Shown one piece after another: positions 1-64,000 of a stretch of DNA of 64,000 bases. The DNA is from Octopus vulgaris (taxonomy: Eukaryota), in assembly GCA_951406725.2 (NCBI GenBank), contig OX597815.1:122822001-122886000 (forward strand). Reading direction: 5' to 3'. Numbering within the stretch: the first letter of the stretch is position 1; every line of letters starts with the position of its first letter. The notes below the pieces were generated by a model. That model worked only from the letters and a program-made list of their open reading frames with translations. It was not told where the DNA came from and did no database searches. The translations under genes and the position numbers were made by a program.

Positions 1-3000
1 TATGTTGCAGACGCTACTTTATGTTTCATATTCACTTCATTGCTGCCATTCTCAGTATCAAGTTGATGTCAATCGCTCTCCTTCAGTACAGCTTCTTGCC
101 CAGGTGACGTCTATAAATTTCTCTCTCTCTCTCTCTCTCTCTCCATCTTGTTTTCTCTTACTGTGTGAACCTGACCCCCTTTAGTTTCCATCTGTGGTTA
201 TTTCTTCTTTCCTCATCTCCTACCAACCAATATTTTCTCTTCCTCATATATTTGACGTTTTATATTTTCTGTCCTTCTTCAGTATTCTCTCTAATACATT
301 TTACTGTTTCTTAAAGCTGTTTTTAAGCCACTGCTCTACGTTTTTACTTTTCAAATTGACAATTTAACAAACAGCCTATCCATCTTAAATTCGTCTTTTT
401 ATTTCCTGTGAATCAGAAGTTCTCAACTGGATGTCTCTGGTCTACAGGGAAAATAAACGTCTGTCACAAATTACTGTAATATTAAAAGATTAGGGTTTCA
501 TAGTATGTTTTATTTTTTAGTATAATTTTATTGATTTTATCTCAAGTGGTCCTCCAAAATATGTAATAAATCAATGATCCACGATAAAAAAACAAAACAA
601 AACTTCTAAATAGCCGTATTCCACGTAAGTCAGCTGTTCAAGACAACTAACTATATTTATCAGCTGTTATTGTAGTATCATGCGACTGCTGAATGGGACT
701 TAAATTATCTTCATACTTTTAGAGCCACCTTGCTACTTTCGCAGTTCAGTTCATTTGACATATTTGATATCAATATTAAATAAGCAAGACAAAGAAGGAA
801 GATCTAACAAGATCTGATACTAAGGATGTCATTTTGTTAAAATATTTGATGATCGTTACAAAAATATATGTAATTGATTCTATAAAAAATATTTTGTAAT
901 GACTTCGATATAAATTTAAAATATTTGTTCGAATCAATATTTTGAATCATAAAGAAAGAATATTTCATTTCATTGATATTTTATAGTGATTAGTAATTAT
1001 TTAATGTTTCGAAATTTATATTAACTTTGGTAGGAGTTAAGGTAATACGTTTACTTAGAAAGCATCTTATATTTCTTGCCAAATTGAAGTTTTAATTCGC
1101 AAAACATTGTAGAATTATTATCAAAACGATCTCAATTATAATTAATAGAATTAAATCCACCTCAAAAGTATTTAACTCCAGATCAATTTTATTTTATCAA
1201 ACAAGTTTGAAACTTATTCTACTTCATCTTTTGCAACGTTGAGGTAATTACAAATGGATTATAACATTGTATGTATATTTATAAAATGTCAAATAGTTTT
1301 ATATCTAAGTCGACAAAAAAAAAAGCATATATGTGTTATATGTGTGTGTTTGGTGAAGCAAACAGAAAAGTAGAACTCGAAACAATATGAGCATATATAC
1401 ATTTTTTTAAAAATTACTAATCAGCAAAAGTTAAACAACTCAAAGACCGTGAGTTTCATGCGTTGGCACAACACAATCCCGGCATTTTAGTCACTAACTT
1501 CTGCCGATTATTTATATATAAAAAATAACGTCTGTGTGTGTGAGTGAGTATATATGTATATATATATATATATATGTGTGTGACGAATTAAAATAAAACA
1601 GTTTTAATATTAAACTGAAGAATTACTCGATGCTTTTTGTAGAGTACGTATACTTTTATAAAGAAGGGTAACATGTAACCCTCTTGTAAAAACTATGCAA
1701 GTATGTCTGTATAAAAAGGTATTCAAGAAAAGTAAACCAAAAGTTTCTTTTTCCCCACACACCCTCCCTACTGATATACATAGGTGCTGAAATACTATTT
1801 GACAAACAGAAATATTTCTAATTTCACCCCCTGAACACAACTGAATTTTATCTGACAAGCTATCATAAGATTTAGACACAACTTTTCACGGAACAATCAA
1901 CAATAAAGTATTGTTTATAATTTTGTCCTTTGTATTAAGTTACTATTATACAATTGCACCTTTGTTGATAACATATTAATGTCAAAAATTACAGAAACAA
2001 TAACATACTATGATATAATGAATCACAACTATTTCGTACGATATGTTGTAGAAAATATTCAATGGGCACTTTTAAAGCATTCAGACACAACACTGTAAAA
2101 ACATAGTTAAAAAACTTCACCTGAACTCAGATATTTAGGTAAATGGGTCGCACTTAGTATAATAAAAGCTAATTTTTACACGAGATAAAATAAATGTTTT
2201 CAGGCTTTTTTTTTCTTCGGGTGAAATGTTCTATACTAAACTTCTTCTAGTTTAGTATAGAAGTTTATTATATTTTACGACATTTTAAAAACATTTCTAT
2301 TTAGTTCTGACACCATTAATTTTATACTTTTATAATTTACAGAAGTTTTGTAATTTATTTCAATAAATTTTAAAATGTTAATCAACTAAAGTTAAATGTT
2401 TTCGACCTTATTAAAACAGGACTTATGTTGCAGGGCGAAATTAATTAGCTGGCGTCCTGAATAAGATTTTAAGATACGTTTGTGTTGTACTGCATTCTTG
2501 TCGATCTATAGAAACAAACAAAACTAGGGTGAACTTGTATCTTAAACCAGTTTAGACAAAAAACAAATATGGAGCAAAGGAAATGACGCAGGCATATTAC
2601 TATTTCAGTGTGTTATAAGAATCTTAACAATTTAAAATAGGTTTCTTCTGGCATAATAAGGTTCATAATTGCCCTAGAATTGAATCAAATTAGTCTAGAA
2701 TTATTTAATAAATATCCATATAATAAACATATAGCGATTTTGGATGAAGTCATGGAGAGGTAAAAACTGTGAGGTTATTTAGGGCTCTCATCGTATATCA
2801 AAAAGCGTATTAAACAGAAAGTAAACAAGGAAGTTGTGGCGGTGTGAATGTGCATCGTTCAACGACGAGGCTGAATGGTCTAAACAACTGAATAACTGCT
2901 CCCGAATTAACGTGGAAAGGGCTGAGTCACAAGTGTAAACCTTTTGAATTACAGGTACAATCCACCTGACAGGCTTATAGATTCTGCCTACGGAATAGAC

Positions 3001-4759
3001 TCAGGGAAAATGACATATGGTTAAAAATGCCATGCGGTGGGCTCGAACATGGGACATTGTTGTTGCAAAGCGAACTTCTTAACCATTCAGCCATAGTGCG
3101 CCTACTAAACAGGGAAGTTGTACGTCAGGGCTAAATTGAGATATCTGGAACAAACAAATGTTTCTATTGTTGAGCAAGGAACTAGATTAACTCATAAGTT
3201 ACAGTTTAATAGAATGTAATAAAAGGTGTGATTCTAAACTTTAGATTTAGTTATTCTGATACAATTATTAGAGTTACTTTCTAAAATTTCAATTAAGAGA
3301 ATGAAAAATATTGCAAATTTTTGGGAGTGTATACGTTTCACATTTCTTGAATAGTTGTCATATTCCTAAGACCATTTACGTACATAATTTTTAAAGAAAC
3401 GATGTTTAATATATTATATATAGGCAAAACATTGCTATATACATACACACACACACATATATATATGCAAAATATTGTCATATATACATATCTAAGCTTA
3501 ATGCAATCAAAACAGCTCAACAACTGTTGCTAATGAAATCGTGATCTGTAACTGATCAGGTGTGTTATAAAATAACGCACAATTGTGCTGAATATTAAGA
3601 CGATGAAATTGAAATAATAGAATTAAATTGCATGTAAAGTGAAAACGAAAATATATTCATGAACGGTTCACAATTGGAAATTAAAGGTAGGACTCAGAGA
3701 TTTTCGGCTGGAATGGGACAAACACCCCGAAATCGAACGATATGGTGTGTAAGCGGTGTCTTCTGTTATAAGCCTTTCGACGAGAAATGTTAGAAGGAAG
3801 CTACGAGAATTATTAAAACTTATCAGTATGAAACATAATATAAATTATAATGTAATAATATAAGAATCACCCGTGGTGTCTCTATGTGGTCATCTGGTCT
3901 GTCAGAAGCAACAGCCAAATTTCTCTCAAATTTAAAAAAAATAAAGGAAAACTGTGTCTGAAAAACAAAGACGGGATGATCACGATTGGAATGTCTTTGG
4001 TGATGTGTCTACACCACCATGACCGGGTTGCTTCGTAGGTAATTAACGACTAAGCAAATTCAAACGATCAATCTATCAATAATATTAATCAAATTTTTGT
4101 CATTTTTCTAAAAGCAACAGGTAAAAATAGTTTACGGATGATATAGTTAATTAAGGTAAAACTAGCCTTATTGACATACCTGAACCACCTCCAGTTAAGG
4201 GGCTAACTGGTTTCAGTCAAATCTACATATATATGTATATCCACTACAACATGCTTGACGTTGTATAAGTGACCCGTCCAGGTATGTTAAACTAGGTTGT
4301 CTACGCCTCACTCAACTTGACAGCAGTTAACGACAATGGTTGTTGTCGTGCATTCCAAGTTACTTTAATCGTCATATTTCATTTATTTCCAAACAGAAAC
4401 AATAAACTGGTTTTAAAAGACATCAGTAGAATATATTATATTTGGATATTTTTCTATATAAAATATAACAATTTAAAGGTTTTAGTTATAACGTGTAAAA
4501 TGTATTAAGGAATCAGCAGGAGGAGATGCAATTAAGGTAACAGCCTTGACAACTTTCAACAAACAGGTTCTCGAAACATTGACAAGTCTTATTGGGAGAA
4601 AGAGAAAGAAAAGTCAAAACATTAAACTGGCTACTTATCACACTAACACACCCATCAACACATACATGCATGCATGCCTACATACATACATACATACATA
4701 CATACATACATACATACATACATACATACATACATACATACATACATGCGTTAACAGAT

Positions 4760-4843
<84 letters not shown>

Positions 4844-4964
4844 GTAATGTGCGTCTATGAATGTATAAAGCAAATAGTTAAGATTCTATAAAACCACATT
4901 AACATACATACATACATACATACAAAAAAATACCCTGTTGATGTTTTTGAAATTCCAATGAAGT

Positions 4965-5043
<79 letters not shown>

Positions 5044-5139
5044 CCACTGCAACATGCTTGGATCTAGGTTAGAAACCGATTCTTTATCTATTGACAAGAA
5101 ATCATGAAATAAAACTGAATAATGACATACATACATACT

Positions 5140-5883
5140 GGATCTTTTCCTTTTGAACGGCAGTTTGTAACATAATTTCTAGGTAACTAAAAAGTTTTAA
5201 ACTTCGTATACTGGTAGAATGTGTATATAAAACATCATTTTCTCTTGGCTTTATTGAGAAAATTCTATAGGTTGTAAGATATTTCGTCTGAAATTACTTG
5301 CATTTCGGCAATTTTAACCAATCAATTACCTTCATTGACGTAAATAACATTCTGTGCATAATGAAAATGTACCTCGTTTAAGAAACAGATTGGGTTTATT
5401 TACATTTGTGAAGAAAAAAGATACCCTTCCCCAACCCCTAACCCTAACCCTAACTAACCCTAAATCTAAAATAGATTGAAATGCAATAGATCGATACTAG
5501 GGTTATAATTATGGGTGACAATTTCATACGACACCGCTACGAAAAATGGGATTTTTTTCTAGGGTTAGTTAGGGTTAGGGTTAGGGGTTGGGGAAGGGTA
5601 TCTTTTTTTCTTCACAAATGTAAATAAACCCAATCTGTTTCTTAAAGGAGGGACATATTCATTATGCACAGAATGTTATTTACGTCAATGGAGGTAATTG
5701 ATTGGTTAAAATAGCCGAAATGCAAGAAATTTTAGACGAAATATCTTACAACCTATAGAATTTTCTCAATAAAGCCAAGAGAAAATGATGTTTTATAAAC
5801 ACATTCTACCAGTATACGAAGTTTAAAACTTTTTAGTTACCTAGAAATTATGTTACAAAGTGCCGTTCAAAAGGAAAAGATCC
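5140..5883. mobile_element. Foldback/MITE-like non-autonomous DNA element with ~325-bp TIRs containing (CCCTAA)n/(TTAGGG)n
   Basis: Starts GGATCTTTTCCTTTTGAACGGCA and ends TGCCGTTCAAAAGGAAAAGATCC. Arms ~5140-5463 and ~5559-5883 are near-identical reverse complements. Inserted in a (CATA)n tract. Confidence 0.85.
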
Positions 5884-6042
5884 TACATACATACATGTAT
5901 ATAGGAAAATGGAAATCTGGTTTTATTTATTCTCCATCACACGTCTTTCATTTGCTAGTAGGAATCACTAAGATTTACATGTTTGATAGACATGTAAAGA
6001 GTTTCTAATAGGAAATTCTTTAAACGTCTAACAGGTAACTCT

Positions 6043-6200
6043 TTGTGATTTCTATAAGCAAATGAAACACGTGCAATGGAGAATAAATAATGTCAAAAAG
6101 AATTCCATCTTCTTGTTATAATATAAATTAATTCTGCAAATAGCTTTTCCATAATTCTCAATTTTAAGATGTACTTTGACACACATACAGCAACAGCTAT

Positions 6201-6269
<69 letters not shown>

Positions 6270-6511
6270 ATATAAATACATAGCTGTTGCTGTATGTGTG
6301 TAAAAGTACATCTTAAAAGATTGAGAATTATGGAAAAAACAAAAGAAAACAGACGAAAAAACGGACAATATTATAAAGCAGAATTAATTTATATTATAAC
6401 ATTCAGATTTCCCCTCTTTTGTCCTTTACTTCTCTTCCTTCCAGATGGAATTCTTTTTTGACATTATTTATTCTCCATTGCACGTGTTTCATTTGCTTAT
6501 AGAAATCACAA
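6043..6511. repeat. Imperfect inverted repeat centred on a (TA)n tract
   Basis: 6043-6200 is the reverse complement, with indels, of 6278-6511 (e.g. cacacatacagcaacagctatg / catagctgttgctgtatgtgtg). A third partial copy lies at ~5921-5968. Confidence 0.8.
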
Positions 6512-6515
6512 TCTC

Positions 6516-6568
<53 letters not shown>

Positions 6569-6760
6569 TACATAAAATTGGGGAATAAATCCAAACTTAC
6601 AGGGAAAAAAATCAGATTTAGGATTGAATCCAGTTTATAGTAAAATATTATATTATATAAATTAGAGACAAAACCACTATTATGCAAATCAAACAAAGAA
6701 AGACTTAATCCAATACATAAATTAATTTATATAATTTAGAAATTTAACAATTATTAATAT

Positions 6761-6824
6761 CCACTACGATCGTTTCATGTCTTCTTTTCATCACATCTTT
6801 GAGTAGTAGACATTCTTCAGGTGG
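6761..6824 (-). ncRNA. Minimal type I hammerhead ribozyme motif (mirror copy)
   Basis: Reverse complement of 6932-6995. Confidence 0.8.
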
Positions 6825-6931
6825 TTTCAAATATTCTTGGCGAGTTTAAACTATGAACTAATTTTAAATCACAAACGTCTTTTGTGATTTAAAATTAGTT
6901 CATAGTTTAAACTCGCCAAGAATATTTGAAA

Positions 6932-6995
6932 CCACCTGAAGAATGTCTACTACTCAAAGATGTGATGAAAAGAAGACATGAAACGATCGTAGTGG
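6932..6995 (+). ncRNA. Minimal type I hammerhead ribozyme motif
   Basis: ccac CTGAAGA atgtct...agacat GAAA c gatc g TA gtgg. Stem I ccac/gtgg, stem II atgtct/agacat, short stem III with palindromic GATC loop, GUA site after 6991. Confidence 0.8.
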
Positions 6996-7127
6996 ATATT
7001 AATAATTGTTAAATTTCTAAATTATATAAATTAATTTATGTATTGGATTAAGTCTTTCTTTGTTTGATTTGCATAATAGTGGTTTTGTCTCTAATTTATA
7101 TAATATATATATATATATGTATGTATG

Positions 7128-7166
<39 letters not shown>

Positions 7167-7212
7167 ATGTATGTATGTATGTATGTATGTATGTATGTAT
7201 GTATGTATGTAT

Positions 7213-7590
7213 GACGAAAGATCTGTCTTTCTGCCCACAACCTTCGTAAAGAACAAAACGTGCTTATACTTGTCTCCTTCATAAGCTCGTCTTCCTCACG
7301 TTCATAATAATTTTTCTATCGTCTTGGCTTAACAGCCCTCACCGGTTATTTTTACTGCTTTGTTCTCACTGTCCTGTTCTTGTTACCACTTTCATCATCC
7401 GCAAAAAATTCCTAATTTTCTTTGCGGAAAGGACTGTTTCAACGAAGTCGCGTCTTGTCCTTGCCTTCGAAACGTGGAGTAGATGAAACAGGGACAACTG
7501 AAGAAGGGGAATGTTCTTTATGTTGCATGTCTCGTTTCTGTTTTCGTTTCTCATTGTTATCAACGTTTTTTTATGTCCTGTACCCATATA
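7213..7590 (+). mobile_element. Probable Penelope-like 3' terminus (family 1) between microsatellites
   Basis: Bounded by (TATG)n and (TA)n. Pyrimidine-rich tail ending cctgtacccata is shared with 61575-61730. Contains HHR core motifs. Confidence 0.6.
7427..7504 (+). ncRNA. Candidate re-ordered (pseudoknotted) hammerhead, family 1
   Basis: gaaagg(P2) ctgtttca(Px) cgcGTC ttgtcc(P1) ccttc GAAA cgtg tgaaacag(Px') ggacaa(P1') CTGAAGA. Confidence 0.65.
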
Positions 7591-7641
7591 AGCATGTATA
7601 TATACATATATATGTAGGTAATACATATATGTATGTATATA

Positions 7642-7696
<55 letters not shown>

Positions 7697-7852
7697 TTAC
7701 ATATATATATGTATATACTTACATATAAGAGACCAAAGTATACGTACGCCGCTATATTTTTTATATATAAAAATACAAAAATGGGACAAGAACGCAAAAC
7801 ATCCAGACAGACGATGCAAAGAAAACAAGGACGGGTCATTCGGAGTTTTCTA

Positions 7853-7925
7853 TCCTCAATCGAGTTCCAGATTATCTTTGCAATTTCGGCTGGTTATACT
7901 CGAGATTGCTCTAATCTGACCAGCT
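7853..7925 (-). ncRNA. Candidate re-ordered hammerhead, family 2, inverted copy (C3U)
   Basis: Minus strand: agctgg tcagatt agagcaATC tcgagt ataa ccagcc GAAA ttgc aaagat aatctgg aactcga TTGAGGA. Confidence 0.55.
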
Positions 7926-8519
7926 CGAAGGAAAAACTAAGCTAAGAGCATTAGATTCCTTTGAAGAAAGCAGCGAATGTATACGAAAACAAGGACGGGA
8001 AAAAACGGACAATGTTACACAAATAAAAATAATAACAGGACATAACAACAGGTATCTTTCGACTAAGGACGAATTAAATTAAGCTGGCGTGTGTGGAAAT
8101 GAAGAATTACGGCAGGATACAAGATTTCACAAACACAGGGACGAATATCGATATTGCACGGACAACGGCCAGACCAAAAAAGAAAGAACAGGCTAAGTCG
8201 AACGCCGGTCACGTGGGAAGAGAAGAGAGATAAGTAGAAGCAGGGGACAGAAGAATTAAGGAGGGGCGAGAAAAATGACGGACACAGTGAAGTAAAAAAA
8301 GTGGAGGGAAAGTGAGCAAGAAGAGAAAGCAAGGAAATACGAGAGTGGGGGAACGAAAGATATAATTTAATTCGTCCTTAGTCGAAAGACACCTGTTGTT
8401 ATGTGCTGTTATTATTTTTATTTGTGTAACATTGTCCGTTTTTTTTCCGTCCTTGTTTTTATATACATTTGCTGTTTTCTTCCAAGGAATCTAATGCTCT
8501 TAGTTTAGTTTTTCCTTGG

Positions 8520-8592
8520 GGCTGGCCAGATTGGAGCAATCTCTAGTATAATCAGCCGAAATTGCGAAGATAATCTGGTACTTGACTGAAGA
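8520..8592 (+). ncRNA. Candidate re-ordered (pseudoknotted) hammerhead, family 2
   Basis: ggctgg(P2) ccagatt(Px) gcaATC tctagta(P1) tcagcc GAAA ttgc aatctgg(Px') tacttga(P1') CTGAAGA. Confidence 0.65.
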
Positions 8593-8713
8593 AAGAAAAC
8601 TTCGAATGACCCGTCCTTGTTTTATTTGTATCGTCTCTCTGGATCTTTTGTTATCCCACTTTTGTATCAGCGAACTATCCGGATGTTTTGCGTTCTTGTC
8701 TCATTTTGTATTT

Positions 8714-8780
<67 letters not shown>

Positions 8781-8782
<2 letters not shown>

Positions 8783-8950
8783 GGGAAGCTTTACGAAAAT
8801 AAACAAAAGACGAAGGCAGGTGGAGTACAAACAAACAATTGTATTAGTATGGCGCTCAGGAATAGAAATAAAACAAGTCTTTTACGTTTCGAGCCTACGC
8901 TCTTCAACAGAAAGATACACAGAAAAGAAACACGGAGAGAAACAAGGAGA
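8781..8950 (-). mobile_element. Penelope-like terminus with minimal HHR-like motif at 8878-8915
   Basis: Minus strand: tcttt CTGTTGA a gagc gtag gctc GAAA c GTA aaaga (core position A6 is U). Abuts (TA)n. Confidence 0.6.
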
Positions 8951-8960
8951 GAAAAAAATT

Positions 8961-9327
8961 ACCCTAGTATCGATCTATTGCATTTCAATCTGTTTTAGGG
9001 TTAGGGTTAGTTTGGGTTAGTGTTAGGGGTGGGGGGAAGGGTATCCTTTTTTCTTCACAAATTTAAATAAACCCAATCTGTTTCTTAAACGAGGTACATA
9101 TTCATACGGCACAGAATGTTTTTTTTACCTCAATAGACGTCACTGATTGGTTGAAATTGCAGAAATTGAAGAAAAAAATAACAAATATCTCACAAACTAT
9201 AGAATTTGCTCAATAAAACCAAGAGAAAAAGATGTTTTATAAACACATTCTACCAGTATACGAAGTTTAAAATTTTTTAGTTACCTAGAAATTATGTTAA
9301 AAACTGCCGTTCAAACTGAAAAGATCC
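8961..9327 (-). mobile_element. One-arm copy of the telomere-repeat foldback element
   Basis: Reverse complement of 5140-~5503. Ends gccgttcaaactgaaaagatcc. Confidence 0.8.
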
Positions 9328-11087
9328 TTAATCTATACTACTAATCTATTGCTTTGTTTCGTTTTAATTAGGAAACTTGGTAATCAATTATGAGAAGCAT
9401 ACTAAAACATATATATAGTGATATCAGGTACCTGCCTACCAGCTAGCATTAGTTGATCACCCAGGGGTATATTTTATTCCACTTGTATAAAAGGCAAAAA
9501 ACAAGTTATTATGACTGCTGTTATTGCTGTTAATTTAGTTGTTGCTGTTGCAGCTGCAGGTGTTTTATTTGTGTGTGTTTTAGTTGGCAATACCAGTATT
9601 AACATTGGTGACTCAGTTAATAAGGATGTAGTAATTATTAAAGACTTTCCTGCTCATAAATTAACCAACAAATACATTCTTTGTATGGCTCTGTGTTTAA
9701 ATGGGTCATTTTTAACGTCAGAATTAAACACACGCACACATACACACGTACATACGCACGCGTGTACACTCACACACACGCACATACTCATACACACACA
9801 CACACTCTCACACACACTCACATATAGCACTTTCATTATTGAAACAAGATTTGGTTTCATGCCTTTTCTTGCTTTGTCAGTCTATTTTTTAAAAGATTAA
9901 AGAAAAAACTATTGCCATGCTGATTCAGATTCTTAAAGTAATTATTTCTGTACTATTTTCAATATTGATTTCTAACATAGGTACAAGGCCATAGACACCG
10001 TGTGTGGTATGAGAAATATAGACAATTACATAGCTGACCCCAATACTTCACTGTTACTTCTTTTATTGATCTCGTTTATGTCGTCGGAGTCGAACAGCCT
10101 TCACCCCATGCAATATATCGTAGGGCGGGTGAGGAACAAATTTGATTTCATGAAGAAAATCGACCTGCTAACTTCCTTTAGCTGGGTTTTCCCTTGCCTA
10201 ATAGCTATGACAAATGAAATTGCGTTGTGAACTCTCCTGAAATGTTTGAACGTAGATATTTTCCGCAATACTCCCACAAGCAGATGTTGGCAGGTTGTAT
10301 TTTTGTAGAAAGGATGAAGGGAGGGGACTGTTAAATGTAGAAAACTTACGAAGAGGTAGAAAATTTGAAGAAGTACGTTGCTATTAGTTATTAGTGATGA
10401 AGTGCAATACTAAAGGATATCGAGATCAGAAGTAATTTCAGTGAATAAAGAAGGGCATTTCGAAAAGAGACAAGATACACCAGAAAGAATATAGATAAAA
10501 ACATCTCAACTGTATGTAGTGAGTATGATGAAAGAAAATTGATGGTGGCGCGACAAAACCGTACTGCACGCACTCGTATAGTGTCCGAGTACGGTTGACT
10601 TGTGGGGTTATGTCGAACGGACAGTGTTCCTCTTTCTTGTAGCTACAGCGAAAGAGACTGTGTGGCGGAGGAGGCTGAAATGATCGAGAAAAGACAATTC
10701 CTCCATAGTGAAACCCACATTGACATTTGTAAGTTCCACTTGCAAAGAAAAGTGAGAGTGAAGAAGGAAGTACTCTCTCCCACTGAATTTGTAAAAGGGT
10801 AGGTGATTGTGGCGAAAATGGTTAGGGTAAACGAACCTACTCTAAGCATCCAGGGTGATGCTGGATTTGAGGAATTCCTTGATTGGCCCTAGTTAGAAGT
10901 TTTCTTGTATCAAGAGGATTTCATCATAGATGTATTCACATATTTTGTATACTATGGATACTTCATCTATCTTATTTCACCCTATTTTCCCTTTATTTCC
11001 CTAATATTTTACGTAAACCGCCATACAAATTGTAAACTCATTGTAATATTCCCCTCATTTGCCCCTGTAGCAAATACAATATTTTTT

Positions 11088-11680
11088 TTCTTTACTACCC
11101 ACAAGGGACTAAACACAGAGAGGACAGACAAACGGATTAAGTCGATTATATCGACTCAGTGCGTTACTGGTACTTATTTAATCGACCCCGAAAGGATGAA
11201 AGGCAAAGTCGACCTCGGCAGAATTTGAACTCAGAACGTAGTGGCAGACGAAATACCTATTTCTTTACTACCCACAAGGGGCTAAACACAGAGGGGACAA
11301 ACAAGGACAGACGAACGGATTAAGTCGATTACATTGACCCCAGTGCGTAACTGGTGCTTAATTTATCGACCCCGAAAGGACGAAAGGCAAAGTCGACCTC
11401 GGCAGAATTTGAACTCTGAACATAACGGCAAACGAAATACTGCTACGCATTTCGCCCGGCGTACTAACGATTCTGCCAGCTCGCCTTACTATTGCTATTG
11501 TTTTGTTGTTATTAAGGCAACGAGCTGGCAGAATCATTTGCATGCCGGACAAAATGCTTAGCGGCATTTCGCCGAGGTCGACTTGCCTTTCATCCTTTCG
11601 AGGTCGATAAAATAAGTAACAACTCTGGGGTTGATGTGATCAACTTATACCCTTCCCCGAAAATGCTGGCTTTGTGCCAA
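11088..11680. mobile_element. Cluster of tRNA-derived SINE-A copies (minus 11088-11488, plus 11514-11680)
   Basis: Head ggcggcgagctggcagaa, B-box-like gagttcaaattcc, and core gcctttcatcctttcggggtcgat, all repeated throughout the window. Confidence 0.85.
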
Positions 11681-11695
11681 TATTATTATTATTAT

Positions 11696-11808
11696 AATGC
11701 CCTGATGCAGTACTAATGCCCTGATGCAGTACCAATGCCCTGATACAGTACAGAATGCCCTGATGCAGTACCAATGCCTTGATGCAGTACCAATGTCCTG
11801 ATGCAGTA
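11696..11808. repeat. Six tandem 19-20-bp units (aatgccctgatgcagtacc) inside a 28-bp direct duplication
   Basis: Units start at 11696, 11715, 11734, 11754, 11773 and 11792. tggctttgtgccaatattattattatta occurs at both 11667 and 11813. Confidence 0.9.
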
Positions 11809-11876
11809 ATATTGGCTTTGTGCCAATATTATTATTATTATCATTATCATTATTATTATTATCATTATTATTATTA

Positions 11877-11965
<89 letters not shown>

Positions 11966-12423
11966 GTTATTGTTATTATTATTATTATTAACAGAACTGT
12001 TATACCATCAAACGGCAGGTCTTTAGGCTTGTTTATGCAACATTATTGGTGATATCTACGAATTTCTTCTAGGCCTCCATTCAACAATAGTTGGGCTTCA
12101 TAGAATATAACTTCTCTTTCTTTTTTTCTGACATATTATAAACAAGATACTGCAATAGATGCCAGCCATTTCAACCAGTCATGCACATCACAGTCGCAAT
12201 CTGTTTTAAGATAACAAGCAGCATATATTCTTTAGACTTTCAGCTTGTAAAATCAATGTCGATCATATAAACTTGGTGAAACGATTTCTGAGTTTGCCAA
12301 AGATTAACAAGATATAGAATAAAGTTCATATGATATGAGAACCAAGTTTTGTGAATCATTTTGCAAATAATGTAGTATTCTGCTCTATTCATAAATAAAT
12401 GAATGGTAATAATGATGGAGGCT

Positions 12424-12620
12424 AAGGCGGCGAGCTGGTAGACTCATTAACATGCCGGTCAAAATGCTTTGCGGCATTTCGTACGTCTTTACGTTCTGAG
12501 TACAAATTCTGCCGAGGTTGACATTGCCTTTCATTCTTTCAGGTTGGATATTGGGGTCGATGTAATCGACTTATCCCCTCCCCCGAGCTTGCTGGCCCTG
12601 TGCAAAAATTTGAAACCAGT
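12424..12620 (+). mobile_element. SINE-A copy
   Basis: aaggcggcgagctggtagac...gccgaggttgacattgcctttcattc. Confidence 0.85.
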
Positions 12621-12638
12621 AATGATGGAGGTTGAGAG

Positions 12639-12699
<61 letters not shown>

Positions 12700-12868
12700 G
12701 ATTTTCAGGAGTCATCTGGCACTATGTTCTGCTTTGTGAGAATTTCTAATTGTTAATTCTTACCTGTACTCACCTGATGATAACGATTTTTTTTTTTGCA
12801 TGATGTGGCACTTTTCATCAATAAAGAACAGGTCTGAAACTGCTGTAGTGAACAGCAAACCATCCGTG

Positions 12869-12986
<118 letters not shown>

Positions 12987-13119
12987 TGTGGACTGTCGAG
13001 TTAGTCTCCTGCCACTCTGAGTTTCACCTGTTGCTGCACAGAATCTTCAGGTATGCCTCTGATTGTCTCTCGAATCCGAGAAAGAAGACTCTGCAATTGC
13101 CGAACGAACTGCACAGATG

Positions 13120-13350
13120 ACTTGTTCATAGTGATCAAATGTTTGTGTTGCACGTTAACTCACTCCCTCTGTCCAATCGACATTACATGTATAGGTGCAC
13201 GGTGTGCCACACTTCAGATGTCGAAGTGATTGCAGAGCAATGTGAGATGAAGTGCTTTGCTCAAGAACACGACGCGCCACACCGTCCGGGAATCGCACCC
13301 ACGATCTCGCAATCGTGAGTGCAATATCCCTAACTACTAGGCCACGCGCT
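13120..13350 (-). mobile_element. tRNA-derived SINE-D copy (relatives at 14480-14818, 17505-17610, 24630-24772, 30640-30760, 59010-59262)
   Basis: Minus strand gcgcgtggcctagtagttaggg...gggtgcgattcccgg...gttcttgagcaa. tRNA A/B-box-like head. Confidence 0.75.
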
Positions 13351-13385
13351 CTCCCAGGCACACGTACATACATACATACATACAA

Positions 13386-13546
13386 TCAGCCGAAATTGCG
13401 AAGATAATCTGGTACTTGACTGAGGAAAGAAAACTTCGAATGACCCGTCCTTGTTTTCTTTGTATAGTCTATCTGGATGTTTTGTTCCATTTTTGTATCA
13501 CCTAACTGTCTGGATGTTTTGCGTTCTTGTCCCATTTTGTATTTTT
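13386..13546 (+). mobile_element. 5'-truncated family 2 Penelope-like terminus
   Basis: Matches 8552-8712. Starts at tcagccgaaa directly after (CATA)n. Confidence 0.85.
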
Positions 13547-13639
13547 CTATATATATATGCATATATACATATATATTCATACTCACGTACACATTTTTAG
13601 TCTCTTAACTGTTTCCAGTTGTTGCCTCTCGCCGCTCTG

Positions 13640-13684
<45 letters not shown>

Positions 13685-13870
13685 CTGTCTTTCCCTCTCT
13701 CTTCGTCTTTTCCCTCCCCCCTCTCTCTCTCTGTCCTTTCTCTCTCCCTCTTTCCCCCCCTCTCTTATTCACTGTACTTCGCTACATGATTAACAGGGAT
13801 TCGCGTTGGATTGATCTGTATTCATCCCGTGCCCACCATTATCACTAATCTCATTACTCACCCCTCCCCA

Positions 13871-13904
<34 letters not shown>

Positions 13905-14076
13905 CTGATGGCGTTGCAATAAAGATTTCTGTCAGTCATATTTGCACTCGATACACTCCATCATTACATTTCTGTATTGCTTGTCAGTATTCCCTCCCCT
14001 CTCCACATCATTTCTTAGTAACATCCATTACTCTCTTACCATTGAAAATTCTTATTATCATCCATCTCTCTCTTTC

Positions 14077-14107
<31 letters not shown>

Positions 14108-15034
14108 TTCTCTCTCTTTCATCTCTCCCTTCCTTCTTTCACTTTTTCTCTCTCACAGTAAACATGTCACTGCCATCACTCTCCCTCTATCATTCCTGCT
14201 ATTTACTCTCTCTCTCTCTCTCTCTGGTTCATTTCTTGTCATCTCTCTCGTTCTTGGTCCCGCTGCCTTAAAAGTACAGAGACAACGCGGTGAAGAGAGG
14301 CTGCTTTAGTCTTGTGGAACACAGGTCAACCTTACTATTGCTGACGTCATAATAAACTGCATTGAGCACACTGTAGAACAAAGGCAACACAGAGTCGAGA
14401 GGCTCCTTTTGCTCTATCAAGGACATGACAATCTCTCTACTGCTAATGTCACTATATATTACACTCAGCACACTCTATAATGTGGTTGGCATTAAGAAGA
14501 GTAACTGGCATTCCATTAGTTACGACCATGAGTGTTCCAGTCGATTCGATCGACGGAACAGCCTGCTCACGAAATTAACGTGCAAGTGGCTGATCACTCC
14601 ACAGACACACATACTCTTAACGTAGTTCTCGAAATGATTCGGCGTGACACACAGTGCGATAAGGTTGGCCCTTTCTATTACAGTTACTGTCCAGTTTTTG
14701 CCAGCTGAGTGGACTGGAACAAAGTGAAATAAATTGTTTTGCTCGAGGACTCAACAGGAATTGAACTCACGACTTTAGATCATGAGCCGAATACCCTAAC
14801 CTCTAAATCACGCGCCTTCACAATAGGAAGGGTATCCGGCCGTAGAAGCTATGCCAAAGATGAAACATATGACATTAGAATAAGAAATGAGCAGAACATT
14901 GTATTATCAGTGCGCAGAAACATGGCTGATGATACGTCTGAGCTGAATATAATTTCATTATGTAAGTTTTTATTAAAGTTTAAATCCTACCCAAGAACTC
15001 ATTTATAGGTTTTATTATTGTATAGAAAGATAAA

Positions 15035-15860
15035 GCGGCAGAATCATTAGCACGCTGGACAAAATGCTTACCGGCATTTCGCCCGTCGCTGCGTTCTGAG
15101 TTCAAATTCCGCCGAGGTCAACTTTGCCTTTCATCCTTTCGGGGTTGATAAATTAAGTACCAGTTACGTACTGGGGACGATGTAATCGACTTAATCCGTT
15201 TGTCTGTCCTTGTTTGTCCCCTCTGTGTTTAGCCCCTTGTGGGGTAGTAAAGAAATAGGTATTTCGCCTGTCGCTACGTCCTGAGTTCAAATTCTGCCGA
15301 AGTCGATAAATTAAATACCAATGAAACACTGGGTCGATGTAATTGACTAGTCTCTTCCCCCCACCAAATTTCAAAATCAACTAGTCTCCCACTCCACTAA
15401 ATTTCAGGCTTTATAGTTGAAAAGATTATATAAGCCTTCACTCTTAGATATTTAGAAAATACTTTAACACATACTATATTCGTCCACACAAGTATCTAAA
15501 TAGAAGCAAATGTTGGATAGGATTGTACAGAATAAGGATCTGTTTGATTAAAACAATCTACGTTTTGGGGCCTTCTTTTTTTCACATAATGTGGGGAGAG
15601 GGGACGTTTGTAAAATGCTACTTGCATGTACATAGTATGATATCTGTAATAAGGAATATACGATGGCCCACTGGCAGAATCGTTAGCCATCGGACAAAAT
15701 GCTTAGTGGCATTTCTTCCGGTTCTTTACTTTCTGAATTCAAATCCCACCGAGGTCAACTTTGTCTTTCATCTCTTCGGGGACGATAAAATAAGGTACCA
15801 GCCAAGTACTGAGGTTGATGTATCTGACTTGTCCACCCCACCACTAAAAATTACTGGTTT
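15035..15860 (+). mobile_element. SINE-A copies (15035-15430, 15670-15860)
   Basis: Same head and core as the other SINE-A copies. Confidence 0.8.
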
Positions 15861-16273
15861 TGATTTCTGTAACAGACCGGCGTCCCATTCAGTTGGAGTA
15901 GAGGAGATATTGCGATCTCGGTTACTGCCAAGGAAACCGGCTAACCTTCATAGGACTCGAGGGAAATAACAAAAAAAAAGCAACAAAAAGCAAAAAAAAA
16001 AAAAAAAAAAACCTAACATTCGTTCAGTTCCTGTTGAATCTGCAGATACTGAAAATTTTAATCAATCATTTAGTGTTATTCTTCAAATGAAGCAATTTAG
16101 AAGAAAACTATATAATTTAATCGCGAAGTATGTTTGCCACCTAAATGTGGTGGACCTATAGGGGACGATGCTACTGTTGTTTATAGCCCCAGGAAGATAT
16201 CTCCTCCAGCTGGCTAACGGCACACTGTCTGTGTCCGATTAGTATTTGCGATTAGTATTAGCCTTACGTGATA

Positions 16274-16318
16274 CACACAGACCCAGGTTTCTGAGTAGTA
16301 ACCCATCATCAGTGTGTG
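16274..16318 (-). ncRNA. Type I hammerhead ribozyme motif, intact core
   Basis: Minus strand: cacaca CTGATGA tgggt tact actca GAAA c ctgg GTC tgtgtg. Confidence 0.85.
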
Positions 16319-16540
16319 ATAATCACCAGCTAGCGATAAGAACTCATTCCAAAGGCAAAATACTATATGCTTTTTCCAGTGACAAACTGTCACTTACTGT
16401 GCTGCTACTATTTATTTCTCGCTCAGAGATTTATAATTGTTTTGTTTCTCCTTTCTCGAGATCAGCGACAGTTTGTCACTGGAAAAAAGAATATAGTATT
16501 TTGCGTTTGGCATGAGTTCTTTTCGCTAACTCGTGATTAT

Positions 16541-16585
16541 CACACACTGATGATGGGTTACTACTCAGAAATCTGGGTCTGTGTG
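16541..16585 (+). ncRNA. Type I hammerhead ribozyme motif, intact core
   Basis: cacaca CTGATGA tgggt tact actca GAAA t ctgg GTC tgtgtg. Cleavage predicted after 16579. Confidence 0.85.
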
Positions 16586-17936
16586 TATCACGTAAGGCTA
16601 GCGATGGGAACGATGATTTCCCTTCGCAAATACTAATCGGACACAGACAGTGTATCGTTAGCCAGCTGGAGGAGATGTCTTCCTGGGGCTATAAACAACG
16701 GTAGCATCGTCCCCTATGGGTCCACCACATTTAGGTGACAAATATACTTCACTATTCTGTGCTACTACTGTTTACTTCTCGTTCAAAGATTTATTATTGC
16801 TTATATCATTTAAGTTTGCAAAAAAAAAAAAAAAAAAAAAGAAACAGCGGGGGCTTGAAATAAGCTCCAAAGTCATATTAGAAGAAAAGGAGTTTTATTT
16901 TAGGACAGATGAAGACGAGATAAATCAGTATGTAGCTATGCATTAAATATAACTTTTATTTATTTATTTATTTATTTATTAACGTGTCTAAAGAAGCAAA
17001 GTACATGGAAATTATGTAACACGGCGAAGATTGTCATCAACGTTATCATTATCAGATTCCTAAACAGAACCACAAAGTAGGTGTGACTTAAATGATATGG
17101 CTATACTATCACAACCTTACTGATATACGCTGATAGCTGATAGTTATCAAAATATTTCTCTAATCTTGTCAAGCTAAATCTTCTTATGTTACAAAGAGGA
17201 CGGGGTAGAATTTATGGAAAAGACGCTGATATAATTAGAAACCGAATATAACACACTTTTAGCTATAAACCAACTAATGCATTTGGGTTGTCATAATTTA
17301 GTTTTCTCCTTTTAACTGAAAAATACCTGTTGCTAAGACTGATAAAAGAAGTAAAAGCTATATTACTTGGTATTAGATATAGTTTTATATATATTTAATG
17401 CATGCAATAAATGTGGATTATATTATTTCAGTAAATTCAATTGGGGGAATTTTTGCAATGTTATATAAATTTTCAATGTGTTTCTTTTATTAAGAAAAAT
17501 ATATGGTCAAGTAGTTAACGTGTTCAGCTCATGATTGTAAGGTCGTGAGTTCAATTCCTGGACGAGACGGTGCATTGAGCCTTTGAGCCAGATATCTTCA
17601 TTTCATGTAGTTATGAGTACCTGCCGAGTGCTAGGTTCTAAAATTAGTGGGTGCAAGCACATAAAAAAAGGCGCCTTGAGACATACCAAACAATTTTTAA
17701 CTCGTTTCTTGTATATTACACAAAATATTTCATTACTCATAATATATATAATTGTATTCTGCATTCATTAATTTCATGTTTCAGTAATAATTCCATTAAG
17801 TATGCAACTTAAACTACTGACATTGGTAACTAAAGAGTTTTTTTTTAATAAATTGTTGAAAAGACGCCAGTTTTGAAAACAGTGCGACTGCACCCCTTGC
17901 TCCCCTATCAGCTACGTCACTACCCTCACTGCATCT

Positions 17937-18048
17937 AGCTGTCACATCCTGAGAAGGTATCTGTTTATGCTTGCGACGACACAGGCACCTAAAGCAACTA
18001 ACGAAAACATTGTTACCCAGTCATACTCACTCGCGAGTGATGTCTGGC
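17937..18048. repeat. Short TIR-bearing dispersed repeat (second copy 30801-30950)
   Basis: Both copies start (c)agctgtca and end gcgagtga..ctggc, with similar interiors. Confidence 0.5.
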
Positions 18049-18287
18049 AGTATTCTGTATTTTACTCGTATATTTCTGAGTGAATTTGTACAATATGTGA
18101 TAGACTTTTTATGTTCTTTATTGGAGAACCTATGTCGTTTCCTAAGCCAATAGACAAATGACTAAGACCACATGAGAAAATCAAGGAAGGAATTCAAAGA
18201 GAAATGGGTTCTATCCTCCCATTCAAATTTTTTTGTTTTTTCAATGAATGAATGTCTGTTTATATACATGTGTAACTTTGCTTTGTA

Positions 18288-18520
18288 GGCGCAATGGCCC
18301 AGTGGTTAGCGCAGTAGACTCGCAGTCATAATATCGCGGTTTCGATTCCGAGACCGGACGTCGTGAGTGTTTATTGAGCGAAAACACCTAAAGCTCCACG
18401 AGGCTCCGGCAGGGGGTTGGCGAACCCTGCTGTAGTCTTTCACTTCAACTTTCTCTCACTCTTTCTTCCTGTTCAGTTAATCGGATCAACTGGAATCCTC
18501 GTAACCGACGGAGTGCCACG
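18288..18520 (+). mobile_element. tRNA-derived SINE-C copy (second copy minus 53535-53843)
   Basis: ggcgcaatggcccagtggttag...ggtttcgattccg...ttgagcgaaaacacctaaagctccacgaggctccgg. Confidence 0.85.
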
Positions 18521-19564
18521 ATAACTTTGCTAGATAATCGTTTCATGGTTGAAAGAAGAGTTGATCTTTGTCTTTTCATCATCACCGTCGTCGTCGTTGT
18601 CGTTTTAATGCTGACATTTGTGTTACAAAGTTCATTGATGCAGATTTTCTACAGGCAGACCTCTTCGCATCGCCAACTTTTACCTGTTTCCAATCAAGGT
18701 AATATATCCCCCACCCTCTTTGAACATATCTACCACAAAGGTCAGACATGGTTTCACAGATTATTGCAAACGAACGACACCACTTGTACGATGGTGACGT
18801 TTGTTTACAATTTAAGTGCAATATCAAGACAAGATGACATATACTTCACGTGCACAATCACATACATACGTACATACATAGACACACTCTTTTTCTCTCT
18901 CCCCCTCTCTCTCTCTCATATACACACAAATACACAAAAGAAGTCGCGTACATACATACACTCACACACACACACGTATGTTTACAAAGTTTACTATATC
19001 CACTCAGCAGGCTTTGGACAACCTGGGGTTATAGTAGAAGACACTTGCTCAAGGTACTTCGTTGTGGGATGGAACCTGAAACCAAATGGTTAAGAAGTGA
19101 ATATTTTAACCACACAACTATGCCCGCCTTTGAATGCCTCTTTTCTTGCTTATGATTCAGTTTCATTTAATTTAATTTGAATTCTCTCCTTCACGCAACC
19201 ATTCACACTTAGCGTTTTCAGTCTCCAAAATACAGGCTGGCTATGAGGTGCTGGTAGGGATCTACTAAAAGCAGTGGAACAAGTTCAAATCATACTATAG
19301 TTATTGTGTCATGCCCCAGTCAAGGTACATAGCCAACATTGTTCTACTTTTCAAAGTGGTTAAAAACAGGTTTCTCTCCTATTTCACCCCTGAATGGCTA
19401 GCAGTAGGAAAAGCATCCAACCATAAAAACATCTGTTTCAATAAACCCAGGTGTAAAAGCTTGTAAAAAGTGTGATATTAATAAACAATGATAACCAAAT
19501 TATGATGGGAAACTTCGCAAATTATTTTAATTAATCATTTAATTAAATTATATTATTAATATAC

Positions 19565-19709
19565 AGGCACAATCATGGTTGTGTGGTTAAGAAGCTCGAT
19601 TTGCAGTATCGTGGTTTTCAGTTCTGTTCCGCCCTGCGGCATATTGGGTAAGTGCCTTCTACGATAGTCCCGGACTGAATTTGGTTGACGGAAACTGTGT
19701 AGAAGACAG

Positions 19710-19710
<1 letters not shown>
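19565..19710 (+). mobile_element. CORE-like SINE-B copy (relatives near 19003-19128, 24950-25230, 33685-34150, 45505-45630, 49910-50300, 57450-57800, 58760-58940, 61960-62180)
   Basis: tRNA-like head, a ccttgggcaagtgtcttc-type CORE-like block, ggaaactg, then an internal (TG)n. Confidence 0.75.
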
Positions 19711-19750
<40 letters not shown>

Positions 19751-19751
<1 letters not shown>

Positions 19752-19970
19752 AGTAATTCCTCGACTATCGCGGGTGTTACGTTCCAAAAAACCCGCGATA
19801 GGTGAAAATCCGTGAAGTAGAAACAGTATTGAACTGTATATATATTTTTTTTTTTATAATTTGTATATATTTATTTTGTTATAAATGCAAAACAATACCG
19901 CGGAGGAACCGACAAAAGCTTAAATAATAAACCATGATAGGTGAACCGCTGATATCGCGAGGGATTATTT
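19751..19970. mobile_element. Tigger/pogo-type MITE
   Basis: TA|CAGTAATTCCTCG...TATCGCG at the left and ATCGCGAGGGATTA at the right. Inserted at a TA in a microsatellite. Confidence 0.7.
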
Positions 19971-20009
19971 ATATATAAGGCAATTTTTAGATCCTAGTAA
20001 ACGTGAATG

Positions 20010-20165
20010 TATTATTACAACGCCGAATACTGTGGCATTCGCCTTGAGAGCTCTTCTTATGTAGACACATGGTGATAAGAGTACAGACTATACATCGTAG
20101 CAGGGGAAAACCGTGTGGCATGAGCGCCGGAACTGCCAGATTATGTGGTTTCGGTGTACTGCGCA
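20010..20165 (+). repeat. Unclassified dispersed repeat (second copy ~39133-39272)
   Basis: aacgccgaatactgtggcattcgccttgaga...cacatggtg...gaactgccaga is shared between the two loci. Confidence 0.6.
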
Positions 20166-21736
20166 ATTAAATATCTTTTAATAAGCCTGCTGGTTATCTG
20201 TGACATCAGTGACTGAGAAGTCACCGTTATTCTATTTATCATGGGCAGTTAGATTTGGCCGGTGTGCAGGGTTTGATGCCAGCTAATGAGGAAGCGCAGT
20301 ACGCTGAAATCATGTGATCAGGCAGATTCGGTGGTCATACTAGACGGTTCTCGTCTGCTACGATATGTATCTGTGCTCTTAGTACCACACAACTATGTGA
20401 CAGGACCACTCAAGGCGAAAGCCACGGTATTCAGCGTTCTGATAATGCATTCATGTTTTGTTGGAGATTACCATTCGGTATTTAATACTCTTTCTGTCGT
20501 TAATATTTTTGGTGTGTGTGTGTGTATGTGTGTGCGTGCGTGCATTTTTGTTTGTCTTCCCACCGCTTGACAACCAGTGCTGGTTTGTTATCGTCCACGC
20601 AACTTAGCAGCTCATCAAAATCGATCAATAGAATAAGCACCAGACTTAATAAAGTAAGTAGTGGGGGTCGATTTTTTCGACTAAACCTTTCAAGGCGGTG
20701 CTCCAACATGACCGCATGAAAGCTAAAAGATAAAAGTGAAAGATAAATGATATTTTTTGTCAATTACACTTTTTTCCTCAATATAATTCATGCTAATGTA
20801 ATGGTAGTAGTAATGGGGGTGGTACGGTGGGCAGTGGGAGTGAATATGTCATAAATCTTTTCTATCTTCTTTCGTTGACATCTTTTATTTCTTATAGAAT
20901 AAGCAATTATTATATTTACCATGCTTGAAATACCTTCTCCATTCATTACTAGTTTGCAGAATATAGGAATGTACTACCATTAATGTTTCTAATTGACTGC
21001 CTGCATACATATCTTTATCCTTTCATCCGCTTGAAAAGCAACAGTCAAGATAGTGTTAACGTATTTAATGTAATGAGCGTCTAATACCTAATTATAAATA
21101 ATTATTTGGTTCGGTGAATAAAAGACATCAGTTGAGTGGTTAATATTGTTTTAATAATTTTAGCAAGTATAGGAAATATCTCTGGACATGTTTCAGATAT
21201 ACCAGACCGCCTCATGGAAGCACCGTTTTTTCTTCATCAGACATAATTATAGTAACATTAGTAATTGAGCTAACGTCACCTTTTCTTCCTTTGAATTAGC
21301 CTTGTTTACGCTTACTGCATAAAATATATTTTAAAAAAATAACTCACCTAATGAGGTTTGATAAGATCGAAATGTAAATGAAATTGCCTCCCATATTTGT
21401 CACAACGATTAAAATATCATTAATCATTCACTACAATAAATACTAACACTAATTTAATTATTGTTTTTTTTAAGCAGGTGGAGCCTCTGAATAATTAACC
21501 ACAGTGATTTATAATTTATAATATATATGTCTGCGTAAATGATATGGTATTTTTAAAAACTATTCTCAAATAAACTTATGGTTATCATTGATCATATAAA
21601 GAACTGCCATGTTGTATGTATGTATGTATGTATGTATGTATGTATGTATGTATGTATGTATGTATGGATGGATGGATGGATGGATGGATGGAAAGAAGGA
21701 TGGATAGCTAGCTAGCTAGCTAGCTAGCTAGCTAGC

Positions 21737-21813
<77 letters not shown>

Positions 21814-22245
21814 CTTGAGGCTGATGAAATAAGCAGAAGCGGCAGAATGGCGGAGTTGTTAGAGTGTTGGATCAAATACCTTATGGTATTTGTTTCGATT
21901 TTGCACTCTGAGTTCAAATCCCACAAAGGTCAGTTTTGTCATCTTGTTGGGGTCAGTAAAAACGTGCCAAACGAAGGCAATGAATTCACAGAATTATAAG
22001 AATGACGGACTGAATGTCTGGTGGTATTTGTTCTGGCTCTTAAAATCTTGAGTTTGAATCCCGCCATGGCCTCCTTGGAGTGTAGACTTAATCCATTGCC
22101 TGGTTTAAAGTATACCTGGTCCTTGGGTGCTTCTAACAGAGTACACTCTGTAACAACTGTTCAGACCAGGTCGTTGGTATGAGGATGCATTTTTTTCTTC
22201 CTTCTCTCTCACCATCCTTGCAGGCCCTGCAGTGTCTATACGCAC

Positions 22246-22361
22246 CAGTAGCGAAGCTGGTGGCGTAAGGCGGCGAAGGGGCAGTTCCTCATCTCTTGGC
22301 GACTCTGCAGAGACAGGCTCGAAATCTTCCCCGGGTGACACACACTCTAGCTACTCCACTG
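22246..22361. mobile_element. hAT-like MITE (relative at ~33132-33236)
   Basis: Ends cagtagcgaagct / agctactccactg. Flanks atacgcac / atgagcac resemble a decayed 8-bp TSD. Confidence 0.6.
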
Positions 22362-23675
22362 ATGAGCACTGTCTTTCCTCTGGCTAGAAGATCGAAAAAA
22401 TCTAAGAGTGAAATGGTGTTTATTCCTACAGCCACAAATGGAATTTATCTTACATCCAGCAGATATAAATTCTTTCCTGTTGATTTCTGCTGCAGATCAA
22501 AAAGAAGTGTGTGGCTCTAATCCTCGATTAATTCAACAGCATGTTACCCTTAAACCCACCTTGACAGAGTTCTGATCCTAATACAAACTTCTAGAACATA
22601 TATCTCTTCCGACTACAGCTTGTTAAAAATACATAGCAGATTTACTCCGTGCTTTTTTTATTCGTTATTTTATTTATTTTTTCTCATATACAAGATTTCG
22701 TGAGCGGGGAAAAAACGTGTTTATGTAAGATTTAAGTAACGTGAACGTAGTCCGATAGTGTTATTTATTCTGTGTGACTCGGTAAATAGCACATTCCAGG
22801 TAGCTAGCTATAGATATTATACACTCTCTCTCCATTTCCTATCGCTCTCGTTCCATATGTCTGCCTATCTTCTTGTTTCTATCTCTTCTCTTAGATATCA
22901 GCACACGTGAGACGCGTTATTATCTTCAGCACAACTTGATAATAGCTATAACTGAACGACGCAGCAGAACTATGTGTGCGGCGCGTGCGCTTGTGTGCGT
23001 TTGTGTGTACGTATGTGAACGACAGCTGATGAAGTTATTAAGAACTATAAAAACTCGTATATATTAAGCTCTATTTTTGTCTACCGGTGGCATATAGTGT
23101 TTAATCGTATGCTATTTTATTATGATATATATTATTATAGATGGAGTCGTTATTTTAGTGTTTACTAATTTCCAAACACATTTTAAAATCGATCCTTTTG
23201 ATTTTCAGCTATCAAATATAGACCAAAGAATGGATACGTTCTAATAATGTGTAGCACTCTAGTAATTTAATAATGATTATAATAATGGCAATGATGATGA
23301 TGATGATTATAGTGGGAAGAAGTGTTTATTTGAATAACAGATTCTTGAGCTCGAAATACAGCGCCCTATTCAATGCTTTGACTTCTTCATAAGCTCGTAA
23401 CTCAAACTATATACAAATAACACAAAACCAGGAATAATAGTTTTATTTCTAAATAAACACGACAAATTAATCATTATCGAAAACAATTCTTCTCGATAGC
23501 ACATGTACACCTCTTTCTAAAACAGTAAAATATTTTAATGTTATATTGGACAAACACAAGACTTTCAAGTTGGAAACGGTTTCGTTTTAGTGTTTAGATA
23601 AAAGAAATAGTCGAATGATTCGGTACAGCTGCGCAGAGAAAGGAGAGAGAGAGAGTGGAAAGAGAGAGAGAGAAA

Positions 23676-23743
<68 letters not shown>

Positions 23744-23908
23744 CAACAGTGTTGAAATATTTATATTGCGCAACTACTACGCTATTTGCTTTTTATCCAG
23801 GAGCAATTGCCGAATTGTAAAATTGCGCAAGATGTTAAAAATATACTATTTCAAATTTAGAAAGAAAAAGAAAATCCAAGTCAATGAGCAGGAAGGTGGT
23901 TCATTCAT

Positions 23909-23948
<40 letters not shown>

Positions 23949-25096
23949 TCTCAATAAAGTTTTAGATTTCCGAATAGCTAGTCGTATTTTGGCCCAAAGT
24001 TTCTTTGATAGTTATATATGGTAAAGACTCTGAATCAGTATTTTTTCTTTCTTTTTATGAGTAAATTGATAAACTGCCAATCCAATAAACCTTAGACGTA
24101 GGTCTATCAAAAGCTTAAGGAGTCAAAAGGCCAGAGCATAACTGAGATTACAACACTGCCCTCTCAACGGGACGCCGGTCTGTCACAAGATGAACTCCCC
24201 AGTATTACTGGACATGATATTTAGTGTTGGCTATTTGCAATGAAAAATGTTGATAATACAAATGCCGACTTGGAGGAGAGAAAAGCTGCCGTGTCCGTAG
24301 AAAGCTGTCTATGGGACATCGTGTGAATGTTCACAATGGATCCGTTGAGAACCCGAACGTCTGCGTTAAAGTAAGAAGCTGTCTGCTCAAATGCTGGATC
24401 TCGTCTGCACGGCAAGAAGTGGGGGTATGTGAATCAGACAGCCTTGAGTTAAGCACCAAACTGTTTTATGAAGTGACAAGGGGTTAAATTTTAAGCCATA
24501 TCACACCACAACTTCACGCTGATCGGTCGATTTATACATCAATCACGTGAAACTGTGGTGGCTCACTCGTGGTGCCTAACTGACCTATCAAGCGGTTAGG
24601 ATTCGAATCTCTGCTACACCAGATATCACTGGAACTGGTTTTCAGCTGCGTGAACTAGAATAACTTGGAGTGAATTGTTTTGTGCTCAAGAACACAATGC
24701 CCGCTTGGATCCGGAATTGAAACCACGGTTTAACGATCGTAAGTGAAATACACTAACCACTAGACCACGCACCTTAAACAACCAAATAAAAAGGAAAATA
24801 AAGTTAATATTATTGTATATCTGTTGAAATATTCGAACAAAATATTACTAAAATGGTTGGTTACTTTTTTCTGTTTCTCATATGAGAAGAAATAATTTTG
24901 AATACGTTGTCGTCAATTTCAACATGGTATCCATACTGTTTTATTGGAATTCTTTCATTGGACTACAGCCATGCTGGATCACCGCTCTGTAGAACAATTT
25001 GAAGAAATCGACCGCTGGTACTCATTCTATCGAGGTTTTGCCGAAATGGTAAGATTTGGGGATTGTAAATAAACTAACACATGTCAAGCGGAACTG

Positions 25097-25142
<46 letters not shown>

Positions 25143-25809
25143 CAGGTTGCAACGCAACTTGGGCCATGCAGTGGGACTGAATCTGAACCCACATGGTTGC
25201 AAAGGGTATTTCTTAACCACAAAGCCATATGTGCGCACATATACACAGGGTGTATGTGTGTGTGTACGTATATATGTGTTCGTGCGTCTTTGTGTGTGTG
25301 TGTGTGTGTATGCTTGTGTGTGCGTGTGTGTATGTATGTATGTATGTATGTATGTATGTATGTATGTATGTATGCATGGACGTAAGTCTAAACTTCAAAG
25401 CCATCAAAGGCGTGCATTCGTTAGGGATTCTCTCAACAGCGTTATCTAATACTTAATACAAATCTATTTCTGATCTACGAAAGTAATATTTATTTCCCAG
25501 TTCCTTTTGTTCGTATTCAGAGAAAACTGCTTCAAATTTTACCACGTACCAATTAGTAACAGTCATAGAAACATTACATATTGGAATATTATGGTCCAAA
25601 ATATAATTAACTGTTCGGAAATCTCAGACTTTCTCGGTGTTAAAAATGAAATAAAAACAAAAACATAAACAAAAGAGAAACTAAAAGCGCTCATTGACTC
25701 ATTTTTTAAAAAATTTGAAATGGTATACTCTTAACATTTTGCGCAAATTTTCACTTCTGTAATCCTTCTTGGATTGGCAAGCAGCGCAGAGTAATTACGC
25801 AATACGTTT

Positions 25810-26200
25810 CAGCAGTAGCAGCAGCAGCAGCAGCAGCAAATCTACCACCACCATTATCATCATCACCACGATCATTATTGTTGTCATCACCACCACCACC
25901 AGCATTAACAGCGCCGCCATTACCATTGTAGCTATCGTCGTCGTCATCATCATCATCACCATCACCACCACCACCACCACCACAAGCGCTGCCATCACCA
26001 TCATCGTTATCGTTGTCGTCGTCAACACTACCATAACCACCACCACCACCATTATCATCATCATCATCATTATCATCATCATCATCATCATCGTCGTCGT
26101 CGTCATCATCATCATTATCATCATCATCACCACTACCACCACCATCCCCTTCCTCCTCCTCCTCCTCTTCATTATCATCATCACCACCACCGCCGACGCC
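25810..26200. repeat. Compound trinucleotide microsatellite (CAG/CAC/CAT/CGT/CTC)
   Basis: In-phase triplet tracts that produce ORFs on both strands. Confidence 0.9.
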
Positions 26201-26561
26201 AACGTCGAAGTCTTCTATCAGCACAGCTGTACTGAATCATTCGATTGTATTCTAGTATAACCCAAACAGAAACTATCTCTTAAATTTCCACACACCAGTT
26301 AATTAGTTAACCAATTCATTACAAATATATTTTGCATATTAATTACATATATCTTGGAAGAATGCTCTATTATACAAATCACATTTTAAAATCAACTCGT
26401 ATCCCTGTCTCCGGTAACATAATATTCACCTCCCATCATTTTTTTATATATGTCTTTACTAATATGAGGAAGTAATTCGTTCCGGTTCGTATGCGTGCGC
26501 CATGTTGTCTGATTTCTTTGGCTGGTTTTGTCGCACGCTAGATGCGGAGCGCTTGCTAGGC

Positions 26562-27010
26562 CCTCTTCTTATATGGTCATGAATGTTAGGTTATGACCGA
26601 AAGAATATGATCGCGAATACAAGCAGCCGAAAGGGAGTTCCTCTGAAGTATCTCTAGAGCGACGTTAGTCGACAGAGGCGTGACTCGGAGATCAGGGAGT
26701 CTCTCCAGGTCGTGCCACTATATCTCTGCATTGAGAGATCAAAGTTCCAGTACTACAGACATGTGATTAGAATGTTGTAGAAAGGAATTGTAAGACGTTT
26801 TCTTCTAGCTGAGCCAACTGACAGGAATTCTAAGAGTGGATCTAGGATGGGTTGGTTGGATTATATCCAAAGTCTCAATTAGTCCCGCTTCGAAATCCAA
26901 CTGGAAAGTGTAATGATGGATGCTTTTTATAAGACCCAATGGAGGAGGTGCCTGAGGGTTCTATCTCCACCACCGACCTACAAGTAATGGGCAGAGATGG
27001 ATGGATAGAG
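26562..27010 (+). mobile_element. Decayed RTE-clade (Expander/Rex3-like) LINE 3' end
   Basis: Translates LLYGHEC*VMTERI*SRIQAAEREFL...SEIRESLQV.PLYLCIERSKFQYYRHVIRM...WLDYI...WRRCLRVL, with a (GATG)n tail. Multiple stop codons. Confidence 0.85.
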
Positions 27011-29674
27011 GGTGGGAGGGAGGTATGAACTTCTTATAGTGATGAACGATCGCAAATTTTTAGAGAGCTGAGTATAACCGATTGAATCGATTCTATAATA
27101 TCCCAAATCGGTTTCTGTTTGTGTTGCGCATCATCTTTAATAATTCAGTAGGAACGATAGAATAAATAGTCACAATCAAGATATTTTACAGTATTTAGTT
27201 GCAAACCTGAGTTTAAATCCCGCTTTCCTTTTCATCCTACCGGGGCCGATTAAATAAGTAGCATTTAAGTACTAAGGTCAATGTAATTGATTATGCCTCC
27301 TTTCTGCAACTTTAAGGCCCTCTCCCTATGTCAGATATCAGTATATTTGTTGCAGATACCCACTAGGATATGAATTTAATTTTTTTTTTTTTTGCGATGA
27401 ACCATCTACTTGTAGGACTTTGAGTTTGATTGGTTGAGTCGACCTCAAAATAGGCATATTGATATTTAGATACTTGTGCAGCGCATGCAAAGTTATGCAT
27501 ACTGATAACTGTCACACAAATTAAAATTTTAGATGAAGCGCATATAAAATACATTATCTTTTTCTACTGGAGAGCCACTTCGAACAATAGCTGCTCACTT
27601 AGCAGAAATGACAAGTGCTATTAAGACAGGGAGTTATTAGAATGTGTTTATATAATGATTTTCTCGTTCCTTTGCTGTTAATAGCTTAAATGACGCCAGC
27701 AGGTAAAGAAACAGACAACTTTTTGTCTCTAATTCAAAAACGTATGACCTTATTAGGAAACTTGCCTGCCACACTGGACTTATTGACATTCAACTCATAT
27801 TTTGAACTGGTATCAGTTGTTATTTACACTTCACTCTTAACTGTCACTGACTAGCGATTCTCGTCTGGGGAAATGACTTTGTCACCGACCTCGAAAAGTA
27901 GACGAAATTCCACGACGATATCATCCGTGAATGTCGCAGGAATAAGAAAAAAATGCCTGCATATAAAGAAAATGAGCTCCACAGAACGTGGCCTAAGAGT
28001 CAGGCTTTCATATTGAAAGTGCAGCGGATGCTACTTAGCCCAGACGATCACTTTAAAACATCTACTCCTGAATATACTTGCAAGTCTCAGGTTAAACTAA
28101 ATCTTTTTATTGTCTTTTGGAAGTAGTAGGGTCCTTGACTTTTAAATACTTTCTGAGGCCGGTAAGTTCAATACGGTTGATGTTAGTCATAACTGCAGGA
28201 AAAACGTGGGTAGAGAAGGAATTTCAAGCAGATTGACGTTTTGAACGGGAAGGATTGGGTAAAGTGGTTAGTATGGAACTTAATGGGTGAGTCACATCAG
28301 GCTTTTCACGAGGAGAAAAGAAATGTGATCCTGGGAGTTCAGAAAATCCTAAGCCGTTAGTAGTAGCAATACAACAGGTAGGGTGAGGTGATAGCTCGTG
28401 TATGGTCAAAAGGTTGCGATGAGTCGGGGAATGAATATTTGCCAGTCAGTCAGATGCGTTCTAGAACGTTTGTGTTGTGCGTCTGTAAGGGTGTATAGGA
28501 ACCGTACCGTAGGACTTACTTGAGTTATGTAAGGGGTCAGCAATTCCTGATTTGAGGAATATTCTTCAGAAGAAGACTTCAGTTGCGTGATTAGCTGCCT
28601 TAATTAAGTCAAGGATAACGTCAGTTAGCTTTCTGTTACAGAATTAAATGGTTGACTGTTATGGGCTAAGTGTAATAGGATTAAGAAGATGGGGATAGTG
28701 TGTGGATATGTAGTGAGCAGCCTTGAATAGGCAATAGTCTGACATTGACATGTGCAGAGATGGTGATGGTTTATTGGGACAGGTTTAGAGGTGTAAAAGA
28801 TATCTAGGGTGTTTTGGACCTGTCTTGTGTGTCGAAATACGTATAGAGGATTATATTGATTGTTTTAAAACGTTTAGTATCGCAAAACTATCTTCTCCAG
28901 TGTTACTGCATTCATGTGGGAGCAGTGCAAAGGATGATGATGTCAGATAGAAGTGAAGTAAATTAGATCTCCTTGATGTAGGACGCGAGATATTCACTAT
29001 GCCGAACCCTGTACAGCATCAGATCTCTGATCGGAAACTATTTCCACTCGTACCCTCAGACGAATTATGGGATCACATAAAAGGAACTACAGTGAGAACT
29101 GACGAATCGAGAGATCGTGCTATTTTACGACCGGAAGCTTGAGCTGCACCGAAGAGCCAGAGTATGGTGCTAAATGTGGTATGTTAAGCGTGTTCGCCCC
29201 ACTCCCATAAACTAAAAGTCAAAATGGGTTATTATATCGTGGTATTAGTACAAGAGGGTTGTCTTACTGAGCTCTCTCTCTGGACTGATTATTTGCAAAT
29301 CGAAGTGACCAGAGCTCCTCGATGGGTGACCTTCGCTGCAACTAAGTGGATGTAGTGCTCTCCTGAGATGATGCGAAAATCACTTAGTACCAGTTCATCT
29401 GGTTATCGGAAGAGTAGTTACTCAATAGAAAAAGCAGAAGATTGTCCATCAAGTGGCACAAAGATCAAGACTAAAATATACGATCGACCATATAAATTTA
29501 CATGCTATTTTTGTGGAGCACTTTACAAACAACTTATCGAATGCATACACATGGAAACAGTTTGCTACAATTGATATATAAGTGGGAATTAGCTAAGTTG
29601 AACCGGACAAAGCCACCCACCATAAAGACTCAATATTGCACCAATATATATATATATATATACATATATATAGA

Positions 29675-29750
<76 letters not shown>

Positions 29751-30139
29751 AGTAATTTCCTTTCGGTACAAAATCAGGGAAAATAAATTTAGAGAAAAAA
29801 GGGCAAGAAATAAGTATGATTCATTTGAGTTTAATAAAAAAAAAAAACATACGATCTTTTCACAGATAGCTTAGTATATTTAGGGAATATGGTGTTTATT
29901 TTATCATGATCAAAGGGGAACTAGCAGTGTCTTATAAGATAGTAGGGGCCCATTTGAAAGCTTCACCTACAATTATCTTCAAGCTATACTCCTGAGAAAA
30001 TGTGATCTCAATACTGTAAACCAGCAACACTCAGCAATTTTAATAATGCTCTTGCTGATTGGAAGGGTAACTTTACTAATCTCAGATATTTACTTACAGT
30101 AAGGTGTGTCATTGAGAACTAAGCATCTTATCCACTCTC

Positions 30140-30560
30140 AGCATAAAACTAGTGACGAGATACGAACTCTCAACTCTGTAGATGGAGATCTGGCATCTCC
30201 AATCAACACGGTCAACTGCGACTTGAAGGGGATGTGGTAGATTTTTGTTTCTGCAAATGAATAATGTTGGTTGTCTGGTGTTCTTGGATATAAATGGATT
30301 GTAGGAACCTTATAGGTAACTGAAGTCGACTGTGGGTATATTAATCGAAGATTCATAAGGTAGTGAAGAATGCGTGTCGGAGAGGCATGCAGTTAGAAGA
30401 GAGAACAATGAAAGTGTCAAAAGCGTAATGAGTTGGATTTAACAGAAAATACATGTGCACAGAAGAATATAATGTTCTTGAGTATAATAAATAATTTAGA
30501 AATGTTAGTAGACTTGTGTCAGAAAACTCTACATCTAAATATGATGAGATGAAGAAACTA
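30140..30560 (-). mobile_element. Possible decayed Penelope RT fragment
   Basis: VEFSDTSLLTFLNY...VHMY..NPTH...LSSNCMP resembles the PLE E..s..FLD...Y.KPT...S.HP region. Confidence 0.4.
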
Positions 30561-31422
30561 GTGAGAAAACTACCTTTAATAATGTTGAAATAAAAGAGTA
30601 TCATGAAATACATTGTAGTTAAATAAGACCATGAATGTTCGTGGTCTAATGGTTAGGGTGTTCGGCTCACGATTATATGGCCGATGGTGCAATTCTTGAA
30701 CTGGGCAGTGCATTGTAACTTGCAGTTCATGTTACTTAAGTCAACTCAGCTGTATATTTAAGTCACCTCAGCTCGGGTACTGGTGTAACTTTCTCCCCTT
30801 CCAGCTGTCATATTCTCAATGTTCTACTGAGTCAAAACTGAAGAAACCAGTGAGTTGACTATGTCTGCTAGCGACTACATAAAACTTAAAACCAATAAAC
30901 GAAAGTATGGTACATGCCATCAAGTCATACTCGCGGGCGAGTGACGGCTGGCTGTACTTTTTAAAGAAATATGTTCGTATATTTACCGCAGATACAAGTT
31001 TGGTACACTTACGGCAATTGTTTGAACTGATTCAATAAATTAAAACTATTGTTTAATCTTTGATTGGCAATATCCTTCAATTAGTGACCAGTTGTATTGA
31101 CTTCAGAAGCGGGGGTTGCGGTGCTGCGATGTTTTAAAGGGTGTTAAATGTGTAAGCGTACTGAAAGAGCGATTACTAGAATACGAAACCAGATAATTGA
31201 GTCGATCTACGGGGAACTTGCACCATCTCTACACAATACGCCACACAGGTATTTAAAAAATCTGATTCAATTCTGTTCTGCTAAAACACGAGATTCAAAT
31301 GGACCAGTGTTTCTGACCATCCTATGAGCAAGGTGCAAGTTGTCAGAGAGCTAAACTGCTATTTCGACCTTCCTTTTGTGTATCTCTACACTTGAATCGT
31401 TTTATATTTACTCACATTCATG

Positions 31423-31485
<63 letters not shown>

Positions 31486-31539
31486 TCTTCTTCTTCTACC
31501 ATTGATTTTAGATTGGTAAACTAAGACAAATTAGACACC

Positions 31540-31880
31540 AAGGTTCAACGTCAATTTCATGATAAGAATTCACAACCCAGAGGTCTAAAGGCAATGGCTG
31601 AAGCAGTGGACAAGAGTTCCAAATGGATCAAGTCAAAGAGGAATGAAAGGGAATGTCAGAAGCCGAAATGGTTACAACATTCAAGGTATCTTTGCTCTGG
31701 GACACTTAATCATCCAAGAAGACACAAGTTACAATGCACATAATTGCACAAAATGTGACACCAAAGAGGTATCCTGGAGTTATAAACTGGATGTGACCCG
31801 GCCCCCGTAAAGTGTAAAGAGTTTAAGGGCTGAAACATTTGCACGAGAAGGACTTCTCTGAAGACATTCAGCTGCTCGGC
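31540..31880 (+). mobile_element. HERO-like (RLE non-LTR) 3' end remnant
   Basis: 31591-31655 translates AMAEAVDKSSKWIKSKR, like the AAE.AS.W.W.KR C-terminus. Followed by a putative 3' UTR. Confidence 0.5.
31800..31864 (+). ncRNA. Candidate re-ordered hammerhead, family 3 (diverged)
   Basis: ggccc(P2) ccgt(Px) aagtGTA aagagt(P1) gggct GAAA cattt gc acg(Px') acttct(P1') CTGAAGA. Confidence 0.5.
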
Positions 31881-33564
31881 TCTCCCTAAAATTTCTTACC
31901 ACCTACGAGCGAACGGCATCTTATTCTTTCGGCTGTTGTAAAGCTCAAATAAACTCTTTATCTAAACTTCGCAAAGGAAGCAATAAACACAGCCTTGGGA
32001 AACTAAAAGAAACACAAAGCTGAGAATAAGTTGAAATCACTAAATGTAAACACATGCTGAAAAAAAGTTTAAGTTGGCTGTAGAAGGTAAAACAATGAAG
32101 TTGTTATGGTGCTAAAATAATTATCCGTAGGCTGTACCTATCGTTGTTATTGTTATCATCATTGTCGTCTCTTTCATAGCTTCTTTGTGGATGGACCGGA
32201 TCCAAAAAATTTACGCAGTGAAAATAGGAAACGCGTAGGTGAAGTTCTACGATAGCACAGAATAGGTCAGAGATAAAGTGAATATTGGTATTTCATAGAA
32301 ATGAAGTTGGTGCAGCGTCTCAATGTATGGACGAGGGAGGCAGGCAAGAAATATAAGAAAAGATAAGAGCTTCCCTTGTGTAGACCAGACGAGACGGCTC
32401 GACCATAATATATGTAAATTGACAACTATAAAAGAATACAAGTTAATTAATAATAGATTAAATATCGAAATATCTGACATGAGTAATTGTTAATAAGATT
32501 ATAATTTTTCATGTTAGAGATGAGAATTCTTTTACATTTACATCTACTGGCTACTTCGATCGGTTTGTTCCTTGAATTATTCCTTATTCGTTGATGTGTT
32601 CATAGTGCAGACTGGATGCAAGCTCAAAATATTTATTTCTAAACTTAAAAATAGACCGTTCTTCCCCACAGGCATACAGTGGTTCCCAGATTCACCTCTA
32701 CCAAAATATTAGGGATTTTTTTTACCCCATCCCCTTTATTATCAAGAAGACAAAATAGAGTTTATGTCAAATATGATTCTTCTTTCTTCGCCGTGATGTT
32801 GAACAAGTGAATTTGGTTGACAGAAGCTGTATGGAAGCCTGTCGTAAATGTATACATGTGTGTGTGTGTTTCTGCCAATGCTTGTCCCCATCCCACTGCT
32901 TGACAACTGGTTTCGGGTTGCTTACGTTCCCACAACTTAGCGATTCGAGAAAAGTGATCGATAGAATAAGTACTAGACCTAAAAAATGGGGCTGGGCTCG
33001 ATCTGTTCAACTAAAACCCATCTAGGCATCTTAATTTTCTTAAACATGGCAATTTACCCTCAGCTCGCCTTTTTTTTTTTTTTCGCCGCTTCTAACAGGA
33101 CCTCCATGTATGAAAAATATTGGCCTAGGGGAAGTAGCATAGTTGAGGGTGAGAAGGAGGGCCTCCCCGGGCGACGTTTTTATGGAGCCTCGAGGCGAGC
33201 TGCCCTGTGCGGCACACACTCTAGCTACGTAACTGCCTAAGAGATAAAAGTGCTATTATTCTTTAAGCTTAGAAATAGCGATTCTGAGTTTGTATTCACT
33301 CTGCTATTAGGAAAACGTCAAGGAATAAGGCACTTAATTATGACGCGAGATCGAACTGATCGAAGCATAGCTTAATATAAACATTAAAACATTTAGCAAG
33401 TAATGTTCGTAGCCACTTCAACATGGCTGTTCCGTTCGAACGGACTTTACAACGATTTTTTTAACCCCAAGAGGACATTTCCTCTAGCTGGTTAACGATA
33501 CCTAGCTTCTTCCGACATGTTGCAAGCAGGGGAGCGAACCCCTACCACCTTCTAGCGATGGGAT

Positions 33565-33613
33565 CCGCAGACCAGCCTGGTTTCGGGCTATTTCTGCCTC
33601 TCTTCAGTATTGG
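33565..33613 (-). ncRNA. Type I hammerhead motif in a relative of the 16.1-kb element
   Basis: Minus strand: ccaata CTGAAGA gaggc agaaata gccc GAAA cca ggc tg GTC tgcgg. Stem I imperfect. Confidence 0.65.
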
Positions 33614-35163
33614 ACACCTCAAGTTTAATTGCCAGAAAAATTGAAGTCGTAGTTAAAAATGATTTGAAGTTTTGCAATCTTGTATGCATAGCTGGGCGGT
33701 TAAGCAACTCGCTTTGCAACCACTTGGTTTTGGGATCAGCTCCATTGCACGGTAGTTGGGCAAGTGACTTCAATAACAACAGACTCAGACCGACCTAGAC
33801 CTTGTGAGTGAACTTGGTAGACAGAAACTGTATGGAAGCCCGTTGTAAATGTATACGTATGTATGTATGTATGTATTATGTATGTATGTATGCATGTGCA
33901 TTTTTCATGTGTGTGTACGTGCGTGTGCGTACGTGTGTGTGTCTTTCTGTCAGTGTCTGTCTCCATCCCACCGCTCGACAAGCGGTATTGGTTCATTTAC
34001 GTTCCCATACTTTAGCAATTCGATAAAAGAGATCAGTAGAACATGTGCCAGACTTAAAAATGAGTGCCGGGCTCGATCTATTCGAATAAAACTCTTCAGG
34101 GCGGTACTCCAGCATGACAGCAGTCCAATGACTGAGACACGAAAAAGAAAGTAATATGAATTTGGTGGCTTTTCAAAAACATATTGATATAACTGTTGCA
34201 TGAGTGAGTAATCTTAACTTCAGCGTTAGATTACTACTGACTGGTTAGGAGATGTAACTTCCTAAGTATAGATGTTTGTAAACCGATATGATGGCGCATC
34301 TAGAACACACATCCAGCGTATGAGAGAAAGTAGTCGTACGGTTGATTGTATAAAATTCTGTCAGGCATTTGTTCCTACACGACGTGAACACATATAACAG
34401 AAACAACATTATTTATTTTTATATCACTTCTTATACAACAAAGTTGATAACACTGCAATGTAACGAGAAAAAAAGAGAACAGAAATAAATAACACTCTAC
34501 TGTTTAAATTCTTGGAATTGATATAAATAAGTTCCACATAAAACGTTTGAAGTAGAAGGATCTTAGCGTAGCAACAGCACCCCTGAAACCAAATACCTAG
34601 AACGTACTGATCGACATCTGACGTACTAACGTAGTAGTGCCACGAAATAAATATAATCCCTGTACATTAGAATGTTTTAGTAGTACCAAATAATACTAAT
34701 TAATATCTATATTAAAATACTTTAATAGTGGTAAATGATAAATAGTTAATCTGTATTGTATGGTATTCCAAGACTCGAGAGTTATTATATTTGAGACGTG
34801 AGAAGTTTCCATTATAATAAGTCATTAACTCAGCAAAATTAACTTTTGGATAAATAATTTGATGGTTTATTTTTTATACCAATTCGAGTAAATTTTAGTG
34901 ACTGTCTTCGACTTTTTAAATAAAGAATGGTAATTAGCGCGCGCACACACACATAGCTACATGATACACACATGCACACGAACATTACATGTATGCAAAT
35001 ATATACATGTACACAGATACATATATATACTTGTACGCAAATATATACATCCATCCATCCATCCATCCATCCATCCATCCATCTATCCATACATACATGT
35101 ATGCATACATACATACATACATACATACATACACACATACATGTGTGTGTGTCTTTGTGTGTG

Positions 35164-35229
<66 letters not shown>

Positions 35230-35312
35230 CTCGGTGTATGCAAATGAAGATACATTAAGTTATAATAGCCATCTATGTATCATACTTTATATATATATAT
35301 ATATATATATAA

Positions 35313-35343
<31 letters not shown>

Positions 35344-37642
35344 CCGTTAGCAGGCAAGATAATGTGGCTTTCATCTGAGATAAAATTTCTAATAGACGTG
35401 CTGCGTTAAAAACATACTATACATCTCTTTCTCTTAAATACATAACAGAAAGAGAGCAAATCTAGTGGAGAAGCACCAGACTAACTGTAAACTTAGTAGC
35501 TTGATTGTTTATAATGTGTTGGTAAAATCCTCTCAGACGAAAACAGAATAATTATAAACACAATAACTAAAAGGGGTGGGGAGGGCAATCACATATCAAA
35601 TAGCAGATGTATATTGTAAGCATAAAAATGTGCAAAGCTAAAACTACTGAACAGTCGCCTCTGTATCTGCACCAAAAATTAATTTCAACATGTTTATTGG
35701 TATGTTATGGTCGAATTGTTTAGAAGTTTACTTCGTGGCCACGATGTGGCCAGATTTAATCTACTACATGGCACCTTGAGTAAATATCTTTTACCACAGA
35801 CACGAGTTAACCTAGGCCTTGTAAAGGAAAATGGAAAGGCAGAAACTGTGTGGAAGCCCTTCATATGAATTGTAGCTGTAATTTAAATGTACTACTCTAT
35901 CACACTCTCTGATTCTCACTGATGCTGCCCGAGAATTACTTTAAAAGTACACAAGTCTGTAGAATAGTAGAATACTCAACCACTTACATGCTTATTCAAT
36001 CAGCTGCAAGTTTAGTTGATTGAATAATTAGATACTGAATTCGTTGTTTGATAGCATTCTTCGGGTAGAATTAATTGAATATGATTGTCATTTAAGGTTG
36101 TTGAAAGTATTAAACTCGATTAAAAACAAAAATGTTAACAGGAATCTTTTTGAGCTAAGCAGTGTGGTTATTACATTTAAATTTTAAAATAGTGTTCAAG
36201 AAAAACATCTGTAGGCCAGGGCATACAGTATTTTACCAGCATTATAGGCCCCTCAACAAAGTAGTGCCCTGATGCACATGCAGCTATTTATTGGCAGCAA
36301 GGCAAGGCATACATAGACCAACGTTGGGTCTCTAAACTAGAGAGGTCTTCGAAAAACTATCCATTGTGCTCAAACCTTAAAACGGCTGTTATATGTCACC
36401 ATAACGATTAATCCACATATCGAGATGGAGAATTCAAAGACTTCAGTATTACAAAATGGTCGGTTTGAAATAGCTTATTGGATCAAATAATACATCGGTT
36501 CCTTTCTTATACTCAGGCACAAGAAAAAATTATAAGAGAATGGAATGAAACTGTATGACATCCAGGCCTTTTTTCTAAAATATTATTGGCGTAAATGAAT
36601 AAAAATGGGCTAAACAGGAGGAGGAGACACGTGGAATAGAGAGTCACTGAAGAAGTCACAGGATGTGTGGCTAAAGACTTCCAGACAAAGGACATAAAAT
36701 AAGAAAATAAATTTGAAGTGATGAAGAATGAATATATATAGTGCGTGTGTTTATTTGAAAAAAAAATGACCTTCCCGAAATGCAACAATAAAAATCAGTT
36801 TCACCAAAAGCTTATATTTTGCTCTGCGGAGCTCGCCGCATAAGAACATCTGTTTATTTTCTAAGCATTTTCTAAATATTTTGAAAGGCCATAGAGAAGA
36901 ATTACAGATGTATTATAACCATTAGTTGCTTTTCCGATATCGAAGACTGAATCTTGAATGAATTTGTGTCACATTTCTAGCAATGATGTCGGATTATTCT
37001 ATCCAGGCTGTCTTTAAATGGGCGAAAAATATAAACAGTTTTTTTTTAAACGTCAGAATATTAAGAAGACATTGCAAGTGAGAAGTGCCTGTCAATTATC
37101 TCAAGTTATCTCACATTTCATTACTTCCTTGGTCTTTTATTAATATCTTCGTTCTTTAAACAATATTACTTGACTTCCTTCTCATGGAGATATTTTTTTT
37201 AGAACCTTATTAATTACTATATACACATACTTATCGCCTGACAAACGGCGTTTCAGAAATCTGACTAGAATGTGTTGTAAATGCTAACAGAATTTGAAGA
37301 ATATATACATTTCTGTTGATATCTGGTTTGCCAATTTTCGTCTGGAAATTTGAAACCAATAAAAGGGAAAGGGAGCTCTCTAAGTTTACATGTCTATGCT
37401 ATTAGTTGAACTTAAAATATAGCATGCATCAACATTTATTTATATTTCATAACTATTTTTACTGTGGTAAATGTTTTTATACTTTTAAGATTCTGGAAAA
37501 TTTCCAAGAAACGACCATTAATTTATCTAAGAATTTTTTTTAAGGTACATTTTCAATAACAAATAATTTTTATTACAGAAGTCGATATTTTAAAGTAAAT
37601 CTAAGATAGGTCTTTTAAAGATTTAAATATTAGGACGCCAAA

Positions 37643-38040
37643 AAGGCAGTGAACTGGCAGAAACGTTAACACGCCAGGTGAAATTCTTAGCGGTATTTCG
37701 TCTGCCGCTACGTTCTGAGTTCAAATTCCGCCGAGGTCGACTTTGCCTTTCATCCTTTCGGGGTCGATTAGATTAAGTACCAGCTACACACTGGGGTCGA
37801 TGTAATCGACTTTATCCCTTTGTTTGTCCCTACTATGTTTAGCCCCTTGTGGGCAGTAAAGAAATAAGAATCGTTAGCCGGGCAAAATGCTTAGCGGCAT
37901 TTTGTCCGTTTTTATGTTCTGAGTTCAAATTCCGCCAAGATTGACTTTGCCTCTCATTCTCTCGGGGACAAAGCATTGAGATCGATGTGGTTGACTAGCG
38001 CCCTCTCCAGAAATTCCAGGCCTCTATAGTAGAAAGAGTT
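37643..38040 (+). mobile_element. Dimeric SINE-A
   Basis: Full head and core, ttagccccttgtgggcagtaaagaaataag linker, then a second monomer. Confidence 0.85.
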
Positions 38041-39327
38041 ATTAGTACGTAAAATTTGATTTTAGACGGGTGTGAGGACTATGTGTACAATATTTTACTG
38101 AAGCTGAATTAAGTGAATCATTTTTAGCAAGTCAAAAGTGACAATTGCTTTTTGATGAACACTTCCTTGTATTTTCGTCAGGAAATACAGAATATGTAAA
38201 ATTAAGTTAACATATTTTTTTTAATGCAGTTATGCAGTTAGATTCACATTATTTTAAAAGAAAGTTGGTAACAGGAAATGTTGGGTGGGCATATGTTTCC
38301 AGACGTGTTGGAACTGGTCCAACTTCACAAAACAGTGCAGTTACTGATACCGGTACTTATATATGTAGGTGTAAGATGTAAAAAACAGTTGCACATATCA
38401 GTCGACTTCTGTGAAAATCCACCTTGGAAATGTCAGAGCTTATAAATAGTTGCCTGATCTGTAGAACGTTACAAACATAGGTAACAGTTTCTAGTCTCAA
38501 AACCTCCAGCTTGTTTACATTTCACGTATACGCTATCAAGTTTCTGACTGAACAACATGAAAAGATGTCTAAGCATAACGTTTTACTTTACACGTACCGC
38601 TTTCATTCGACTTGGCACGAAATCGTTTATGTTAGGAAACAGGAAATGATATGTTTTGACGATCATGCCTTTCTCCAGTTCATCAACGACTTAAGAGAAG
38701 TGCTTTGGCTCCAACCACGAGTTGAAACTGTATAATGGTAATATTGCGTCTACCATACGTCGCTCCCTTTTATGATTTCATACATAGTTATGAAGACTGT
38801 GATTTTTAAGATTAGGAAAAACAGGGAGTTTTATACCTTCCTTAATAGCATTAGTGACGTAAGCGAAATGGGTTGGTTACAATAGAAATTCGGAGTTGCA
38901 AACGTATCTGCGCAAGGATTCTGATGATCACATCCACATTTTCTACATAACATAAACTCATTGTCGGCGAAGGAGGATATCAATTCTGTGTGGCTGATTT
39001 CATATAGTTTTAATCTTGAGTGGCCACTCCAACTTTTCAGTGGGAGTGAAAGATAGTTAATGAATGATTATGAGCCATGGAAGTAGTATTAGCAGTGAAA
39101 AGCAATCTTTATATCCAACTTAACATGGACGTTTTGTTAGAACGCCAAACACTGCGGTATTAGCCTTGATAGATCCTCTCATATTGGCACATGGTGCAAA
39201 AAAGCACGAAAATCGTACTTGATGAGAATCGTTTGTTGTGGCCGCTGAAACTGCCAGAACACGGAATTTCAGTCTATTAGACTTCCTTAGCAGCAGATGT
39301 CAAGCCACCGGATAACAACCAATCCAG

Positions 39328-39464
39328 CTAATCTCGTTGATCGATGGCAGAGACGCAGAGATGTTCACGGCTCATACTTTGACTAATCAAAACATTTCTA
39401 TTGTTAATTTTTCCAGAATAAAATTGTTTCTGAAATCGGCCATTATTTTCGGAACAACCTAATA
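39328..39464 (+). mobile_element. mariner 3' end remnant
   Basis: Encodes NLVDRWQRRRDVHGSYFD*, the mariner transposase C-terminus. Right TIR cattattttcggaacaacctaa is followed by TA. Confidence 0.8.
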
Positions 39465-39919
39465 TTTGGATGGCTTAGTTTGGGCCAATTTCGCAAGCGT
39501 TTGAATTACAGAATCCAGCCTTTCCTTCAATCACAACCGAAACTCTCATTATTTCAAAATTATCTTATCAGACAAAGTTGTACGTAAGAATTTTATTCAC
39601 AGTTGTAACTGCCAAAATGTAGCAGCAGAAAATGCAAGCTTAAAGCAAGAGAAAATAAGACGCAATATATAAAAAGATAAGACATAAAAACACGACATAA
39701 TTTAAAGTTGTTTTCGTCTCTTCCTGTATTTAAAAACGGTGCTATCATTCAACAGTTTCTCAAGCAATGTCAGGTAGACAGCTATCTACATCTTCACACT
39801 TATATATAGAATTCGGTTTCACGGTACTTGAAAATTATTCCTAAGAATTTGCTTTATGGTATTTCAAAGTGCTTTAGATGTTTAAAAAAAATCTTTTACT
39901 TCGTTATAAATAATAATAA

Positions 39920-40476
39920 TTTTGGCACAAGACCAGCAATTTTTAGAGCGGGGGAAGTGGATTACATCAACCGCAGTACCTAGCCGGTTACTTATTTTAT
40001 CAACCCCGAAGGATGAAAAACAAAGTTGACTTCCGTGGGATTTCAACTCAGACCATAAAAGCATGAGAAATACTGTCGGGCAAAACGTTTAGCAGCGTTT
40101 CTTCCGACTTTACGGTTTTAGTTCAAATACTGCTGAGGTCAACTTTACTTTCATCATTTCGAGATCGATAAAGGAATGTACCAATCAAGTACTGAGGCTG
40201 ATGTGATATAATCGGCTTGTCCCTCGCCTTAAATCTTCTGGACTTGTGCTAAAATTTGAAAGAATAAAATTGTAATTCTTTTTACTATCAGAACAAGGTC
40301 TGAAATTTTGGAGGAGGGACTAGTAGATTGCATTGACCCTAATGTTCAACTGCAACTTATCTTACCGATCCCTGAAAGGGATGAAAGACAAAAATCAATC
40401 TCGACGGAATTCGAACACTGAACGTAAAGACGGAACATTTTATTTGGCGTGCTAGCGATTCTGCAAGCTTACCACC

Positions 40477-40546
<70 letters not shown>

Positions 40547-40710
40547 TAATAATAATAACAGTTTTAAATTTTGGCACAAGGCCAGCAATTTCGGGAGAGG
40601 AGGTAAGTAGATTACATCAACCCCAAAGGATAGAAGGTAAAGTCAACCTCAGCGGAATTTGAGCTCGGAACAGAACTATGGACGAAATGCCTCAAAGCAT
40701 TTTGTCCAAA
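39920..40710. mobile_element. Four old SINE-A copies in mixed orientation around (AAT)n
   Basis: Repeated tttggcacaag tail and gatgaaag/ctttcatc core. Confidence 0.75.
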
Positions 40711-43479
40711 TTATTTTTACGAGAAACATAAGATACGTTCCTCATCTTCTGAAGGGAATAGGATAGTACTGCTGTGATGTAGCAGCTTTGGTATCGGCCG
40801 CTCTGTTGGGAAATTCGCTATTAGTGTTGCTGTTATCGGTCCTCTTTTTCTATCTTCTCCTTCCTGCCAATTCTGGTTATGACCTTTGGTCAGAAGAAAG
40901 TCTCTCGAGAGCAAGGTGACCTTTTCAATTGAATGCCAAATGATGCCTAATGTTGCCTTAGGTTCGCCACTTCCGTGGTCTCCTGCTCCTAAACTTGTGC
41001 TTCCACCTCATTCTCAGTTTTGAAAGCAATGCATAACGAACCATATGCCCTCCCTCTCCCTATGAAAGAGATATTGTTCCACGTCTTAGTGTGCGTTAAG
41101 AAATAACCAAAACTAGCCTTATGCTTCTAATGAGATGAATCTTCCATTGAGACACATTATTTTTTCTAATCTTCTATCTAAGTGAGTCTATTGAACGAAA
41201 CCACTAATGGTTATAAATTATCCCTGTATACAGATAACAATACGTAGTTGGAAAAACCTACTAAAATGGCAGCCAAGATATAAAAATGAATGAGGGACCA
41301 AACAAATCTGCCGAAACCATTATAAGAAGATGCGAATCAACTAAAACTGAGAATATTAGACTCAGACACCGAAATCAGAGAATTAAGCCAAAAGCACTAA
41401 GGGAATTATGAGTTAAGACAGAAAAGTAAGGAAATACTAACAGAGTTCAGAAGCCACCACCTTTGCGCTATTATAGATGGAATATATCGGTCCTACACAC
41501 AAGTAGAGTGGGTCCAGACACGAATAGAAGGCTATTACAAAACAACTGTGGAGCTTGGAGAATATTTAGAAACAAGTAAATGGAGACGAATTAGTGTGAT
41601 CAAAAAGCATTTTGAAATATTCTTCTCTATGTATAACGAAAAAAAAATACAAACTGAAAACTGACTAGAGAAATAAAATCATACAGATACTGACAAAAAA
41701 AAGTAGCATAGATAATTAAAGCAAAGGACTAAAACAAAATGGAATCCCAAAATAGATTGAATAAAAATAGAAAGAAAAACCACCCCATGGCCAATATATC
41801 GCGAGATTCGACAGCGGAATCAAGTCAGTGTGAAATTCAACAAGGGTTAAAAAACTTTGGGCAAAAACAAAAGGTCTGATTTTAACAGAACAGGACTAAT
41901 ATCTAACCACAAACACTACAAAAATGGAACATCAGGTACAGGTTATGCAACCGGTACAATTATACGATTAACCACATCTTAGGCTGTCTATTTCTTGCCT
42001 AGTCCGAGTATGTGCATAAACTTGGTTGAGTGACATCTGTGTAGAAGTTTATAGAGAACCATGAAATATATTTCTTTTGAAATTATATCTTCTTTGAAGC
42101 ATTTAATTCTTTGATTGATGTAAAAGTCCACAAAAGGAGTATTGAATGTGCAGTCTCGGGAAGCAATATCTCTTAGAGCTATAAACTTTGTTATAGACTT
42201 ATCACCCCTCCTGTCTTGAATGTTTTTATTGCTTGTATTTTTACATCAAGAAGTAAATCTTAACTATGGAACGAAATCGAAAATATAATCTATAAAATTC
42301 ATACAACATAAACACTTGGTAGCATAGACCGTGCTTTCGCTAATTTTTATTAGGAACTGCAGACACAGACACCCTCTCGCCCCCCCCCCCCAGCCTTGAT
42401 ACGGCGAAGAATCCACGTTGTCAGTTGAAATTACAGAGAGCTGCATTAGAACTTAACTAATATCTTATGTATCAATCCCAAAAGAATGAAAGTGAGGTTA
42501 ACCTCAACGGGATTTGAACTAAAACCGCAGACTCATCACGAACACCGTAAGGCATTCTATCCGACACTGTAATGATGCTACAATTTTTCTGATATGTGTG
42601 TATATGTGTGTGTGCGTGTGTGTGACATTGAACATTGTAAGATAATTTCTATTTTCTATTTTTATTTGAATCGCTGCTTGTTTCACAAAATGAATTATAG
42701 TAAAGCAAATGTTTGAACTGTAACGATTAATAGCAATCATGAAGTAAACCTCTTTTTTTAATGAGATTATCATACGCGGGTCTTCAGAAATAAACGAATC
42801 TGTATTTTTATTAAATACGCTTATCTGATGATGTTTGGCAGCATCATTGCAGTTTCTTGGTGAACAGCCAATATTCTTAATAATGTCTGGTATTACTTAT
42901 GAGTATTACAGGAAAAAATAATAAATATGAAAATATGTATAGATAATAAATAAATAAAATAAACGCAGACGGCTTCTTCGTTGCGGGTGATGAAGTTAGA
43001 AGTTAGCTTTCAGAATGTTGAATCTTCGATGCTGTTTCGATTTAAAGTTGAAGTCATTAATGCCCCTGGATAATGTATGCGAAATATAGGACCTTTGTTG
43101 CTAGTAAAAAGTAAATATCTATTTAGTTATTGCTGTCAAAATAAAGTGTTTTTGAAACAAGTACTGTTGATTTTAAAGAGCTTATCCTTGCCAATACACT
43201 CACGTAGTTACTGGTAATTAACATAATCAAAATGGCGAATGTATTGCCAACACATTCCATGACATTGTTATCTGTTTTTATAACTTTCTGCATGAAGGCA
43301 GCAGCGAGCTGGCAGAACCGTTAGGGCGTCCGTCTTTATGTCTTAAGCATTTCGTCCGTCTTTATGTTTTAAGTTCAAAATCCCCCGTGTCGACTTTGCC
43401 TATCATCCTTTCGAGGTCGATGAATTAAGAACCTGTTGAGCACTGGGGTCGATGTAAACGCCAATCAGTCGAATGGTTC

Positions 43480-43958
43480 TTCTCTGGGCTCTGTCCGTAA
43501 TATCAGTGTGTTGCAGCATACTGTACAAGATGTGGAAGTAGTGCTTTATAGTTGGTCTCATTTCAACTGTTCTTGGGACTAAAATATCATTTGGCCTTAA
43601 TGAGCAGAGATAGTCTTTGGTGTTATTTATGTTAAGGATGTGCTTTTACCAGGAGAGATTCTCGGAGATAGTGAGACCCATAGCCCATATTAGAGTAAAT
43701 GTGTGAGGTCTCTAGCCGATGAGGGAGGTAAGAGCATTTTCTGGATATAATTAGTACCTGAGTGATTTTTTTTTGCTGGTAAAAGAGACATTGTTGGTAT
43801 GGACCCAATGCATGATGCTCTCAAGGTCTCCGTTTACTGAATCAATGTAGGTTTGGCGTATGATGATGCTTGGATAGGGAAAGTTAGAGAAAAAGGAAAT
43901 ACCGTATCGTCTGCTTAAAAGTGGGCGTTGTTGGATATGACGACAAGTAGGTCACTGA
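43480..43958 (-). mobile_element. Decayed CR1/L2-group LINE RT fragment
   Basis: Minus strand: SDLL...HF*ADDT (YADD), SVNGDLESIMHWVHTNNVSF..KK.Q, GLTISENLSW*KHI. Confidence 0.75.
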
Positions 43959-44456
43959 CTGATTCTTTATTTTATCGACCCCAGAGAAATGAAAGCAACT
44001 TTGGCTTAGCGAGATTTGAACCCAGAGCCTTAAGAGACAGAAGAAATGCTGCTAGGTGTTTTATCTGGTGCTCTCAGTTTTCTGTTCACTCGAAATATTG
44101 AAATTACAATGTAATGGCAAGCTTCTGAAGGCTTCTTGGTATCTAATTTGGAGAATCTTTGCTCTAGGTTCAAATCGTATGAATACAAGAGTGAAAATTG
44201 TAATCCCATTCACTCGACTCATCTTAGTAATATGTCTGTAGTTTTGACTACAAGCATATTTTGTCTATAAACAGCATGTTTATTGGAATTTTGAAGAATA
44301 TTTTATGACTGAACAATAATTTTAATACTTCAGGATTCCTTGAATGAGAAATCTAGGAAAGATCGTTAGCACATATGAAACTTCTCTACATAGAATTTTA
44401 TAAAGTTCATCTACTCAAACAACATGAATCCTTCTTTAATACATTAATTCGTCTTA

Positions 44457-44984
44457 AAGGCGGTGAGCTGGCAGAATCGTTAGCACGCCGGGCGAAATGC
44501 TTAGTGGTATTTCGTCTGTCGCTACGTTCTGAGTTCAAATTCCACCGAGGTCGACTTTGCCTTTCATCCTTTCGAGGTCGATTACATAAGTACCAGTTAC
44601 GCACTAGGGTCAATGTAATCGACTTAATCCGTTTGTCTGTCTTTGTTTGTCCCCTCTATGTTTAGCCCCTTGTGGGCAATAAAGAAATAAGAATCGTTAG
44701 CACGCCGGGCAAAATGCTGCCGAGATCAGCCTAGCCTTTCATCCTTTTGAGGTCTATAAAATATATACCAGTTGAGCACTGGGATCGATGTAATCAACTT
44801 AGCCCCTTCCCCATACCTGCTGGCCTTGTGCTAAAATTTGAAATCAATACATTAATTCGTCTTAAAGCAGCGAACAGGCAGAATCGTTAGCACTCCGAGT
44901 GAAATGCTTGGTGGCATTTCGTCCGCCTTAACGTTCTGAGTTCGAATTCCGCCGCGGTCTTCTTTGCCTTTCATCCTTTCGGGG
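44457..44984 (+). mobile_element. SINE-A array with 22-bp direct repeat aatacattaattcgtcttaaag at 44438 and 44847
   Basis: Dimeric SINE flanked by the direct repeat, followed by a further truncated SINE. Confidence 0.85.
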
Positions 44985-45160
44985 AAATTGCAGAAATTGA
45001 AGAAAAAAAACAACAAATATCTTACAAACCATAGAATTTTCTCAATAAAGCCGAGAGAAAAAGATGTTTTATAAACACATTCTACCAGTATACGAAGTTT
45101 AAAAGTGTTTAGTTACGTGGAAATTATTTTAAAAAACTGCCGTTCAAACCGAAAAGTTCC
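44984..45160. mobile_element. Terminal fragment of the telomere-repeat foldback family
   Basis: Matches 9153-9327. Ends gccgttcaaaccgaaaagttcc. Confidence 0.8.
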
Positions 45161-47741
45161 GATTATGCTTCGCTAGTGAGATCTTAGACCGTAACATATC
45201 TGGAGTTGTTGCTACGAGTCAGACTAGCGTTCCACTACATTCAATGTTTAATTAAATTCAAATTTCCTGTCTACCACATCAATCATGAAAGTGTCATTTT
45301 ACGGTGAAGTTTAGTATATAAACTTCGGAGTTTGATATCTCTGTTGAAGAGTTTATTTCAGATAATCAGAAATAAATTATTTCATATTTATCTGATAGAA
45401 GATCCTCAACAGAGATATTAAACTCCAATTGTCATTGTACGTGTATGTGGGTTACATTTCCTAAAATGCGACTAGTTTTCTACACATTTTCCAGCCATTA
45501 ATTACACTCACAAAGAATTAGTCAACCCCTGGCTACTAAAGAATATACTTGCCCAAAGTTCCACGAAGTGGGATCGAATCTGGTACCACATGTTTCAGAA
45601 GCGAACTTGTTAGCCACACAGCAATATCTATACCTAGATCTACGGTAGAATTGATCGTAGACGTCTTTGTTCCTTCTGATGTTATTTTACAAACTGTACT
45701 TAGATGTTTGCCGATTTGGGAGTCGTTTTACGAGTTGATTGTTGCTTTGGGTACAGATTGTTACGTTGGTGGGATTTACTGCTGAGTACGTTTTTGAGAA
45801 TGTGGCAGTATTTGGTTGGAGTACGTAGCACTGTTACGAGAAGTTGAAATTATAGTGTACCTCTAGGGTATATCTCATGTATATAGTATATGTTGTTAGT
45901 AAGCTCGTTTGGGCTTTTCCTCTGAAAGTCTTACTGTTTGTTTGGATTATTCCTCCCACTCCCACACTTCTGTTGTTTTGTTCCGAAATAAATTAAGATA
46001 GAAAATAAACTAGATTCCTAGGAAATTTGTGATAGACTATCGTGAGAAAAAAAGAAATGAAAAGAAGTTTGTATGCTGTGAAGAGACATGACTGTGAAGA
46101 GCCAGGACCCGTATTTAAAATATCAGAAATCACTTCTTTTCACGGTGAATGAACTTATTCTATACTTTATTTTACGCTTGAATAAATATTTTCCGTTAAA
46201 ACACCCTCACAATAACCCTTTCAGTGAATATTGTAAATTACTGGGATTTCCTATTATTTATGTAGTGGCAGAAGGCGGTAAGTTGGCTGAATCGTCAGAG
46301 CGTAGGAAGAAAACGTTTTACAGCGTTCGTTTTGGTTCTTTACGTTAAGTTCAAATCCTGACGCAAGATCACCTTTACTTTTCATCCATCTGGGGTCGAT
46401 AAAATAAGTACCAGTTTAATTCTGCGGTAAATGGTACCGATTAACATTCTTCTTTCTTAAAATTTCTAGCCTTGTGCCTAAATCACAAACCATTAACTGT
46501 TTTCTGTGGGTTTGTTCTAAAATATTTGGGGTTTTTTTTACATATATTTTCGGAATTATAATCATTAATTTAATGGTCCAGTGAGATCTTTTATCAGTTT
46601 ATGTCTTCTTTATTAGTATTTGATAATAAATTGTGATGGGGTCAACAAATGACGCAGATGGGTTAACAATGATGTCATAATGTGTCAGAAGTGACAATTT
46701 TGATGTCAACAAAATCATTTGATATTTCTACTGAATCTCGAGAAATGAATATAGTAACTGTATGTTCCGTAGCCACTTCTTCAATGTAAAAAGAGGAAAT
46801 TATGGAGAATTTTTTCTGTTTGTGGTGGGATGGTGGTAGCTATACCGTTTTATTTCAAAATGTGTCTTGTCTCTATTTGCCTTTCTGACCTCCATTGCAG
46901 TTTAATAATTAGATCAATGCCAAGATCGATAAACATCAACGAACCATTAATGTGTTTATTAAATTTTGTTTATTTGTTTATTTATTTATTCCTGACTATG
47001 AATGTGTTCGTTTAGAAATAAAATAACTCTGTAAGTTGTGTTTAATGAGAGATTTTATCTGAGGGTGCTTAACATAACACGTGTTTCTGGCTTTAGAGAC
47101 TGTGTTACTAATTTCGAGTCAGCACAAAAGTAAGAATTTGTGCATTCTTTACGGTAATCAACGTGGAAAACGATATGCGTACTAAATACTCCGCACTTAG
47201 ACCTTGAAAGACAATTGCTGATTAAGATTAGTGGAAAGTGGTAACGGCCTAATTACTTGAAGTAAACTCGCTGTGATATTTATGCTCTCAAGCGTTGTCA
47301 TATGAATCTTATATGTATTAACTGCGAACAGACAGGTATTGCAATATCTTGTATTAGCTTCAGAAATAAAAGTAGTTTCAGCTCAAGGAAATAAAGAGGT
47401 ACAAAATAAAATCTTCTTGAGAAAAAAGGTGCTACTGCAGGTTCGAGTCTTACATTAATTGATTAATTAATTACAACCACATTGACAGCATTATCCTCAT
47501 AGCACCGAAATTCAATGTTGATGATATGAAGACCCTAGTTAGTACTTAAGTGCAGAGCCAAATTCATACCTAAAGGTAGCTGGTTGGCTGAACTGTTAGA
47601 GTGTCGGAAAACATACCTTATCGAATTCGTTTTGTCTCTTTATGTTCTGAGTTCAAATCCTGCTGATGTCGACTTTGCCTTTTATGTTTTCAAGAACGCA
47701 GATGTACCTGTAAAGTAAGTGTTTTGGTCTAAGATCATATA

Positions 47742-48913
47742 TCTCTTATTATAAAAGGCAGATTTTATCTGCCTCCCTTTGGGAGTTATACAAATCTACA
47801 ATATAGGATTTCTTCAATTACAATTTACCTAGCAGTTTTGAGAGTACAATGCATCGCGTCATGCCAGGTCCAGTTTTTAAAATTTAAACTCCAATTAAGC
47901 AAAATTTACAGAAAACTCACATTCTGGTGTGTGTGTCAAATGCTTTTCTTAGTCTGGTTTACACCACACGCAAACGCACACACACAGTGGGCAACGAATA
48001 AAATGAAAGTAAATGTAATATTTGTTTCTGTCTATCACGCTGATAGATACATGAGTAAAATGTATGGGAAGCTAACAGATAACAGTGAGTGAAAATGTTT
48101 TTGGAAGAGAGTAAATTAGCGACAGTGATTTGAGGAAGACTAAACTGAAACTATGAAACAGTGTTTATGTATAAACAGACGACACTTATATAAACTCTTT
48201 CGTTACCAAACCGCCCGAATTTACCTATTCATATTTAAATGAGAATATCAGAGTAAATCTCTTTAGTACATTCGTGAAAACACGTATTATACTTCGTAAA
48301 CACTTCAAATACAGTTTTGTACAAAAATCGAAGTGTAATTTTAATTCCGTGAATTATGGGAGATTTTTTTCCGAAATTTGTTCCTATTGTGTTTTCAAAA
48401 TTTGTAATTCTGACAAAAAATGGATACGAATTTCATTATATCAAGCAGCGAGTCAGAATTCGAAGGATTTTCTACTGAAGACCTTCATAAATCTAACTCT
48501 ATGACTGAAAAAAAAAGCATCTTTATATAAGAGTGAAGTTGTGTGTCTGTCTCCTTCGATTTACATTCGTAATTACTCCCACATTTTGCGGTGCAGTTTA
48601 ACCAAAAGCGGGTATCTTATAGTCGTGATTCATATCGAGCCCTTCTGGGTATTAGCGCGCGTCTACGATGAGTCTACGATTTAAAAAAATTTACCATCAT
48701 ATTTTTCCATTTTAATGCATTTTTTTCGCTTTTATATAAGGGAAGTAACTCTCTAAAAATATCTACGATGTGTCAACGATTTTAAAAAAATTTACCTTAA
48801 TTTTTTTTCAATTTTTAATGCATTTTTTTTGCTATTTTTTGGCTATAACTCTCTAAAAATGCTTATATAGTTATTTCCCTTACAACCCGAGCAACGCCGG
48901 GCGATACTGCTAG
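47742..48913 (+). mobile_element. Non-autonomous composite Helitron
   Basis: A|TC 5' end, hairpin cccgagcaacgccggg (48886-48901), CTAG|T 3' end, no TSD. A second TC-type start lies at 48520. Internal ~100-bp tandem duplication at 48663-48860. Confidence 0.85.
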
Positions 48914-49098
48914 TTGAAACTAAAGTGATTGCAGCGTGGAAGACTTAAGTTAGCCATTCAGAAACACACAAAGACTGTCAACTTCATGTAAACATTTATT
49001 TAAGTGAAGTTAAGGGTATTTGTTTCTGAATGGCTAACTTAAGTCTTTCATGCGTCAATCGCTTTAGTTTCAATACACGATCTCAGATCAAAACACTC
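48914..49098. repeat. Inverted repeat interrupted by the Helitron
   Basis: 47718-47741 joined to 48914-48965 is the reverse complement of 49021-49098. Confidence 0.8.
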
Positions 49099-49410
49099 CA
49101 TTTTGTGGGTATCTTGTAATATCAGTTACTTAAACGCCGTGGAAACCGACGTACTTTTCAATTCAATAGGCTTTGATATCACAGGTCAGGAAATATATGC
49201 ATGCATGCATGCATGTATGTATGTATGTATGTATGTATGTATGTATGTATGTATGTATGTATGTATGGTGTGTAAATGTTTCACAGAAAGACACAAAGGA
49301 CGTGGACATGTTCATCCCTCATAAGTTATCGACCAAAAGTCATCCCAATTTCGACACTTTATTGATAATATTGGATGGTGAACATGAAGAATAGAACAAG
49401 ACAAGTACAA

Positions 49411-49472
<62 letters not shown>

Positions 49473-49483
49473 TAATAATAATA

Positions 49484-49530
<47 letters not shown>

Positions 49531-49554
49531 AAATATAATAATAATAATAATAAT

Positions 49555-49740
49555 ATACAAACACATATAACATACAGAAAATTGCACTACTAGGCACTGC
49601 ACACATCCTACGCAGAACACTTTCCATACAATAACCATCAGAGCATCACAACAAATCACAGCACATACCCAAGGCACACAGAGCTGCGCTCGGTAGTGAA
49701 GTGAAAGCACGCTATAAAAATAAAACTACTGAATAAGAAT
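49555..49740 (+). mobile_element. R4/Dong-like LINE 3' end in (TAA)n
   Basis: Encodes NTYNIQKIALLGTAHILRRTLSIQ*. (AAT)n lies on both sides, the known Dong target type. Confidence 0.8.
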
Positions 49741-50074
49741 AATAATAATAATAATAATGGAAGACGGCGTCTATAGACCGAACAGTAAAAAGGTGTGTTT
49801 GAAGACAACGGGAAAATATATCAAAACGAAAAAAAGCAACGACGGTATTGAAGACATAAACAAAAAATACATAACAAAGGCACTTTTTATGCATATTTTT
49901 TTTTTGTACATGGGCTGTGTGGTAAGGAGTTTGCTTCCCAACCACATGGTTCCGAGTTCAGTCCCACTGCGTGACACCATGGGAAGGTGTCTTGTGCTAT
50001 AGCCTTGGGTAGACCAAAGCCTTGTGAATGGATTTTGGCAGATGGAAACTGAAAGAAGCCAATCGTATATATGT

Positions 50075-50139
<65 letters not shown>

Positions 50140-50410
50140 TCCTCCATCACCGCCGCTTAACAACAGGTGTTGGTGTGCTTACATCCCCGTAACATTAGCG
50201 GTTTAGCAAAAGAGATCGGTAGAATAAGAACCAGGTTTCACAAAATGTACTGGAGTCGGTTCATTCAACCAAAAACTCTTCAAGGCATGGCCAAAGTCCT
50301 TTCGGTTGCACAATAGAATTAAAACAAGGCGCGCGTCTTATATATAAATGTATCTATATATTAATGTATATATATATATATGTATATATATATGTGTGTG
50401 TGTATATACA

Positions 50411-50465
<55 letters not shown>

Positions 50466-50484
50466 ATGTGTATATATATGTATA

Positions 50485-50533
<49 letters not shown>

Positions 50534-50788
50534 GTATACGCATATGTATGTATATATATATGTATGTATATATGTATGTGTACATATGTATGTATATATA
50601 TGTAATGTATGTATGTATATATGTATATATATATATGTACATATATATCTATATATGTGTGTATGAGTATATATCGGTGTGTATATGTATATATATATAC
50701 CACAGAACCTCTGAAAACTAGAAACCAGAAAGTATTACACACACACATACACACTTTTTATATATCTGTGTTTCACTTTTTTTTCTAG

Positions 50789-50902
50789 ATTCTACCATTT
50801 CTCTCAACTACTTTGTCTTCTCCTCATGGTCTATCACTGGTGGCAACTTCAAAAAGTAACTTTGGATATGTTCCAATTTGTAACCTGATCCAAGCTTGTA
50901 AA
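50789..50902 (+). other. Possible isolated 114-nt exon
   Basis: ttttttttctAG acceptor, AA|GTAAGT donor, phase-0 open frame ILPFLSTTLSSPHGLSLVATSKSNFGYVPICNLIQACK. No homology recognised. Confidence 0.3.
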
Positions 50903-51109
50903 GTAAGTAAGCATACAGCAACTTACTGTTGAGATTTTCCTATCTATAGATTCTCAAGACGAATTATTTACACCATCCTTCTTCGAGTGACTGTTAGTAA
51001 AACTGCGGATTGAATTATTCACACACACACGCACACACGCACGCGCGCGCACGCACACACGCACGCGCGCGCGCGCACACACACACACATGCACACACAC
51101 ATGCACACA

Positions 51110-51155
<46 letters not shown>

Positions 51156-51363
51156 AGCATATTCTCAGACATACACATGCATTGGCGGCGAGCTGGCAGA
51201 ATCTCTAGCATGCCGGGCGAAATGCTTGCTGGCATTTCTTTTTACTTTCTGTTCTCAGTTCAAATGCCACCGCATCGTCTTTTTCTTTCAGGGTCGATAA
51301 AATAAATGCCATCGGCTTACGCCTCTATGCTGAAATTACTCGCCTTGTGCCAAAATTTGAAGC

Positions 51364-51421
<58 letters not shown>

Positions 51422-51822
51422 GAGTGAGAGAGCAGTGCATGCCATCAAAGTGACACTGAGGTAAAATATACGAAGCCCAGTATACCCATCATGACTACTC
51501 ATCTGATAAGAGTACACCAGGCACATGCATCACAACCAAATGTGCGCGACATGGTGATCTCATATCAAGATAAACAGCGCATGACCTTGGAGGTGGGTCC
51601 CAGTTAGAATTTCTTTCTGGTCGAGTAGCCCATCACGCTCAAAAGGTCCCTGAATAAGGATAGTTTAAGGTTGTTGAACGATCCTCCCATGTTTCCAAAG
51701 CTGAATGATCCAAACCTCCAAGAATTCCTTTCAATCACACAGCTGTGATGCTCCCCCACTACTTCTGCTCATGATCAGAGATGCACATATCGTCAGCCAC
51801 TAAGGGACATGGTCAACTGGTT
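51422..51822. mobile_element. ~400-bp interspersed repeat inserted in (ATT)n
   Basis: Complex sequence bounded on both sides by (ATT)n. Family assignment not made. Confidence 0.55.
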
Positions 51823-51823
51823 A

Positions 51824-51898
<75 letters not shown>

Positions 51899-51900
<2 letters not shown>

Positions 51901-52100
51901 GGCGGTGAGCTGGCTGAGCCGTTAGCACGCCGGGCGAAATGCTTAGCGGCATTTCGTCCGTCTTAACATTCTGAGTTCAAATTCTGCCGAGGTCGACTTT
52001 ACCTTTCATCCTTTCGGAGTCGGTAAAGCACTGGGGTCGATGTAATCGACTGGTTACCCCTCCCCCAAGCTTTAGGCCTTGTGCCTATAATAGAAAGGAT
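51899..52100 (+). mobile_element. SINE-A copy (others at 43298-43460, 46272-46492, 47574-47690, 51183-51365)
   Basis: aaggcggtgagctggc...gccgaggtcgactttacctttcatcc. Confidence 0.85.
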
Positions 52101-52152
52101 TATTATTATTGTTGTTGTTGCTGTTATTTATACAGAATTATATGTGTGTGCG

Positions 52153-52191
<39 letters not shown>

Positions 52192-52959
52192 ATGTATGTA
52201 TATATATATATGTCTATATATGTGTGTATATATATGCATATATATATATGTGTGTGTGTGTGTGTATGTATATATGTATGTATATATATGAACATGTATG
52301 CATGTATATGTATATACATATGTATGTATATACATATACATACATATATATATATGTATATATATATATGCACGTATGTATATATATGTATGCATGTATA
52401 TATATGTGTATGTATGTATACATATGTATGTATGTGTGTATGTGTATATATATATGTGTGTGTGTATATATGTATGTATGTATGTGTGTCTGTATATGTG
52501 TGTTGTGTTTGTGTTTGTCCTCCTCACCACTCATTAACCGGCGTTGGTTTGCTTACGTCCCTGTAACCTACCGATAGAATAAATACCAAACTTCAAAAAA
52601 AAAAAATATCTTTAGTACTACTGTTGATTTTTTCGATTTAAATCCCTTCAAGATGGTACCCCAGTATGGCCACACTCCAGTGACCAAATCATTAGTACAC
52701 AACATTTGGAGAAAGTGTCTTTTACTGGACCCTCAGATTGACTCAAGTTCTGAGAATGAAATTCGTTAAACAGAAACAATAGTTCATACCTGTAGTTCAA
52801 AGAGTTCAAAGAGCCAGCCTTGTTATACACTGTGTCAATAATTGTGCCTGAAGGTTACATTAATGTACAATCCCAATGGAATTGGAAACTACTTGCATTA
52901 ACATACTCTAACTCGTTTAATCTGGACCACAAGATAACACAAATCGTGATCCGAGTTTT

Positions 52960-53188
52960 CGTTCGATGTCACTTTGTCCAATGTCACTTCGTCCACGTCT
53001 TTTGGCCCGATGTCTTTTTGTCCGATGATTCTTTTGTCCAACGACTTTCTGTCCAATTTTAAATAAACTCTTTAGAAAACAAGATGAACATCACAACCAA
53101 ATAATCATTGAGAATTTTACTGATAGGATTTGTCGTTAGACAAAAAAATCATCGGACAAAAAGACGTCGGACGAAAAGACATAGCGCC
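52960..53188. mobile_element. MITE with ~15-bp modular subterminal inverted repeats
   Basis: Left units cgatgtctttttgtc; right units ggacaaaaagacgtc. Confidence 0.65.
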
Positions 53189-53481
53189 AACACAAATATT
53201 CAACAAACTGCCAACAACAAGTTGAGAAATAAGGAGTTACAACATAACTCCTAATAGTAAATATGGAAACATTATACAAAACATTTGAAATACCCTGGGT
53301 TTTCTTGAACACGTAACAGTTTCTATGGATCGTGAACGACACCACACCACCAGCTAGCTTTTATTATAAACCAAGCATGGCTGCTGATTGGCCAGCACTA
53401 CGGACAAGACGAAGAGCAGGGAATCAAAAGCAGTGAACTTAAATGTTTTGTCGTGATAAACGAATCACGAGAGAAATTGAT

Positions 53482-53537
<56 letters not shown>

Positions 53538-53843
53538 CGTGATCACCGTGACAGACCAGGCTATCAGATGTTGCAACACATCGCTGGTCACAATGCGCTT
53601 CGCATTGTTTTAGCCTTCAACTGACGCCACCCCGCTGGCTAAGCGAGCAGGCCAACAGAAGAAAGAGTGAGAGAAAGTTGTGGCGAAAGAGTACAGCAGG
53701 GATCGCCACCCCACCCCCTACCGGAGCCTCGTGGAGATTTAGGTGTTTTCGCTCAATAAACACTCACAACGCCCGGTCTAGGAATCGAAACCGCGATCCT
53801 ACAACCGCGAGTCCACTGTCCTAACCACTGGGCCATTGTGCCT

Positions 53844-53892
<49 letters not shown>

Positions 53893-54315
53893 GTCGAGTA
53901 TATATATACATAGTCGTAGCGCTGGATTAATCATTAAGCAAAATAAGCATGTGCTTAGGGCATCAAAGGAAGGAGGGGGCACCACAGAAATGGTAAATGG
54001 TTTACAGCACAAAAGAAATCACTTTAAACTTTCTAAAATAATATTCGGGGTGCCTTGTCTCTACTAAGTGTAGAAACATATGTATAAGTAAGATTAATTT
54101 TGAGGATCTGATCAAAGACTTTGCAATTAAAAGAAGTAGGAGAAAACTTTTCAAATATAAATAAAGTGGAACTATACAAAAACAAACATTCTTTTCTGTT
54201 AGTTTTTGTTTCATTTTGAAAAATAGACATTTATTTTTATGGTTTATTATTGTTTATAGTTTTGAATAACATATACATGGGAGCACCGAAATCTTTGAAG
54301 TGTTTAGGGCCGCTA

Positions 54316-54478
54316 TAGGACAAGAACGCAATGGGACAAGAACGCAAAACATCCGGACAACTAGATGGTACAAAAAGGGACAACAAAGCATCCAGATAGA
54401 CGATACAAAAAAAACAATGACGGGTCATTCGAAGTCTTTTATCCTCAGTCAAGAACCGGATCATCCTCGCAATTTCGG

Positions 54479-54482
<4 letters not shown>
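54316..54482 (-). mobile_element. 5'-truncated family 2 Penelope-like terminus
   Basis: Minus strand starts tcagccgaaattgcg directly after (TA)n. CTGAGGA at 54448-54442. Confidence 0.8.
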
Positions 54483-54541
<59 letters not shown>

Positions 54542-55260
54542 GTGTGTATGGGGGTGTGGGGGTGTATAACATATCGGGTGTAGGATGCAAGAGGTGGGGT
54601 AGTACCTCACAGTGAGAGGTAGTTGCTTCCTTTCAAGGGGTTGACCAGGATCCTATTTGGTTCCCACCGCTACAACATACTCGCCCACGGCTCCACGGAT
54701 GCTATAGCGTACCTGGTTCCTGGTTTCGACTGACTAGCTAAATTTCGTTTATATCTGAGAGTGGGAATATCTGTATCTCTAGATATCGAAATACGGAACG
54801 GTGAAGAATATAGAAGATCCAAACAGATTGAAGGTGCGACAGTAGGGTATGTGACACGCTATAACACAGGTCGAGTCGAGACACAGGTAACATCGGTAGT
54901 CATCGTGAAGGGAATTGGGACCCCATCGCGTTTTATTCAAAAGAAATGTCAATAATGATCCAAAAGAAAGCAAACAGTAATGAAACTGGAGAGTTAGTGA
55001 GTTGCTCCCTGGATACAGGAGTCGGGGTACCTGGATGATGATACATACATACATACATACACACATACATACATACATACATACATACATACATACATAC
55101 ATACATACATACATACATACGTAAGTTCCTTGCCATCAGCTAAATTAACTACGCCCCCGACATAAATACAGATTAAATGTCCTGTTCTGTCTAATGCCTT
55201 CTGAGTCCAAATGTAGCCAGAATTGAGTTTTCTTTTTCCTTTACAGTCGATAAATACAGG

Positions 55261-55338
<78 letters not shown>

Positions 55339-55978
55339 GCACTTTGCTTAAGAAATTAATATTTCAATATGTAAGCCACATGTGCGATCATTAGAAGTTT
55401 TTACATACACGTGGATAACACAGAACATTTAAAATATCTATTTTCAAACCGGAATTTTCTAGATTTTCATCCACGTAACATAACAAAAATTGCTTTTCTC
55501 TCTTCCTTTCTGGGAAAGACATGAAACTATTTTTTAAAATTTGTGGATGGGCATAGTTGATTGTATCTTTTACTATTTTGGTTTCTTTTGATTAGATTCG
55601 CAGGTAGTGTTTACGAAAAACTACACATGGTTCACTAAAGAATTCGCCAAAAGTGTTAGCAAAGTAATTCAAGCGAAATATTTTTAACAGGAAATTTAAA
55701 CTGCAGCGCAGTGTCAGTTTATCGAGAACTTTTCTTTTAATTGCCATTAACTCTTAATAAATTACTAGAATTTGTTTATTGAATTATTTCACCTACAGGT
55801 GCGCGCGCACGCACACACACATACACACATATATATGCATATATATATATATATATATATATATACTTATGTTGACATTAATAGCCGATCAAAATGCATC
55901 GTAGCTCTTCGGTCCGACATTCGAAACAATAATGAGAACCTTTTACTGTTTGTTCTAAATTGTGACATATATAAATAA

Positions 55979-56050
<72 letters not shown>

Positions 56051-56067
56051 GTGTGTGTGTGTGTACG

Positions 56068-56107
<40 letters not shown>

Positions 56108-56217
56108 ACATATACTCATATCAGAGTAACTCACTGTAAATATTACTAAGATTAAAATAAAAATTATCCCCTCAAAAAAGCCAGCTCTACTCATTCTTTC
56201 AAATGTACGTATACATA

Positions 56218-56266
<49 letters not shown>

Positions 56267-56693
56267 AAATGACTGAAGCGTAAAATATCTGACTATGCCA
56301 GATATATATTTTTTAATTTAAAGTTCAGTTTCCATTATTGTTATGAAGTAAAACATTTTGTCATCTTCTAACCGGAAATTTTATATTTGGATTAAAGGTT
56401 TCAATAAGACTTTCGTAGTTAAAGAGTTATCCGCTTCTCATTATTTATGCCATTTAATTATTTTTTCCGAACATTCTCATCTTCGTGTTTTTAAAAAAAT
56501 TTTTGCACAGCATACATACATACATACATACATGCATGCATGCATGCATACATACATACATACATACATACATACATACATACATACATACATACATACA
56601 TACATACATGCATACATCATACATACATACATACATATATACATACATAAATATATATATACATACATATATACATACATACACACACACACA

Positions 56694-56747
<54 letters not shown>

Positions 56748-58706
56748 TACACGTACAAGTGCTAATTAAGTTAGACATAGCCTGGACCAATCTTTGGTCG
56801 AAACATATCTAAGATTTGTCTAAGTTTTTAAGTTTTATTTATATGTGTATATACAATATATATGTGTGTGTATGTATGTGTGTGTCTGCCCGCGCGCACG
56901 CGTGTATGCATGTATGTATGATAGTTTGTGCGTGCATCTCTGCTATTTATCTACGCGAGTTGAAGAAAAAATATGGCTTCAACCGGGAACCGAAATTGCA
57001 TCGCTGGCTTTAATTATACGGAGTTATATCAACGATTGTATTGAAAACTGAATTTCGTATTAGGTTTTTTTCTTTCTTTTTTCATTTTTAATTGCTATCG
57101 AATATTAATTCTATGCCTTTACATTTCTGTTATTTTTATCCATTTACAAGTGATTCCTATCAATAAATACGATACAGGAAAGAAGGAATTAGTCAGAGGC
57201 ATAGGAAATGTGAAGGAACCAGGTGGAGGAGAGGTAGTTTCCCCAATCTTGGGCGCAGGTGTAAAGAGGGGTAGTTTTCCTCTGCTCTTCAATGTCTGTT
57301 AATGAAAGCGGGGTGGGGAGCTAAAGTGTCATTGGCCACACCCCTGGGGCTGAGAACCTTTGCCCCCGTCTTTGGAATTAATCAAGTATGTTGGGTGTAG
57401 TTCCAGCTGGAGATCTAATTAATGCCATAAATTTTAATTTACATCTGATAGGCGCTGACGTGACTGTGTGGAGTAAGAAGTTCGCTATGCAAGTACGTGG
57501 TTTTGTGTTCAATCCCACTGCGTGGCACCTTGGGCTGATGTCTTCTACTATTGCCCCAAGCAGCACAATGCCTTGTGAATAAATTTGGTTGCCAGAAACT
57601 GTGACGAAACGCGTCGTATGCCTGTGTGTGTGTTCCATACCCACCACTTGACAACTAGTGTTGGTTGATTTACGTCTCCGTAACCTAGCGGTTCGACAAA
57701 AGACCAATAAAATAAGTCCCAGACTTTTGAAAAAATAAGTAAGTATTGGGTTCGGGTTATGCCCCAGCATGGCCACAGTCCAGTGACCGAAACAAGTAAA
57801 AATTATGCTTAGTTTCAGTTGTTGTTATCGTATTGATTGAGCTGATTGAGCTGACCTATGATCAAAGGCATTCCAAACGTGGCCATCCAGTCCTGTATAT
57901 TTAAATCTACCGTGTTAAAATCTGTGGGAAGCCTCTTCCGGTCGTTCGACTTGCTAGAAATAACACCAACTTCCGTTAAATCACACCTTACTATCTTAAA
58001 CAGATTATGCTTCATAATATGGACCGGTGCCAGTGGAAATGACTAACAGTTTGAATAGCCTACAGTTTCAAGATGGTGTACCATGCCAGATAGAACCACT
58101 TAAATATCTGGCTAGTCAACTGAGAGAGCCTCTTTGCGACCACGCCACATGCTAGAAAGAGAAGCCAAATTTTTATCTAATCACACACTATTGACTAGAA
58201 AAACTCATATGTTGGATAATATAGACCCGGGCTTTCTGCCAACGGCGGCACGGTCTCCGCTGGAACGCCTTTCAACATAGGCCTACTAGATCAGTACTGA
58301 CCTTTAGATCAGCCCTGATCGAGCTATACAACAAGAGCTTCAATATTTGATTTCTTCGCGAAGAGTATCCACATAATTGAATGAGAAATCATATTTTTTT
58401 CTCATACATTTACATATTTTTCTCACACGTACGTTATATGCATTTTTTCTCATCCCAACATTACATACATATTTTCTCATCCTTATATTATATGCGTCAG
58501 AATTATGCAGTTCGAATAATATGTATTTCATTCTTATTTATTATTCAGATACAGTAAATGGCTGGCTGATCAGTCGAACATCGGTATGGCCTATAAATAG
58601 ATAAAGTATTAATTTTGAGAGGAAAGGAAATGAGAAGGTAAGACGAAAATGTAAACCACACCGTAGACTCAACACTCCAGACGTTTAATTACTCTGCATT
58701 ATTATT

Positions 58707-58765
<59 letters not shown>

Positions 58766-59814
58766 TTTTACTTGTTTCAGTCACTGGATCGCACCCATGC
58801 TGGGGCACCGCCTTCATGGATTTAGTCGGATAAATCTTATTTTTTCTGGTACATATTCTACTGGTTACTTTTATCGAACTGCTAGGAGGATGTAAACAAA
58901 CCAACACCGGTTATCAAGCCGGTAGGGGGACAAACACTCACACACACACACACACATATATATATTTGATAGAATCTCCCGTCGTAGACGACTTATGAGT
59001 GTTCAGTATTTGCTGAATGATTTGCACAAATGATCTGTTTATAGTGATCAAATCTTTGAGCTGTACATCAACGCACTCCCTCCATCAAATCGTCTTTGCT
59101 TGAGCAGTTGCACAATGTACCACATGTCAGGTATTGAAGTGATCGCTGAGCAACATGAAATAAACTGTTTTGCTCAAGAACACAACGCACCACCTAGTCC
59201 AGGAACTGAAACCCCGATGTCTGATCGTGAGTGTAACACCCTAACCGCTAGGTCGTGCGCCATCTGTCAACCCAATTTACTCACAAAGCATTGGTCGACC
59301 CGTGGCTATAGCAGAAGATTGAATCCGAAACCACGATGATGCAAAGCAAGCTTATATCTACGTAATGTACTTTTGTCTAAAGATTAGCTCATTTTAACAT
59401 GTATATAAGACATGTGTAAGAGAAAATATTCAAATAACAGTGCATATAAACATTATATGTACCGAATTCTTTCATTGTAAAGTGGAGTCCTTAGAAATAA
59501 AATTGAGACATTCACTCCCGAGAATATTTCAGCAACGAAAGGTCTTCCCACGTCCGAGTTTACACGAGCGTATTAAATATGATTGTATACGCCTGCATTT
59601 CATCCAACGCTGCTTCGTGCGCCTTTAATGGATGCATGTATAATCATTGGGGTTCACGAATAGTAAAATGGTACCACTATTAGCAGTTTAATTTGCCAAA
59701 GTCACATAATGAAATAAATGTTTTATATTTTTATATCTACGGGGAGCTGCAGTAGAAAGAGTCACCCGAGCCTCTCGATCCACCCATCGCAGTTACGTAT
59801 GGCATATGTCTGTA

Positions 59815-59893
<79 letters not shown>

Positions 59894-59996
59894 TTATCTA
59901 TACATACATACATACAAACATACATACATGCATGCATGCATGCATGCATACATACATACATACATACATACATACATACATACATACATACATACA

Positions 59997-60026
<30 letters not shown>

Positions 60027-60027
<1 letters not shown>

Positions 60028-60046
60028 GACACCATACCTCTCATAA

Positions 60047-60103
<57 letters not shown>

Positions 60104-60125
60104 GGTTATGAGAGGTATGGTGTCA
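60027..60125. repeat. ~25-bp perfect inverted repeat around (TA)n
   Basis: tgacaccatacctctcataacctat (TA)n ataggttatgagaggtatggtgtca. Confidence 0.9.
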
Positions 60126-60253
60126 AAAAGACCCAAATATGTCAGGTAATGCTGAGTAAGTGCTATGGACAGACTATAGTTAAGCTCGGTGATTATGCGA
60201 ATGAGGAGTCCAACGTAGGTCATATATCAGCATGCGTATATATAAAAAAATTT

Positions 60254-60602
60254 ACAGAATGAAATAAAAATCCAAGGCTGTGAAAGATTTCAGAACATTT
60301 ATAAATAGAATGTCTTACAGCTGTTTCCGGAATATTTTATATATCTCTTCATCGGAGACGGTGTGAAAAGATGGTTAAGCAATAGTTATTCTAGATAAAA
60401 TATGAGAAGGGGAGGAATGAAAATAGACGTGCTCCACTTCACTCTCTATTTCATATCTTATCTAGGATAACTATTGCTTAACTATCTTCTCACAACGTCT
60501 CCGATGAAGGGATATATAAAATATCTCGGAAACAACTGTAAGACCTTCTATTTATAAATGTTCTGAAATCTTTTACAGTCTTGGATTTTTATCTCATTCT
60601 GT
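60254..60602. mobile_element. Inverted Penelope-like termini with HHR variants at 60312-60359 (-) and 60497-60544 (+)
   Basis: gtct CCGATGA a gggatat..atatctc g GAAA c a(g/a)ct GTA agac. ~150-bp arms flanked by TA tracts. Confidence 0.75.
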
Positions 60603-60651
60603 CCATTTATATATATATATATATATATATATACACGCGCACGCACACACG

Positions 60652-60689
<38 letters not shown>

Positions 60690-60699
60690 CTGCATATGT

Positions 60700-61530
60700 G
60701 GGAAATTTTGTCTCTGGGTGAGCTTGTGGAGTTGTTAGCTAACTCCTCCTACATTGTCTTATCGATTTTGATGAAACTTGACTCGTGACTAGAACTCATG
60801 TCTGGAAACCTCATGGCGTACTCAGATTGTTGAAAAAGTCGATAATAGGGCCTCTGGAAGAGATCATTTTATATATCTAATATATTTTATTTTAAAAACC
60901 AAGGGAAATAACCCATTCGCCCCTGGAAGAGATCCTTATATATAACCAAGGGAAATAGCCCATTCAGTTTCCTAAGTTATTTGATAAAAATGAAAGTGAG
61001 TATGCCTATTTCTTAGTATTTTAACTGTTAGAGCTATTTTCGCAATTTATCCAGTACAACCCTGAAACAAGTAAATAGAATTTTCCTAAACAACAGATCC
61101 ACTTATTTCGGTTAGTGACTTATTCACGAATATACCAACACTAGCGCCCCTGAGGGTAATATTCTCTGGGAATGTACAAAAGCCCTTTTCAGAGTTATTT
61201 ACTTTGAATTGTTATTATCTCATATCTGATTAGCCTATTATTACGTAACATGCTTCACGATTTTAGTATACATACCTTCTTAGTATTTCCTCTTATGTTC
61301 TATATTCTCTGAGAACGCATTAAAGCCCTTTTCGGGGCTACTTTATTTGAATTCTTACTATCGGGTAACTAAATTCATGTTATTACATAACTGACTTCAC
61401 AATTTAGGTATTCATAACTTATTGGGAATTTCTAAAAATAAGATCCTGTGTAAGACAGTTCGGTATTCTCTGTAAATGCACAAAAGCGGTTTTAAGGACT
61501 ATATACTTTGTATTGTTGTTATTGGATTAG
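60700..61530. mobile_element. Possible Helitron/Helentron-derived element with internal ~145-160-bp tandem units
   Basis: cgattttgatgaaactt motif near the start. aaagc(c/g)..tt...tttg.att.tt.tt units at ~61179, 61321 and 61481. Short duplications at 60850-60965. Confidence 0.4.
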
Positions 61531-61574
61531 CGATCAGTTATGAGAACGGAACCAAAGGATAAGCCCTACTTTCC

Positions 61575-61728
61575 CAGGAATTACCAAACAACTGATGAAG
61601 GGTCGTTCTTTGTGTTGTTTGTCTTGTTTTCTATTTGTGTCTTTCGTTGTTCGAAAACATAGTTCATATTCCATGTACTCGTACTTCGTATTTTTTGTGG
61701 TACACGTTTCGTGACGCCCTGTGCCCAC

Positions 61729-61730
<2 letters not shown>
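61575..61730 (+). mobile_element. 5'-truncated family 1-like Penelope terminus
   Basis: acaaCTGATGAaggg..gttcttt.tgttg...cctgtgcccacata(TA)n parallels 7494-7590. Confidence 0.6.
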
Positions 61731-61801
<71 letters not shown>

Positions 61802-63205
61802 TATCACTGTGAGGATTCGACAGCTGAACCTTCCCCATCCTTTTGAGCTACATAAATGCAAATTAAATGGCTAATGGAGGATCCATTGTAATAACTGAGA
61901 GCCACTAAGTTGGAATGCTAGCTACTCTCATCTCTGCGTGCACGCGCGTATATTCTTTATTCTTTTACTTGTGTCATTCATGCTTCAGTCATAATTCAGT
62001 TGACTGCGGCCAGGCTGAAGGGTTTTAGTCGAATAAATTGACCACAGGACTTTTTGTTTTAAATCTAGTACTTATTCTATCTTGTGCCGAACTTATTCTA
62101 TCTTGTGCCGAACCGCTAAGTTACAGAGGCGAAGACACACGAACATCGGTTGTCAAGCGGTGATGGGGGAGACAAACACACACACACATATATACACGAT
62201 GTGCTAGAGAGAGAGAGGGGGAAGAGATGGTAAGGCCACTTTGAATTAAGTGCAGAATATGAACATGCTTTATTAATACATACATACATACATACATACA
62301 TACATGCATACATGCACACATACATACATACATACATACATACATACATACATACATACATACATACATACAAATAAATGCATATTTCTATGTGCGTATC
62401 TGCGTGGCTTCATGGTTTATCGACGCAGCCTGCCGAAGGATCTACTCGCTCTTCTCCCTAAATGGCTTATATTTGGGATCAGGGATAACCCGAGAATGTT
62501 TCTGTGCTACTTTGGCCCTCCGACCTGCGGCACAAATTCGGACCACCCTTTAGTCGTTACGAACAAAATGCAAACTAAGAAGTATAGAGAATAACGAAGT
62601 TGGATATTGGTGGGATGACAATATTAACCAATTCAGGAACTGGATGACAAGTAGTGAAAATAATTAACATTTTTGAAACTCTCTTAGCTTTTACATATCC
62701 TTCGGCAGTGAAACACTTCGTTCGAGAGATGTTTCTGAGTCGCAGCCTTGTTATTCATCAAGTCTTTTCCATTCAGACGAAATTCATGAAACGCGAATTA
62801 ATAGTTTCTTCATATGAAGTCCATTCTCCCTGAAGAAACACTTTTTTTTAATGTCATAAACCATCTTTATTTTTCTTTCAAACGATTTTAAAAGAAAAAG
62901 ACTTTATTTATCACTATATATTCATAAGGAAACAAAGAAACAGAAAAAGAAAAACAAAGGAAAAAGAGGGGTGATGAGTAAGCAGCAGAAGATGGAGGGG
63001 GAGGAAGCAAAAGTCTGCACATCCCAGAATATATGGCATGTTCGGCCCGCCTCGCAGTCATGACCTGATATGTTGCCACGGAGAACGGCCAACGACACTC
63101 ACGACAGCAACCACTTGCCCTCGCGAGGCTCATTTCTCAGATGGAGCGCCGTTATTCTGATTATTGAAGAGGAAAACGATAGCGCGGGGTCCGAGAACAC
63201 CTGGG

Positions 63206-63705
63206 AGCATTTTCCTTGTTTCTGCCTGTCTCTTTCTCTCTTGTTTCTGCCTATCTCTGTCTCTGTCTCTCTTGTGGGTTCGAGGTCGTTGTGAATTATT
63301 GGCAGAGAAGAAGAAGAAGAAGAAGAAGAAGAAGAAGAAGAAGAAGAAGAAGAAGAAGAAGAAGAAAAATGCGGGAGTGCTATGATAGTAGTAGGATGTT
63401 AAATGGTCAATTGCCCTGAAAGTGACTTGTTGTGGATGGTAGTAGTGATTGAATCCTTGAGAATATTATAAACAATACATTCAGAAGAGATATCTCAAGA
63501 ATTCAATCGTTACTACCATCCACAACAAGTCATTTTCAGGACACTTGAGCGTTTAACTCCCGCATTCTTCTTCTTCTTCTTCTTCTTCTTCTTCTTCTTC
63601 TTCTTCTTCTTCTTCTTCTTCTTCTCTGCCAAGAATTCACAACGACCTCGAACATACAAGAGTAAACTAGAGAGACAGAGACAGGCAGAAACAAGGAAAA
63701 TGCTT
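63206..63705. repeat. Inverted repeat with (GAA)n/(TTC)n inside each arm
   Basis: 63206-63462 versus 63494-63705, e.g. gcattttccttgtttctgcctgtctct / agagacaggcagaaacaaggaaaatgc. Confidence 0.85.
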
Positions 63706-63906
63706 CTTGTATTTGAATACTTTGCAAATATTCTTTTTAAAAACTTTTCATTTAATTATTCCAAAATTTAATCGTTTTCCATACTTACAGTTGAAAAAAT
63801 CTCAATGACTGAAACCGGTACTGAAATTTTTTTAATAAAATTATTTTAGCATTTTCTACCTTGACATTTTTCCATATATATATATCAGCTCGTGTGTTCT
63901 CTTTCA

Positions 63907-63978
<72 letters not shown>

Positions 63979-64000
63979 TAGATATAATTATAATTAAGGG

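What the first reader, a model, noticed from the sequence alone, without database searches (positions are those of the whole stretch)
13381..13430. Independent family 2 insertions begin just downstream of the predicted cleavage site
Seen: copies at 13386 (+, after (CATA)n) and 54482 (-, after (TA)n) both start at tcagccGAAA. That is ~8-10 nt 3' of the AUC site in the longer copy (AUC|tctagTATAAtcagcc), with the junction at TATA microhomology. The family 1-like copy at 61575 also begins 3' of its expected site. Inference: self-cleavage sets the 5' end of the RNA that is reverse transcribed, which would be indirect in vivo support for activity. The 54-kb copy has Px' = gatccgg, which predicts ccggatc upstream in its full-length subfamily.
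Basis: partly seen in the sequence, partly recalled or inferred. Interest (0 to 1): 0.7.

Follow-up and report, generated by a model that had tools for sequence, protein, structure and literature searches.

The report
Short retroelement copies near ribozyme cut
Two separate short copies of a jumping-gene tail begin 9 to 11 bases after the predicted cut site of an oddly wired self-cutting RNA, a start that recurs at a few percent of copies and likely marks RNA cut in the animal, although most copies run through the site and an AT-rich patch there could give the same pattern.

Summary
Observation mostly right; inference plausible but not shown. Copies C (13384/5, +) and D (54483/2, -) start at +9/+10 and +10/+11 after the predicted AUC| cut (8541|8542) of a non-circularly permuted hammerhead whose stem II 5' strand lies upstream of the cut. 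They differ at subfamily sites and flanks, so they are probably separate insertions. In contigs of four public runs, D's exact (TA)n-TCAGCC junction carries roughly 1-8% of the family's depth, but roughly 46-75% or more of it runs through the cut. So cleavage could define the 5' end of only a minority of templates. Confound: the +6 TATA is the only TA word of 4 nt or more between -81 and the 3' end. Neither copy starts at +1, and exact overlap with the target is only 1-2 nt. The letters predicted for ccggatc exist genome-wide at exactly the partner positions, but unphased. The 61575 family 1 copy starts about +40 and adds nothing. No genome was held, so the decisive histogram could not be made. 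The principle is known from R2 ribozymes; for Penelope-like hammerheads one published test was negative.

The parts
13384..13545 (+). Copy C: short family 2 copy starting at +9/+10 after the predicted cut, inside a (CATA)n/(TA)n microsatellite; keeps GAAA block, Px' aatctgg (13406-13412), stem I 3' strand and CTGAGGA (13420-13426); lacks the cut site
54330..54483 (-). Copy D: short family 2 copy starting at +10/+11 directly after (TA)n; Px' gatccgg (54462-54456), CTGAGGA (54448-54442)
8365..8714 (+). Copy A: long arm, head-to-head with B; reads through the ribozyme
7770..8364 (-). Copy B: longer arm of the same head-to-head insertion; predicted cut 7904|7903; stem I TCGAG/CTCGA
8520..8592 (+). 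Predicted permuted hammerhead in A: stem II 5' strand 8520-8525, Px 8526-8532, stem III 8536-8540, C17 8541, cut, stem I 8542-8546, linker TATAA 8547-8551, stem II 3' strand 8552-8557, GAAA 8558-8561, stem III 8561-8565, Px' 8572-8578, stem I 8581-8585, CTGANGA 8586-8592
   Evidence: pairs 6/6, 7/7, 5/5, 4/5 in A; 5/6, 7/7, 5/5, 5/5 in B; variant letters
8547..8551 (+). AT-rich linker (+6..+10) where both short copies join their target; TATAA here, ATTAA in a large subfamily
7424..7558 (+). Family 1 copy with the same block order (GUC| at 7454)
61588..61651 (+). Family 1-like fragment starting about +40 from its cut; not evidence for the finding

Best explanation
Copies C and D are short insertions of the 3' tail of a likely Penelope-like retroelement, and they were likely copied from the roughly 170-nt RNA piece left 3' of the predicted hammerhead cut, losing the first 8-10 bases when the cDNA end was joined to an AT-rich microsatellite target. 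Steps. (1) The tail folds into a permuted hammerhead (predicted; pairing and covarying letters shown). (2) Some transcripts self-cleave at AUC| (inferred, untested). (3) The element's RT primes at a nicked (TA)n/(CATA)n target and copies from the 3' tail (inferred from Penelope biology and the head-to-head A/B arms). (4) On cut RNA the cDNA ends near +1; second-strand priming on the nearest A/T bases of the linker, or later microsatellite slippage, leaves a junction at +6..+11 (inferred, by analogy with R2). (5) Most templates are uncut and give read-through copies such as A and B (shown in the window; roughly 46-75% or more by depth).
For: Both short copies start at +9..+11 and differ at subfamily sites and flanks. 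Neither uses the 7 TA words of 3 nt at +29..+168 that RT passes first. D's exact junction carries 1.0-6.5% of depth by slope, or 1.9-8.0% by adjacent bin, in 4 of 4 runs; by my rough estimate that is tens to low hundreds of loci, not D alone. Contigs that extend 5' from D's start read TCAAG-ATTAA in the majority of 3 organisms' runs (table 7), so D's parent may have had no TATA at all, which weakens a homology-only account. A structural RT stall would be expected at about +45, the 3' edge of the first helix, not +10 (inference). Fold support: the Px positions listed as variable, 8528 (A>G) and 8532 (T>C), are the partners of 8576 (T>C) and 8572 (A>G); stem I 8544 A/G goes with 8583 T/C. The same strand order is readable at the 3' end of a sequence-unrelated Naiad consensus. 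Precedent: R2 cleavage at the 5' end gives variable, microhomology-primed junctions (PMC3774820).
Against: No copy seen starts at +1. One search lists no pile-up of ends (table 6: none), and no loose end at 8541-8552 on the 5' side is among its 24 shown of 1116. Depth shows no step at the cut (X1 1.90M to 1.84M; X2, X3, X4 fall rather than rise). TATA at +6 is the only TA word of 4 nt or more between -81 and the 3' end of A, so homology alone could focus junctions here. I have no measured junction rate at control positions. In an anole Poseidon element, hammerhead mutants did not change insertion and no RNA-seq reads began or ended at the cut (PMC11167929). Only 3 insertion events lie in the window. 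Contig depth is reference-biased and, by the tool's own note, no copy number.
Confidence: 0.52

Rival explanations
1. Microhomology only: the RNA is not cut, and cDNAs of any length join the (TA)n target at the first good A/T patch, which is the linker; later slippage blurs the junction to +9..+11.
For: The +6 TATA is the only TA word of 4 nt or more from -81 to the 3' end. Both junctions abut microsatellites. No +1 start was seen. Most depth reads through. PMC11167929 found uncut RNA the dominant substrate in vitro.
Against: Exact overlap is only 1-2 nt. D-like read-through contigs mostly carry ATTAA, not TATAA. The junction share of 1-8% looks above my assumed uniform background of at most about 0.3-1% (an estimate, not a measurement).
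Confidence: 0.3
2. A short master copy beginning at the linker was itself amplified (SINE-like or inside a larger repeat), so the recurrent junction is inherited rather than re-made.
For: The same (TA)n-TCAGCC junction recurs in all 4 runs, and depth cannot tell shared ancestry from independent events.
Against: C and D are 87.6% alike, of different Px' type, with different flanks and 3' ends; at least two masters would be needed.
Confidence: 0.1
3. An HDV-like ribozyme begins exactly at TCAGCC (+11) and cuts there.
For: TCAGCCG could pair with TGACTGA, followed by GG, a hairpin and CGAAU; both junctions fit a start at +11 (sequence, by eye).
Against: Judged by eye against the HDV consensus recalled from memory: a C-A mismatch in that helix in 4 of 4 copies, no P3, and no 5' partner for the would-be P2. 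Covarying letters fit the hammerhead stems instead.
Confidence: 0.03
4. Chance coincidence of two 5' truncations.
For: Only 3 events in the window; the zone was chosen after seeing the data.
Against: p about 0.001-0.005 under uniform ends; recurrence in public runs.
Confidence: 0.05

Closest known systems
R2 retrotransposon HDV-like ribozyme setting 5' junctions (Eickbush et al. 2013, PMC3774820; abstract and part 1 of 2 of the Discussion read)
   Same: Self-cleavage position is read out in genomic 5' junctions; microhomology primes the second strand and makes junctions variable.
   Different: HDV-like fold at the 5' end of a full element, activity shown in vitro. Here a hammerhead in the 3' tail, a minority of copies, and no assay.
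Type-SGC non-circularly permuted hammerheads (Eckert et al. 2023, PMC10085705; parts 3 and 5 of 8 and term passages read, supplements not read)
   Same: Block order S, G, C; short linker from stem I to stem II; an extra helix; CUGANGA, GAAA and NUH core.
   Different: There the stem II strand directly follows CUGANGA; here it lies 5' of the cut site. Those RNAs come from metatranscriptomes, not animal retroelements.
Hammerheads of Penelope-like elements (Cervera and de la Pena 2014, PMC4209133, passages; Frangieh et al. 2024, PMC11167929, passages)
   Same: Hammerhead in the terminal repeat, mostly as solo truncated copies; head-to-head inverted arms; AT-rich target.
   Different: Those are type I minimal or dimeric folds; the one biochemical test found cleavage dispensable and no RNA-seq ends at the site.
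Naiad elements (Craig et al. 2021, PMC8557442; passages and supplement look-ups)
   Same: (TA)n target and inverted 5'-truncated arm. The 3' end of the record preceding Naiad_Ovul (Naiad_Obim by file order) shows the same helix order (GACACC/GGTGTC, CGGAT/ATCCG, ATGGT/ACCAT, GUA|, CTGCCC/GGGCAG, CTGATGA), although the paper reports no canonical hammerhead.
   Different: Family 2 is not found in those consensus sequences by motif look-up (2 hits for cagccgaaa, both in unrelated contexts); its autonomous partner is unidentified.

Membership tests
Hammerhead ribozyme | CUGANGA, GAAA and NUH core | tested here: met
   CTGAGGA in C and D, CTGAAGA in A, TTGAGGA in B (1 change); GAAA in 4 of 4; AUC in 2 of 2 long copies
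Hammerhead ribozyme | Stems I and III flank the core | tested here: met
   stem I variant letters
Hammerhead ribozyme | Site-specific self-cleavage | not testable with these tools
   needs in vitro transcription; junction evidence is indirect
Type-SGC hammerhead | Block order S-G-C | tested here: met
   definition
Type-SGC hammerhead | Stem II strand directly 3' of CUGANGA (intact block C) | tested here: not met
   the partner of YCAGCC is RGCTGG at -21..-16; bases after the core (AAG/TAG/TAA...) do not pair with it
Penelope-like element (Naiad) | RT plus GIY-YIG ORF | tested here: inconclusive
   no such ORF in B's 595 nt or among the window's open frames of 120 aa or more, judged by eye; the copies are truncated
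Penelope-like element (Naiad) | Inverted 5'-truncated arm, (TA)n target | tested here: met
   A/B join head-to-head at 8364|8365 with both 3' ends facing TA-rich DNA
Ribozyme-defined 5' end (R2-like) | Most 5' junctions map to the cut | tested here: not met
   roughly 46-75% or more of depth reads through
Ribozyme-defined 5' end (R2-like) | Local excess of junctions at the cut over control sites | tested here: inconclusive
   1-8% at one junction; no measured control position
HDV-like ribozyme | P1, P1.1, P2, P3, P4 double pseudoknot | tested here: not met
   by eye: no P2 partner, no P3; Rfam scan shows no ribozyme among 150 of 157 rows listed

The most novel reading that the evidence does not exclude
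A hammerhead opened inside its own core (stem II strand supplied from upstream of the cut, blocks in S-G-C order) is catalytically active in an animal, and its 3' cleavage product is itself retrotransposed by a Penelope/Naiad-type enzyme, leaving a class of short insertions that records ribozyme activity in the germ line.
Probability: 0.45. Interest if true: 0.75.

Novelty: new variant of a known kind. Interest (0 to 1): 0.5.

Why it matters
What hammerheads do for Penelope-like elements is an open question: the one biochemical study found cleavage dispensable and no RNA ends at the site. A junction peak at the cut would be a genomic record of in vivo cleavage for a fold not found in my literature searches, and would explain why Naiads seemed to lack hammerheads. 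The test is cheap: a 5'-end histogram split by linker type, plus one in vitro assay.

Tried and rejected
No whole genome is held, so no true histogram could be made. No family 2 copies were found in public collections: metagenome scans gave 0 loci and 2 loci, the viral scan 5, the genome scan 120; none of these 127 loci matched the reference copies over 26 nt or more, so all were dropped as chance. The run search listed no RNA holder on record. Rfam: no ribozyme among the 150 of 157 rows shown. ARAGORN: 0 genes. One search used a mis-indexed structure string and is discarded; pairs were recounted. Single-sequence folding recovers Px and a few pairs but cannot show pseudoknots. The loose S-G-C descriptor gave 28 hits in the window, of which I kept 3 (7454, 8541, 7904). 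Phasing of Px with Px' failed: the loose-end consensus behind D read ccagatt in 3 of 4 runs and was unreadable in X2, but those contigs need not carry gatccgg. Look-ups of earlier findings near this place and by sequence gave nothing. HDV-like fold, RT stall at structure and a split by another insertion were considered and rejected (see rivals).

Full report
Setting. The window is microsatellite-rich eukaryotic DNA. Earlier notes call the host a probable cephalopod; I did not test that. No whole genome is held. BLAST within the window finds four family 2 arms: A (+, 8365-8714), B (-, 8364-7770), C (+, about 13384-13545) and D (-, about 54483-54330). A and B join head-to-head with both 3' ends outward and share linker and Px type, so I count them as one insertion. 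That is the inverted 5'-truncated arm described for Penelope-like elements, and Naiads prefer (TA)n targets (PMC8557442, passages). No RT or endonuclease frame is evident. The mobiliser is therefore inferred, not shown.

The fold. In A the order is: stem II 5' strand (GGCTGG), Px (CCAGATT), stem III and AUC, cut 8541|8542, stem I, linker TATAA, stem II 3' strand, GAAA, stem III, Px', stem I 3' strand, CTGANGA. Pairs formed: 6/6, 7/7, 5/5, 4/5 in A and 5/6, 7/7, 5/5, 5/5 in B. This is the S-G-C block order of Eckert et al., except that stem II's 5' strand does not follow CUGANGA. Earlier notes said Naiad tails share this layout. I checked one record by eye: the 3' end of the record before Naiad_Ovul in the supplement has the same helices in the same order with unrelated sequence. 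Family 1 at 7454 has the same block order. I found no paper describing this wiring or junction evidence for it (searches; open-access library only).

The observation. C matches A from +9 and D from +10; the T of TCAGCC is +11. C and D are 87.6% alike with different Px' and flanks, and their upstream halves are nowhere in the window. Under uniform ends, 2 of 3 events in a 12-nt zone has p about 0.001-0.005 (post hoc). The TATA homology is loose: D overlaps by one A, and C has TACA for TATA. The 61575 fragment aligns to family 1 only from 61588, about +40 (50 of 66 identical), and is no support.

Genome-wide proxy, read-through. I laid contigs of 4 of the 24 listed public runs (3 coded organisms) on A (10454, 9615, 4784, 8118 contigs) and on D with 10 nt of TA flank (1726, 1535, 425, 1422). 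The tool warns that depth is no copy number; I use only ratios within a run, and they are rough. Depth does not rise after the cut: 8533-8544 against 8545-8556 is 1.90M/1.84M, 1.42M/0.91M, 235k/191k and 2.38M/1.92M. Depth at 8509-8532 is 0.77, 0.86, 1.21 and 0.93 of the plateau on D. The strictest bound, which assumes every 31-mer is its own contig, gives 0.46, 0.58, 0.75 and 0.60. About half or more of the copies therefore read through. Table 6 lists no pile-up in either call.

Genome-wide proxy, the junction. Depth continues into D's TA flank at 1.3%, 6.5%, 1.0% and 2.8% of the in-element slope (2.3%, 8.0%, 1.9%, 4.7% by adjacent bin). X1 and X2 are the same organism yet differ five-fold, probably from library bias against AT-rich DNA (inference). 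Assuming a single-locus depth of about 30-50 in X1 and X2, this is tens to low hundreds of loci. My assumed uniform background for two positions with a direct TA flank is at most about 0.3-1%, so enrichment lies between none and about twenty-fold, with no measured control. Loose ends at 54480-54484 appear in the lists of all 4 runs (24 of 112 rows shown). Some are TA or mixed flanks (3 contigs each), others look like variant full-length copies, so they are weak evidence. The main loose end at 54483 (70, 19, 26, 78 contigs) is read-through sequence with an ATTAA linker.

The confound. In A, TATA at +6 is the only TA word of 4 nt or more between -81 and the 3' end; 7 words of 3 nt lie 3' of it. 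An uncut RNA joined by homology would also favour this spot. Against that: exact overlap is 1-2 nt, and a large subfamily has ATTAA (8547A 29-75%, 8548T 6-68%), which is also the majority among D-like read-through contigs. A stall at structure would be expected near +45, because by +11 all helices have lost their 3' partners to the cDNA (inference).

Px. The Px positions listed as variable are 8528 (G, 5-21%) and 8532 (C, 9-25%). They are the partners of 8576 (C, 41-53%) and 8572 (G, 63-75%) (40 of 69 rows shown). They are unphased and their shares do not match. Reference bias, tolerated mismatches, or more frequent truncation of the gatccgg type could each explain that. The loose-end consensus behind D read ccagatt in 3 of 4 runs, which tells mildly against strict linkage.

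Comparison. Cleavage setting 5' junctions is established for R2's HDV-like ribozyme, with microhomology priming (PMC3774820). For Penelope-like hammerheads it was proposed via circular RNA (PMC4209133). In an anole element it was dispensable in vitro and left no RNA-seq ends (PMC11167929). Term look-ups in a 2026 preprint on animal retrozymes and in PMC7229834 showed no junction analysis. Several earlier AI notes claim starts exactly at the cut for other families; I could not test those, and family 2 here starts 9-11 nt later.

Verdict. Real, recurrent, modest. Cleavage of a minority of templates is my best reading (0.52); homology alone is a strong rival (0.30). New variant of a known kind; interest 0.5.

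Noticed in passing
window 8547-8548: A large subfamily has linker ATTAA with stem I TCAAG/CTTGA instead of TATAA; a natural control for the microhomology question.
   Followed up: partly
window 7424-7510 (+): Family 1 copy has a 7-bp extra helix (TGTTTCA/TGAAACA) and two possible stem II partners: GAAG upstream of the cut, or AGG right after the core. It may be intermediate between type SGC and the core-opened form.
   Followed up: no
window 8447-8459 and 8611-8623: A 13-nt direct repeat (CCGTCCTTGTTTT) brackets the ribozyme 164 nt apart inside the element.
   Followed up: no
window 7748-7756 and 54309-54317: The same 9-mer (TATAGCGGC, - strand) follows the 3' ends of both B and D and occurs nowhere else in the window; it may be a tail remnant or a shared neighbour.
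   Followed up: no
window about 13203-13349 (-) and 59116-59260: A SINE-like repeat lies head-to-head with copy C across the (CATA)n run; a second copy is 75% alike.
   Followed up: partly
window 6649-7107, 5125-5898, 60237-60619: Long inverted repeats: 227-nt arms 100% complementary with a 5-nt gap, 314-nt arms and 178-nt arms; MITE-like or head-to-head insertions.
   Followed up: no
window 12403-52029: A dispersed SINE-like family of at least 10 copies (D19/D20).
   Followed up: no

Follow-up and report, generated by a model that had tools for sequence, protein, structure and literature searches.

No small ribozyme has been studied as thoroughly as the hammerhead. In its established structure, the A9·G12 pair stacks on the G10.1-C11.1 pair. 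In the accessible part of the work of Eckert et al. 2023 (PMC10085705), six block orders are recognized for the motif on the assumption that CUGANGA and its neighboring stems are unbroken, and cleavage in vitro is shown for types SGC and CSG. The type CSG form had earlier been reported from two metagenomic sequences only. Among mobile elements, the hammerheads of Penelope pseudo-LTRs have been proposed to cut tandem RNA (PMC6765202, in part), while the portion at hand of a study of a Penelope-like element describes uncut RNA and internal priming in vitro, with no RNA-seq ends at the hammerhead site (PMC11167929). Naiads are described in the accessible text of Craig et al. (PMC8557442) as lacking canonical hammerheads; eight of them are marked as "half cores".

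Here we analyze a stretch of 64,000 nucleotides of the Octopus vulgaris genome (contig OX597815.1; the whole stretch is hereafter called the window), in which an earlier note, made from the letters of the DNA, had pointed to a hammerhead-type topology in the 3' UTR of a HERO-like LINE remnant. The intact six-helix motif carried by relatives of this locus is probably a self-cleaving hammerhead of undescribed wiring that would process tandem or read-through transcripts, and the window holds a decayed copy of it.

Results

The window copy and its family

The window is part of a 2.8-Gb genome, and the features of its LINE copy are collected in Table 1. All strings read in the earlier note are present: ggccc (31800-31804), gggct (31827-31831), aagtgt (31810-31815), acattt (31835-31840), GUA (31814-31816), GAAA (31832), and CTGAAGA (31858), with five of the six pairs of its helix P1. 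The peptide remnant is also there, although it ends at 31641, 158 nt before 31800, and not ~140 nt as had been given. After 31662, ~35 nt are absent from the window copy, including the family's stop codon. By hammerhead numbering, the predicted cut site is 31816/31817.

Table 1. Parts of the HERO-like element copy in the window and of its predicted hammerhead-type motif
Feature	Position	Strand	Remarks
HERO-like LINE copy, apparently old family, 5'-truncated (ORF end and complete 3' UTR)	31551..31902	+	relatives in the same genome 65-81% identical; family majority stops at ~31902
Restriction-like endonuclease ORF, C-terminal remnant	31591..31662	+	AEAV...KR at 31597-31641
Stem IV 5' strand (extra closing helix)	31757..31768	+	majority 12/12 pairs, window copy 7/12; relatives covary
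Stem V hairpin, abuts G10.1	31769..31794	+	31769-77 with 31786-94; majority 9/9 pairs, window copy 7/9; 6-nt loop palindrome of most relatives decayed here
Stem II 5' strand, corrected register, G10.1 = 31795	31795..31799	+	window copy 4/5 pairs
Px 5' strand (helix linking stems I and II), corrected register	31802..31807	+	majority 6/6, window copy 3/6
Stem III strand; U16.1 = 31815, H17 = A31816	31810..31816	+	6/6 pairs
Stem I strand 3' of the predicted cut	31817..31821	+	majority 5/5, window copy 4/5, mismatch at 1.2-2.2
Block G: stem II 3' strand 31827-31, GAAA 31832-35, stem III strand 31835-40	31827..31840	+	
Px 3' strand, decayed	31846..31851	+	
Stem I strand 31853-57 and intact CUGAAGA core (C3 = 31858, A9 = 31864)	31853..31864	+	
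Stem IV 3' strand, first base A9+1	31865..31876	+	
Terminal tail	31877..31902	+	element end ~86 nt past the predicted cut

The core of the window copy is intact, and 31 of the 43 pairs of the six-helix model are formed. Energy folding without pseudoknots placed this copy no better than its shuffles (z = -0.83), and neither a strict helix descriptor run over the window nor an Rfam search of the window gave a match. The window copy by itself is at chance level; the signal for the motif comes from the family and the relatives. The copy is probably an inactive fossil, and we consider it unlikely to cleave itself.

Among 115 source-genome loci, 62 distinct copies span the motif; the remainder are partial or duplicate. 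The column majority of the family satisfies all 43 of the 43 pairs and has a gap-free junction at A9 and G10.1. Core letters are intact in 11 of the 62 copies, but in each of these at least one helix is damaged. The family appears to be old. The U at 11.1 in the window copy is likely the CpG decay product of a C, given that this position is C in 20 of 36 exact matches. Within the family, divergence is 0.13 in core columns versus 0.20 in stem columns, a gap which we do not use as evidence because many copies were selected by core-containing patterns. In DNA contigs from four runs the window insertion is nearly unchanged, with 0 to 5 differences over 500 to 700 nt, sequences too alike for constraint to be tested on them. 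A 6-nt palindrome in the stem V loop is kept in 23 of the 62 copies. A sister subfamily (L197, L202, L206, L207, L211, L215, L217, and L221) has a compensated stem I and mostly C at position 17.

Other repeats in the window include a dispersed SINE-like family, D19, with 10 copies listed (at 11516, 12426, 15026, 37645, 44459, 44866, 51184, and 51901, among others), and a 227-nt perfect inverted repeat, I2, with a 5-nt spacer at 6649-7107.

Relatives fetched by protein

Relatives were fetched by protein, with the RNA motif left unused. The query was the endonuclease ORF of family B, a younger family of the same genome; it gave 234 homologues, and 62 sequences were aligned. The best 80 of 341 metagenome loci were taken as relatives, and endonuclease regions among the fetched loci are 35 to 85% identical. 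A hammerhead core in S-G-C order downstream of the ORF could be parsed in 64 of these best 80, and in 59 of the 67 that have at least 250 nt downstream. By eye, the remaining eight are seven mutated copies and one locus with a motif ~400 nt downstream. Intact natural copies of ~130 nt with all six helices occur, for example, in L135, L141, L167, L178, and L182.

In the relatives a single ORF comprises a reverse transcriptase (RT), a zinc knuckle, and a C-terminal restriction-like endonuclease; only its final residues are left in the window. Of the 8 long relatives scanned, all matched RVT_1 and 7 matched zf-RVT, mostly below the curated cut-off. An N-terminal zinc finger is present in the downstream units of head-to-tail loci (see below). 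Compared by eye, the RT stretch of L111 is identical to HEROTn (PMC7650587 supplement) at 59 of 72 positions. The window's family is joined to the HERO-like group through the C terminus only; L197, from its sister subfamily, matches the HERO-like alignment A2 with 98% probability. Viral contigs gave one weak protein match.

L111, which lies on a metagenome contig, when set against L092, has a protein 87% identical to that of family B and a motif that agrees nearly letter for letter. Horizontal transfer, or a closely related host, is a possible explanation of this likeness.

Six covarying helices

Pairing was tested on 32 loci less than 80% alike, with own strands compared with swapped partner strands in 5,000 permutations. 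G10.1 lies 19 to 20 nt upstream of U16.1 in most loci. The upstream stem II strand of a locus forms 4.44 of 5 Watson-Crick pairs with its own partner versus 2.70 with swapped ones, and none of the 5,000 permutations reached the own-partner value, while the strand after A9, taken as the stem II partner, gives 1.94 own versus 1.79 swapped pairs. In a sequence-only alignment of 47 rows (46 loci and the window), stems I, II, III, and Px are paired in 94.5% of 955 cells, compared with 66% for shuffled and 38 to 46% for slid controls, and 18 of 21 pairs change on both sides. Upstream stem II alone is likewise paired in 94.5% of cells, as against 43.7% for the classical downstream partner (40.6% when shuffled), and just 2 of the 47 rows allow position 11.1 to pair with the base that follows A9. 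These shuffle tests ignore relatedness and are therefore inflated, which is answered in part by the slid controls and by several stem II sequence pairs that recur at separate places on the protein tree.

These data uphold the S-G-C order and, from the earlier note, helices P1 and P3, the core boxes, and the upstream partner of stem II. They also support the presence of such a fold in HERO-like LINEs, a non-Penelope class: other HERO-like 3' UTRs preserve the pairing order with heavy covariation. Two helices of the earlier note need correction. It had placed the stem II 5' strand at 31800-31804, but the sequence-only alignment puts G31795, not G31800, in the G10.1 column, and the spacing that it proposed gives at least four Watson-Crick pairs in 0 of 32 relatives. 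Inside the window's family the two registers pair near-equally (79.5% of cells for the corrected one, 76.2% for the other), so that this family alone does not decide between them. Its short Px (cgt/acg) has a T·T at the middle pair in the family majority (49% of cells) and gives way to the Px of Table 1; the family majority repairs P1 and the corrected Px, and leaves the former Px unrepaired.

Two helices that were missing from that model, stem IV (31757-68 with 31865-76) and stem V, complete the structure. From the 5' side the order is stem IV (5' strand), stem V hairpin, stem II (5' strand), Px (5' strand), stem III, UH, and, beyond the predicted cut, stem I, stem II (3' strand), GAAA, stem III, Px (3' strand), stem I, CUGANGA, and stem IV (3' strand). 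The bases directly past A9 pair in stem IV with a far-upstream strand, which itself leads straight into stem V. Own stem IV strands form 7.6 pairs versus 2.1 for swapped ones; at least four pairs are found in 22 of 31 loci, 21 of these 22 having no unpaired junction base on either side. In 29 of 31 loci the last base of stem V is G10.1-1. Its mean of 6.7 pairs falls gradually in shifted controls, to 5.3 at 2 nt and 3.7 to 3.9 at 6 nt, which makes this test soft on its own. On the alignment, stems IV and V are paired in 78.2% of 669 cells, and 15 of 15 pairs change on both sides. All six helices thus covary.

A strict descriptor of four helices matched 50 of 67 loci and one of six helices 38 of 67, with 0 matches in 670 shuffles; among 120 viral loci with the same core words, the four-helix form matched 1 and the six-helix form 0. 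We regard the six-helix structure as established by this covariation with near certainty. In 22 of 32 loci, versus 5.2 expected, a palindrome of 6 nt is present in the loop of stem V, with five different palindromes among L111-L190, which suggests an RNA dimerization signal of the kissing-loop kind.

The hammerhead core

Across the 64 parsed loci the core reads CUGANGA in 61, with U3-A8 in two and U3·G8 in one, a conservation partly imposed by the parser. In the 47 rows, the A15.1-U16.1 pair is U-A in all 47, for which the rows were selected, and G10.1-C11.1 is G-C in 39 and G-U in 4. Stems I, II, and III, which flank the core, all covary. The two loci with U3-A8, L159 and L183, are sister rows and count as one event. 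Replacement of C3-G8 by U3-A8 is a known covariation of active hammerheads (PMC3088659, in part), and this swap, together with G10.1-C11.1, fits a true active site.

A16.2-U15.2 is found in two loci. Position 17 is U in 26 of the 64 loci, which gives a slower cleavage triplet. U is also found at cleavage sites tabulated for Penelope hammerheads in the accessible part of the PMC8557442 supplement. In hammerheads A9 is joined to G10.1, with no more than 1-2 bases inserted. This link is absent here, and stems IV and V form a four-way junction in its place. Searches of six loci with intact or near-intact motifs with the Rfam hammerhead models, at E values up to 5, gave no match. Intact members of the group are very likely to cleave themselves.

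Other carriers of the fold

The same fold is present in two more repeat families of the Octopus vulgaris genome besides that of the window. A core-order pattern gave 2,214 matches in the source genome versus 44 for the reversed control. Among the first 30 pattern loci, the four-helix form fits 19 and the six-helix form 14; all belong to family A, a Penelope-like repeat. Amid (TA)n, copies of family A are found both inverted and in tandem, in the style of Penelope-like elements; we looked for an autonomous partner of the family and found none. The window itself contains a decayed family A copy with the same six-helix fold at 7392-7510 (+), probably one of the other instances meant in the earlier note, and a family A 3' fragment at ~61588-61750 (+) that starts just 5' of CUGAUGA. 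Contigs of four runs guessed to be RNA cover family A, and such contigs cannot show RNA ends. Repeat copies with the same word order also occur outside these families (A-C), at G000:C1:115759568, C1:115806036, and C1:84873066.

Among the 54 Naiads, consensus sequences were read by eye at places 1 to 60 of the 62 CTGATGA matches in the PMC8557442 supplement. Within this part, all six helices fit the ends of Naiad_Amil, Naiad_Aacu, and Naiad_Anas (Acropora), of Naiad_Obim and Naiad_Ovul (Octopus), and of two further entries, which together represent four independent groups of Naiads, and one additional entry fits partly. Two entries of the nematode section have an unsplit type CSG at the same place.

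Integration ends and head-to-tail loci

Integration ends were mapped on 60 copies chosen by ORF alone, 30 of family B and 30 of the window's family, two of the loci overlapping. The earlier note had supposed that the cut could define the RNA end used for priming. This was not borne out: 0 of the 60 copies have their end 5 nt or less from the predicted cut. Past A9 extend 53 of them, to ends about 73 to 118 nt beyond the cut. Integrated copies retain the whole motif, their ends lying ~85 to 90 nt from the cut. The cut as the integrated 3' end is thus ruled out. In intact ORFs the predicted cut lies ~30 to 200 nt past the stop codon.

Among loci with at least 150 nt after A9, 15 of 59 run on into a HERO-like 5' UTR, mostly through to the N-terminal zinc-finger ORF (L122, L125, L132, L135, L137, L140, L141, L150, L152, L159, L171, L173, L176, L178, and L187), a number that may overstate or misstate the true tandems to an uncertain extent because short-read contigs may collapse repeats into loops. 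In 14 of the 15, the distance from the predicted cut to the next 5' UTR is 99 to 153 nt. Sister copies of these loci stop at the same base and then pass into unrelated flanks. The chromosome-scale source genome, where five full-length-type 5' fragments were found, contains one head-to-tail junction (L287), and four of the five fragments have no motif upstream.

The position of 5' truncations was also recorded. In a first sample of family A, 13 of 71 fell at -1 to +8 of the predicted cut. In a control sample, 20 of 90 fell at -11 to +19, 10 at +20 to +50, and 7 at -71 to -12, which reduced an apparent sharp pile-up to a broad hump with no spike. Of 30 truncation points in the window's family, 2 come as close as 2 nt or less to the cut. 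The pile-up is suggestive of cutting; with a control hump from -11 to +19, it does not establish cutting in vivo.

Discussion

With 15 of 59 loci arranged head to tail, a likely role of the predicted cut is the processing of tandem transcripts, a role also suggested for Penelope-like elements. There is roughly an even chance that the ribozyme of an upstream unit generates the 5' end of the RNA of the downstream unit, which would then fall ~100 nt before the 5' UTR of the latter. Reverse transcription would start from one set position past the ribozyme and would use RNA that is uncut, re-joined, or circular, again in line with proposals for Penelope-like elements, and the palindromic loop of stem V may dimerize two RNAs. 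The catalytic core would fold as in other hammerheads, with the RNA cut 3' of H17. At the four-way junction, stems IV and V would be stacked, keeping A9 and G10.1 side by side with no bond between them; the strand 11.1-G12 and the strand from stem IV to stem V would be continuous, and the other two would exchange, A9 leading into stem IV and stem V into G10.1.

The motif might instead cut in order to silence the element, the coding RNA being split from the 3' end used for priming, so that only protein-protected RNA is copied. This would agree with the origin of all integrated copies from RNA spanning the cut, with a cut some 30 to 200 nt after the stop codon of intact ORFs, and with the 44 of 59 loci that are not head to tail, but it leaves the steady 99- to 153-nt spacing at 14 of 15 head-to-tail junctions unexplained; moreover, the cut halves would presumably remain paired via stems II, III, IV, and Px. 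We think silencing improbable. Somewhat less probable again is a hammerhead-derived fold that has ceased to cut and serves as an RT-binding handle of the 3' UTR or as an RNA dimerization module. The broken A9-G10.1 link, the frequent U17, the excess of palindromes in the stem V loop (22 of 32 loci versus 5.2 expected), and a position equal to that of protein binding in R2 elements (PMC6765202, in part) would all suit such a handle. It does not account for every catalytic position being kept at 35 to 85% protein identity and in an unrelated class of retroelements, for the U3-A8 swap, or for the unsplit type CSG that, by eye, nematode Naiads of the accessible supplement have at the same place.

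A plain type-SGC hammerhead, with the stem II partner after CUGANGA, shares the S-G-C block order, and in family B the bases after A9 give 4 of 5 stem II pairs if one base is skipped; it is nevertheless very improbable and was rejected, since downstream pairing is at chance, the base after A9 hardly ever pairs with 11.1 (2 of 47 rows), and the bases after A9 belong to stem IV. Chance pairing within a dead repeat, for which the window copy with its failed descriptor and shuffle-like folding would speak, has a negligible probability, being refuted at the family level by the permutation, alignment, and descriptor tests.

The self-cleaving reading of the intact motif remains the one that we prefer. 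A wider version of it would hold that this is a seventh topology, an active ribozyme with a junction replacing the A9-G10.1 bond, common to HERO elements and Naiads; that it is the "missing" hammerhead of many Naiads; and that HERO elements transpose via tandem self-processed RNA, possibly circular and dimerized by kissing loops, with internal priming. For this whole chain we would put the chances slightly short of even. Our data suggest that HERO elements share a tandem, internally primed life cycle with Penelope-like elements.

The fold breaks, at the core junction, the rule of six block orders set out in the accessible part of PMC10085705. It occurs in thousands of copies in one animal genome and yet was missed by descriptor and Rfam searches. 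It also offers a testable answer to the apparent lack of hammerheads in Naiads, and it adds an R2-related clade of LINEs to the carriers of hammerhead-type motifs, with the motif in the 3' UTR.

A full-text literature search found no HERO ribozyme and type SGC only in its original paper; a precedent may exist in subscription journals, in figures, in bioRxiv supplements, or among Repbase entries. The accessible parts of PMC13725137, PMC10162972, PMC6155905, PMC3088659, 10.64898/2026.07.22.740005, and 10.64898/2026.09.16.752053 describe no such form. In that part of PMC13725137, Weinberg 2015 is cited for variants of the hammerhead "with additional helices", and that paper too could hold a precedent. 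For a core with A9 unlinked from G10.1, the literature searched contains no tested precedent.

Comparison with known systems

As in the HERO clade (PMC4640811, PMC7650587), a single ORF of the relatives described here encodes the RT, the zinc knuckle, and, at the C terminus, the endonuclease. The literature searched reports neither a ribozyme nor a head-to-tail structure for this clade, whereas both are seen in the HERO-like loci, the ribozyme as a predicted motif. HDV-like ribozymes of R2, L1Tc, RTE, and baggins LINEs, as covered by the accessible text of PMC6765202, have likewise been proposed to free LINE RNA from a longer transcript; they belong to another ribozyme class and lie at the 5' end, while the core found here is of hammerhead type and lies in the 3' UTR.

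The type I hammerheads of Penelope-like elements and retrozymes, to the extent described in the portions at hand of PMC6765202, PMC11167929, and PMC8557442, resemble the motif in having the core near the 3' end, tandem or partial-tandem copies, and integrated copies that are uncut. They are small, three-helix, circularly ordered structures, in contrast to the six helices, multiply pseudoknotted, found in endonuclease-RLE LINEs and Naiads.

The closest relatives are the type-SGC and CSG hammerheads. According to the accessible part of PMC10085705, these share with the motif the cyclic order S-G-C, a short linker between stems I and II, the core letters, and a helix that connects stems I and II at their distal ends. 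They differ in that block C is split here, the stem II 5' strand lying ~20 nt before U16.1, and in the two extra helices with their four-way junction. The SGC examples of that part come from metatranscriptomes and none from the genome of a known organism, while the motif is carried here by retrotransposons of animal type. As modeled, the motif is a hammerhead ring opened inside block C.
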